Of a stretch of 64,000 bases of DNA, positions 1-64,000 are shown one piece after another. Made by a program: the position numbers and the translations under genes. The stretch spans positions 190,650,001-190,714,000 of the forward strand of contig OZ024741.1 of the NCBI GenBank assembly GCA_964016885.1, given 5' to 3'. How positions within the stretch are numbered: position 1 is the first letter of the stretch; each line of letters begins with the position of its first letter. This stretch comes from Eledone cirrhosa. Lineage: Eukaryota. The notes under the pieces were generated by a model. That model was not told where the DNA came from and did no database searches. It saw only the letters and a program-made list of their open reading frames with translations.

Positions 1-120
1 AATAAAGGAAAAATAAAATATTTTTCTTCCTAAAAATCGTTTTTTTCTCCCTATTTACATATATATATATATTCCAACTCGTGTGCTCCTTCTCCATATT
101 TTATAATTATTATATATATA

Positions 121-476
121 TTTGAAAATTAGAATTAGTGCTCTGAAATAGCGATATATATATGAATGTATATATAATGTATTTTGCAATACACTGTATG
201 CGTAATTAAAAAGCATTTTGAAGACCATATGCTATTGTTTTAAAATAGTGACAATGTCACTTATTTAAATTTTCAGCAAACAGGGGAGATAAACTGACAG
301 AGCTCTGTTTCGTACTTTTTGGTATTTAACAAAGCTCACTACTCCTCCTGTTTGCTGAAAATTATGTGTGTTGGATTCTTATAGAATTCCAGTAATAATC
401 AGGAACTAATTATATATACACTATATATACATTCATATATATATCGCTATTTCAGAGCACCAATTCTAATTTTCAA
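121..476. repeat. Inverted repeat (arms ~121-177 and ~422-476) with nested inner stem 269-288/342-363; probable Penelope-like pseudo-LTR remnant
   Basis: ttgaaaattagaattagtgctctgaaatagcgatatatatatgaatgtatatata is the reverse complement of 422-476 with one mismatch; (TA)n context. Confidence 0.8.
289..339 (-). ncRNA. Degenerate type I hammerhead ribozyme (U3-A8 core variant)
   Basis: Minus strand: GUGAGCU UUGUUAA AUAC-caaaaa-GUAC GAAA CAG-agcu-CUG UC AGUUUAU; stems I-III form, GUC site present, A6 mutated to U. Confidence 0.55.
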
Positions 477-611
477 TTTCTGCTGGGCCGGCGACCACTC
501 TGTAAAATCAGTTCCTGGTCCTTGTGCAATTGACCAGGGCATCTCGAATCTTTTGCTGATATTATCGGCCTCTCACAGCATCCAGCATCGGTTGGGGAAA
601 GTTGTAGAAGG

Positions 612-1435
612 CTGGTTGGCAGAATCGTTAGAATGTCGGAGAAAATGCTTTGCGGCATTTATTCCGTCTCTTTACGTCCTGATTTGAAATCCTGCCAAAG
701 CCTACTTTGTCTCCTTTTGGGGTCGATAAAATAAAGTAACAATAATGCACTGCGGTTGATTTAATCAACTTTCAGTCTCTCTGAAAATTTCTGGCCTTGT
801 GCCTCTAGTAGAAATCATTATTATTATTGTTATTGCGGTGGATTGGCAGTATCAGTAGAGGGTTGGACGCCATGCTTTGCAGCATAGAGTTACGCCTCTT
901 TACGGTCTGAGTTCAAATCCTGCAGAGGTTAACTTTGCCTTTTATCCTTATGGGGTCGATAAAATAAAGTACCAGTAATGCACTGGGATAATTGCAGGCC
1001 TTGTGCCAAAAATAGAAACAATTATTATTATTGTTATTGCTCTGATACAATTTATGTTGATGGTGATTGTTGCTATGGGTGGTATTGACTATTGACTATA
1101 AATTGAATTATTGGAGGCAATATTGATTGACAACTTGCTAAATAATTAAAATATACTTCAATCATATTTGCCCTTATAATTAGCTGACTGCATTATATTT
1201 GTTGTTAGTAACCATATTATAAACATTGGTGGTGAATATTATAAATAGGGCGGTGAATTGGCAGTATCAGTAGAGGGTTGGACGCATGCTTTCTAGCATA
1301 GTTACGTCCCTTTACAGTCTGAGTTCAAATCCCACCGAGGTTAACTTTGCCTTTCATCCTTACGGGGTCGATAAAATAAAGTACCAGTCATGTACTGGGT
1401 AATTGCTGGCCTTGTGCCAAAAGTAGAAACAATTA
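612..1435 (+). mobile_element. Three tRNA-type SINE copies (~612-820, 836-1028, 1248-1435)
   Basis: Shared ~190-bp consensus ggattggcagtatc...gagttcaaatccc (B-box-like)...gtcgataaaataaagtaccag...gtagaaacaattatt. Confidence 0.85.
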
Positions 1436-1449
1436 TAAACATTGGTGAA

Positions 1450-2020
1450 GTGGTTTCGGATACAGCAAGAGTGGGTAGCTATGGTTATTGTTCGTTGTTA
1501 TATATTACTGGGTAACTGGGTATTATGGGGTTACAACGGTGACTAACTATGGATTATGATGTGAAAGTGTGTGGTTATAAATTGGGGGCTAACTATGGAC
1601 AACAGGGGAGATATATAGATATTCTTGCAAACCATGTAGTATTGAGTTATAGTTGGTGGTTATATATTGGTGGGTAACTCTAGACTATGGTGTTATAGTT
1701 GGTGATTATATAAGGGTGGGTAACTGGGTATTATGGTGTTATAGTTGGTGGTTATATATTGGTGGGTAACTCTAGACTATGGTGTTATAGTTGGTGATTA
1801 TATAAGGGTGGGTAACTGGGTATTATGGTGTTATAGTTGGTGGTTATATATTGGTGGGTAACTATGAATTATGTGGGTGGGTTCTACAGATATTTGTGGG
1901 AACTGTGTAGTATAAAATTATAGTGAGTGGTTATATACTGGTGGGTAATTAGGGAATTTCTGGTTATAGTGGGTGGTTAGATGTTAATGGATAACTATAA
2001 CCTATGAGGTTATAATGTGT
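1450..2020. repeat. GT-rich minisatellite, 46-bp unit arranged as a 92-bp dimer in its core (1645-1865)
   Basis: tagactatgg recurs at 1681 and 1773; units degenerate toward the edges. Confidence 0.85.
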
Positions 2021-2629
2021 GGGTCAAGGGCCATGTTTCATTTGGACATTCCATTTGGTAATGTTTCTACAACTTGATGCTCTTCCTAACACTATCTACT
2101 TTACAAAGTGCATTTGGGATTTTTTATTATGACACTAGCACTGGAAAAATTGTTTTGTTCCAAGGAAGACTAAAGAGCTCTCAGTATCCTATATTATCTC
2201 TGTTCATTTATTTGCCAATCACTTTACAGAGTGTATTGGATGAATCACATTACACCAGCCCAAGGGATGTTGTAATATCCTCAGCATCAATAAAGAGTCT
2301 CTTCTACCTTACATTTTCTCTGTTCACCACAATCAGAGGGTTGTCTCATCCCCACCAAGAAGCAGTACATCTGTAAGCCAACGTTTGTAGTGTATCACTG
2401 AAGGAATATTTACCAGTCAGTCAGATGGATATCTTTTGGATATGATCATCGATATCAGTGTTTGTAGCAGTGTTACTGACCCATATAAATGAGTAATACA
2501 TCAATGTCAGTCTAACTTTAGTTTTGTAAAGGATCAGCAATTGATAATGGCTCAAGTATTTCCTGGTCTGAAAGAGAAAGTTCAGTCTTTAGGATAAAAT
2601 GTTAGGATTATCATAGATACATCAAGGGC

Positions 2630-3020
2630 AGTGGATTTGCAGTATTGGTAAAACATCAAACAAAACACTTTGTAGCATTTATTTATGTCATTCAAAGATC
2701 AAATCATGCTGAGTTCAACTTTTCTTTTCATCCTTCCAGGGCCAATAAAATAAAGTACTCATCAAGTAATGCAGTCAATTTAATCAACTTTCCCCACCCT
2801 TCAAACTACTAAAGACCATTATTTGAGACCATTGGATTGGCAGAATCGGTAAAGTGTCAGACACCATGCTTTGAAGCATAGAGTTATGGCTCTTTACGTT
2901 CTGAGTTCAAATCCCGCCGAGGTTAACTTTGCCTTTCATCCTTACGGGGTCAATAAAATAAAGTACCAGTAATGCACTGGGATAATTGCTGGCCTTGTGC
3001 CAAAAGTAGAAACAATTATT
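2630..3020 (+). mobile_element. Two SINE copies (diverged 2630-2800; 2833-3020)
   Basis: Match to the SINE consensus. Confidence 0.8.
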
Positions 3021-3152
3021 ATAGATACATCAATATAATGTTTAAAACAATTATATAAAAATATATTTTAAAAACCACAATATTTGTACTGGTCATAAAA
3101 TATTAAGATTATATACTCTTTTTACATTTTTAGGTTTGATAATATTTTCAAA

Positions 3153-3321
3153 ATGGTTGGCTTTCTTGGAGAAAACTGTCCACCAAGAATATACACAAAC
3201 TCTGAGAGTATGAAACTGGTTCTGAAAACAGGGAAATATAATATAAATTGGTCTACTTCCTTTAAAATTGAACCACCTTATGCCACAGAGTTCAACAAGC
3301 AATCAAGAAAATTACACCCAG
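3153..3321 (+). CDS. Host gene coding exon A (MVGFLGENCPPRIYTNSES...KQSRKLHP)
   Basis: Acceptor tttttag ends at 3133, donor cag|gtattg; phase 1 matches exon B; frame is also open upstream of the ATG, so the start codon is uncertain. Confidence 0.65.
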
Positions 3322-5795
3322 GTATTGGTATAGAATTGTTTTATTGTAAAACCCAAGCTCATTCGTTATGGTATCACAAGGTTCTAAATGGCTAGTGCGT
3401 ATGTCAGGTTCCATAGGGTTAAGTGGATGAGAGGTAAATCTCCTGCTGAATAGAACACAGGACTATCACAGTTAGCTATCTTTCACCATGCCAGAAACTG
3501 AACCTGGCACTGCAAAGTAACAAATTGGTTTTCAATTCTATAGTGGTGCTGTAGCAAGCATTGACACTACTTTATCGCGGTGGAGTAATTGGGTTGTGCT
3601 TGGTCAGTCGCCACTCCTTTGGGTTGGCAGTGTAGGAATACTAAGAATGACTTCCGCCCAGCAGGCGATTTTGCGCCTAAGAATCAATTCTCCGGCAGTT
3701 ACGTTTCAGATTTTCAACTGAGTGGTACTTCGTAACTCATTCCTGATTTTCTTCATCCTGCCTTCTAATGCCGAGAGTAATAACTATATATAACTCTGTG
3801 AGGAATTATATTGTTATTGTTCAGCTCAACTATACCTTAATTTGCAGCTCTTCATTCTCCTTTTGTTGTTCATATATTTTGGCTATAACAAATGTTAATT
3901 CATGTGATTCCATTGTGAAATATTTCACAATAAAACTATGTATTACTAAAGACTTATTACTAAAGTAGTTACATTCTATATTTCCTTAGGAGAATTACAT
4001 TTATCATTTAACTTAATTATACAATATGTTGCAGCTTTTCACTCTCCTACAACTTGTATTAATATGAAGCAAAAATAAATAATTATTCTGTTTCAAATTA
4101 TGCCTTCTGATCTGATCCTTTCCTCAACTATGGAACATGAACACGCAGCCTTACAATATATCTTCTTTAAGGATCCTTTCTGCTACCAATATTTCATACA
4201 GCCAAATGTCTAATCGCTAAAGTGCTATCTGTTGTGAACTGTGGCATTCTGTGATAACTACTTACAGTTAGATGGTCTGGATTGTTTATAGTTACATTGT
4301 TATATACTTTTAGTATGATCTAACAGTGGGCTCAACTATATATCTGGTACTAAGTATATTTGAGAGAACAAAATCTATACACCACAGTTCACTATTCATC
4401 ATAGAGAAGACGTATAGGTAAGGGTTTTGGCATGAATATGATTGTGAATACAAGCATCCAAAATGAGGTTCTTCTAAAGGATCTTTGGAGTAATGTTACT
4501 CAATAGAGTGTGTAGCTTGGAGATCAGAGTCACTTCAGGTAGAGCTGTTATTTCTCTGAATTGAGAAGTCATAGCTCCGATACTATGGGAATGTGGTTAG
4601 AATGTTTCAGGAAAGAATTAGTGGACAAATTTTATGGGTAAAACCAACCAGCAGGAGACCCAGTGGTAGACTCTGAGCAAGATGGGTGAATAACATTCGG
4701 CTGGTTTTGCTTGGGAATCCAGCCGAATCAATTGAAAATGGTTGCTTCTAACAGGACCTGCTGAAAGGAGTGTTTGAGGACCCTGTCCCCATGACCCTCT
4801 CAGGAATAAGTGACAAAGAAGAAGTACACACAGTCTGTGTTCAACATCAGTGGAGGCATTCTGTACTGTATTTGAACAGTGAAGTTAATACTATATGCTT
4901 CACTTCATTTGGCTATCAGGAAATAGACAGCAAATTATCTTGGAATGTTTCCTACGATAAACAGTAATCCCATCCAAGAAAGATATATTTCTCCTTCCAC
5001 TGGCTATCTAGAGCCTCTTGGAACAGAATCTACAGACATGTAGAGACAAACTGGCTAAACTGAAACACTGTACTACATACAATTAACCATTTCATGCCAC
5101 AATGTGCAGTATGCTCCTCATATGCAGAAATATATGTTTATAACTTAAATCTAGTTGTTTGTTTAGTGTTTAAATGATTGTAGGATGGTTGAATGGTTAA
5201 GAATTTCATTTCACAAACCATTGCTGTAGCCACTTGTCAACTAAAGCCTTGTGTATAAAACTGAAGAGATGGAACTGTTTGGAAGCCCACCAGATGGAGG
5301 ATTGTACCAGTAATTCAAAGAGCTAACTTTGTCACACACTATATCATTAAGGGAACACAGGTTTGTGGAATAGTCTGCCACTTCCACATTAATTAAATGA
5401 GTTGACCATTCTACTGACTGAACAACTAAAACACTCATGCCTGAAATCAATGGAAGTCCATTTATATGATATGGGTCAACTGGATCAAGGCTAACCAGCC
5501 ATCATTGGGCTGACCCCCAGTAATGTATCCACTCACTCAGCTATCTCATTAAAGAGGTTTTTATTTCAAGGGCTACAGCAATGCACATAGGACATTATAT
5601 GTTTTAAATAATATAAATGAAGTTGATAAAATGTTACCTTGATGGTGTTTAATTAGTCTTTAAATATTTTTGGATAAAACAATTGTTTTGTCAAAGTAGA
5701 GTTAAGGAAACTAAATCAAAGCAAGATAATTTGTGTTGTTTTTATGCAAGCATTTCTGAATCATTCAATTTAATTTATTGATATCATTTCTCCAG

Positions 5796-5941
5796 ATGGC
5801 AGCAGATCAGCAGACAGTCGATATTATTCTCTACCCAATGATGGCCTATCAACTCCAATACCATCTTATACTGCTTTAAATGATCCGCATCTGAAACCCT
5901 ACTTCTTTCGTAAATTTGGTAGATTTCAGACTACGATAACT
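5796..5941 (+). CDS. Host gene coding exon B (DGSRSADSRYYSLPNDGLSTPIPSYTALNDPHLKPYFFRKFGRFQTTIT)
   Basis: tttctccag acceptor, |gtgagt donor, open in the phase set by exon A, ends phase 0. Confidence 0.8.
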
Positions 5942-6809
5942 GTGAGTTTTTGCTTTATTTTTCTTTTCTTGATGAATTAGGGATATTTTTGTTGTATGTT
6001 TATGTCTGTCTGCTAATCTGTCTAGCTATCTATCTGCCTATTTGTGTCTCTATATATATATATGTATGAATGTATGCATGTGTATATGTGTGTGTGTACC
6101 TGCAATGAGTTGGTTGTGGTAGGAACATTTTGGCAGTCGACAGCACAAACATGACAAAGGTACTCTCAAGGCTTCACTAAATGACACATCTATGACTAAT
6201 CCCATGATCATCATCCATAAGGATGGACAAACAAGGATATTATATATATATATATATATCATCACCATTTAATGTCCATTTTTCCACGCTGGCATGGGTT
6301 AGACGAGTTATTCTGTTGTGAGCAATGCTAGGTCAGGTGATCATGTCATGCTCATACAGAACCGATTTTGGCTTGGTTTCTACAGCTGGATGCCCTTGCT
6401 AGTGCCAGCCTCATTTACAGTGAGTACTGGGTACATTTTGTTGTGATGCCTACACAACCGTTTTACAGTGAGTACTGGGTGCTTTTTGCCATGACAGCTA
6501 CACAACCACTTTATAGTTTGGCTGGAGGTTTTTTGCCGTGTTGCCATCATGACTACTTTACAGTGTGGGCTGGGTGCATTTTGTCATGATATGTGTGTGT
6601 GAGTTGGTGTAGGGAAAATATTAATAAGAAAAAAGAATGCTTTATATTAATATTTGTTATGATAATTCATTTGCAACCATTGTTTCATCAACTAGCAAAG
6701 ATAGCAGAACTGCAAGCTATTGATTTCAGTAATATCTTCAGGTGAAAGTGCATACAAATGGCTGAATGAGATTCTGCAAAATTTTTTATTGGAAATGGTA
6801 AGAAATATA

Positions 6810-7315
6810 AAAATTGAAAAAGGAATGCGATAGGTTTGATGCTGAGTGCTGCATGGTTGGAATGAAAACCAGTGCTACAAAAACTGAGACATTTGTCCTC
6901 GCAAGGAAGCCTGTGCAGTACACTCTACATGTGAGTGGAGTTCCACTGAAGCAGGTGGAGAAGTTCAATTATCTCGGGGCTGTATTCATGAGTGATGGAA
7001 GGTAGGAACTGAATTAAGTACAAAAATTGCAGGAGCTGGTACAGTAATGTACCAGCTTCAGCCTTTGGTAATCAGAAGAAGGGAGGTCGGTGTAAAAGCC
7101 AAACTCGCTATAGTCAATTCAGTATTCATGCCAACCCTTACCTATGGTCATGAATCTTGGGTAATGACTGAAAGAATATGATCCTGAATACAAGCGGCTG
7201 AAATGGAGTTCTCCCGAAGGGCATTTGGAGTAACTCGATAGAGTATGTAGCTTGGAGATCAGAGAGTCGCTCCAGGTAGAGACACTACTTCGAATTGAGA
7301 GATCACAGCTCCGAT
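6810..7315 (+). mobile_element. Degraded RTE-type LINE RT C-terminal fragment (related relic at ~4440-4800)
   Basis: LKQVEKFNYLG motif and PTLTYGHESW in an adjacent frame. Confidence 0.7.
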
Positions 7316-7479
7316 AAGAAAAATAAAAAGAAGAAAAATAAAAAAACAAAAAAAAAAGACGTGAAAGAGGGGAGGTAACTTTAATATATAATATATAATA
7401 TATTTTGGAAAAATAGCTTAGTAAAACGATAAAAGTTAGTCCCTTTAACTATCTTTATTATCTCAGAAAAATCAACACT

Positions 7480-8360
7480 GCACATTTTATTTTTATGCTT
7501 TTTTATTGTGAAGTGTTTAGTACTTATTTCAGTTCAATGTGATCGCCATATGCTCTCTTTACCACTTTAATCCATTTGCGAAATAATGCGCATGGCTTAA
7601 CTATTTCTTCCTTTTTCATTTCACCAAATGCTCGCTTGATTGAAGCCTTCACCGAAGACACAAAGTTGTGTTGGATATTGCTTCAACTGTGCCCATTAGC
7701 CAACAACCACACAGATTCAAATCTGGTGAGCTACAGGGCCAGGTATCTTTAGGGACAAAAATGGGCAATTCCTTCTTCAGAAATTCTTGCACTCTTTTTG
7801 AAGAATGACTTGACTTGCATCATAATGCTTCCTAATCCAAAGCAACAAAAGATTTTGAGATACTCTTCTGAGTTGGTTTTTAGACATGCTTCAATGAAAT
7901 GGGGTGGCACCAATTTTCCATCACTTACAGCAGCTCCAAAGACCATAATGGAAGCCAGATTCTTGCTATGCATAGCTGAAGCAACTTGGGAGGGTTGTAC
8001 ACTATTACTCGTGAGTTTTTACGGTTTGCAACTTCATCTACCACAAACTTCTTTTCATCCATGAAGATGCGGATGTCTCCCCCATGATGTTTCAGATGAC
8101 TAAGAAATTTAGGACTTCTTTCAGCTTGAATGGCTTTGGATCGGGTAGTTAGGATGTTACTGTGTCTTCTCATGTATGATTTCATATGGAGGTCTTGTCT
8201 CACAGCCCTAGAAATGGTCATTTTACTGAATCCTCGACCTTTTAAACCATGGTGAACCATCGATCTTTTAAGTCAGGTTAAGAAGCAAGGTCTGCATTTT
8301 TGGTCACTGCGAGGACTGTGAGTCTTTCTCTGAACATCCTGACTTTTCTTCAAATTGGCT
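7480..8360 (-). mobile_element. Degraded Tc1/mariner (maT-like) transposase relic
   Basis: IFMDEKKF, IMVFGAAVSDGKLVPPHF and WPCSSPDLN motifs across frameshifts. Confidence 0.85.
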
Positions 8361-9227
8361 GTAACAGTAGATGTAAGTTATATGTCAAGATGCTATGCTG
8401 GAAGAATCCTATGCAACTACACACATATACCCCTATTACTTATTTACATAAATATTTCACAAGAAAATATCAAATCAAAAGGAAAGTAAATATTAAGTCG
8501 ATGCTAAGTATGTCAATCAGTCATACAATACAAGGGGTACTGGGGCCTCCTTCTAATACTTTTTGAGGTAAGCAAACACACTGGTAGCATTACCGCAGGT
8601 GATAGCAATAAGACGCTCGGACAATGAAGCACCCTCACGGGCATCACCTGATACCTTGGTAAGATAAACCGCCAGCAATGACAAGAACTTCGTTGTCACC
8701 CCCACCCCGCCCATAGGATAGAAAAAATAGTTTACCTGTATTTTAACATTTTTTAAATTTCAGCTACAGAAGCAGTGACACCCACATTTACCACAGCATC
8801 CAAGAGTGAAAGAGTCACTGACTGTGGTGTCCCAAATGAGACATCTACCTCTTAGCTAGGGACAAAGGTTAAGACAATCTGGTCTCTCCCCATCAACTCT
8901 GGACAGTCCAGCCAGTTCTAGAATTAAGGGGATATTTACCTGAGCCAGGACTCACTTATCAACTTATGCCAGACATAAAATGATGATGATGTATGTAGGT
9001 TTTTGTTACTGTTGACCACTCGTGTTACTGATGTATTAGGTGATACGGGGACACTGGGTATCTCAGCGCCTTACTGTGTTGACAGGGAATTTGTTGGTTG
9101 TCTCAAAAATTATTCAAGGGAACTTCAACGACATTGTTGTGGCATCGTCTTTTTATTTCTAAATATAGAATGTGTTTATATCCTAATATATAAATTGTGT
9201 TATAGAATCATGAACTCATTATTATTC

Positions 9228-10510
9228 AGGGGTGGATTGGCAGTATCGGTAGAGGGTCGGACGCCATGCTTTCCAGCATAGTTACGTCCCTTTACGATCT
9301 GAGTTCAAACCCCGCCGAGGTTGACTTTGCCTTTCATCCTTACGGGGGTCGATAAAATAAAGTACCAGTAATGCACTGGGTAATTGCTGGCCTTGTGCCT
9401 AAAGTAGAAACAATTATTATTCAGTGGATTGGCAGTATCGGTAGAGAGTCGGACGCCATGCTTTCCAGCATAGTTACGTCCCTTTACGGTCTGAGTTCAA
9501 ATCCCGTCGAGGTTTACTTTGCCTTTCATCCTTACAAGGTCGATAAAATAAAGTACCAGTAATACTCTGGGTATTTGCTGGCCTTATGCCTAAAGTAGAA
9601 ATAATTATTATTCAGCAAAGAGTTACGGCCCTTTATGATCTGAGTTCAAATCCCGCCGAGGTTAACTTTGCCTTTCATCCTTACGGGGGCGATAAAATAA
9701 AGTACCCGTAATACTCTGGGTAATTGTTGGCCTTGTGCCAAAAAGTAGAAACAATTATTATTACTAAGAAGCAAATGAATAAGTGAGGCATCTACGTACA
9801 TAATAGTTTCTAATGTTGGCAGAAAGTCAGGATATTTTGGGAGGCGGGAGTAATGGAAGTAATAGTAGATTAACTGGAGCACAGTACCTGATTGTTTCTT
9901 ACTTTATCAATGCCGAAAGAATACAAATGTTGAAATAAAATGTTAGTTCATAATTTCAGTAATCGTTGTTGGTTGACGATAGCTGTGATATGAGAGTTAC
10001 CTCCCTTATTTTGTTGTACTACAAAAGTTAACTTCCCTTTACATAAATAACAGAGTTGTCAGATATTCTCGTTTCTAAGAGAAACCTTCGAACCACTGCT
10101 TTACAGCATTCGTGTCGGTACTTTGTGCTCTGAATTCAAATCACGACATGGTCAACTTTACCTTTCATCCTTTAGGGGTCCATAAAATAAAGTGCCGCTA
10201 AAGTACAAGGGTTGATGTAATCGACTTGCCCGTTCCACCAAAATTGTTGGCCTAGTAACAATATTATAAAGAATTATTATAAACAAAAAGGACGGTGGAT
10301 TTACAGAATCGTTAGAGCGTCGGAAAAAGTGCTTTGAGGTATCTAATTATGGACCTTTGCGTTTTTTAGTTCAAATCTCGCGAGGTCAACTTTGCCTTTC
10401 ATCCTTCCAGAGTTGATAAAATAAAGTACCAGTCAAGTACTAGTTATGTAATCAACTGTTCCCCCCAGTCTAAAATTACTGATCTTGTTCCTAAATTAGA
10501 AACTATAATT
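9228..10510 (+). mobile_element. SINE cluster: head-to-tail copies 9228-9420, 9424-9610, 9620-9760, plus older copies 10085-10280 and 10293-10510
   Basis: Repeated SINE consensus. Confidence 0.85.
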
Positions 10511-10814
10511 GCAAAACTAAAAGATTATTTTCGATTGTAATTTGAATTTTAAATTACAAATATACAATTTGAGAAACAAGAAACAAATAGACTAGATAAA
10601 ATGAATTACAAAATGAAAAACAAATACCACCCTTCTCAAACACACACTGATAGGTCGTTATGGAACACACCAGTATCCCACCCCTGTAAAAGCTGAGACA
10701 GCATTGAGTAGAGAGGACCCTGTGACTGTTGAATACCTGACAACTTTTTTAGTATTGATGTAATGATAAAATGCATCCAGGACACTCTGTAAAGTGGTTA
10801 GCAGAGACAATATA

Positions 10815-11300
10815 CATCATCATCATCATCATTTTACATCCACTTTTCCATGCTTGCATGGGTTGAACGAGTCTTTTGCAGCACATATCCTTCCACTTGT
10901 ATTCTTTTGTCATCTCGGTGAGCTTCCATATTTGAGATCTGTTCTCACTGCCTCCACCCAGATCTTCCTTGGTCTTCTACTGTAGCTTCCTTCCACTGAT
11001 ACTTCTTGGCTCTTTTTCACTCAGGAATCATCATCCATATGCATCACAAATCTACATCTCTCTTGCACACTACATCTGATTCATCTTATACCCAGGTTTT
11101 CTCTTAGTTCATCCATATTTCAGCATTCACACACATAGATATTGCACATCCATCGAAGCATGTTACTTCATTTCTTTCCAGCCTTTGCATATTCTCTGCA
11201 TTCACTGCCCATGTCTCATTACTATGCAACATTGCACATCTTATAGAGGCATCAAACAGCCCATCTTTTGTTCATAGAGAGAATCATTCTGTTATCAGTG
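10815..11300 (-). mobile_element. RTE LINE 3' fragment with (GAT)n tail
   Basis: Similar to the 3' end of the 39436-42540 element; (cat)n at ~10815-10831. Confidence 0.75.
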
Positions 11301-11574
11301 TGTGGAATGAGATGGCAAGCCTTTACATAGGAGCCAATTTTTGTTTGCTCACATTAACCCTTTTGATATCAAACCACCCCAAAAATTCTTCCTCAAAACA
11401 CCTTGAGGTATTTATGTCTGCTCTTTCCATTCTAATTTCACATCCAGTTGAGGTTACTTTAACATTTTCTTCTGAAGTTGATAAATAAAATAACAGTCTA
11501 GCATGGTAAACGGGCAGAATCATTAGAGTAATATTTGTTCCAGTTCTTTGTATTTTGAGTGCATATGAGTAGAT

Positions 11575-12560
11575 GCCAACTTAAAGAATACCACAGTACT
11601 GAAATATGCAGATGTCATCAAGCTGTACCTTGAGATAAAAAGGACATATTCTGAACATTATAGATATTTCCTGCAATCAAACCTGGACACAATGCAGCAA
11701 TGGATCACGGACTGGCAACTCAAGTTGGCTGTGGACAAGTGTACCACCATGCATTTTGGGAGGAAAAACCCAGTGTCCACATACTCCCTCCACAACACTA
11801 ATATCAAAAAGTCTTCTTGTGAACGTGACCTGGGCATTACTGTCAGCAGCGATTTGCGTTGGACCAAGCACGTCTCTAAAATTGTCATGAAGTCGGAGGG
11901 TGTCTTAGCATCACTCAGCAAGACCTTTGTCAGCCACTCTCCAGCTATCTATTTAAAGCTGTACATGGCTATGATGCGGCCACACTTAGAATTTGCATCA
12001 CCAGTCTGGAGCCCTTATCTTGCCCATTGACCTCCTGGAAACTGTTCAGAGACGTGCAACCAAGTGAATACCCTCCATCAGGCATCTACCATACTCTGAA
12101 CGCCTTGCTTCCCTGGGCAAGGATACATTGAAGCTCCGACATCTGGTAAACACCTACAAAATTATTAACCATTTTGCCAACAACAACCCTGAACACCTTT
12201 TTGATTTCCATGTGCCAAACACACGTGGACATGCCCACAAAGTCAGAAAACAGCAGAGCTCCCATGACTTTCGGAAACATATTTTCACGCTCAGAGTTGC
12301 TGAAGCATGGAACAAACTACCTGCATCAGTTGTTAGCTGTTGAGACACTGCATTCTTTAAAACCTCCATGCTTCCTGAGATTCGCCAACACTGCACCTGA
12401 TATCCCCCCTCCATACACATGCACACATGTATAACATGACTCATACACTGTTCACTTTCCTGACATTTGTACATTATTCTATGTACTATACATACACCTT
12501 TGATGAGTTGTAGTGCACGTGAGCACTGTACACAATAATTTCATTATTATTATTATTATT
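11575..12560 (+). mobile_element. 5'-truncated CR1-like LINE (RT C-terminus, 3' UTR, (ATT)n tail)
   Basis: YADVIKLY, ERDLGITVSSDLRW, RPHLEFASPVWSPY, RVAEAWNKLP. Confidence 0.85.
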
Positions 12561-13269
12561 TAAATCCTGTGGAAAGGATTGGAACTCAACTATGTACATA
12601 GCTGTAGTTAACTATAGTACACATCAGGGCAGTCTATGGTATTCAACATGTTGAGATGTTGATGATGATGATGTCATTGATTGATCTGTTATACAGAAAA
12701 AGTTATTAAATTTTATTCTGAAGGTCAAATGTATTTTGGTGAGCAGTGAAGAAGGTATTGTGTTGGTATCTGGAGAAATGCTTAAACTATATGAAAATTT
12801 ATTAAGATCAAGATAACAGAGAATAAAATAAATAATTCAGTGAAATATTCAAATATTTTGTTGTCAAAATACAATATTTCAGCCATTTTCTTGTTATTTT
12901 AGTTTTAAAAGACACAAAGAAGTATCTATAATATTAAATTTATATTTTATGGTATACAATTTATACCATATAAATAAGTATATAATTTATAATATTGTTC
13001 ACTGAAAGACTGTTCTGAACTCTGAGTTGAGAATTTGTGCAACATTTGAATATAGCAGAATCAGTGGTGCACCAGACAATGTAACTTGTGCAAACTACGA
13101 TGGACCTATTGACTAGAGCTAGCCTCACTATCACTGGTGCTGGTGGAAACTACACAATACAGTACAAGTAAAACCTCAATATGCATGTAAATCTCCTGAC
13201 CATCACCAAGCAGTCATGCAGTACTCCTACCCTTCAGGCCCATAAAAATAGCAAGTCACCCATGCAGTC

Positions 13270-13920
13270 TCTTTATTATCAAACGTGGAACTTAAGATTT
13301 GCCAATATCAATGTTGGGACAATGAAGTAGAAGTCAGATGAGATTGTGGAGATTCTAGAGAGGTAGATGTGTGGTGTGTGCAAGAAATATGGTGGTGGAG
13401 TGCTTCAGCCAGATTCATCACAGGCAAAGAACAACAGTAGAAATTCTTCTGGGTGGGTAGTAATAATGGGGTGGGTGGAGTAGGAATGCTCCTTGCTGAG
13501 AGATGGGTAGACCAGGTAATTGAGGTAGTCAGAGTGAGTGATAGATTAATTAAACTTAGATTAGCCTTGAGCAATACGACAGCCATATACTATCTGCTTA
13601 CACACCACTAACAAATAAAATTTTTCTATGAGGTCCTCATACAGACTAGTTCAATGACAGATCTTATGATTGCAGCTGGTGACTTCAACGGACATGCTGG
13701 GAAACATCACAATGAATTCTCTGGCACACATAGAGGCTATGGTTATGGCACAAGAAATGAGGAGTGGACTAGACTTCTGGAGTTCCCTAATGCTCTTGAC
13801 TTAATGATCTCTATCATAAACTTCAAGAAACCAGCCAACCATCTGATTACCTACCAATCGGGTGGGGTGGTAGTGGTGTGTGTGCATACAAACCAAATAG
13901 ACTTCATCCTCACAAGAATA
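13270..13920 (+). mobile_element. RTE APE-endonuclease fragment, degraded
   Basis: AGDFNGHAG...GYGYGTRNEE...NQIDFIL. Confidence 0.8.
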
Positions 13921-13939
13921 GAAACATCATCATCACCAC

Positions 13940-14850
13940 CACTCGTTTGAGTGTGTCCTGTGGGTGGCATCGGTGATGTCTCAAATGTGCGAGCAGTACT
14001 CCATTGTAGGTCTTAACTGAGTTTTGCAGAGGGTCAGAATTTGCAGGGGGCTAAAGTATTTTCTGGCTCTGAAGAGAAGAGCTAATCTTTTGCAGATCTA
14101 GGTATGTTTAGGATGTGCATTTGTCACAAGAGATCCTCGGTAATAGTGAGGCCTAGCGTTTGGACAGAATGTGAGAGTTCTAATTGTATACTGTTCATGT
14201 TTAAGGATTGTTGTAGGGAAAAAACTCTGAACATCCCTGCATACCTAAAAGCGCACTTGGTGAAATGTCTATAAATAATAACTGAAATGAGCTGTCAGGT
14301 AGATTGTGCATACGTAGTCTCTTGTAGGTAGTTCAAAATTACGCCTGGTGAATACTTTGGTTTTACCCTCGTTTCGTACAGATATACTAAATAGGTGTGT
14401 CACATCATTATAACAAGGGCTGTGAAGTCCAGTGATATTTTCTTGAAATGAGTAGTGCTTGAGTTTGTTTGTTGAATGAAACAAGATTGCCATGAGACCA
14501 TTGGAGGATGTTTTCAAGGTCTCTGTTCCTTGACTCATTGCAGATTTAGTATGGGGTGTCTAGGTTGCATGGGGAGGACATTTGGGTCAGGGACATTAGG
14601 GAAGAATGAAGGGTGGTATCATTTGTACATGAGTGGATGTTGTTGGATGAGATGGCAAGTAAGTCAGTAATATATAAGAGGAAAAGTGTTGGGGACAAAA
14701 CCAAAGCCTAAGATACACTGGAGTTGATAAAGTGTGGATCAGAGAGAGAATGCAGGTTGCAACAGTATGATCTGATAGAAAGCTGTTTATCAAGATGAGA
14801 GAAACACGAAGCCCATAGGCAAGTAATTTTGGTAGGGGATTTGCATCTTA
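13940..14850 (-). mobile_element. Heavily degraded CR1/L2/Jockey-group LINE RT fragment
   Basis: INSFLSDHTV followed by frameshifted remnants of the GVPQGSVLSP-type RT motif. Confidence 0.5.
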
Positions 14851-15524
14851 AACAGTCGGAAACTTTGCTGATCTTGAGGGCAACAACATTGCTTTCACTG
14901 AATTTCTCACAAATTAAGAAGACTATAAAATATGATATAGGTGATGGTTTGTGACCTAGGGATTAAGGTGTCAGGCTCATGATTGTAATGTTGTGGGCTT
15001 AATTCCCAGAACAAGGAGTGCATTGTGTCCTTCAATATGGCACTTTATTTCGTATTGCTTTGGATCATTCAACTGAAAAAAAATTGAGTAGCTCCTATAG
15101 CAACTGGAAGTTAATTTTGCAGCAAACTAGTGTGACATTCAAGGGGAAGTCTTGTACTGTTAGTCACTTAATGCTACCTGAAACAAGGTAAAAGAGAAAC
15201 TAAAAGAAATATGCTGTATAATATAAGTTAAAGAGATGAGGGTTAAAAAGAGGATAAAAAAGTTTATGGAGAGGAAAGAGGATGCTATTAACTACTTTCA
15301 AAGCCTACCTATGTTCATATATACCAAGCCTTTTTGAATCCTTGACCTGTTTATTGCATTATATTATATTACGTTATATCGTATCATATTATATAATATT
15401 CTCTTATATACCTGTACAAACAACCAAATGTAAAGATTAATGCTTCAATTTGTATCTATGTATGAAATTCTAATTATAAGTTTTCTATTATTTTTTCTCT
15501 CTCTCTCTTTCTATCTGATTCTAG

Positions 15525-15677
15525 AGTCTTTGTGATTCCCACCAAAGTTATCGACCATTATCAAGAACATACTCATCATTTTCAACATCAAAACAATTTC
15601 TCGAGGATGCTCCAAAGGTTTTCTACAAGATTTCTGTATCTACGGGAGAACTAAAAAGTTGTGGCACTGATGCAAAG
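15525..15677 (+). CDS. Host gene coding exon C, start of PLAT/LH2 domain (SLCDSHQ...VFYKISVSTGELKSCGTDAK)
   Basis: Pyrimidine tract plus ctag acceptor, aag|gtaata donor, 153 nt phase 0-0; Y-x-I-x-V-x-TG...GTDA is the PLAT first-strand signature. Confidence 0.9.
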
Positions 15678-16309
15678 GTAATAAAGACATTTCTCTTTGA
15701 AAACTACCAATTGGTACCCAAAATGTCCTGCCTAAACATGTTTTTATAAGACCTTCCACAGTGTTAACTGAAACTTATTCTTTAGTTCACATCTATTTAT
15801 AATTATGAAATGATGCAGACACTGACTTAATATATATATCTTATCACTTATGGTAATATCACTGAGATAGATGTAATAATTTGCATATTATTAGCACTGG
15901 TGTTGGTAGTTAAATCAGTATACTACTATAAACTAAGGTGTATATAAACCCCCAATTATGCACTTTCTTTTGATTGTTTAGATGATATACATATCTTCTG
16001 ATAAGAACTGCAAAAGGTTCGAAAATTGGTTGAAAATATTTATCTTTTTTTTTCATTTCACCAAGCAATATGTGAATTTGGCATGATTACAAGTCAATAT
16101 ATTAAATGAGTAAATTTTATATGCATTTATAGTCTCAGTTAACTCTATATTGTATATAAATAGATATAAATTTATCATATACTTCGGGTGCTTAGCATAA
16201 CATTTTATATATATGACTATGAATAAACATTGTTATATATTTGAATTCATAGAAAAATGAGGAAATTCATTCATAGAATCCGTGGAGATATTTTATTCCT
16301 CAACTTCCC

Positions 16310-16445
16310 CCAAAAATGTGGAAGTTGAGAAATAAAATAATACCAGTGGTTGCAGGTGCTCTAGGAATGATACCTAAGGGTCTAATGATTACCTATCCCA
16401 AATCGCAGGAAACCTGCATATAGAAGAAATACAAAAGATAGTACA
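16310..16445 (+). mobile_element. Short RLE-LINE 3' fragment with small inverted copy at its 5' end (16289-16308)
   Basis: KMWKLRNKIIPVVAGALGMIPKG resembles the C-terminus of the ORF at 22871-23605. Confidence 0.65.
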
Positions 16446-16465
16446 TAGAAATACAAAAGATAGTA

Positions 16466-16601
16466 TGGAGGCACATGGCTTAGTGGTTAGAGCATTGGCC
16501 CTGCAATCAAAAGGTTGTGAGTTCAATTCTCAGACCGGGTGATGAGTTGTTTCCTTGAGCAAGACACTTTATTTCACATTGCTCCAGTTTACTCAGCTGT
16601 A
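16466..16601 (+). mobile_element. 5' half of a second-family tRNA-type SINE (continues at 24818-25090)
   Basis: A-box-like tggcttagtgg and B-box-like gagttcaattc; cut at 16601. Confidence 0.8.
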
Positions 16602-19600
16602 TACTATTTCATTCGCCATGGCCACCAGACAGATAAAAACTGCCTGCCCTTCCCGGCTAAAGGAAGAGGGCGGGGCAATCCTCACGATGGACTCAGCTGA
16701 TAGCTGGATCCGTCCTACACGTGACAGCAGGTGTTCGACATAAACCCACAAGTCAGCAATGCTCGGACACTGGACGAGTGCGTGCAGGACGGTTTCGTCG
16801 CCCTGTGCGCATCTCGGACATGCCCGGCTGACGGCACCTCCATGCCTGTAGAGTTTATCCCGAACTGGCAAAGCTCCCCGGTAGCATGGCCAGGCCAGGG
16901 ATTTCTGGAAGTTGTCCATAGGCCCCGGCCCGAAAGTCCTTCCGAAGAGATTGGCTAGTTGATTTTCGTCGATGCCTAGAGTTTCTCCAAGTACGTCGTC
17001 GCTCTTCCCCTCCACTAATCCTCTATAGAACGCCAAGGTGGAGTTTCCACCGATCACATTGCCCGATTGGTCGAGGGCTGTGAGCGTCTGAAGACATTCC
17101 AGTCTCCAAGTGCTCCCTCTCGGTCTTCGCTTGACCCAGGACTGCAGCTCCGTCAAGGAGACGAGCTGGGGAAAGACGTGTCTAGCAAACGGCGACCACA
17201 CCTGATCACCGTCGAGGAAGAGGTGGAGATGTTGTAGCCTGAGCGCGTGTCTGCGCATCATCAGCCACGGCATGCCCAGCCCTCCACGTAGTGGTTGTTG
17301 ACAGCAGATGGACCGCCTGACCATCGGAGCGCGTCCCTTCCACAAAAAGCGAAAGAGCAAACGCTCCAGCGCAGTCAGGCGGGGCTTAGGACAAGGTACG
17401 ACGGTCAGGCGGTAGTAGATGACGGACGCGATGTACGCGTTAACCACCTCCGCTTGACCTTTCAGGGATAGCTTCCTCTCGGCCCATTTCTGGGTGAGAG
17501 AAGCCACCCTGCTCGTCACCTCGTCCCAGTTTTTGTCCGTCTGGAGGTCTGGACCGAACCAGACCCCTAGCAATTTAACCGGTCCGTCCGTCCAGTGCCC
17601 GACGATGCTGTTGGACGGCATGGACCTGCCTCTCCAGGTGCTGAGCTGCAGGCCCACTGACTTTTCCTGGTTGATCATTGCTCCTGTCACCGCTTCGTAT
17701 TCTCTTAGTGTAGTGCCGATCGCCTCGATGTGTTTGGCGCTCGACACCACTACGGTGACATCGTCCGCATATGCTGACACGGATCTTCCGCATCCTAGTT
17801 CGCGCGGGACCCCCCTCAACGTCTCCAGTTTGTGCAGTAATGGCTCGAGAGTCAATACGTACAATAGGGACGAGAGGGGACATCCTTGGCGGACCGAGCG
17901 CATGATGTTGAACGGTTCCGAAAGGTGACCGTTCACTCTCACTACAGAGAAGACGTCGCTGTGCATGGCAGCGATCCAGCCTCTGAAGACGGGCCCAAAG
18001 CCAGCCGCCCTCAGGACTGCCGCTAGGTAACGATGGTCGACCCTATCGAAGACTTTCGACTGATCTAAATTGATCAAAGACCCACCCGTGCCAGGTTCCC
18101 TAGCTACCCTCTCTACGATGTATCGCATGAGGTGGAGGTTGTCATGGATGGATCTGTCGGGAATGGCGCATGTCTGTGCCTCTCCCACCAGACCACCAAC
18201 GACAAGCGCCAACCTCTTTGCTAGCACCTTGGCCAAACTCTTGAAGTCTGTGTTTAGCAGAGTTATGGGCCTAAAATTATCTATGTTATCCCCCTTGTTC
18301 GGATCCTTTCTCAGCAGCGCCACCGCTCCTCGGCTCACAGAGTTGGGAATTCTCCCGTTCTGTTGCCAGTTGCAGTAGACGTCCGCCAAGAGGCCTCCGA
18401 ACAAGTCTGGCATTTGTACGTAAAGTTCATAGGGCAGACCATCCAAACCAGGCGATTTACCCCTTGTGCAGCCAGTCATTGCCTCCCGTACTTCAGCGGC
18501 TGTTATCGGCTTTTCGCAACACTCCGCCTCAGTGGCCGAGAGCCGCGGCAGTCCGTCGAGGTAGACACTAAAGTCCATCCCTCGATCCGGCCCGCCACTG
18601 CCCCCGAACAGTTGAGCGAAGTGTCGCTGAAAAGCTTCACACATTTGCCCGGGATCGAGTAGCATGCGTCCGTCGTGGTCCACCAAAGACCGGATCGTGG
18701 CTTTGTTGCCACGACGCGCCTCCGCCACTCGGGCCCATTGAACGGCTTTCGTCCCCTCGTGTCTGAGAGCACGCACCCTAGCTCTGACAACGCAGCCTTC
18801 GTGCTTTGCATTGAAGAATTGGTAAGGGGCCAATTTCGCCGCAAGTACGTCGGTCGCGATGCCTTTGCAAAGCGCCTCGTCTAATTTTCTAACTAGTTCT
18901 CCCTCTGCTCTATTTTTCTCTATTGCTAAAGCCTTACTAAACCTAATGGACTCTATTCTAATTGCTCTTTTCAGAGCAAACCACCACTTGTTGTTGACGA
19001 TGGCCCCCGTCAACGCCCGCTTAATTAGTTCGCTAATCCGGTCTCTGTAGGCCTTGCGCGCTGGTAAGGACGCGTTTAGCTTCCAGTAGCCGGGTCCTCG
19101 TCTATGAAGCCTATCTAAGTCAAGCACACAGATCACGAATTTGTGGTCCGTGTAGCTGACTATCTTGAATTGTGGACAGCCTATGCTAGACCTATCTATT
19201 TCCCTACAAAATACTCTATCTAGATATGATCTGGATGACCCTATGCGATTTGTCCAAGTCCACATTGGTACATTCGGGAAATCCAATCGGTACCTGCCAG
19301 ACAGTTCAAAACGCCTGAGCAGGTTGGTGAGACTCTTGCACCCTCCTTCCCTATCCACTAATCCCACACAATCCCAGCGTGCATCTAAGATCCCGTTCCA
19401 GTCGCCCACTAACATTAAAGAGCGGGATGTTCCAAGAAAGGTCTCTAGACGCCGGAAGAAATCAGGCCGCCCTGCTCCTGTCGGGGCATAGACGGCCACT
19501 AACCTGAAAGCTTGCCCGTCTCTGCTGGTCACGTCCAGCACCACCAACTTACCTTCTGGGTCCAGGAAGATGGCCCGTATGGCAAGATCCAAACCTCTCC

Positions 19601-19823
19601 GAAAAAGCACAGCAACTCCTCCCCCCGATCCCGGACGGCTGGGAGATGCGTACACATCGTAGCCGCCGAAGATCGGTGCTAAGGCCCGTGCTTCGGAGAT
19701 TCTGGTCCCGCTGATGGCCACTACATCTATGTTTAGTGACCTGAGGTCGTTGAGCAGGTGGCCCTGCTTCCATGACGACCCCAAGCCACGCGCATTTATG
19801 CTGCCTATTCTGAGTGAGGTCAT
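16593..19823 (-). CDS. Tx1/L1 ORF2: APE endonuclease, RT and CCHC zinc finger (1076 aa, C-terminus lost)
   Basis: SINARG, GDWN, YLDR, TDH; PGLDG, FRPITLLN, QGCPLS, YADD; CPRC...HALVQC. Confidence 0.93.
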   Translation of the reverse strand: MTSLRIGSINARGLGSSWKQGHLLNDLRSLNIDVVAISGTRISEARALAPIFGGYDVYASPSRPGSGGGVAVLFRRGLDLAIRAIFLDPEGKLVVLDVTSRDGQAFRLVAVYAPTGAGRPDFFRRLETFLGTSRSLMLVGDWNGILDARWDCVGLVDREGGCKSLTNLLRRFELSGRYRLDFPNVPMWTWTNRIGSSRSYLDRVFCREIDRSSIGCPQFKIVSYTDHKFVICVLDLDRLHRRGPGYWKLNASLPARKAYRDRISELIKRALTGAIVNNKWWFALKRAIRIESIRFSKALAIEKNRAEGELVRKLDEALCKGIATDVLAAKLAPYQFFNAKHEGCVVRARVRALRHEGTKAVQWARVAEARRGNKATIRSLVDHDGRMLLDPGQMCEAFQRHFAQLFGGSGGPDRGMDFSVYLDGLPRLSATEAECCEKPITAAEVREAMTGCTRGKSPGLDGLPYELYVQMPDLFGGLLADVYCNWQQNGRIPNSVSRGAVALLRKDPNKGDNIDNFRPITLLNTDFKSLAKVLAKRLALVVGGLVGEAQTCAIPDRSIHDNLHLMRYIVERVAREPGTGGSLINLDQSKVFDRVDHRYLAAVLRAAGFGPVFRGWIAAMHSDVFSVVRVNGHLSEPFNIMRSVRQGCPLSSLLYVLTLEPLLHKLETLRGVPRELGCGRSVSAYADDVTVVVSSAKHIEAIGTTLREYEAVTGAMINQEKSVGLQLSTWRGRSMPSNSIVGHWTDGPVKLLGVWFGPDLQTDKNWDEVTSRVASLTQKWAERKLSLKGQAEVVNAYIASVIYYRLTVVPCPKPRLTALERLLFRFLWKGRAPMVRRSICCQQPLRGGLGMPWLMMRRHALRLQHLHLFLDGDQVWSPFARHVFPQLVSLTELQSWVKRRPRGSTWRLECLQTLTALDQSGNVIGGNSTLAFYRGLVEGKSDDVLGETLGIDENQLANLFGRTFGPGPMDNFQKSLAWPCYRGALPVRDKLYRHGGAVSRACPRCAQGDETVLHALVQCPSIADLWVYVEHLLSRVGRIQLSAESIVRIAPPSSFSREGQAVFICLVAMANEIVYS

Positions 19824-22017
19824 GTTGAAAAGGAGTGGAAAAGATGGGAAAGACCACTTACCTTACTTCTCGTAGAGGAAGGACGGTTTTTCCATCCTTT
19901 TCACTGCTTGTGGCCTCCCCAGGAAGGATGTCCTTATAAATCCTCCTGGAGAGTGCTTGTCGGAAGTCTCCGATGTCTTTGGGGAATTTTTGTTTTAGTG
20001 TCATGTACGTTTTCTGTGTGATGCGAGTGATTTGTATATGTGGAGGTGGTGTGAATTTTTGGGTTGTTGTGTAGTCTTTTTCTGTGATGCTGGTGTTGTG
20101 TTGGATGTAGTGTAATAATTGCTTGTTGTTCAAATTTAATGCTGTGTAGTGTGTATCGTTTTGGTTGTTTTGTTTTGTTTGCGTTTGTTGTGGGTTTGTT
20201 TCTGTTTCGCATTTTGGTGACTTTTGTGATGTAGGTGATGGTGGTGTTGGGGTTAATGATGGTGATGGTGATGGTGTTTGGGTTGATAGGGTTGGTGATG
20301 CTGGTGTGGATGGTGGCATATCTGTCCTAACTTTTTTGTTTGTTAATTTATTTGTTTCCCTCTGTATTTTGTTTTTGGAGGGGGAAGGAAGAGAATTTTT
20401 TCTTTTTTGGTTTCTTTTTTTTTTCCTGATACCGTTTCCCACTCCTCGTCGTCACAATCTGTCTCCAGTTGTGATAGGCCGGGGAGTGGAAAATCCTCCA
20501 CAGGCCTTAGTTTTGGTTGTGGCGTGGTGGATGGTGTAGGCGCTGGTGCTAGTTCTGAAGCGTTGGGTGGTGGTGGTGTTGGTTTTGCTACTGTTGCTGG
20601 GGTTGTTGCTGTTATAGTTGCTTCTGTTGTTGCTGTTACAGTTGTTGCTGCCATCTCTGCTACTGGTGGTGTTGATGGTTGCGTCACTGGGGTGGGTAGG
20701 AGAGGTGGCCTCAACCTTTTAGCCTGAGGGCAGAAAGCCCTTAGGTGGGTTCCTTCACCACAAACGACACACCTAGGCCTTCTGCCCTCGATAATTACGG
20801 TGAGGTGGCTGCCGTCAGTGAGGTCTATTACCTCTGGGATCTCCTCAATGCTTTTTTGGTCCGCTTGGATCAGGAGCTCCATCCCAGATCCGGACCAGTT
20901 CTCCTGCTTTTCTTTTGCTATTGCTATTATCTTTGTGTTGGCTTCGATGCCGGCGAGGACGGCCGCTATTAGCCAGGGAATTTCGATGGCCGGTGGAACG
21001 TGGTCACCCTGATCTCTATGAGTCTATGGCCACAATAGCTTGGGACGAGTGTGAAGTCGTCACTTCTTAATGGGGCCATGGAGTGTTCTCTAGCCTCCTC
21101 TGGTGTTTCAAAGAACACGTCCACGGTTCCATACTTCTGCCCACGTCTGATGTGGGTTTTTCTTGCCCACACATGTCCCAAAGCTTTTTGGATTTGGGAC
21201 TCGGATGCCCGTTCCACTCGGCGCGATTTTACATTTATTGTTCGATACGACACGGTGCATAGGCCCCGACGCTCCATTTTATTAGGTGGGGGGTGAGGGT
21301 GGGGGTGAGGCTGACCCTGTACCCATCTTTCTTTACCATTTTTTTGGCATTTTCTAATTCCTCCTGAGTTACCGTAAATGCTTCGCACTGTTTTGCTACT
21401 CTGGCAAAACTCAGGGTGGTTTTTTTAATGTCATTGTTGTTGTTGTTGTTGCTATCGTTATTTTTGTTATTATTAATTTTAGTTTCAGTTGTAGTGGTGG
21501 TGACGTCAGTGGAGTTCGGTTTGGAAGAGTCCATTTTGGTTGAAAATATTTCGACATCACGAGTTGATTTATTTTTTCCTTTTGTTTCTGTTGTCGCGGT
21601 GGTGGTGGTGGTGGTGGCGGCTTTAACACCTGCAGTCATTGGTAATGGCGGGGAATGAATGTCTGCCTGAGACAAATTTAAAATATTGCTAGTGCTTAAA
21701 TTATTTGTGTTGGCAAACGTAGTATCATTTACAATGGTGGTGTCGGTGTGAGGTGTTAATTTGTGAGGAAGGCTTTCAGCTGTTTGGTGCAGAGGTGAAT
21801 TAGCCAATTTTTTTTCAAAGAAATTTTTTGATAATCATAAAAGTTTAAATTTTGGGCACAAGGCCCCAATCCTTTTGGGTGTCCTTTTCGGAAAACAATG
21901 TATGTGCGCTTATATATAGTTAACAATAAAAATTTTCCATAAATGGCAATTTTTAACAAACGGAAATAACAAACCTTTGCGGAGCTCACGATGATACGAT
22001 TTACTACGTAGGTCGCC
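16602..22017 (-). mobile_element. Near full-length Tx1/L1-clade LINE, 3'-truncated
   Basis: ORF1 pieces plus ORF2; GC-rich relative to flanks; no 3' UTR or tail. Confidence 0.92.
19858..21807 (-). pseudogene. Tx1/L1 ORF1 (gag-like), broken by frameshifts
   Basis: Four consecutive minus-strand ORF pieces; zinc knuckle CVVCGEGTHLRAFC; Pro/Thr-rich linker. Confidence 0.8.
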
Positions 22018-22074
<57 letters not shown>

Positions 22075-22076
<2 letters not shown>

Positions 22077-22811
22077 GGCTACAGAAGGAATGCTAATGGC
22101 TGCGCAAGAGCAGGCCCTCAAAACGAAGTGGCTGAAACACCATATTTACAAGGAGGAGGCTAGCCCACTGTGTAGGATCTGTGGCGAGAGAGAGGAGAGT
22201 GTGGCTCACATTGTATCCGAGTGTAAACACCTAGCCCAGACTCACTATAAAGGCTGGAGACATGATGTGATGGGCAGGGTGATCCACTGGCACCTATGCA
22301 AAGTAAACAATTTACCACATTCTGAGAAGTGGTATGAGCATAAGCCAGAGTCGGTGATGGAAACGATCAGGTGAAGGTGCTGTGGGATTTTAGGATACAG
22401 ACGGACAAGAAACTGGAACACAATAGTGGTGGTTTTCGACAAGGGAAAAAGATCGTGCCTGATTGTGGATGTGGCCTGCCCATTCGACACGAGTGTGCAA
22501 GAGAAGGAGAGGGAGAAAATTAACCGATACCAGGACTTAAAGTGGGAGGTAAAAAGGATTTGGAACTGCCATGAGGTCAAAGTGGTCCCGATTGTCATAG
22601 GCACACTAGGTATTATCTCAAAGAGTTTCCAAGGATGATTAAAGAAAATTGGTCCCGCCGTGCTTTTTGGAACACTTCAAAAGGCATGCTTGCTGGAAAC
22701 AGCAAGAACCCTCCGATACATCCTGAATATCTGAGGCTGCAGGTAGTGGCTTGATATTCATTTCAACAAACTTTCCAGTTAAATAACATCAATGACTTAG
22801 ACTCAAAGAAC

Positions 22812-22840
<29 letters not shown>
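22075..22840 (+). mobile_element. RLE-type (R4/Dong-like) LINE 3' fragment between (AAT)n tracts
   Basis: CRIC...HIVSEC, RHD, IVDVACPFD...EKINRYQDL. Confidence 0.85.
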
Positions 22841-22842
<2 letters not shown>

Positions 22843-23800
22843 GGAGCAGAAACCTCTGCATGGCAAATATGTGGTCCGTAGCAAACAAGCTGATCTTGAC
22901 CAAAAGCACACCCATCAGTGGCTACGTAGTTCAGGGCTAAAGGCAGAGAGTGAAGGCTTCATCTTAGCTGTCCAAGATCAAAGCTTATTGACTCGTAATT
23001 ACCAGGCCAATGTGATGAGAAACGGAATAAAACCAAAGTGCCGATTCTGCAATGCTGAGGTTGAAACAGTGGACCACCTAGTTTCTGGATGTAAAGTTTT
23101 AGCCCCAGTAGAATACAAATATAGACATGACACAGTTGGCCAATATCTACACTGGGTAATATGTCGGCATTACAAAACCAAAGCTGAAGACAAGTGGTAC
23201 AATCATCACCCTGAGGCTGTAACTGAAGGAGAAAAAGTAACAATTCTCTGGGACTTTCCTGTACACACTGACAGGACCATAAAAGCAAATAGACCTGACA
23301 TCATTGTAAAAGATCAACATAACAAGGTCTGTTTATTGATAGATATGAGCATCCCATGTGATCACAATATCGTGGCAAAAGAATTTGACAAGCTACGAAA
23401 ATATAAAGATCTGCTTATTGAAATTGAGAAAATGTGGCATCTCAAGGCCGTTGCAATACCAGTGATTATGGGAGGACTGGGAATGATCAAGAAAGGAACA
23501 GAACAATATTTGCGAATGATTCCTGGTTTACCCTCTCTGCACGAGGAGCAAAAAATTGTTTTGACTGGTACTGCACACGTATTGAGAAGAACACTATCTC
23601 TGTAAGATTGATATCCCTCCTTGTATTTACATATGCACATGAGTATATATGTATACTGTTTTTTTTTTGTTGTTTTTTACTTATAATCAATGTGCTGTAT
23701 TAACTGGCTTACCAATGCACACTTTGAATTTATTTGCCCTAGGTGTGAGGAAGACACTCGGCATATATCTCAGAAACCATAATGAAAGAGAATAAAAATG
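22841..23800 (+). mobile_element. Second RLE-type (R4/Dong-like) LINE 3' fragment; 244-aa open C-terminus 22871-23605
   Basis: CRFC...HLVSGC, RHD, RPDIIV...IDMSIP...KYKDL. Confidence 0.88.
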
Positions 23801-23948
23801 ATAGATTGGGATTTGTTCTAGGGTTCTTATATATTTGATATATATTTATCCTTATCGAGCCTCGTGAAATAAATACGTTTGTTCATATTTTGTTATTGTG
23901 TATGCAAAAATATCTGTACACGAATATATAATTATATATATATATATA

Positions 23949-24630
23949 CTAGCAGCTGAGCCCGGTTGCACTCGGGGCTACTCGGGGCCCCTTTTTATTA
24001 AGTTAATAAGTTGAGGGGTGACATGAAGAGAGTGGTTTGACAGAGAGACGTTGGGTTCAAAGATATTATTGCAGGGCTTCTTTGTAGACAACGTTCCTAG
24101 TGTTGCCCGGGTTACCACAAATGAAGAGATTGTGTGGACTGCCGATGCGGGAGCATCTGACGTATGGGCAAATACCTGCTGTGTTAGATTTAGGTCAACC
24201 ACTTGCAGAGATTGTCCTTCTGCTTTGTTAATGCTCATTGCAAAGCAGAGTTTTATGGGAAACTGCCGTCGGGTAAATTCATAGGGGACGTCAGAGGGAC
24301 TAAGGTCATGCCAGCAGCAAGTCCGCTCAAAATGGTTGTCTCCAGAATTTGGGTCCTTATTTTTTTGATGATTAAACGCGTTCCGTTGCATAGTTCTGGT
24401 GCATCCAGGTTTCTCAGCAGCATAACTGGCACACCAACCTTCAGTTTCAAATCATGAGAAGGAAGTCCTGGAGGTAGTTGACTGTTGAGGAATTCAATTG
24501 GGTAGATGACGGCGTCGTCTGTGTTTTTATTGGTGTCAATCGACTTGAAGGAGACTTCATTTCCGGGAATCTGATCGAGTAGTTTTTGTTTCATCAAGTC
24601 AACAGTGGCATTGTGTGGTGCCAAAATAGC
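23949..24630 (-). mobile_element. Helitron 3' fragment with PIF1-helicase remnant
   Basis: LKVGVPVMLLRNL, LCNGTRL, RRQFPIKLCFAMSINKAEGQS; terminal hairpin plus CTAG at 23949-23978. Confidence 0.9.
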
Positions 24631-24817
24631 TATATATATTGAATATATATATATACATATATATATCGATCGCCTTTCGTCAAATCGGACAGAGTAAACA
24701 ATGTTTTCGTCGGTTTTTCCAGTTGCTATACTATATATCGGTTGCAACTCCAGGTAGAAGGAGCAACGTGAAATAAAGTGTCTTGCTCAAGGACATAACG
24801 CATATATATATGATATA

Positions 24818-25090
24818 GGTGATGTGTTGTTTCCTTGAGCAAGACACTTTATTTCACATTGCTCCAGTTTACTCAGCTGTAGAAACGAGATGATAGGGAC
24901 TGGAGTCCATATCATTCCACTGCAAAGTGGACATGTAGGTGCCACGTCAAAAAAGCACCCAGCACTCACTGTAAATTAGGTTGGTGTTAGGAAGGGCATC
25001 CAGCTGTAGAAATCAAGCCAGAATCAGTTCCCGTCCCATCCTTGCAAGCAGGGAAAAAGCGGATGTAAAATGAATGAATGAATGAATGAA
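24818..25090 (+). mobile_element. 3' part of the SINE begun at 16466, with (GAAT)n tail
   Basis: 24818-24881 equals 16538-16601 at 63/64 positions. Confidence 0.8.
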
Positions 25091-25479
25091 TATATATACA
25101 CACACCATATATACATATATATACACACTACACACACACATATAGCGTCATAATGTCGTAATGCAGACAGTCAGACATACAGACAGATATTATGAGGCGC
25201 AACGTTATATCTATGTATCTATCTAAAAAGAGACAGACTAAGAATTATAGAGAGAGATCGCTAAATCGCCTAATGCGGTCCCATTGAAAATTTGAAATAT
25301 TCTTTGCTCAAAACACTCACAGGACCATAAGTATTACATGTGTAAAGTTTGAAAACAATCGGCTGGGTGGTTCTCGAGTTTTAGGGAAACAGACAGACAG
25401 ACAGACATTCTCTGTTTTAGATATATAGATAATCATCATCATCATCATCATCACCATCATCAACAACAACTATCATAGT

Positions 25480-26115
25480 AATAGTTTCTAATTTAGGCAC
25501 ATAGCCAGCCATTTAGGGGAAGGGGAGAGTCGATTAAATCAATCCCAGTACTTGATTGCTACTTTATTTTATTAGTCCCTGGAAAGTTGAAAGTCAAAGT
25601 TGACCTCAGGAGGATTTGAACACAGAACTTAAAGAGCCTGAAGAAATATTTCAAAGCATTTCTTCCAATGCTCTAACAATTCTGCTAGTCTGCCATTTTT
25701 GATTTCTAATTTTGGTACAAAGTCAGAAATATTTTGGGGTGGGTAGAGAATCAATTATATTTGACTGGTACTTTATTTGATCAACTTCAAAAAAGTGAGC
25801 GGCAAAGTTGAGCATGGTGGGATTTGAACTCAGAACGCAATAACACAAATGAAATGTTGAGACATTTAATCTGGTGCCATAACCGCTCTACCAATTTGCC
25901 ACATTATAATAATTGTTTCTTATATAGGCCCAAGGCCAGCAATTTTGGGAGAGGGGGAAGTCGATTAAATCGACCCCAGTGCATTACTGGTACTTTATTT
26001 TATCGACCCCATAATTTGAACTTGGCACGATTTGAACTCAGATTGTAAAGGGCCGTAACTCTATGCATTGAAGTTTGTTGTCCGACACTCTACTGATACT
26101 GCCATTCTACCGCCC
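25480..26115 (-). mobile_element. Three minus-strand SINE copies of different ages
   Basis: Reverse-complement SINE motifs (ctggtactttattttatcgacccc, gatttgaactcag). Confidence 0.75.
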
Positions 26116-27520
26116 TAACAATTATAATAATAACAATAACAAATGCTCAGTTGACCTTGACATTATTTGATTTAAGATTGTATAGAGATAGAAATCCTAC
26201 TTTGTCAATATACAATGTACCATTCAATTAGTGTTCCCTAGCTTTTGTCTTTCTTAGATTAAACCATTATTTTCCAAAGTGGTTAGTGATTGTGAAATAG
26301 TATTGTTAGGATACCATAATAATTGCCCACTCCCTTCCACATACATTCCAGTAATATTATCTCAATGGTACTAGTCACATAATGTTACTATGACTAAAAT
26401 TTCTATTGTAACATTTGTATTGTGTAGGAAAAAAATGCTTTGTAGTATCTGTTACAATTCACTGTACTCTGAGTTCAAATCCTGTTAAAATCACCTTTAC
26501 CATACATCCTTTCAGGATTGATTTAATAAAGTACCAGTTCAGAATGGTGGGTTTGGTGGAATTCTTAAACACCACCACCTGATCTTTAGGGGGTCTTTAG
26601 CAGAGTCCATTGTGTTGCAAGCTTTTGAGACAGTTTGAGGGCAATTTTTTCACTTCCTCAAATCTGAAAAAAAGGGGAGAGGGCATAAGTGTGGCCTTTC
26701 CCTCACTGAATGAAATGGTAATCCCCCCAACAAAAAAATCATAAAGAGTTGTAAAGATCTAATGTTAAATCTATATTGATATATCAATGGCTGTGTTTGA
26801 TGTATAACAATTCTGTTTCATATATTTAAGGTAATGAATGTTTTGTCAAAGTAATACCATGATTAGCCCTTCTAATACCAAGTCACCTGATACCAAACCT
26901 ATCGTCCTATCATACAAGAACATTTTATATGTCTAAGTGTTTATCTAAAATCTTTCCACCATAATTTCATGCAAGAACCTTTGTTAAGTTATATTCTAAA
27001 TACCAATTTATGAGAAAGTTAGTTATATTACTAAATCCTTTTAAATTCTAAATGATTTGAAAATCCCAGGCAGAAATATGATAATGAAAGAGTTAACATT
27101 GATTTTGCTGACTGTATTCTGGCTCCGAATAATCGGAACCAATCAAGGAACCTCTTTATGTTTGCTAGACATGGTTGATAAAGCAGTCAGATCTTTCTCA
27201 ATTCACAACCTACCACCTTAAAATAGGAAAGGATACACTAGATGATGTAGTCCTGCATAGATGGCTGTGATTATAGGTTTGTACTACCAGAGCTGATCAG
27301 GGGTTGAGCAACAACAACAACAACCACAACAACAATTACTGTATGTAATTCAAGGAAAAACATGCATATGTCTATTTTTCTATGTGTGTGTGATATTTAT
27401 AGTGGTCTAACCTTTTTTTTATAGTTGTATATTTCTTTTTATAGTGGTCTAACCCTTTTGATAAAAACTGCCTGAGACTGTCCCTCTTTCAATGATACAA
27501 AACTGTTTATCTTAGAGTGT

Positions 27521-27584
<64 letters not shown>

Positions 27585-28532
27585 TTATTTATCTATCTAT
27601 ATACTACTAAAACTCTGTGATTGCTTGCTTGCTTGCTTGCTTGCTTGTCTGTTATTTAATACAACCAAAAGGGTACATAATGGGAAAATACTTTGAAAGG
27701 AGATTACCTCTGAAATGGGAATACAAATGGAATAAAACAAGTTTCGCGTAATTTGGAACACGGGTTCCCAAGATATGGGGTGTTCTGGGTTCCATCATAA
27801 ATAGAGAGAGAGAAGGATAGAGAGAAAGAGATAGTGGTTGTGAGAGAGTAGATTGAGAGAGAAACATAGAGAGGGAGAGAGAAGGAGACAGAGAAGGAAA
27901 ATGAAAGAGAGAGAGAGAGCTGGTGTTGTTGTTATGTGAGTGTGTGTATATATATATACACACACATACACACATATATATATATGTATACACACACACA
28001 TTTATATATATACATACAGACATGTATATATATGGGCCTTCCAGTTTCATTTTACATTATATACATGTCTGTGTATATTTTAATTATTTAAAAATTATTT
28101 TTAAGTGAACATGTTTTTTAAAAAATATTTTGAAGTGAACGTGACCCAACGGGTCACGAGTGGTCTAGTATACTACTAATACTCTGTGATTGTTTGCGTA
28201 CTTGTCTGTAATTTAATACAGCCAAAAGGGCGCATAATGGGAATACAAATGGAATGAAACAAGTTTTGCGTAATTCGGAGCACGGGTTCCTGAGATACGG
28301 GGTTTTTCCGGGTACCTTCATAAATAGAGAGAGAGAGGATAGAAAGAAAGAGATAGTGGTTGTGAGAGAGTAGATTGAAAGAGAGGCATAGAGAGAGAGA
28401 GAGAGAGAGAGAGAGAAGGAAAATGGAAGAGAGAGAGAACTGGTGGTGTTGTTGAATGAAATTATAACCGATGACTTCAAAGAAACGAATACAGCATTAC
28501 TGTATTCTACTAAATAGAAAGGGTTTCTAAGT

Positions 28533-28619
<87 letters not shown>

Positions 28620-28689
28620 TGTGACCGGTGTATATAGGTCACAGACACCTGCATATATATATATATATATATATATAATAATAGTAAAT

Positions 28690-30120
28690 AATAATAAAAT
28701 TGAAGACTAAAATCCAAAGAGGACTCGATAAGGAAAATATATATCAAATATATAAGAACCGTAGAGCAAATATTTATTAAAATAACAGATTAAAGTTTAA
28801 GCAAAGAATCGCTGCTTTCACCCTTAACGGGATCTTCTGAAACTAACAAAGTCAATCTGTAAACGCAGAACTGGATATTTCAAAAAACGTTGCAACCGGA
28901 GGAAGACAGGAAGATGATACTTTGGTTCGTGGTAACGTTCTCTGGCAAAGAACGGGAAAAAACGAATAATACGTCATTAATAGGAGCGGTGAAAACAATT
29001 ACGCGCAAAGACAGAACCACGTTTATGGTATAAAAGAGGTCGTAGACTAATGTTCTCTTAGGTGGTGCATAGAGACGTTCTCTGGCAAAGAACGAAAAAA
29101 CGAAGATAATAAGTCATATGTGGAGCGTGGAGAACAATAGCACGCAAAGACAAAATCACGTAAATGGTAAGCAGAAGTCGTAGACTAAAATTCTAACTAG
29201 GAGACCAAATGAATCTCCGCTACAGAGTTAAGAACAAAGTAAATAAATACAATAAAAAAGTAATAGAAACAAATAAATACATACACGCAAACAGATATGT
29301 ACATACACAAGCATACGCAAAAGCTTACCATAGGTATACAAAACCACGCACATATAAATATGTGTGTGTGTGTATGCTTGTGTACAAATAAATAAATAAT
29401 TATATAAACGTATATAAGTAAATAAATACGTATATAACAAGCGCACACGCATACCTACATATAAATACACTAATGTTCGGAGACGTAAGTCGACTAAAAC
29501 AAGAAGTACACATATACACACACCCACCATACGTACGAACCTGCATACTCACGCAGACGCAAAACTCCCGTATACACATAGCCAAACCCTAAATACCAGA
29601 ATATGTAAAAATTATACGCCATAACAGTCAAATATACGTACGAGAAGAGAAGGTATACATACCTTCACAAAATGTACGGGAGATTCATTTGGTCTCCTAG
29701 TTAGAATTTTAGTCTACGACTTCTGCTTACCATTTACGTGATTTTGTCTTTGCGTGCTATTGTTCTCCACGCTCCACATATGACTTATTATCTTTGTTTT
29801 TTCGTTCATTGCCAGAGAACGTCTCTATGCACCACCTAAGAGAACATTAGTCTACGACCTCTTTTATACCATAAACGTGGTTCTGTCTTTGCGCGTAATT
29901 GTTTTTCACCGCTCCTATTAATGACGTATTATTCGTTTTTTCCCGTTCTTTGCCAGCGAACGTTACCACGAACCAAAGTATCGTCTTCCTGTCTTCCTCC
30001 GGTTGCAACGTTTTTTGAAATATCCAGTTCTGCGCTTACAGATTGACTTTGTTAGTTTCAGAAGATCCCGTTAAGAGTGAAAGCAGCGATTCTTTGCTTA
30101 AACTTTAATCTGTTATTTTA

Positions 30121-30127
<7 letters not shown>
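28690..30127. repeat. Long inverted repeat, arms ~28769-29218 and ~29677-30127, in (TA)n (family B element)
   Basis: ~450-bp arms are near-identical reverse complements. Confidence 0.95.
28794..28844 (-). ncRNA. Hammerhead-like fold with non-canonical core (mirror copy 30054-30104 +)
   Basis: AGUUU CAGAAGA U-CCC-guuaa-GGG-U GAAA GCA...UGC UU AAACU. Confidence 0.5.
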
Positions 30128-30163
<36 letters not shown>

Positions 30164-31726
30164 TTTATATGGGCCTTCCAATTTCATTTTACATTATATA
30201 CATGTCTGTGTATATTTTAATTATTTAAAAATTATTTTTAAGTGAACATGACCTGTTGGGTCATGAGTGGTCTAGTATATCACTAAAAGTCTTCCATTAC
30301 AATTTTATGTAAAGATCTTTGCTATGGTATGTTTGAAACAGAAACTTAATAATGAGAAAGTTAATTATTTTACTAAAGCCTTCCAAATTCTTGATTATTT
30401 TCAAAATGATTTGAAAACTATTAGCAGTCTTTTATTAGAAATATGGTAATGAAAGAGTTAATTAAAAGAAGGGCATTAACCATGATATTTGCCAGACTTC
30501 TTATACTAGTGGTAGGGGAAAAGAAGGACAATAATTAAATATGTTGTTGCTGTTAACCACTACTGAGATCCCTACAAGTCTGGCTGGAAGTCAATGGCCA
30601 CAAGTGGACCTACCCAGGATTGTTTGGGGTAGGTGGGGTGGGGGCTTCAGAATATTCTGGGTGGGTCCTTTTATTCGCAATAATTCTAAGACAGAATTTT
30701 GGAATAAGCATGTCATCATAAATTTAATAAGGCAATGCCATCCAGTGCCCCCCCCCACCCCTATCTTGTCTTCTTATATGTTACATGCAGAAGTGGTCCC
30801 CTGTCATATTTGGCAGCAACCTTTGATTTTCAGAACCACTTTCACCTGTACTCTCTATGAAACAGTGGCAGTATGTAAAGAGAAAGTGCAGTAGTAGGAA
30901 GCAGTGAATCAAGATATTGAATTATCTTTGAACCGGAGACCTGGTCTGGATGTTTGTGACTCCACCATTAAAGATATCCCAAAGCCAGGTGGTATTTTTA
31001 CTAGTAGACAGATCGTTGTGAAAATTTGAAGTAAACTAAAGTAAAGACTTCAATTTTTAATGTGATGCAGTCAAAGTGCTTTTTTATATTTTCTGCGAAT
31101 GTCTTGCTGAGGTGATTTCATCTGGTACAGCACATTAAGAATTAAGTCTGCTACACTACTTAGAGCCATTTATATGTATCTAAATATTCACAAAGATATC
31201 TATTGATTATGGGATACTACTCTTTCATTGGTAATTTGCTTGAAATATTTTTATATCTATTATTCTAGGCTAGTATAAGTTCAATAGGTTAAAAAATATT
31301 TGATTACTCAAATAACACACCATTTAACAGTATAATTTCCTTCAAATGGATCATCTTCATCATCATCCCCATTTAATGTCTATTTTGCCATGCTTGCTTG
31401 GGTTAGACGGGTCGTCCACATTATGAGACAAGTCTGGCCAGTTGGGCACACCATAACTTGCTCAAATGGAAACTATATTTTGGCTGGGATTTTTACATTT
31501 GGATGCCCTTCCTAACATCAACCACATTTGCCATTTGGAACTGGGTGGTCCTGTTATGAGACAAGTCTAGCCATATGGCCGTGCTGTACCTTATAAAATT
31601 AGTTTCATACATATTCTAACAATTTTAAAAGGGAGCCTTTTCATGGTCCTTCATATTGCTCAAAATAGCAGCCAAATCTTTACCAAATTACACCACATTG
31701 TCTTAAAAAAATTAAAGACATTACAT

Positions 31727-31914
31727 AATTGTTTCTACTTTTGGCACAAGGCCAGCAATTACCCAGTACATTACTGGTACTTTATTTTATCGACCCCGTA
31801 AGGATGAAAGGCAAAGTTAACCTCGGCGGGATTTGAACTCAGACCGTAAAGGGACGTAACTATGCTGGAAAGCATGGCATCCGACTCTCTACTGATACTG
31901 CCAATCCACCGCCC
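31727..31914 (-). mobile_element. Young SINE copy with apparent TSD (ttaaagacattacataat)
   Basis: Consensus match; ttaaagacattacataat occurs on both flanks (31712-31729, 31917-31934). Confidence 0.9.
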
Positions 31915-32128
31915 TATTAAAGACATTACATAATGTAGTGTAGGAAGCACTAAGTCTGAATACAAGATAGAATGGTCATGGTTGGGATGACTTTAATCAT
32001 AGGTCTAGTGGATAAGAGGTGATTAAGGGCTAAACAGCAACAAAAAACAAAATATCTTAATTTAAGAAATACATTTAACTTTACATTTTATGTAAGATTG
32101 AAATGACTCCTTTTTAATTTAAAATTAG

Positions 32129-32296
32129 ATTTATCTGACTGTGAAGGGAACAAGAGCAACAATCCCCAAGACTCGTCTCATCAAAAACGAATTTGCGAAA
32201 GGAAACCCCAAAGCATTTCCATTTGCTTCTGGGACCACAGAAACACTGAAGATTCATCACCCAGACATTGGTGATATTAAATCAATCATAATAGAA
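32129..32296 (+). CDS. Host gene coding exon D, PLAT/LH2 middle (IYLTVKGTRA...HPDIGDIKSIIIE)
   Basis: ttag acceptor, gaa|gtaagt donor, 168 nt phase 0-0; IYLTVKG and DIGDIKSIIIE fit the PLAT consensus and continue exon C. Confidence 0.9.
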
Positions 32297-34262
32297 GTAA
32301 GTAAAAATGTCTTTTTATTTATTGATTGATTCTTACTGCATTTCCTCATCATTTAACATCTATTTTTCCATGCTGGCTTGGGTTACACAGGTTCTTACAG
32401 TTCAAATCAATATCTATTTGGACTAATTGTCCTCTTAGACAGGATGGGGAGGGGGGGGGGGGCATCTTGCTTGCATGTTCTACTTTTGATATTGTTTATA
32501 CAACTTTATACCCTTGTTGACACTAACCACTTTACAGAGTATACTGGGTGCATTTTATTGTGGCATTAACACTAGAGTAGTTGACAAGACTAAAGTATCC
32601 CCTGGTTCTATGATACAAAAAACTTTTTTTAAAGTATTTTTATTTATATTAAAACCTTCCATTGAAGGTTAGGGTCTGTTTGTTATCAAAGGGATTAAAC
32701 TGACAATTTAATCTCAACATGGCAGCACAACCTGGTAGAGATAACAGCCAAATCACAACCTAATATCTGGTCATAGCCAGAACATTTTTGATCATAGGTC
32801 AGCTGGATTAGATGGGCCCATTGCCAAGTCAGGGTAGGGGGTACTGAACGCCCCCTCGCCCCACTCCCCCTACTTTTCAATGATACACTCATAGATTTAG
32901 ACAATTTTCAGAGATATATTTATTCTGAAATTTTGTCATAGAATTATTGTGAATTAGATTGCCCATCCAGGGTGTTTTGAAATAGATTCCTTGATTTAAC
33001 TTTTTTTTCAAAACGAGAAAGAACAAAAATAAAAAAAACCCCCAAAACCAAATCAAAATAAAAAAGTTAACCCAAAAAGATAGTAAAAAAGACCCCAGGC
33101 AATAGGCCTCTTCTCACATGTTCACATGTTCATATCTATGCAGTCATTTCCTATAGTTTTTCCCTTCCTGACAACATTTTTAACAAAGTTAGATTTTTTT
33201 AGCCCCAGGTTGACTCTGACCCAGCAGGCCTATGATCAAAGGTATTCCAACAGCGATTATCCCATTTTTTATTCAAAGATGATGAATTCTTTGTTGATTT
33301 CTGTGATGAGCATTCAGTTGCTTAATTAACTGAATATCTGTTTTATTAAATTAACGTATAAGTGTCTGAGTATTCCACTGGTATGTATATATACCTATAA
33401 CATAATTCCTAAACTGAATCATTGCAACACAGTATCTATCTAGGCTGGAGATTTGAATTACTGGTACAATCCATCTGGTGGGCTTCCCTACTTATTTCCA
33501 TCAACCTAATTTCCTTCACAAGGGTGGGGAGGCACTGGATGGTATTACCCCCTTCCTACTTTTCAATGTTACACTCTCAAGTTTATAATATAGAGTTTAT
33601 AAAAAATGTCCTGAAATACATTCCTTATGAAAGAGTGGCCACCTAGAATTTTCTGAAGTTCAGCCCTCAAGCACCAAAGCCTGGCAATAGGCCTGTTTAC
33701 AAGGCTTGATTGATTTGAGACTATGTTAAAGACATTTGCCTAATATGATATGCAGTAGAATCAAACCAGAGTCAACATGATTGTGAAGCAAACTACTTAA
33801 CCACTTAGCTACACATGTATCCACTGCATTTAAGTATTGTGTAACTAGGACTACCTATATTATATAATGAGTTTTTTCATTTTTAAGAGAGTAGGGTGTG
33901 ATTTGGAATAGATTTTGCTATTATTTCTAGCAGGCTGAAGTTTTCTATCATGGCTCTAACCATTGGCATTAACTTGATATTTGGTGACATTCACTCAGAC
34001 ATTCTGACATATTTTTTGAAGTGCCACTCTTTCCAAATTTCTTAAGAGATTTCACTTGTGCATATAACAGAAAGCTGAAGATTGTAAAGTTGGAGATAAC
34101 CTTCTGGTTGAACTGAGCTTGGTATTAGGTTTCTACTCCCTGATGGTCATGTTTCCACTTTATTCGTGCCATTTACAACACTAGCAATGGCTACACCTAT
34201 TCCCAGTGCCATGTAGAATCTTAAGATATCATGCTTTTCTGGAGAAGACAATAGGAAACCAC

Positions 34263-34302
<40 letters not shown>

Positions 34303-34456
34303 GTGTCTTTACTGGTGATTCTATGAAATACACCGTGGCATATAGTTGGTGCCCATTTGTGATAGAAATATATATATATATGTCACATACATAGTCCTAA
34401 TATCAAGAGACATTTGTTCATGTAACGGTTCAATTACACAATGTGTTTTTGTACAG

Positions 34457-34558
34457 CATGCTGGACTGGAATTTCATGATAAATATGGTCTCTTGGAATT
34501 GAAGAATAACACGCCTGACGAATTTGTGGATTCTTCAAATATTGGTCTTTTTCAATAA
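34457..34558 (+). CDS. Candidate host gene exon E (HAGLEFHDK...GLFQ*)
   Basis: tttttgtacag acceptor; E|H junction fits PLAT IEHD, but the expected W(Y/F)L is absent and a TAA follows. Confidence 0.4.
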   Translation, partial: HAGLEFHDKYGLLELKNNTPDEFVDSSNIGLFQ

Positions 34559-34914
34559 TTTCTTCTTCCACAAATAAAACCATGGTAGGGAGATTGATAT
34601 ATAAGTGAGATTTACTAAATTTTTTGGGGGGTCTGACTACTTATAGAATAGAGTTTTTCACTTAAATTTAATATGTAATACATGCACACACACACACACA
34701 CACATACACACACCATCATCATCATCATCATCATCATCATCGTTTAACATCTATTTTCCATGCTAGCATGGGTCTATATATACATATATAGTAATAATAA
34801 ATGTGAAGGATTATATATATAAATGTGAAGGATTATACATATATATATGTAAATATATATAAATATAAAAACCCATCGGAGCATGCAAGTCTTCAGCACA
34901 CAACGCCCAGGTCT

Positions 34915-35780
34915 AACTACCATGTAATACTGCCATTCGTATACAAGCATCATACAATCTGCCTTCCACTTTTAGAGAGAAACCCTTTGTGGCCAACAGC
35001 GGTATTAGCTCTCTGAACTTTTTCCATCCTGTTCTAACTCTGGATACCGTACTTTCAGAGCACCCTCCTCCACTGTTGATTTTGTCACCCAGGTAATGGA
35101 AAGTGTCCACTATTTCTATAGAACGATCTGGGCAGTTGAAGGAGATAGTGTCCTGTGGGCCGTTGCTACTTACTGTACCTGAGACATATAGAATGTACAT
35201 TCTTAGATAGCTTACCTGTGATCCCACTACATCATTTATGTACCCATAGTTTGCATTTGAAGCATGGAATGGAGTTCTAACTACTCCTTTCTTACTCACT
35301 GACCAAGGCCATTTCCCAGAGGGCACCTGTGCCCTATTCTCCTTTCTACATACTAGAACTTTAGACTTAGATAAGTTAACTTTAAGGCCTTTTGATTCTA
35401 GGCCATGCTTCCATGTTTGGAACTTCTTCAGCCATGGATTCAGCCATGAGAGTTAGATCATCTGCATATAGAAGTTCCCATGGGCAGCTGGTCTTAAACC
35501 CTTCTGTTATAGCTTGTAGGACAATATTAAACAGGAGGAGGGCTAAATTCTTCACTATATTCATTGTTAATTTTAACCTTGCTGACTGTTCCTCTATACA
35601 TGGCTTGTATAGCTCTCAGAAGCCATTCATCTACCTAGTTTTCTAAGAGCCCACCATATTAAGGTGCATGAGACTCTGTCAAAGGATTTCTCTAAGTTAA
35701 CAAAAGCTAAGTAGAGGGCTTTACTGTTAGCTAGGTACTTCTCCTGTAGTTGCCGTACAAGAAAAAGAGCATCTGTCATG
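34915..35780 (-). mobile_element. RTE LINE RT fragment, degraded
   Basis: LVRQLQEKYL, PWELLYADDL, FHYLGD. Confidence 0.85.
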
Positions 35781-35783
35781 CTT

Positions 35784-35816
<33 letters not shown>

Positions 35817-35859
35817 TACATATAAATTATATAATATATATATATACACATACACACAT

Positions 35860-35910
<51 letters not shown>

Positions 35911-35916
<6 letters not shown>

Positions 35917-36240
35917 GAATATGAAAGAGAGATAAACACAGATATAAACATACATGTGGTCAAATTGTAAGGGACCAATTCAGGCAGTTGCCCAATATAG
36001 GTTTGCTTTTCTTTTTCTTGATTTATTACTTTAAATTGAGTCTAGAAAACCCTATTGTTATAGTTAGTATTTTTTTCACCCTAGCGAACTTGGTCCCTTA
36101 CAATTTGAACACATGTATGTTTATATCTGTGTTTATCTCTCTTTTATATTCAATTATATTACACGGCTCAGAAAAACCCCTTTCTTTGAGCTATTTAATT
36201 GTAGGAGACTATTTTGAGTTTCTAACTCAATATATACCTT
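35911..36240. repeat. Inverted repeat (35911-35980 / 36087-36157) in (TA)n; homologous to the 56450-57135 element
   Basis: Arms are reverse-complementary; shared cacggctcagaaa...tttctttgagctattt terminus. Confidence 0.8.
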
Positions 36241-36269
36241 TGATATATATATATATATATATATATATA

Positions 36270-37159
36270 CAGGGTGTGGACGATATCTGTTTGCAAGATT
36301 ACTGTCTAGGAAAAAATAACACAGTAGTTTTATTTTTTAAGATTTATTTATCAAACTTGGGTCAGTTTGTCTTCATGACTTGTTCTTTCGATCTCACTCG
36401 TTAAACCCGCCATTGGCTATGATGACGGCCTCAAGGCGGCCTCGGAACCGGCTACAGGCCTTCGTCACTGTCCCCCGACTTAGGCCCCTAAAGGCACTTG
36501 TGATCCTGGCTTTCAGATCGTCTTTCGTATTGCAGCTAGATCTGTTGGTGTCTCATTCCACTGCGCCCCACACAAAGAAGTCGAGGGGGTTGCAGTCAGG
36601 CGAACTGGAAGGCCAGATGTCAGGTGAAGTGTGGTCGACAAAGTTCTCTGACAGCCAGGCTTGGGTCTTTCAGCTGGTATGGTAGGGTGCTGAGTCTTTC
36701 TGCCACACGAACGGCCTACCTGCAGCTACCTGGTCGATCCAGGGCTTTACTACCTCGCTCAGAACGCGGATGTAGCCATCGGTGTTCAGCTTGAGGCCCT
36801 CAGGGAAGAAGTGAGGGGGCATGACGTCACCTTGACTGCTGACGACAACTAAGACCAATGTTGTCACTGGAAACTTTGTCTGCATGACTCTGGGCACGTC
36901 TTTGGATGAGACAGCGAGCCACCTGTTGTTCTGGGAGTTGATCTTCTGGTCCTTATTTGTCCTCCCGGTGCGGATTCTAAGAAGAACTCCGTGTCTCTTC
37001 CACAAATTTGGAGGTTCAAAATTATTCATAATCAATTATTCGGAAAATAAATAATGGAAATATAGTCACTGTTTTTATGAAGACAAGAGTGACAACGGAA
37101 GTAAAAATAATTTGCATAAAATTAGCAGTTGAAAATTGAGAACAGATGTCGTCTGCACC

Positions 37160-37162
<3 letters not shown>
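36270..37162 (-). mobile_element. Internally deleted DD37D (maT-type) Tc1/mariner with TIRs, inserted in TA
   Basis: TIRs cagggtgtggacgatatctgtt / aacagatgtcgtctgcaccctg; QKD-(37 residues)-D ending SPDCNPLD, with one in-frame stop. Confidence 0.92.
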
Positions 37163-37212
<50 letters not shown>

Positions 37213-37218
37213 TCAATA

Positions 37219-37487
37219 ATATAAATAAATGGAAACTATATTTATAAAACCATATTTATTTTATTATAAATATTTCAAGGGTACCAAAACTTTGGTACAC
37301 TCTCATCAGATAAAATACAAACTTTGTTTTATAAATAGTGACATACCCCAGAAACCAGACCTTATCACTATTTATAAAACAAATTTTGTATTTTATCTGA
37401 TGAGAGTGTACCAAAGTTTTGGTACCCTTGAAATATATATAATAAAATAAATATGGTTTTATAAATATAATTTCCATTTATTTATAT
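37219..37487. repeat. Near-perfect palindrome, ~122-bp arms, ~24-nt spacer
   Basis: Direct reverse-complement match. Confidence 0.95.
37389..37449 (+). ncRNA. Minimal type I hammerhead ribozyme (mirror copy 37257-37317 -)
   Basis: UAUUUUAU CUGAUGA GAGUGUACC..GGUACCCUU GAAA U-auau-A UA AUAAAAUA; 8-bp stem I, palindromic loop 3. Confidence 0.85.
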
Positions 37488-37950
37488 AGAATAATAAAAT
37501 GTGAAATAGTTTCAGATGTTACAATCCTTTATTAATAAGGCCGTGCTACATATTTCAATGATGACAACGGCACGCGATTTTGCATACCCAGTGCCATGAT
37601 CTTTTCAGACAGCATCTTACATAAAAAGGTTACATTCCTGAGGCAATCCAACTTGAAGCAACAAGAGAAAGGACAAAGGCGATGCTCTTGAAGCCTTCGC
37701 CCGTTCCCTTGTGAGCCCCAATTCACCTCCACATCCTTGTGCAGGCGCACATGTAAAGGAAGTTAACCAGCCAACAACCTAACTCAAAACACAACAAAAC
37801 TAGCCTAGGCAGGTTCCCTCCACCAAACCAATCAATCACCACCATCCAGGCTGGTTAAGGTGACACGATCACAGGGTTCGTGCCAGCCTCTAATTTGTAG
37901 TTTACTGCGAGTCACACTTCTAAAGACAGCCGACCAAAACTCTGTGGTAA
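37488..37950 (-). mobile_element. Pseudo-LTR-like element related to 39010-39424, with decayed hammerhead at 37540-37613
   Basis: Alignable to 39085-39220; core reads CUGAAAA and the site reads AGC. Confidence 0.6.
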
Positions 37951-38499
37951 TGGCAGATTTTAAGTTTCAATAGGTTTCAATACTACCCTTAAATTATACT
38001 TCGACAATAGAATTGGCCATCACCCGCGAAGATGATATAAACTTAATTCTAGGGTCTAGATATTTTGGTTTCAGACTGGAAATTAAAATTGGTAATAAGA
38101 ATGAAAATTAGAAATTAGGAGTTAAAATCTCGATTGAAGTAAATAGAAAAAATATAATAAACAGTAAGATCTGCAAATTATAATTAGAAATTATGAAAGG
38201 GGATCAATATTGGATATTACAGATACGTTATCCATATATTGAACGATAGTACCGTACAGAAGAATGGAAGATAAATTTAAAGTATAAAACTTATTAATTA
38301 GACAAACAATCAGTTAATATCTTCTTCTATCACATGAATCAAAAACAAAACATACCTAGATGCAAGTGAGAGAGGAAAAATATATATGAGAAGTAAAAAA
38401 AAAAAAGTATATATATATATATATGAGAAAGAAAAAACAAGGTATATGCATATGTACACCTGTATATCGGGATGGAAATGAGGGTAGAAGTGGTGAAAA

Positions 38500-38687
38500 T
38501 AATTGTTTCTACTTTTGGCACAAGGCCAGCAATTACCCAGTTTATTACTGGTACTTTATTTGATCAACCCCATAAGGATGAAAGGCAAAGTTAACCTCGG
38601 CGGGATTTGAACTCAGAATGGCAAGGGCCGTAACTCTATGCGTCATAGCATGGCGTCTGACCCTCTACTGCTACTGCCAATTCACCG
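38500..38687 (-). mobile_element. SINE copy
   Basis: Consensus match. Confidence 0.88.
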
Positions 38688-39009
38688 AAGTAGTGAAAAT
38701 AATGATTTTAATGACATTCACAATGCAGTGGGTATATTAGTGCATATAACATTCCTTGTCTGTCCGTTATTGGATGAAGTGAGGGAGGGGTTTGGTTCTA
38801 GGCCTATGGGCGAAATGCAGGCTGCAGCAGGAAAACAAGGGGTTTTACGTTGCTTATTGGTCCGCTTATTTATCCGGTTGAAAGTTTGTTCAAAATTTTA
38901 AGTCCGTTTATGGTAGATGGAATTTCCGGGTGTAGTTGATAGCTGGTGCTGCTACTTCTTCATATATATTGGTTATATCAGAAATTGCTCAACATTTAGG
39001 AGCTAAATT

Positions 39010-39424
39010 CTTACAGTAAACATTGATGCAATTCAATTCAAGCACTCAATGTACTTTTTCCATGTAACAATGACAGAGTATATTTAGAATAAGAAAATGT
39101 GGAGTAGTTTCAGATGTTAAAATCCTTTATTGATAAGGCCGTAATACATATTTCAATGATGACAGTGGCCACGCGATTCCGCATAGCCAGTGCCATTATC
39201 TCATCAGACAGCATCGTACATAATGTAACCTTTTTATGTAAGCTGTTGTTTGCAGAATCGCATGGCCACTGTCGTCATTGAAATATGTATTACGGCCTAA
39301 TCAATAAAGGATTTTAACATCTGAAACTACTCCGCATTTTCTTATTCTAAATATACTCTGTCATTGTTACATGGAAAAAGTACATTGAGTGCTTGAATTG
39401 AATTGCATCAATGTTTACTGTAAG
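39010..39424. repeat. Inverted repeat, ~174-bp arms (39010-39183 / 39251-39424)
   Basis: Reverse-complement match with few mismatches. Confidence 0.95.
39138..39212 (-). ncRNA. Type I hammerhead ribozyme with extended stem II
   Basis: GCUGU CUGAUGA GAUAAUGGCA...UGUCAUCAUU GAAA U-augu-A UU ACGGC. Confidence 0.75.
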
Positions 39425-39435
39425 TATATATATAT

Positions 39436-42400
39436 ATCATCATCATCATCATCATTTTACGTCCGCTTTTCCCTGCTTGCTAGGGTGGGACAGGTGCTAT
39501 TCAGCACAGCATCTCTCCACTTGTCATGGTCCTTTGTCATCTCCTCCGTGAGCTTCAGCGATCTGAGATCTGCTCTCACCACCTCCGCCCATATTTTCCG
39601 TGGTCTACCTCTACTGCATCTTCCTTCAGCTGGCATTTCCTGGCACTTCTTCACCCATCGGTCATCTTCCATGCATATCATATGTCCATACCACCACAGT
39701 CTCCTCTCAAGCACACTACAATCTATCCCTCTCAGACACAGTTTCTCTCTCAACATATCCATGCTCGGTCATTCACGCACATTGACAGTGCACATCCAAT
39801 GGAGCATGTTTGCCTCATTTCTCTCCAGCCGTTGCATATCCTTTGCAGTTGCTGCCCATGTCTCACTACCATGCAACATAGCGCTCTGCTCCTCACACAG
39901 GCATCATATAACCGGCTTTTCGTATGCAGGAAGAAACCTTTCTTCGTCAGCAGAGGAAGCAGCTCCCTAAACTTCTTCCAACCCGTCCTTATTGTAGATA
40001 CTATGTCCTCGGAACACCCTCTCCCATGCTAATCTGATCTTCTAGGTACCGGAAGCTATCAACCACTTCTATAGCACCCACCTGCATTTGAAAAATGTGT
40101 CTATCAATGTGACTTCTACTGTCTAATTTCCCTGTACATATACTGCATACGTATTTCTCCCTACCTGTTAGTTTGCCTGCTATCCCACTACATACATCTC
40201 TTGTGTACCCAAGATCTGAATTGTGTGCATTTTATAGAATTTATGCCAGTTCCTTTTCTGCATATCGAACATGGCCATTTCCCTGATGGAATCAGAGTTT
40301 TGTCCTGTTTTCTACTCATCAACACTTTTGTCTTAGCTATGTTCACTCTCAATCCTCTTGATTCCAACTGCTGTTTCCATAGCCAGAATTTATTCTCTAG
40401 CTCCTCTACTGATTCTGCTATAAGAACCAGATCATCAGCATAGAGAAGTTCCCATGGACAGCCAGTCTTAAACTCCTCTGTTATGGCTTGGAGGACTATA
40501 ATGAACAAGAGCAGGCTGAGGACTGAACTCTGATGTACTCCTACTTGTATCTGGAATTCCTCACTAAACTCCATTCCTAACAACAAGGTGTTGTCATTCT
40601 TGACAACACCTTTGTACAAAGTTTGCACTGTCCTCACAAGCCATTCCTCAACACCTAGTTTCCTTAGGGTCCACCAGATGACAGAACGAGGTACCCTATC
40701 AAAGGCCTTCTCTAGGTCAACAAAAGCTAAGTATAGTGGCTTATTCTTCTCTAAGAACCTCTCTTGTAATTGTCTCACCAAGAAGAGGGCATTTGTTGTA
40801 CTTTTCCCAGGCACAAAACCAAACTGCATCTCATCTAGTTTGACCCTTTCTCTAATTAGTTGTGCTAATATCCTTTCTGCCACTTTCATAACCTGATCCA
40901 TCAGTTTTATACCCCTATAATTGCTCCTCTCCAGAGCATCCCCTTTACCTTTGTAGCAATTTATGAGAATACTACTGCACCAGTCTTTGGGTATGACACC
41001 GCCATATATAGCCTGATTGATGATGCATGCAACCAGTTTAGTGCCTACGTCCCCTGATGCCTTCAGCATCTCAGCAACTATCCCTGACGGTCCAGCGGCC
41101 TTACCATTTTTCATTTCCTTAATCGCCTCTTGGACTCTATATTCGTCAATCTCAATAGCTGGTCCCTCTGCCGGATCTACTGAGGGTAATTTCTCTCTCT
41201 CCCATTCGTTCTCCACATTCATCAGTCTCTCATAATGACATTTCCAGGCCTCCTTTTTCTGATCATTCGTGACACTAAGTACACCAGCATCATTCCGGAC
41301 TAATTTATCTCCAACAACATCCTGATTTGCATTGACACACTGCCTTGCAATGTGGAACACTGCACGCCTCTGATCTTCCTGTCACAGAACATTGGCAAAC
41401 CTCCTACTCTCAGCCTCCCTGCGTGCTAAGTACACCTGATGTCTAGCTTCTCTCTTAGCGGCTGTATATCCTTCTCTACTCCCACCCTTTTTCCAAGCCT
41501 TCCATGCTAGTCTTTTGTCTCTAATGGCCCTATCTACCGTGCTGTTCCACCACCAGGTCACTCTCTGTCTGGTTGGAGCTCTGCTCCAGCCACAAGTTTC
41601 ATCAGCAGCCTGCAGTAAGTTGTCACATAAGAAATTCCAGTTATCATCTATGTCATACAACTCTAAATCGTCTTCTTTTTCGTCATACATATCTTGAAGG
41701 GCTTTCCTAAATTTGTATTTTAGTGAAAGGTCTTTTAGCTTCCAGACCTTTCTTCTCCACACTTCCGGTATGTTTCATTCCATCTCTTGCTTACAGAGAT
41801 ATCACTAATGACTAACCTATGCTGTGGGGTACATTCTTCCCCAGGGTATGCCTTGGTATTTGACACCATCTGCCTGTCCCGCTGCCTAACTAGTAAGAAG
41901 TTAATCTGGCTTATGTGCTCGCCTGATCTGTAGGTTATTAGGTGGTTGACAGGTTTCTGGAAGTTAGTGTTGCAAATGGTTAGTGTACTTGCATCACAAA
42001 ATTCAAGAAGTCTCACTCCTTCATTTCTTGATCCGTAACCGTACTCACCATGTACCCCAGTGTAACCATACTGGAGCTGTCCAACATGACCATTGAAGTC
42101 CCCTGCTAGCATAATGATGCCTCCGTCCTCTACCATTGCGGCTGTTTGTAAAAGTTGCTCGTAAAAGCAGTCTTTCTCTTCTTTACCTAAGCCTGCCTGG
42201 AGAGCATAGGCAGAGATGATTGTCAGTAGTCTCCTGCCTACAACTAATCTGAGCTTAATTATTCTATTATTAACTCGAACTACCTCTATTGTCTCATCGA
42301 TCCATCTCTCAGCCAGGAAAATGCCTACTCCCCCTAACGCATCATCCTTACCTACCCAGAAAAGCTTATAACTAAGATATTTGCCTGCGATTAGTCTCGC

Positions 42401-42540
42401 AGAGGCACCTCTCCATCTCACCTCTTGCACGCAGTGCACATTCACATGCCTTCTCTCCAGAATCTCCGCTATTTCACCAGATCTACCTGTGAGAGTGCCA
42501 ACATTAAGTGTTGCAACTCTGAGATGCGACGTCTTCATAT
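39436..42540 (-). mobile_element. Near full-length RTE-clade LINE (APE-RT) with stops and frameshifts, (GAT)n tail
   Basis: TLNVGTL, VQEVRW, GDFNGHVG, KAAGPSGI, DLEKAFDRV, YADDL, GRPRKIW. Confidence 0.93.
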
Positions 42541-42554
42541 TCTTCATCTCTATC

Positions 42555-43984
42555 TCTATATATATAAAACGGAAGATGTCTGTCTCTGTGTGTGTATGAT
42601 TTTTATGCATTTCCACATTTCTCTACCGATTTTGATGATTTTTTTCCAATGTGCTCCAAATTTACCAACGATGGTCAACGCATAATAAACTTTGCCAAAA
42701 ATTTCCTGCCTCTATGAAAAAAATCGATAAAACTAAATACATGCTGTAACCCTCTCTCTACTACCCTCAAAAGTCGATGAAACTACATACATGTTGCAAC
42801 TCTCTTTAAAAGGTTCATCCCTCCCTCTACTCCCCTCTCAATCTCCTCTGCAACTCTCTTACAGTTTACAACAGCGACAAAACTTCGTTCAGGAACGCAA
42901 CATAAACTTTGAAAACTAAGCAACACATCAATTTATACAACAACAAATATAGTCATAACGCTCTCTCCGTCGCTCTTCCCTCTCTCTATAATAGATCATT
43001 CCCCATCTCTATAATTTAACTGCTTTACTATCTTCATGCTTTGAGGTTTAACACACCTCCCTATAGTTTCTTAGCTTTACTCTCTCCGCCGCTGTTCCCT
43101 CTCTCTATAATAGATTATTCCCCCTCTCTATAATTTAACTGCTTTACTCTCTCTGTCGCTCTTCACTCTCTATATGACAACACTGTTTTACACACCTCCC
43201 TATAGTTTCTTAGCTTTACTCTCTCAGTCGCTCTTCCCTCTCTCTCTCTATAATAGATTATTCCCCCTCTCTATAATTTAACTACTGGGGGAGTCATTGG
43301 AGTTCCGTATTGAGATACGGCTTTTCTGGGGTATTTTAAATTTGTTAAATATTAATATGACAACACCCATAGTGTTGTACTTCTGGCAATTCTGCCGAAT
43401 ACACCGCCAAGGATGAACCTTTCCCCCTCGGCGTCAGATATCCCGTTCGATTTCCGACGATCCCAATTTCCGGTGAGACCATGTTTTGCCATGTCCATTA
43501 ACAAGTCACAAGGGCAAACTTTGTCGGTGGCGGGCATCCATTTGGGGGAGCCATGCTTCTCCCATGGCTAACTTTATGTTGCCTGTTCCCGCGTAGAGAG
43601 CAGCAATGGACTTTTTGCTTACACTCCTCAAGGGATGACACGCAATATCGTCTACAAAGAGGTGTTATAGATGTTAGTGCAGGTGTTGGAGCTATGCCGT
43701 CTGGAAAACTATTTCCTCTTAGGGTCACCCATGGCGGACAGATCTGACACCCAGCGGCATCAGGGCCACCATCTTGCAACTTTGGTCTGCTAAATTCGCT
43801 ATTGGAATATTATTAACCCATCATTGATTGTCCAAAATGCTAATTGGTTCGTAACTTTTAATAACCGGTTCAACTGCTTTATGCACTTAATTGATAAGCT
43901 TATTCGCTTTCAAGCCACGTTTACCTGTATGTAACTTTTCATAGCAAATGAACAAACCCGAGCAACGCCGGGCTAAACTGCTAG
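42555..43984 (+). mobile_element. Non-autonomous Helitron with internal tandem repeats (42955-43285) and PIF1 C-terminal remnant (43405-43669)
   Basis: 5' TC; RRSQFPVRPCFAMSINKSQGQTL...HG*LYVACSRV...TRNIVYKEVL; hairpin cccgagcaacgccggg then CTAG. Confidence 0.9.
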
Positions 43985-44039
43985 TATATAATTATATTTA
44001 TTCAATTGAAGAAAGTTGGTTGATTGAAAATCTGCCAAC

Positions 44040-45265
44040 TTTTTCTTAACAGTTGTGAAACACTCCACACTTTTTGTTGATCCGGAATTTTATTATAATA
44101 ATAAACAAGAAGATGTAAGGCAGTTGTATAACAACTGCCCTACGTGTTCTCTTCAGACAAAAATCCAAATGAGTTGTAAATATCCATTGATATGTTACCC
44201 ATCATATGTGTTATTTGCTTCACCGACCAGTAAGCATATGTCTGAAATTCTCAACTAGCAGTTCTTATATGTGCGGGAAATACTTATTCCAATTGGTGTT
44301 GTTGCTTGTGAATTGGCTAAGGTATCAAGTTACCAGATTCGTTGTTTGATTCATAGTGAGGCATGTATGAACTGTTAGTCTATTTTTTAATTTTTTTATA
44401 CTAGATTTTATTCACTTAGATACTAATTCTAATTTTAGATATTTGTACTTTGATGCTGATGTTATAATGTATCTATATATTTATGAATGTTTAATTAATT
44501 ATTTGGTGATCTATTTAGTATTATTTACTGAAGTTTTAACTATATACTCTACGAAATGTCTTATTAATGTTGTGTTAACAAGAATTTCAGAGTGTTTATT
44601 AATAATTTTATGCCTAGATCCATTTGTATATGGGAAAGGATGTGAGAGTTTTGACCAAGAAAGGGAGTATTCCACTTGTTTATTTTTTAGCGACCAAATC
44701 AGTTCCGACAGGGCTGTGCTAGATCTTTTATCAGTTGTTTTAAATGAGTGGCGATGGTTGTACCACCTTTCCTTAAATCTAGTATAAGTTGCACCAATAT
44801 ATCTATAAGTCTTACTATTCGTTTTTACTTCACATTCATAAACAATATTTTTTATCTAAACGGTTATTTTGCATTGGGCAACTATTACGATTTCTGTAAT
44901 TGCAATTATTTACATTACCATTCATTGTTCCCTCACTGTCTCTGTGTCCGTTGCTTTATCTCATTTATGTCGAGTTGCTGTTATCCCTGTTATTCGAGTT
45001 GCTGTTTAATCTATCAGTGTTTCTATGCTTGCTATTATCAGTTATCTCCCTATGTTTAATTCCCAGATTTCTATTGATAATTTTTGCTATATTCTGGGCT
45101 ATGCTTTTGGTTGTCGAGTAAGAAAGTTTAATCATGTGTCAATTAAAGATTTGACTGTATATGCATGTGATCTAGGAAAAAATTTATCTAATGCGTTAAA
45201 AAAAGCCTAGCTATGGTTTTTTGTAGTCTAAAGGAGTGGGGTGGATTATACCACAGAACACCACA
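44040..45265 (-). mobile_element. Penelope-like element 3' part: RT thumb/linker and GIY-YIG endonuclease pseudogene plus 3' non-coding region
   Basis: Manual translation: WYNPPHS; CNYRNRNSCPM; NIVYECEV...YIGATYTRFKERWYNHRHSF...STALSELIWSLK; CUGAAGA plus hairpin at 44071-44163. Confidence 0.88.
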
Positions 45266-45269
45266 TGGA

Positions 45270-45427
45270 ACCTTACATACCTAGAACACCGAGGATAAAT
45301 ATGAAAGACCATAAAAATAATTTTGAATCAGATCTACCAGTTAGACTTATAGCACCATCTAAATTCGACAAAGGAATCATAAGTAAGAGCATACTAGACA
45401 GGATTGTACCACAGTTACTAGCAACTA
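45270..45427 (+). mobile_element. Penelope-like RT N-terminal fragment, inverted relative to 44040-45265
   Basis: PRINMKDHKNNFESDLPVRLIAPSKFDKGIISKSILDRI, homologous to 61044-61283. Confidence 0.8.
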
Positions 45428-45503
45428 CCTATGTTTCTATCTATCTTCTGACAATAAATAAAACATATATCTCACTTCCTATTTATCTACTCACCTATTA
45501 CAA

Positions 45504-46092
45504 AGCATCCCCTTTACCTTTGTAGCAATTTATGAGAATACTGCTGCACCAGTCTTTGGGTATGACACCGCCATATATAGCCTGATTGATGATGCATGCA
45601 ACCAGTTTAGTGCCTACGTCCCCTGATGCCTTCAGCATCTCAGCAACTATCCCTGACGGTCCAGCGGCCTTACCATTTTTCATTTCCTTAATCACCTCTT
45701 GGACCCTATATTCGTCAATCTCAATAGCTGGTCCTTCTGCCGGATCTACTGAGGGTAATTTCTCTCTCTCCCATTCGTTCTCCACATTCATCAGTCTCTC
45801 ATAATGACATTTCCAGGCCTCCTTTTTCTGATCATTCGTGACACTAAGTACACCGGCATCATTCCGGACTAATTTATCTCCAACAACATCCTGATTTGCA
45901 TTGACACACTGCCTTGCAATGTGGAACACTGCACGCCTCTGATCTTCCTGTCACAGAACATTGGCAAACCTCCTACTCTCAGCCTCCCTGCGTGCTAAGT
46001 ACACCTGATGTCTAGCTTCTCTCTTAGCGGCTGTATATCCTTCTCTACTCCCACCCTTTTTCCAAGCCTTCCATGCTAGTCTTTTGTCTCTA
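45504..46092 (-). repeat. Local duplicate of RTE segment 40935-41523
   Basis: About 5 differences in 589 bp by eye; same premature TGA. Confidence 0.92.
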
Positions 46093-46279
46093 TCTATCTA
46101 TCTATCTATCTATCTGTAATGTCTCCCCCTATTGGGGAAAATCGATTGTTTTTTAAATTGCATTTGTGATAGTATTTTACACGTTTTTATTGTATGTAAA
46201 CTTCCCCCTTTGTATTTGTCCCCTTCTTTTGTGCCCCTGTGAATCTATCTATCTATATACCTATCTATCTATATATCTT

Positions 46280-49200
46280 TAGTTAAGGAGCGGTTGACGG
46301 GCGCCATCGTCAACAGCAGGTGGTGGGGATCTCTCAAACGAGAGATTAGAGTAGTCTCTATAGAATTTAGTAAGGAGTTAGCCTCAAATAGAAATAGGAA
46401 GGAAAGGGAGTTGGTAGATAGTGTAGAAGAGGCAATTAGAAGCGGCGACGTGGCCAGAGTGCTACCGTCGAGAACGGCCCTGGGCCAGTTCTTCGACGCG
46501 AAACACGAAGGCTGCATCGTCCGAAGCAAAATACGTGCTCTGGGAAACGAGGGGACCAAAGCTATTAGCTGGCCCGCGTGACAGAAGCCAAAAGAGGGAG
46601 TAGATCCACTATCCGGTCTTTGCGAGACCAGGATGGACGGGTGATCCTTGAACCTAAGCAGATGTGCGAGGCTTTTCAAAAGCACTTTTCCAGATTGTTC
46701 GGAAGGGGCGGGGAACCGGTTGGGGAAGTGGACTTCGGTCCATACCTCGACGGCCTGCCGCGTCTCTCGGACAGGGAGGCGAAGTCCTGCGAGGAGCCGA
46801 TTTCAGCTGCTAAGATAGAGGACGTGCTGAGCCAATGCGGCAAACGCAAATCCCCGGGTCTCGATGGTCTTCCATACGAACTATATCTAGCTATGCCGGA
46901 CTTGTTCCCCGATCTCCTCGAGGCGGTCTACTGCAACTGGCAACAGAACGGGAGAATTCCTTGTGCTGTGACCAAGGGCGTAGTCACGCTAGTGAGGAAG
47001 GACGAGAACAAGGGGGACGATATAAATAATTTCAGGCCCATAACTCTGCTAAATACAGAGTTACAGATTTTGGCCAAGATGCTAGCAAAGAGGTTGGCGC
47101 TTGTCGTGGGAAACCTGGTGGGAGATGCGCAGACATGTGCTATCCCGTCCAGGTCATCCACGACAACCTCCACCTCATGCGATACATCATACAGAGGGTT
47201 GGGAACGAACCCGGCTTTGGTGGGGCCCTGATCAGCTTGGATCAATCTAAGGCGTTCGATAGGGTCGACCATGGTTACCTGGATGCGGTGCTAGCGGCGG
47301 CAGGCTTCGGACACGTTTTCAGGGGCTGGATCACAGCCATGCACAGCAGCCGCATCTGCTCTAGGGTCAAAGTGAACGGCTACCTCTCGGAGCCGTTCGA
47401 AATTGCGCGGTCCATCCGACAGGGGTGCCCTCTCTCCTCCCTTCTGTATGTAATGACTCTAGAGCCACTGCTGCGGAAGTTGGAGTTGCTGCAGGGCATC
47501 CCGTTGGAACCGGGATTGCGGAAAGCGGTGTCGGCCTACGCCGATGACGTAACAGTAATGGTGTCGACGGCCTCGGAAATAGGGGCGATCGGCACCTTAC
47601 TGGAGGAGTACAAAAGGTTTACAGGGGCTAAGCTGAACCGGGACAAGTCGATCGGTCTGCAACTCGGCACGTGGAGGGGCAGATCGATTCCCTCCGATGG
47701 CGTCGTCGGGTGCTGGACGGAGGGCCCGGTGAAGTTGCTCGGGGTCTGGTTCGGACCAGACCTCCAGGTGGAGAAGAACGGGGGTGAGGTAACGAACAGG
47801 GTGTTTGCACTGATCCAGAAGTGGGCCGAGTGCAAACTGTCCCTGAAAGGTCGGGCGGAGGTGGCAAACACTTATATAGCGTCCGTCATCTACTACCGCC
47901 TGACCGTCGTGCCTTGCCCAAGGGAAACGCTCGCCAAAATGGAGCGCGCACTCTTCCAATTCCTTTGGAAGAAGCGGGCTCCTATGGTGAGGAGATCCAT
48001 CTGCTGTCAACACCCTTCGAAAGGAGGGCTGGGGATGCCGTGGTTGATGATGCGTAAACACGCATTAAGGCTACGGCACCTCCAGGTATTCCCCACCGGT
48101 CAACCAGTGTGGGCCCCGTTTGTGAGGCGAGCCTTTCCCAGACTCGTCTCGCTCACCGAGCTGCAATCCTGGGTCAAGCAAAGACCGAGAAAACTGGGCG
48201 CCTGGCACACCGAGTGTGCCCAGGCGCTCACGGCTCTTTGGCAGGCGAACCCGGCTGTCAGTGGAGAATCCACCTCGTCTTTCTATAGAGGGCTGGTGGT
48301 TAGCAGGTGCGACGATGCCCTCGGAGAAGCCCTAGGCATGGAGGAAAATGAACTGGCCAACCTGTTCGGTAGGACATTCAGCCCGGGACCTATGGATAAC
48401 TTCCAGAGGTCCCTGGCCTGGCAGTGCTACCGAAGGGCTCTGCCCGTTCGAGAAAGGCTCTACAGACACGGGCGCCCGTGTAGGGACCCCTCGAAAACGA
48501 TCTGTCCCAGATGCGTGTGCGACGAGGAAACCGTTGCACACGCATTGGTACACTGCTCGGGCATAGCCGATCTGTGGGGCTATGTCGAACGACTGCTGTC
48601 ACGGGTGGGACCGATCCGGTTGACCACCGAGTCTATTGTAACGATCAAGCCGCCTCCCCTCTTCAAAAACGAAGGAGAGGCGGTGTTTCTGTGCGTAATA
48701 GCCATGGCGAAAGAGGTTGTATGGTGGACGCGTCTGAAAGGACTGAGGTCAGACACCTTTCTCTCTGGCCAACAACTGGTCCGTTTCTTCCGATATCATT
48801 TCGGAAGAAGGATCAGGATGGCGAGAGAGGTGCTGCACCCCAGCCGTTTTTATGAAAGATGGGTGAAAGTGGCGAGAATGGCCCGTGTGAATGGGCCTTC
48901 ACTCTACATCAGACTGTAGGTGAGGAAGATGAAAGATCAAGGGAGCACCCTCTCTCTGTACTCCTGAGGAGGGTTGCACACTTTTTTCGGGGGGGAATGG
49001 GGCGACCCTCCCAGGCGCCTCCTCCCTATTGAGGATTTTGTTTTTCAATTTATTTTTGTTATATTTTATATTTTATATTTTTATATTTTGTTATTGCCTC
49101 CTCCTTATTGAGGACGCCTTTTTATATAAACTCCCCCCATTGTACTTGTCCCACTCTTTGATGCCCTGGTGGCAAATAAAAAGAAAGTTATCTATCTATC
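46280..49200 (+). mobile_element. 5'-truncated Tx1/L1 LINE (RT and zinc finger, 3' UTR) ending in (TATC)n
   Basis: ORFs 46294-48919: PGLDG, KAFDRV, QGCPLS, YADD, CPRC...HALVHC. Confidence 0.93.
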
Positions 49201-51540
49201 TTTCACCTGGTTTAGATGGTCTACCCTATGAGTTTTACATAGGCATGCCAGGCTTGTTCTCTGGCGTCCTCGAAGCGGTCTACTGCAACTTGCAGCAGAA
49301 CGGGAGGATCCCCAGTTCTGTAGGCAGAGGCGTAGTAACGCTGATCAGGAAAGATGGGAACAAGGGGGATGAGATAAGCAATTTCAGGCCCATAACTCTG
49401 CCCAACACAGAGTTAAAGATTTTGGCCAAGGTGTTAGCAGCAAGGCTGGCGCTTGTCGTCGAGAACCTGGTGGGGAAGCCCAAACGTGTGCAATCCCGAC
49501 CAGGTCCATACACGACAATCTCCACCTCATGCGCTACATCATAGAGAGGGTAGGGTGTAAACCTGGCTTCGGTGGAGCTCTGATCAATTTAGATCAGTCT
49601 AAGGCATTTGATAGGGTCGACCATCAATACTTGGAAGCAGTTCTCAAGGCGGCCGGCTTCGGTCCCATCTTCAGAGGCTGGATCGCTGCCATGCACACCA
49701 GCCTCTGCTCGGCAGTCAAGGTGAATGGCTACCTATCGGAGCCATTCCAGATCATGCGTTCCATCCGTCAGGGATGTCCTCTCTCTCCTCCATTCTGTAT
49801 GTACTGACTCTCGAGCCGTTACTACGGAAGTTGGAGCTGTTGCATGGCATCCCGATCGAACCAGGACTGCGGAAAGTAGCGTCGGCCTATGCTGACGACA
49901 TAACCGTAATGGTGTCGAAAACCTCGGAAATCGGGGTAATCGGCCACCTATTACAGGAATACGAAACGTTGACAAAAGCAAGACTAAACCCAAACAAGTC
50001 TGTCGATTTGCAACTCGGCACATGGAGAGGCAAACCCATGCCTTCCGACAGTGTCGTTGGACGCTGGGCGGAAGGACTGGTGAAATTGCTCGGGGTCTGG
50101 TTTGGTCCAGACCTCAAGGTGGGCAAGAACTGTAATAAGGTCACGGTGAAGGTGTTTGCACTCACCCAGAAGTGGGCTGAGTGCAAACTCTCCTTGAAAG
50201 GTCGAGCGGAGGTGGCGAACACTTACATAGCATCCGTCATCTACTACCGCTTGACAGTCGTGCCTTGCCCCTGCGAATACCTTACCAAAATAGAACGCAT
50301 ACTCTTCAAGTTCCTCTGGAAGAAACAGGCTCCATTGGTGAGGAGATCCATCTGCTGTTAACACCCTTCTAATGGAGGGCTGGGCATGCCGTGGCTGATG
50401 ATGCACAAACATCGCTGAGGCTACGCCATCTCCAGGTATGCCTGACCGGTGAACCGGTGTGGCTGTCGTTTGTGAGACAAGCTCTTCCACAACTCGTCTC
50501 ACTAACAGAGCTGCAGTCCTGGGTCAAGCGAAGACCGAAAATGGGTGCCTGGCACCTCGAGTGCCTACAGGCGCTCACAGCCCTCTACCAAGCGGAAACA
50601 GCAATCAGCGGAGACTCCACTTCGACATTCTATAGGGGATTAGTGGAGGATAGGTGCGACGACGTTCTCGGGGAAACTCTAGGCATCGAGGAGGACGAAC
50701 TGACCAGTCTGTTCGGGAGGACTTTCTGTCCAGGGCCTATGGATAACTTCCAGAGGTCTCTGGCCTGGCAGTGCTACCGAGGAGCTCTACCAGTTCGAGA
50801 CAAAATCTACAGGCACGGACGCCCTGGCAGAGATCCTGCCAAAAGACCTGTTCAAGATGCGAGCAGGACATCGAAACCATTCTGCACGCAATTGTTCAGT
50901 GCCCAGGGGTGTCCGACCTGTGGAATTATTTCGAACAGCTGCTGTCACGTGTGGGACGCATCCAGTTGTCAGCCGAGTCCATCGTGAGGATCACCCCGCC
51001 GCCTTCATTTAAGAACGAAGGAGAGGCGGTTTTCTTCTGTCTGGTGGCTATGGCGAAAGAGGAAATATGGTGGACGAGGTTAAAAGGACTGAGGGAAAAC
51101 ACCTTCCTCTCCGGACAACAACTTATCCCCTTCTTTAAGTATCACTTCAGAAGGAAGGTGAGAGTGAGAGAGAGGTGCTACACCCCAGTAAATTCGCTGA
51201 AAGGTGGGTGAATGTGGCGAAAATGGCCCGAGTGCATGGGCCTTCTCTGTATATAAACCTGTAGGTTGAGGAAGATAAACAGAGGGAAGACAGGAACACC
51301 TACAAAACGTGTTCCTGGTATTGAGGGTCGTTCTATCCACGGGGTGTAAAACAACCCTGCAGTAACGTTGCCCCCTATTTGGGGATTTCAATTGTTATTT
51401 TATTATATATAGTTTATTGTTATTTATTAATGTTAAAGTTATTTTTATGTAAAACCCCCGCCGCCACGTCTTGTAATGTCCCATTTTTGTACGCCCCTGT
51501 GGCAAATAAAGAAAGATATCTATCTATCTGTCTATCTGTC
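49201..51540 (+). mobile_element. Second 5'-truncated Tx1/L1 LINE, frameshifted, ending in tatc/tgtc repeats
   Basis: Same motifs; 3' end ...gtggcaaataaagaaaga-tatctatc matches the preceding copy. Confidence 0.92.
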
Positions 51541-51842
51541 TGTCTGTTTGTCAATGTTATTTGTTAACAGATGTCTCAATGAAGTTGAGAGCCAAGTTAC
51601 TATTTACAGTTTAATAGTTTTAAATCCCAACGCCAAACCAAAGTTGAGTGTTATAATTGACAGCTCCATACTAGAGGCTGCTCTCTATATAGAACTATTG
51701 ATAAATATTTATTGTAAGTCATGAGGAATCATGTTTTAGTGGAAGGAAAAGCAGGGAGGGAATTAATGAAAAACACCAAAAGATAAACTAACTCCAAAAT
51801 CACCTCCAGGGAGGTATCAAGAAAGTCTATAAACATAAATAA

Positions 51843-52030
51843 TAATTGTTTCTACTTTTGGCACAAGGCCAGCAAATACCCAGTGCATTACTGGTACTTT
51901 ATTTTATCGACCCGTAAGGATGAAAGGCAAAGTTAACCTCGGCGGGATTTGAACTCAGAATGGCAAGGGCCGTAACACTATACGTCAAAGCATGGCGTCC
52001 GATCCCCGACCGATACTGCCAATCCACCCC
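51843..52030 (-). mobile_element. SINE copy with apparent TSD (taaacataaataataat)
   Basis: Consensus match; flank duplicated on both sides. Confidence 0.88.
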
Positions 52031-52614
52031 ACTTAAACATAAATAATAATGATTTCTTTATTAGCCACACAGGACTCACATTAAGGAAACATTAAAGACG
52101 ATATAGGATGATACAGTGTGGGTTTTTCTTTGTGTGAAATAAAATTTATAAAAGAAGCTAAGGAAATAAACATTTAAAACAAACATAACAATTTACCCAA
52201 AGGTGAGAAGACTTTAAGGGTCACTCATAGAAATCCCACAAAAAGCCTCAGTCATCCTGTCCACTAGGGCAAAGTACCCTTTCCTAGTTTTTCTACTCCA
52301 ATCTACAGGTGTATGCTCAAGAGTATTGGGATCATAATTACAATTTCATGGTTCAATTTCCTAACCAGTTGGCAAAGCACATCATTTTATCCTGCTTCAG
52401 TTCACTCAGCTGAAAATGAGTACCAATGGCAGCTGTGGGCCAGTCAGGAGTTTGTATGCTCAATTACTTAATAGAAGCAGGATATGGTTCAGCCTGCATC
52501 CAAACCATGTAAACATGGAAAAGCAAATGTCAAAATAATCATTCTCTCTTATATATCATTTATATATATTTTTATGTATATATATCTATATATATATACA
52601 TAATTATTAATATA

Positions 52615-53832
52615 CTAGTTGAATGACCCGACGTTGCCTGGGTTACTGCTGTTCTTTTTCAGATTAGTAAACAATAAATATGAAGATATATATTTTTTCT
52701 CATAATTATTTCAAAATATGTATATTTTGTAAAAAAAAAAAAAATATCAAAATTGTAATGATAATAGAATTTTGAAATGAAAATCTGTCAATCTTGAAGC
52801 ACCTCAGGGTAAACAATATTCATTGTGTAATTTTTTGTTGGTGTCCAAATGAATAAATTGTTGCTGCTTTCAACTCATGAGCAACCAACGTAGAGTTGAC
52901 CAGAGAAACATGTAGTAGAGAGATCAAGTCAAACAACTTTGAAGGATTGACCCTGAGATTTATTAATTGAAATAACAAAACTTAGTTTGACTGGAAACTG
53001 AAGCTTCTTAAATTCAAATGGAACAGCTATAGATATGAGAGGAATTTTTAGAATAAAGACATTCTTTTTCAATATTGTAAACAAATAAGTATCAATATTC
53101 AAAAGAAATATATATTAATTATTATTTTTGTATGCAGTGTAAATTAACCAAATATAAGAAAATGTATTAAATTCTAATTTAACGGTATGAGAATATAAAT
53201 ATAAACGAACAGACACACATACACTCACACAAACACAAACTTATAAAAAACACAGACATACATTCATACAAACACACACAGTTTCACCCACCAGCGTTTG
53301 TTATGTCAGTTGTCACAGAAATATATATATACTCACCCACACATACATTCTCACATACACTCACACACATATACTTGTCAGTCATCACATGTGAAGATGT
53401 GTGTATGTGTTTAATTCTCTGTATATCTGCTTAAATATTTACGTGAAGATGTATGTGTATGTAACAAACATACGTAATGAATGTGTAAACACACACATAC
53501 TCACAAACACACACACACACATATACAAAATGTGACGTTGCTGTCATCGTCATCATCGACATCGCTGTCGTCGTCGACATCGCTGTCATCGTCGTCGTCG
53601 CTGTCATCATCGTCGTCGTCGCTGTCATCGCCGTCGTAATATAGTTGAGTATAGAAAGATTTATTTTAGTTAAAATGTTATATTGTTTTAATCCAATGGA
53701 AATAAAAATTACATGTTGTTTATCCTGGGAGGAGGGGGGAGGGGGTGTCTATAAAAGTTGATTTGATTTGGTCGAGCCATTTGAGAATGCATAAGGAAAC
53801 TGACAGACATACAGAGACTCAAAGTTCATATA
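52615..53832 (-). mobile_element. Non-autonomous Helitron-like element
   Basis: Minus-strand end aacccaggcaacgtcgggtcattcaaCTAG; microsatellite-rich body. Confidence 0.65.
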
Positions 53833-53854
53833 TAATCATACATATATATAGACA

Positions 53855-54038
53855 TGGATTGGCAGTATCGGTAGAGGGTCGGACGCCATGCTTTCCAGCA
53901 TAGTTACGTCCCTTTACGATCTGAGTTCAAATCCCGCTGAGGTTGACTTTGCCTTTCATCCTTACGGGTTCGATAAAATAAAGTACCAGTAATGCACTGG
54001 GTAATTGCTGGCCTTGTGCCTAAAGTAGAAACAATTAT
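53855..54038 (+). mobile_element. SINE copy
   Basis: Consensus match. Confidence 0.9.
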
Positions 54039-54359
54039 TTATATATATATATATGTGTGTGTAAATATATATATATATATATCATCATCATCATTATCAT
54101 CATCATCGATTAACATCTATCTTCACGCTAGCTTGGGTTAGCCATGTAGAGCGAATATATATATGTTTAAAAAAAATTTAAATATGGCAAAGCTGGCCAT
54201 TGATCGCTCGTATACAGGAAACTGACTGGCCAGTCTGCTAATATGCAGATCTGACTGATCAGCCAGTCTGCTAATATGCAAATCAGGCCGATCAGTCACT
54301 GTATATTTTAGAAAATATCATATATGTTCACTAGCTCTGACAATTGGCAGGTGAACAGT

Positions 54360-54409
54360 GAGCTGTACTGATGAAGGGTGATACCCAGAAACATTATTGT
54401 CTGCAGTTC
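54360..54409 (+). ncRNA. Type I hammerhead ribozyme, GUC site after 54401
   Basis: GAGCUGUA CUGAUGA A-GGGU-gau-ACCC-A GAAA CA-uuau-UG UC UGCAGUUC. Confidence 0.85.
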
Positions 54410-54485
54410 TGTTTACATGCCAACATAAGAGCAAGAATGAATGGTTCATTCTACATGTTGTTGAAGTGTGTTTTACTCCGTCAAT

Positions 54486-54604
54486 ACATCGATTTATCCA
54501 GCTCCTGGTTGTGTTGTTATTCCTCTGAGGAACTGGAATCATATGCTATGATTCCAGTTCCTCAGAGGAATAACAACACAACTAGGAGCTGGACATATCG
54601 ATGT
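54486..54604. repeat. Hairpin with ~58-bp arms and a very short loop
   Basis: ...gttattcctctgaggaactggaatcata-tgc-tatgattccagttcctcagaggaataac... Confidence 0.92.
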
Positions 54605-54735
54605 ACCTGTCTTTCCCACACCGATTCGGACTGCCTGAAAAGGTCACAGCCAATGATGGCTGTCACCGAAATATATATAACAGTATATATATAATTTATA
54701 ATAAGCGAAGCCAAATTTTACATATTTGACTTAAT

Positions 54736-56023
<1,288 letters not shown>

Positions 56024-56335
56024 CGCTGGTACCACAAGACATACAGCCCACATCGTAAAGTGATCATGTAGGTGTCAGGACAAAAAGCACCCAGCCCATA
56101 CTGTTAAGTGGACGTATAAAAGACACGACAAAAAGTACCCAGCACACAATGTCAATGTGGTTGGCGTTAGGAATGGCATCCAGCCATAGAAAACCAGATA
56201 GAAACACTCCTAAATGAGCAAGACATGGACACCCAACCCAACTTACCTCTAAATGGAACAAACCCGTCTAACCCATGCTAGCGTGGAAGATAGACGTTAA
56301 TCGATGATGATGATAATGATGATGATACACACACA

Positions 56336-57215
<880 letters not shown>

Positions 57216-57266
57216 TTTATCCCTATCGAGCCCTCTTTGGATTTTAGTCTTCAAATTTATTATTAT

Positions 57267-57304
<38 letters not shown>

Positions 57305-57395
57305 TAAAATAACAGATTAAAGTTTAAGCAAAGAATCGCTGCTTTCACCCTTAACGGTTTGGATTTTAGTCTTCAAATTTATTATTATTACTATA

Positions 57396-59701
57396 TCACC
57401 TTGATCACCTTGACCGACCAGTCTGTCGGGCGTCCATTCGGCGCCGCTGATCACAGCACGCCGTCCATTCCTCTCTGTAGTCCTCATCCATGTAGTCCCA
57501 ATCGTATTCTTCAAATCGTAACTCCACTCTACCTAATGGAGGCCTTCCGAATTGTCGTTTCCGCTCACGCGGGTACCACTCGGCAACTGCGCAGGTCCAC
57601 CGATTATCGGTGAACCGGGCGACGTGTCCAGCCCATCTGAACTTGCTGCGCATATATTCCGTGATGACGTCCCTCACGCCGGACTTCTGTCTGATGACTT
57701 CGCTCCTGATGTGCTCTCTCAACGAGATTCCTAGCATTGATCTCTCCATGGCTCTTTGAGCCGTTAGAAACCTCTGCTCTTCTCTCTTCGTTGAGGCCCA
57801 AGTTTCACTGCCATATAACATTGCAGGTAAAACTGTGCTATTGAAGAGGTTGGCGCGCGTGGTCTTGTCCAACCTCCCCTTGAGCACATCCCTTATGCCG
57901 TTAAACGCCTTCCATCCGGCCCTTACTATCCGCGAGATCTCCCTCTCAATGTCTCGGCGCATGTTCACTTCTTGTCCCAGATAGACGTATTCCTCCACCA
58001 CCTCTATTTCATCACCGCCAACCACAATTCGACCTGTTGCTACGTTGTCGGACCTCATGAACTTCGTTTTCATGCGTTCATCTTGAGGCCTACTGCAGAG
58101 CTTTTGATGTCGAGCTCCGTCAGCATTGTCTGAAGCTGATCCGTGGTTTCAGCGATGAGTACGATGTCATCAGCGAAACGGAGGTGGGCAAGTATCTCGC
58201 CGTTGATGTTGACACCGCCTTGCCAGTCAATGCCTCTGATGATCTGCTCGAGACACGCGGTGAAAAGTTTTGGAGAGATCGTATCTCCTTGCTTCACTCC
58301 CTTCTCGACCGGCACTCGTACGGGTGATGACAGCAGAGCTATGTCGGTGGTGCATCCGGAACACGCCTCCCTGAGCAGTTGAACGTATTGCGCCTCGACT
58401 CCTTGCCTCTGCAGCGAGTTCAGCACTGCGTTGATTTCGACGCTGTCGAAGGTCTTCTCGTAGTCTACGAACGCAACGTAAAGAGGCATCTTGTACTCTT
58501 TTGCTCGCTCAAGCAGTTGTGTTAGAGTAAATATGTGATCCATCATGCTGTAGTTTTTCAGGAAGCCGGCTTGCTCTCTCGGTTGCTGTTCGTCCAGATG
58601 ACGTGATAACCTGTTCAGGATTATCTTCGTGAACAGCTTGTACATGTGAGACAGCAGGCATATGGGTCGGTAGTTCTTCAGATCTTCTCTATCGCCCTTC
58701 TTGTATAGCAGGATGGTATTCGACTCTTTCCACTGCGAGGGTATTCTTCCCTCGTCCAGATAGTGTGTGAATCGCTCGGCGAGGATTTTCCAGAGCTGCT
58801 CTCCGCCTGACTTCAACACCTCCGATGTTATGCCGTCTTTCCCTGGCGCCTTTCCGATTTTCATCAAGCCGACGGCTCTTTCGACCTCACCGACAAGGAT
58901 GGGTGGCACATTTTCTTCCTGTTGGAGTGACGGCAACGGCTGCACATTCCCGGCAGACTTGAAGAGCTTGGTGTAGAAGTCTTCGCAAACCTTTTCCACC
59001 TCACTCTTGTCGCTGACCGGTACTCCATCTGTGTTTTTCAGGGTTGTCACCTCCGATCTGTACATTGCCATGTCCCTCTCGCATTTCTTGAGGCTCTTCT
59101 TTTCCTTTGCGGCCTTCAGGAGCTTCTCCATCCAGTATGCCTCGAAGTCTCTCTTCAGTTGTTGACGTATCACTCTGCTGAGAAGGGAATATTCGAGGTG
59201 ATCTTCAGGTGTCCTCTTCATATTCTTCCTCTTCTCAAGCAACTTCATAGTTTCCTCCGAGACTCTTCCCTTCCGCTCCCTCGGGCACACACCCTTAGCC
59301 CTCCTCAAGCACTCCTTCAGTTTCCTTATCAGTAAGTCGTAGTCAGCGTCTATGCCGTCTCCTTGACGACACTTTTCCTGCATAATGGCTTCCTGTAGCT
59401 GCGCCTCGTTGAACACCCGGACGCGTTCTCCCTTCGACGCAAAATGCAGCGCCTTCTTCTCCCACGTCCGGTCGATGACGATCCTCACCCTCACCAGACG
59501 ATGATCACTGCCAGTGTTGAATGGCGTTATGACGGAGTCGTCCTGCAGTATGCGTCGCTTGTCGACCAAGATGTAGTCAATCTCGTTTCGGTGCTCAGAA
59601 TTTAGCGATACCCAGGTCCATCTCTTCTCCTTCTTCTTCCTGAATAGGCTGTTTCCGATGTAGAGCCGTCTCGCCTCCGCCATGGTGACCAGACGCTCTC
59701 C
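57396..59701 (-). mobile_element. RTE-clade LINE 3' portion (APE C-terminus and RT), young
   Basis: EIDYIL, SDHRLV, KAPGKDGI, YRPICLL, QGDTISP, RFADDI; short (tcaaggtga)2 tail. Confidence 0.95.
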
Positions 59702-60500
59702 TGGCGCAGAGGTGACCCTGGCTGTCTGATAGCTATGGTAGCGGGAGTCAATGTCCTGGCAGGTTTTACCATGCTACACAGGTATCAGACTATTGATCCT
59801 AGAGATGATTCATCATCTTCTAGAGTTCAAAAGCTAGCTAAACTGAAGAGGTATCGGCCTGCCCGCCCAGCCAGTGGGATGGCGTCATCTTATGGTTAAA
59901 ACAGCACGAAGAAAAGGGCCTCAGTACCCTGCGCGTCAATCGGGCCACTCCACGACGGCGGAGTGCAATCCGAGCGACGAGAGGCTGCTAAGAATCACAG
60001 GTTCCCGAAGGCTGCCAAGGAACAGGACTAACTTTGCCATATGCACCTACAACGGCAGGTCTTTGGCAGGGTGGCAAGGACTGAACCACCTAATGGAGGA
60101 GAAGAAGAAGATCAGGTGCGACGTGTTAGGGCTGTGTGAGACCCGCCAGAAGAAGGAGGCGAGTTCGCGATGGCAAGATGGATGCGCCTTGAGACTCGGG
60201 AAAGCAGAGGGTGCCAGTTCGGTCGGAGGTATAGGGTTCATCGTAAGCAAGGTATGGGCTTCAAAGGTCGCTTCTTGCCAGTTCATATCGTCATGGATTG
60301 GTGTACTGAACGTGAACCTCTCAGGGAAAGCCACCCTCAAGATCGTCCAGACCTACGCTTCCACAAGTGCCAGCGACGACGATGAGGTGGAAGAATTCTA
60401 TCGCCAGCTAGACAAAGTGCTAGCTGTGAAGTCCACTTACACCATCGTGATGGGAGACTTCAACGCAAAGGTCGGACAGGGACGGCAAGGAGAAGAGTAT
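59700..60500 (+). mobile_element. Inverted 5' portion of the same RTE (5' UTR and APE N-terminus)
   Basis: CTYNGRSL, LGLCET, GDFNAKVG; ends shortly before the residues where the minus part starts (GERLV). Confidence 0.9.
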
Positions 60501-60577
60501 TACTATATATAATATATATATATATATATAAATTAATAAAAACAAAGAAACAGTTCCTTATATTAAAAAAATTCATA

Positions 60578-60703
60578 ATTTTACGATCGTTTCTAGGATA
60601 TATATGTGTGTTGGTATGTATATCATATAGATCTATGTAAAAATTTTACAAACTATCAGAAGAAATATACATACCTACACATATATATGCTGTCTTCAGA
60701 AAT
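60578..60703 (-). ncRNA. Minimal type I hammerhead with ~99-nt stem II, GUA site
   Basis: AUUU CUGAAGA cag-cauauauaugugu-agguauguauau...auauacauacc..acacauauauau-ccua GAAA C-gauc-G UA AAAU. Confidence 0.75.
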
Positions 60704-61030
60704 AATTGTTTCTACTTTTGGCACCCTCTAACGATAGAAATAATTGTTTCTACTTTAGGCACAAGCCCAGCAATTACCCAGTGCATTACTGGTACTTTAT
60801 TTTATCGACCCCGTAAGGATGAAAGGCAAAGTCAACATCGGCGGCATTTGAACTCAGATCGTAAAGGGACGTAACTATGCTGGAAAGCATGGCGTCCGAC
60901 CCTCTACTGATACTGCCAATCCACCGCCCTCTATCTACCGATAGAAATAATTGTTTCTACTTTAGGCACAAGGCCAGCAATTACCCAATGCATTACTGGT
61001 ACTTTATTTTATCGACCCCGTCGATAGAAA
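60700..61030 (-). mobile_element. SINE (60740-60930) with partial tandem 3' copies
   Basis: gatagaaataattgtttctacttt-like motif recurs three to four times. Confidence 0.85.
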
Positions 61031-61043
61031 TAATGATATTTGT

Positions 61044-61720
61044 TTATTGAAAAAAAAACCAACAAAGATTTAATATAATAGGTCTAACATTTTTTTTACT
61101 AATGATGCCAATGTCAGATTTGGAAGGGCATATAAGACTTATAGAAGGATTAGAGTTAAAGTTAGATTTGTGATCTTTCAGGTTAAAGTGTGGTTTTTTC
61201 AGTGCCAAAGGTTCAGTTCTATCTTCAATATTGAGTTTATTTACTATGTTGTGTTTTGTTGTTGATATTGGTAAGTGCAGCATTATTTGTTTTTTTTAAT
61301 AATTTTTCCTGAGTTCTTTATAAATGAACTCATTGTAATTATCAATATCCATGTGGTACAGATTTCCAGTTTTGTCAGAGTGGACATGGACTTTGTTAGA
61401 TTTTTTTAGATCCAATAGGGTAGAATCAAGATCCTTTTGAAAATTAGATTTATATTTCTTAAATTTGAGGTGTTTGATTAAGTTAAAAAGGTCTTTCTCG
61501 AAGTTTTCAAGCAAGGAGTTGTGTGGTGGGTTCTTATATGTAGTGAAATCATATAAATATTTCTTATCAGTACATTTTGTTTTTTTTATGAAAGTGGTAG
61601 GCCCTCCATCTGACCCTTTTGATGAATTGGTTGGTTTTTTGTATCATAAGAAGTAAGAATTCATCCTTAGAAGGTATTGGTATATTCTTTAAAGAAGTTT
61701 CCAAGTATTGTTTTTCCATT
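61044..61720 (-). pseudogene. Penelope-like RT N-terminal region, frameshifted
   Basis: SLKNIPIPSK...FIKRVRWRAYHF; FEKDLFNLIK...SDKTGNLY; LKDHKSNF...LICPSKSDIGIISK. Confidence 0.85.
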
Positions 61721-61845
61721 GTAATATGGATAATGGACAAGAAAAAGAGCTCAACTATATACATAGGGAGTTATAAAATTATATATATAAATATAAAAAA
61801 TATATATTAAAATATGAATACCTGTATAAAATTAGGAGCAAAGTA

Positions 61846-62040
61846 TGTAGATAAATCTACCAAAATATACTGTAGTGTTCAATCCGTATGAAGAACTCAA
61901 TGTAATCCAACTATCATGAAAAGAGATGTATTCAACATTTTTTTTCGATGAAAATCACAGGAAAACAGAGTCTTTCATGATATTTGGATTACATTGAGTT
62001 CTTCATACGGATTGGACACTACAGTATATTTTGGTAGATT

Positions 62041-62048
<8 letters not shown>
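61846..62048. repeat. Inverted repeat (~76-bp arms) upstream of the Penelope-like ORF, with decayed hammerhead-like loop (61927-61967 -)
   Basis: Arms are reverse-complementary; loop reads UGUUUUC CUGUGA...GAAA...GUU GAAUACA. Confidence 0.85.
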
Positions 62049-62114
<66 letters not shown>

Positions 62115-62204
62115 GAAGGAGTTGTGGTAAGGAAACAGATGGATCATAACGCACCAAAGTACTCAATACTTGAGGTAGTAGAGTGGGTAATAGGAACCAG
62201 TAAG

Positions 62205-62298
62205 ACCCCGACGGCTGAGCTCAAGCCGTTTCGACGGCTAATTCTGGACTAAATGAAAATTTATCCTGGTATTTAAATAGCCGATCTTCTCAAGGGGT
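62205..62298 (-). ncRNA. Type I hammerhead with compensatory U3-A8 core, GUC site
   Basis: ACCCC UUGAGAA GA-u-CGGCUA...UAGCCG-UC GAAA CGGCU-ugagcuc-AGCCG UC GGGGU. Confidence 0.85.
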
Positions 62299-63564
62299 AA
62301 TTCCATATATGGTCAATGTGATTGTCAAAAGTCAGTAGTAATTCTGTGATTGCAAATTAGTAGGAAAGATGGTGGCTAAACCTGCCAGTAGGAGAAAGAG
62401 GGGAGGGGTGGAGTAGACCCAATCAAGCGTTGGTAGTGCCAGCTACAGCTGGGCATGAGGTCAAAGAAGATACTGGGGAGGGGGAGGGGGAGGAAGTCGG
62501 AACGGTAGGTAGAACAATGAGGAGTAAAAATATATATGAAAGAAAAAATACTGAGGGTGAAGAAAAGCGAATAGGTGTAAAGGAAAAAGTAAAGCAAGTT
62601 CTACGACCTAAGTCTCTAGCTATTGTTAGGCTAGATAAATAAATAAAGAAAGAAAGAAAGAAGTAAAGAAAGAAATAAAGAAATAACGAAATAAGTAAAT
62701 GAACTAGGTGGGACGGAATAGGCAAGGACCCTTTTAAGAGGTATAAGTACGTAAATCATACGGTGACGGGTCAACAAATGGGGCCAAACTACTAAAGAGA
62801 CTACCACGAAATAAATAATAAAGGTTTCTATCCCGGGCCCAATGCCAGCAACCACCCAGTGCAGCAAAGTAAACTAGTACGAGATAATAATTCTGAGTCC
62901 CGAAAAAAATATATACTAATGCTAACTCTAAAAGATCTTAAACAAGCTACATGAAAGTTCGTACGAAGTAAAGGTAGGATACGGAAAAATAAATTCAGAA
63001 TCCACCCCGCCCAAAAGAAAAGCGAAGAAAGAAATACTGAAACGAGAAAATAAGGCGTAAGTGCCACTAAGAAATATAGAAGGCACGGAAAATAGTGGGA
63101 GCGGTCGGAAAAAGGGGGCAAGTATCCGGGGTCTAAACCAACTGCTATAAAAAGCGGAGTCCGCCAAATCTATCATAGACTAGGGGAGGGGTGGGGGTAC
63201 TAAGGCTACAAGGGGCCAAAGGGCAGCCTCGGGTGGGCGAGAAAAGACGCCGACAAAGAAGAAGAGCTGGGGTAGAAGGACTAAGTAGGGATGGGGGGAA
63301 GGAATAAAGGAAGCGATAAAAGAATAAAAAGAAGATCTTACGTCTCCCTTGGCAAGCAGGGGTTACCCATTGCAAAATCGGCAAGTGGGGTGTTATAGCC
63401 CTAGTCTACCCCCCCGGGTCATTATGGGGTTTGAGGGCGAGGTAAGTCCTACGCAAGCTATGTTTACATGCAGTAACCAGTTCATCTTTCTTGTTTAGGA
63501 GTTGGTCCGTCGAAAACAGCATTTGTAAAGTTTCCTCCGAGCATAAATTGCACGGACGGCGTCC

Positions 63565-63885
63565 TATATAGGACTTACCGCATGTGACTTCAAGACCCGG
63601 CTATACCAACATAGACATACCTTCCGAAACCCGGCCCGGCGTCACGCCACTACACTTTCGGGCCACATATGGGACCTCAAGGACAACAACATCACCTATG
63701 ATCTCACTTGGAGATTACTGTCTAGAGCCAATTCTTACACGGGAGGACGCCGTCCGTGCAATTTATGCTCGCAGGAAACTTTACAAATGCTGTTTTCGAC
63801 GGACCAACTCCTAAACAAGAAAGATGAACTGGTTACTGCATGTAAACATAGATTGCGTAGGACTTACCTCGCCCTCAAACCCCAT
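63565..63885 (+). pseudogene. GIY-YIG endonuclease C-terminal half of a Penelope-like element (no start codon; absent from the ORF track)
   Basis: YIGLTACDFKTRLYQHRHTF...TTLSGHIWDLK...CNLCSQE...LLNKKDELVTACKH. Confidence 0.9.
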
Positions 63886-64000
63886 AATGACCCGGGGGGG
63901 GGGGTAGACTAGGGCCAAGGGAGACGTAAGATCTTCTTTTTATTCTTTTATCGCTTCCTTTATTTCCTTCCCCCCATCCCTACTTAGTCCTTCTACCCCA

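Follow-up and report, generated by a model that had tools for sequence, protein, structure and literature searches.

The elements closest to the one described here are the Penelope-like elements (PLEs) of the Hydra clade, with which it shares a single ORF encoding an RT and then a C-terminal GIY-YIG endonuclease, a (TA)n target, a 3' hammerhead and an inverted 5'-truncated copy, the last noted for Penelope-13_HM in PMC8557442. Members of this clade are generally <3 kb and carry a canonical hammerhead in the pLTR, these being general traits rather than strict criteria, and File S2 of the same source gives C3-G8 for all 26 Hydra rows (25 families), with a loop II of 3-10 nt. Insertions made of an inverted copy with a tail on one side only have been described for PLEs (PMC8557442, PMC3846280), and a multimer or re-ligated circle was proposed earlier as their template (PMC4209133). 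The latter source describes the Cercyon PLEs of Schistosoma mansoni, which resemble our family in having U3-A8 (found in about 1,300 Schistosoma PLE motifs), dual motifs on opposite strands and a palindromic loop 3. Cercyon ribozymes, as described there, have no stable helix III and need a dimer, whereas the family here belongs to another clade and is predicted to fold as a monomer with three helices.

For the Anolis Poseidon element PAc, PMC11167929 reports cutting and extension of both target strands in vitro, two internal RNA start sites that bound the tail and are alike on both strands, a predicted dimer, and insertion that ribozyme mutants leave unaffected. Our family resembles PAc in its two internal starts downstream of the ribozyme bounding the tail, in ends that lie off the ribozyme cleavage site and in an AT-rich target; it differs in that its tail is 81 nt and lies in the non-coding leader, and in that its start-site TA can pair with the target, while the use of one end of each kind and a hairpin behind each site are not described there. 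Both the inverted, one-side-tailed PLE insertion and the role of the hammerhead are debated: the later steps in PMC11167929 are unvalidated, and PMC3846280 proposes self-priming. Metazoan non-LTR retrozymes are also alike in carrying a type I hammerhead in head-to-tail tandems and in circular RNA as a possible template (PMC7229834; bioRxiv 10.64898/2026.07.22.740005), but they are non-coding and 170-400 nt long, whereas the unit here encodes a 717-aa RT-endonuclease and is autonomous; that ORF rules out a retrozyme identity.

The window analyzed is a 64,000-nt stretch of the Eledone cirrhosa genome (G000:C2:190650001-190714000). Its last part holds an insertion of ~2.96 kb in (TA)n, formed by two 5'-truncated PLE arms placed head-to-head and continuing past the window end (Table 1). 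Judged from its sequence, the insertion is a truncated two-armed copy of a young, high-copy Hydra-clade PLE.

Table 1. Features of the two-armed insertion, in window positions; plus-signed numbers count from the predicted cleavage site.
Feature	Position	Strand	Remarks
Target microsatellite, left insertion end	62046..62110	.	(CA)n then (TA)n; (TA)n at 62074-62110
81-nt one-sided tail	62112..62192	-	+18 to +98 from predicted cleavage site; stops at end B, into (TA)n
Hairpin A, predicted fold	62159..62184	-	4 bp + 4 bp, 2-nt 3' bulge, then AC
Stretch +1 to +17 past predicted cleavage site	62193..62209	-	End A = 62193, used by the plus arm
Type I hammerhead, predicted	62205..62298	-	Core U3-A8 at 62293-62287
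Non-coding 3' region, 1.1 kb, from ORF stop to hammerhead	62299..63405	-	
Final 52 codons and stop of endonuclease domain (CxxC-E-N-CxH)	63406..63565	-	5' end of B arm
Head-to-head junction	63561..63574	.	14-nt palindrome; 63563-63565 (3 nt) common to both arms
Short-ended A arm, 5' part	63563..64000	+	YIG to stop (63912), 46-nt deletion, then start of 3' region

The first-pass annotation had read a GIY-YIG tail on the plus strand and the same C-terminus inverted on the minus strand, and both readings hold: plus-strand positions 63562-63900 encode YIG...CNLC...LLNK...CKH, a peptide of 113 residues of which 111 agree with the C-terminus of an intact family ORF, and an inverted repeat (63409-63565 / 63744-63900) joins the two copies over 157 nt at 99%, resuming past the 46-nt deletion of the plus arm and past the window end. 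It had also foreseen a mirrored plus-strand hammerhead outside the window; this lies at L031:3964-4057, ~960 nt past the window end, again with U3-A8, and is followed by end A at L031:4069 (G000:C2:190715069), 17 nt after its predicted cleavage site, and then by (TA)n. The non-coding run that it placed between the stop and the minus-strand hammerhead is present, although at ~1.1 kb (63405-62299); its figure of 1.3 kb reaches the (TA)n. Aligned with each other, the two arms give 1,382 columns with 9 mismatches and 5 gaps totalling 59 nt, against 33 and 37 differences to the closest other copies among those fetched. The 81-nt tail is the beginning of the next unit's 5' leader. Hairpin A stands 8 nt behind end A, and hairpin B (+104 in full units) is absent from the window copy. 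Through 5' truncation the window arm keeps the YIG half of GIY-YIG only, the VIY half and the entire RT being gone, and a profile check of the window peptide, proposed with the first reading, gave no Pfam match at E<=0.1. A stretch of ~50 nt in the 3' region (62811-62863) is 74-79% like the start of an abundant short repeat at 60739 and 51835, a match that was not recovered with the main-subfamily copy.

Intact copies elsewhere in the genome show a 3,542-bp unit in natural head-to-tail arrays, in the order hammerhead, 190-nt leader, 717-aa RT-endonuclease ORF (P0001) and 1.1-kb 3' region. Counted from the predicted cleavage site, the ATG is at +191, the stop at ~+2,342 and the ribozyme core at +3,459. 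The window arms are pieces of this unit, which bears out the PLE origin that the annotation had assigned to the inverted-repeat architecture. Partial tandems, inverted 5'-truncated arms and the one-sided tail, all PLE traits, occur in the family. Search counts are lower-bound indications rather than copy numbers: a 301-nt ribozyme query of the genome gave 2,624 first-look candidates, with 40 scored places at 97-100%, and an endonuclease DNA query gave 1,076 candidates. A query with just the 79-nt tail gave no candidates, an uninformative outcome because this sequence is abundant. The best 150 protein matches are all 99-100% identical, many of them within 784-aa open frames, and divergence within the family is about 1%, as in a young family.

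Homologs of P0001 number 74 at 34-53% identity, nearly all without a name. Its structure model (pLDDT 90) has TERTs as best Foldseek matches, with a Z of 17.2 and rmsd of 2.7 over 251 aligned positions for Candida TERT and Z of 14-16 for DGR and other RTs; by its modeled fold the RT is telomerase-like, a further PLE trait. The endonuclease aligns at VIY...YIG, R, H, E and N (alignments A1/A3), in agreement by eye with the published Hydra alignment, and scores 0.95-0.96 to GIY-YIG clusters in the Atlas feature search. Profile support is weak: a Pfam search of full P0001 gave no match, GIY-YIG was recognized by Pfam in 9 of 32 homologs (best E 0.0024), and PDB sequence and PHROGs searches with the endonuclease alignment returned nothing meaningful. 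Despite this, on the aligned residues the domain is a C-terminal GIY-YIG endonuclease. Motifs of the Hydra clade are present throughout: RLRWRT (RWR) in P0001, with RW[K/R] in most homologs, for the RWK motif of a clade in which GxKF/Y is not conserved; DKT, which replaces DKG in the clade, as HSDKTG at 115-120, D117 and K118 being invariant in alignment A1; a linker CNCPDRSIC with five residues between the second and third C (CxCx5C); and CNLC..E..LLNK..CKH, that is, CxxC and CxH round E and N, with no CCHH. The (TA)n target is found at both ends of the window copy and at nearly all resolved ends elsewhere. Compared with PMC8557442 and its alignment, these motifs fit a place in the Hydra clade, as the annotation had guessed.

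Set against the general traits of that clade, the unit is long, at 3.54 kb, because of its 1.1-kb 3' region, and its hammerhead has a variant core and a long loop II. Hydra-1_Obim is a different element (2,507 bp, C3-G8 core, 23 of the first 44 residues alike by eye). The papers searched describe no Hydra family combining U3-A8, a long loop II and a 1.1-kb 3' region. Element class, clade, architecture and core variant are each already published, and U3-A8 alone is a minor variation.

The same window contains several other elements. An ORF fragment at 61044-61770, considered as the element's 5' part, was rejected as such: it belongs to another Hydra-like family, matching P0001 at 46% over the RT. 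Within it, 61095-61719 on the minus strand is a frameshifted 5' fragment of this second family (RWR, DKT), whose intact relatives encode 817 aa, with RT and endonuclease set apart by an asparagine-rich insert, and showed no hammerhead adjoining the ORFs in our scan. A degraded, partly inverted Hydra-like PLE fragment lies at 44613-45453 (27-47% to P0001), and a rearranged RTE-like non-LTR element at 57405-60512 shows another inversion, with its RT on the minus strand (58070-59773, PF00078) and part of its AP endonuclease on the plus strand (59847-60512). At 37266-37440, next to (TA)n, a short head-to-head palindrome contains two hammerhead-like motifs of another family, which have C3-G8 and point outward. 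TA repeats also hold a palindromic insert with 260-nt arms at 100% (56531-57139) and a 209-nt self-complementary piece (61843-62051) that adjoins the two-armed insertion.

The hammerhead at 62205-62298, which the annotation had recognized on the minus strand by its core UUGAGAA, is borne out by folding: the minimum-free-energy structure of the 94-nt motif is a type I hammerhead. Helix I has 5 bp; helix II consists of G10.1-C11.1, a small internal loop, 6 bp and a 39-nt loop; helix III has 5 bp and a palindromic loop; and cleavage is predicted between 62210 and 62209 on the minus strand (GUC site). Published Hydra ribozymes, as given in the source named above, differ in having C3-G8 rather than U3-A8 and a loop II of 3-10 rather than 39 nt, and the 5-bp helix III with its palindromic loop also sets this motif apart. 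The elements of a type I hammerhead are all present (three helices, the 3-8 pair, G12 A13 A14, A15.1-U16.1 and a non-G at 17), and in a 230-nt context pair probabilities of helices I, II and III are mostly 0.7-0.86. Since the fold energy equals that of shuffles (z -0.09) and an Rfam scan of the window gave no match at gathering thresholds, the motif is identified as a hammerhead by its exact core, its geometry and its conservation. C3-G8 cores and palindromic helix III loops are seen in other hammerhead families of the genome (L120, L122, L072).

That U3-A8 is a tolerated change, as the annotation had supposed, agrees with the literature: it is a natural and active covariation (PMC3088659) and is known in PLE hammerheads (PMC4209133). 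The covariation that the annotation expected among family copies did not appear. Of 141 cores, 139 are unchanged, one is C3-A8, one U3-G8 and none C3-G8; the family is too young, at about 1% divergence, for this comparison to be informative. Comparison between families reaches further back. Two sister families in this genome, with proteins about 88% and 72% identical to that of P0001, both keep U3-A8, in 28 of 30 motifs (N7 = C or A) and in 14 of 17 (N7 = U); the motifs lacking it are single damaged copies. With one representative per family, the core is identical at 14 of 14 positions, the helices at 25-27 of 28 and loop II at 20-30 of 39 (51-77%), while the free position N7 drifts (G, C/A and U across the three families) and one pair of helix II, G-C in two of the families, reads A-U in the remaining one, a compensated change and a single event. 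In 17 aligned copies of the three families, 97% of cells are paired, a percentage that leans towards structure because the copies were picked by a pattern in which core and helix II had to be intact. That the three sister families share a conserved fold suggests selection on structure. The annotation's stronger wording, selection for cleavage, thus stands in part: the fold is kept across the three families, but covariation within the family is lacking and insertion ends lie off the cleavage site. A metagenome scan gave 8 loci, three of which are one full-length relative (37% identity) whose ribozyme has C3-G8 and lies 134 nt downstream of the stop codon.

Arms of the family end at two fixed sites past the predicted cleavage site, A (+17) and B (+98), each passing through TA into (TA)n. 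Among 205 matches to the 3' region at 103 loci, chosen independently of the ribozyme, 72 end at A, 85 at B and 28 enter the next unit, by BLAST ends that lie at +20 and +103 because they include the TA overlap. Loose (TA)n ends also occur in public runs, at both A and B in X1 and X4 and at B in X5; these runs are contigs, read here as DNA structure and not as expression or RNA ends. In X1 and X4, contigs cover the 3' half of the ribozyme and the tail tens of times more deeply than the ORF. Breakpoints in loop II (-44 to -31, in the 103 loci) give ~200-bp A+B mini-palindromes and account for 28 of 66 short copies; either transcripts begin in this zone or the RT stalls there.

Pairing of the two ends was read at head-to-head junctions in 9.9-kb stretches around 60 of the 150 endonuclease matches, taken from the top of the list with small contigs, neighbors and loci already in the set excluded, and in 7 loci obtained earlier; the sample thus consists of top-scoring young copies and is not random. 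These 67 loci contain 65 junctions, 58 typed and 7 untyped. The 58 resolved pairs comprise 56 A+B, 2 B+B and no A+A, an excess of A+B over the 50% expected under independent choice (p 6e-15), and the longer arm is A in 30 and B in 26 of the 56. Short two-armed inserts at sister-family loci give 19 A+B in 20, with 1 B+B. Partner arms are closely alike: in 43 pairs the median divergence is 0.25%, against 0.84% to other copies, the own partner is closer than the median other copy in 35 of 43, and rare variants are shared at 2.5 per kb in arm pairs versus 0.13 in random pairs (~19-fold; 5/1,000 in the window pair). This similarity could instead come from gene conversion between inverted repeats. 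Junction overlaps, somewhat generous because BLAST overlaps are set against an exact-match simulation, reach >=2 nt in 34 of 65 cases (simulated 15%) and >=4 nt in 17 of 65 (1.6%); the remaining junctions have 0-1 nt of overlap (10/65) or inserted bases (21/65).

Twin priming by LINE-1 is a parallel in outcome: both target ends prime and the cDNAs join by microhomology, producing an inversion. LINE-1 uses a variable second site and its two pieces share no sequence, whereas the present family has two fixed sites and overlapping arms. Of 17 arms that span the full ORF, 14 run through the upstream cleavage site and on for 27-2,643 nt, 1 ends 3 nt beyond that site and 2 fall short of it. Tandem neighbors differ by a median of 0.18% (22 pairs), which does not decide the template, since it fits a circle and a homogeneous tandem source alike. 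At one multi-unit insertion (L065:7400-10000 with L066:1-741; at about 91.489-91.493 Mb of G000:C1), 55 bp of the PLE ORF have been amplified into a several-kb tandem array at the 5' end, ahead of the inverted arm.

Directly behind A and B, at +26 and +104, the natural unit has exactly two predicted hairpins of one form (two 4-bp stem segments parted by a 2-nt bulge and capped by a loop), where 0.1 such hairpins are expected per shuffled unit; the antisense strand of the unit has none of that form. Both are kept in the 88% sister family and the first in the 72% sister, whose copies did not cover the second. The 37%-identical metagenome relative again has twin hairpins, at L130:58 and 119, each behind TA; they were not found in the neighboring Hydra-like family (3 loci) or in L134 and L278. 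All these hairpins are folds by prediction, weak in energy (-4 to -8 kcal/mol), and they vary little inside the three sister families. The papers searched describe neither a strict A+B pairing nor twin hairpins.

It is fairly probable that the insertion was made by two target-primed reverse transcriptions starting from two fixed sites, one for each end of the cut TA repeat. The GIY-YIG endonuclease would cut in (TA)n and leave two 3' ends; two RT active sites, probably of a dimer, would sit on the like-shaped hairpins just 3' of A and B, and each target end would prime at UA in front of one hairpin. Two antisense cDNAs would then grow, stop independently, anneal via 2-8 nt and be filled in, with a head-to-head repeat carrying a one-sided tail as the outcome. 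The template RNA would be an uncleaved multimer or a re-ligated circle, because long arms cross the upstream cleavage site and because both start sites are 3' of the cleavage site, so that a cleaved linear monomer could template just 17 or 98 nt. The hammerhead would then most likely trim tandem transcripts to unit length for circularization rather than set the insertion ends. We infer the hairpin binding and the circular template from the arrangement above, and take the dimer by analogy from the published Poseidon model only. As both cDNAs cover the same RNA stretch, a single RNA would need strand displacement, or else two RNAs or multimer units would serve. The two B+B cases, the inserted bases at 21 of 65 junctions and the Poseidon start sites, which are alike between strands (PMC11167929), count against this scheme.

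Other origins for the two arms can be envisioned. A cDNA primed at B might snap back and copy itself into a second arm that stops at A, akin to the self-priming model on an antisense template put forward for head-to-head Penelope insertions (PMC3846280). This would account at once for near-identical arms, for junction palindromes such as 63561-63574 and for the A+B rule, yet it predicts a B arm that is always longer, whereas in 30 of 56 pairs, the window copy among them, the A arm exceeds the B arm, often by >1 kb; a snap-back of an A-primed cDNA is unable to add the tail, and later deletions at the palindrome center would be needed for over half of the cases. We regard it as improbable, and the unbiased arm length, with one site per arm, favors two primed cDNAs joined by microhomology. 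Two primings might also take place on separate RNAs of one source locus, with no hairpin-bound dimer, the A+B rule following from order: B would come first, the second nick would be placed by the tail, and arm similarity would partly reflect gene conversion. Such an arrangement avoids strand displacement, fits the arm overlap and allows either arm to be longer, and earlier work cited in PMC11167929 found the tail to be needed for recognition of DNA by the endonuclease; we hold it to be an outside chance, as it leaves unexplained the like-shaped hairpin behind both ends that is kept in distant relatives. An origin as a DNA transposon with MITE-like terminal inverted repeats, which long inverted arms in TA resemble, or as an assembly artefact, to which long-read palindromes may be prone, has next to no probability: breakpoints differ per locus, the outer ends are unequal (A versus B) with both joining (TA)n, the arms differ by indels as well as substitutions, and opposite-strand joints and both ends recur in independent public runs. 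The transposon reading is refuted by this anatomy.

A further question concerns the ribozyme itself. The U3-A8 hammerhead might be non-cleaving, its fold serving as a protein-binding or RT-pausing structure or being carried along as a hitchhiker, which we consider rather unlikely. Insertion ends are never at the cleavage site and templates span it, Poseidon insertion in vitro proceeds with ribozyme mutants (PMC11167929), loop II at 39 nt is far above that of published Hydra ribozymes, and the breaks of 28 of 66 short copies within it would suit such a role. Against it stand the 14 core positions identical in three families while loop II is 51-77% identical and N7 is free (G, C/A, U), and the activity of U3-A8 in vitro reported in PMC3088659.

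The counts from this family are of use because they separate models of PLE insertion: one end of each kind in 56 of 58 pairs, an unbiased arm length and templates that run across the cleavage site. Intact ORFs together with a 130-nt cis region, holding two TA start sites and two hairpins, are at hand for direct tests of the two-site double priming proposed here. Extended to Hydra-clade PLEs at large, it would become an obligately asymmetric double reaction, carried out by a dimer on hairpins 78 nt apart and templated by a ribozyme-cut, re-ligated 3.5-kb circle; this extension is tentative, and we think it somewhat less likely to hold than to fail. If true, the asymmetric double reaction would be the common cause of three traits of Penelope elements (one-sided tail, head-to-head arms and tandems of more than unit length), and the present family, whose intact and identical ORFs are many, would lend itself readily to testing it.
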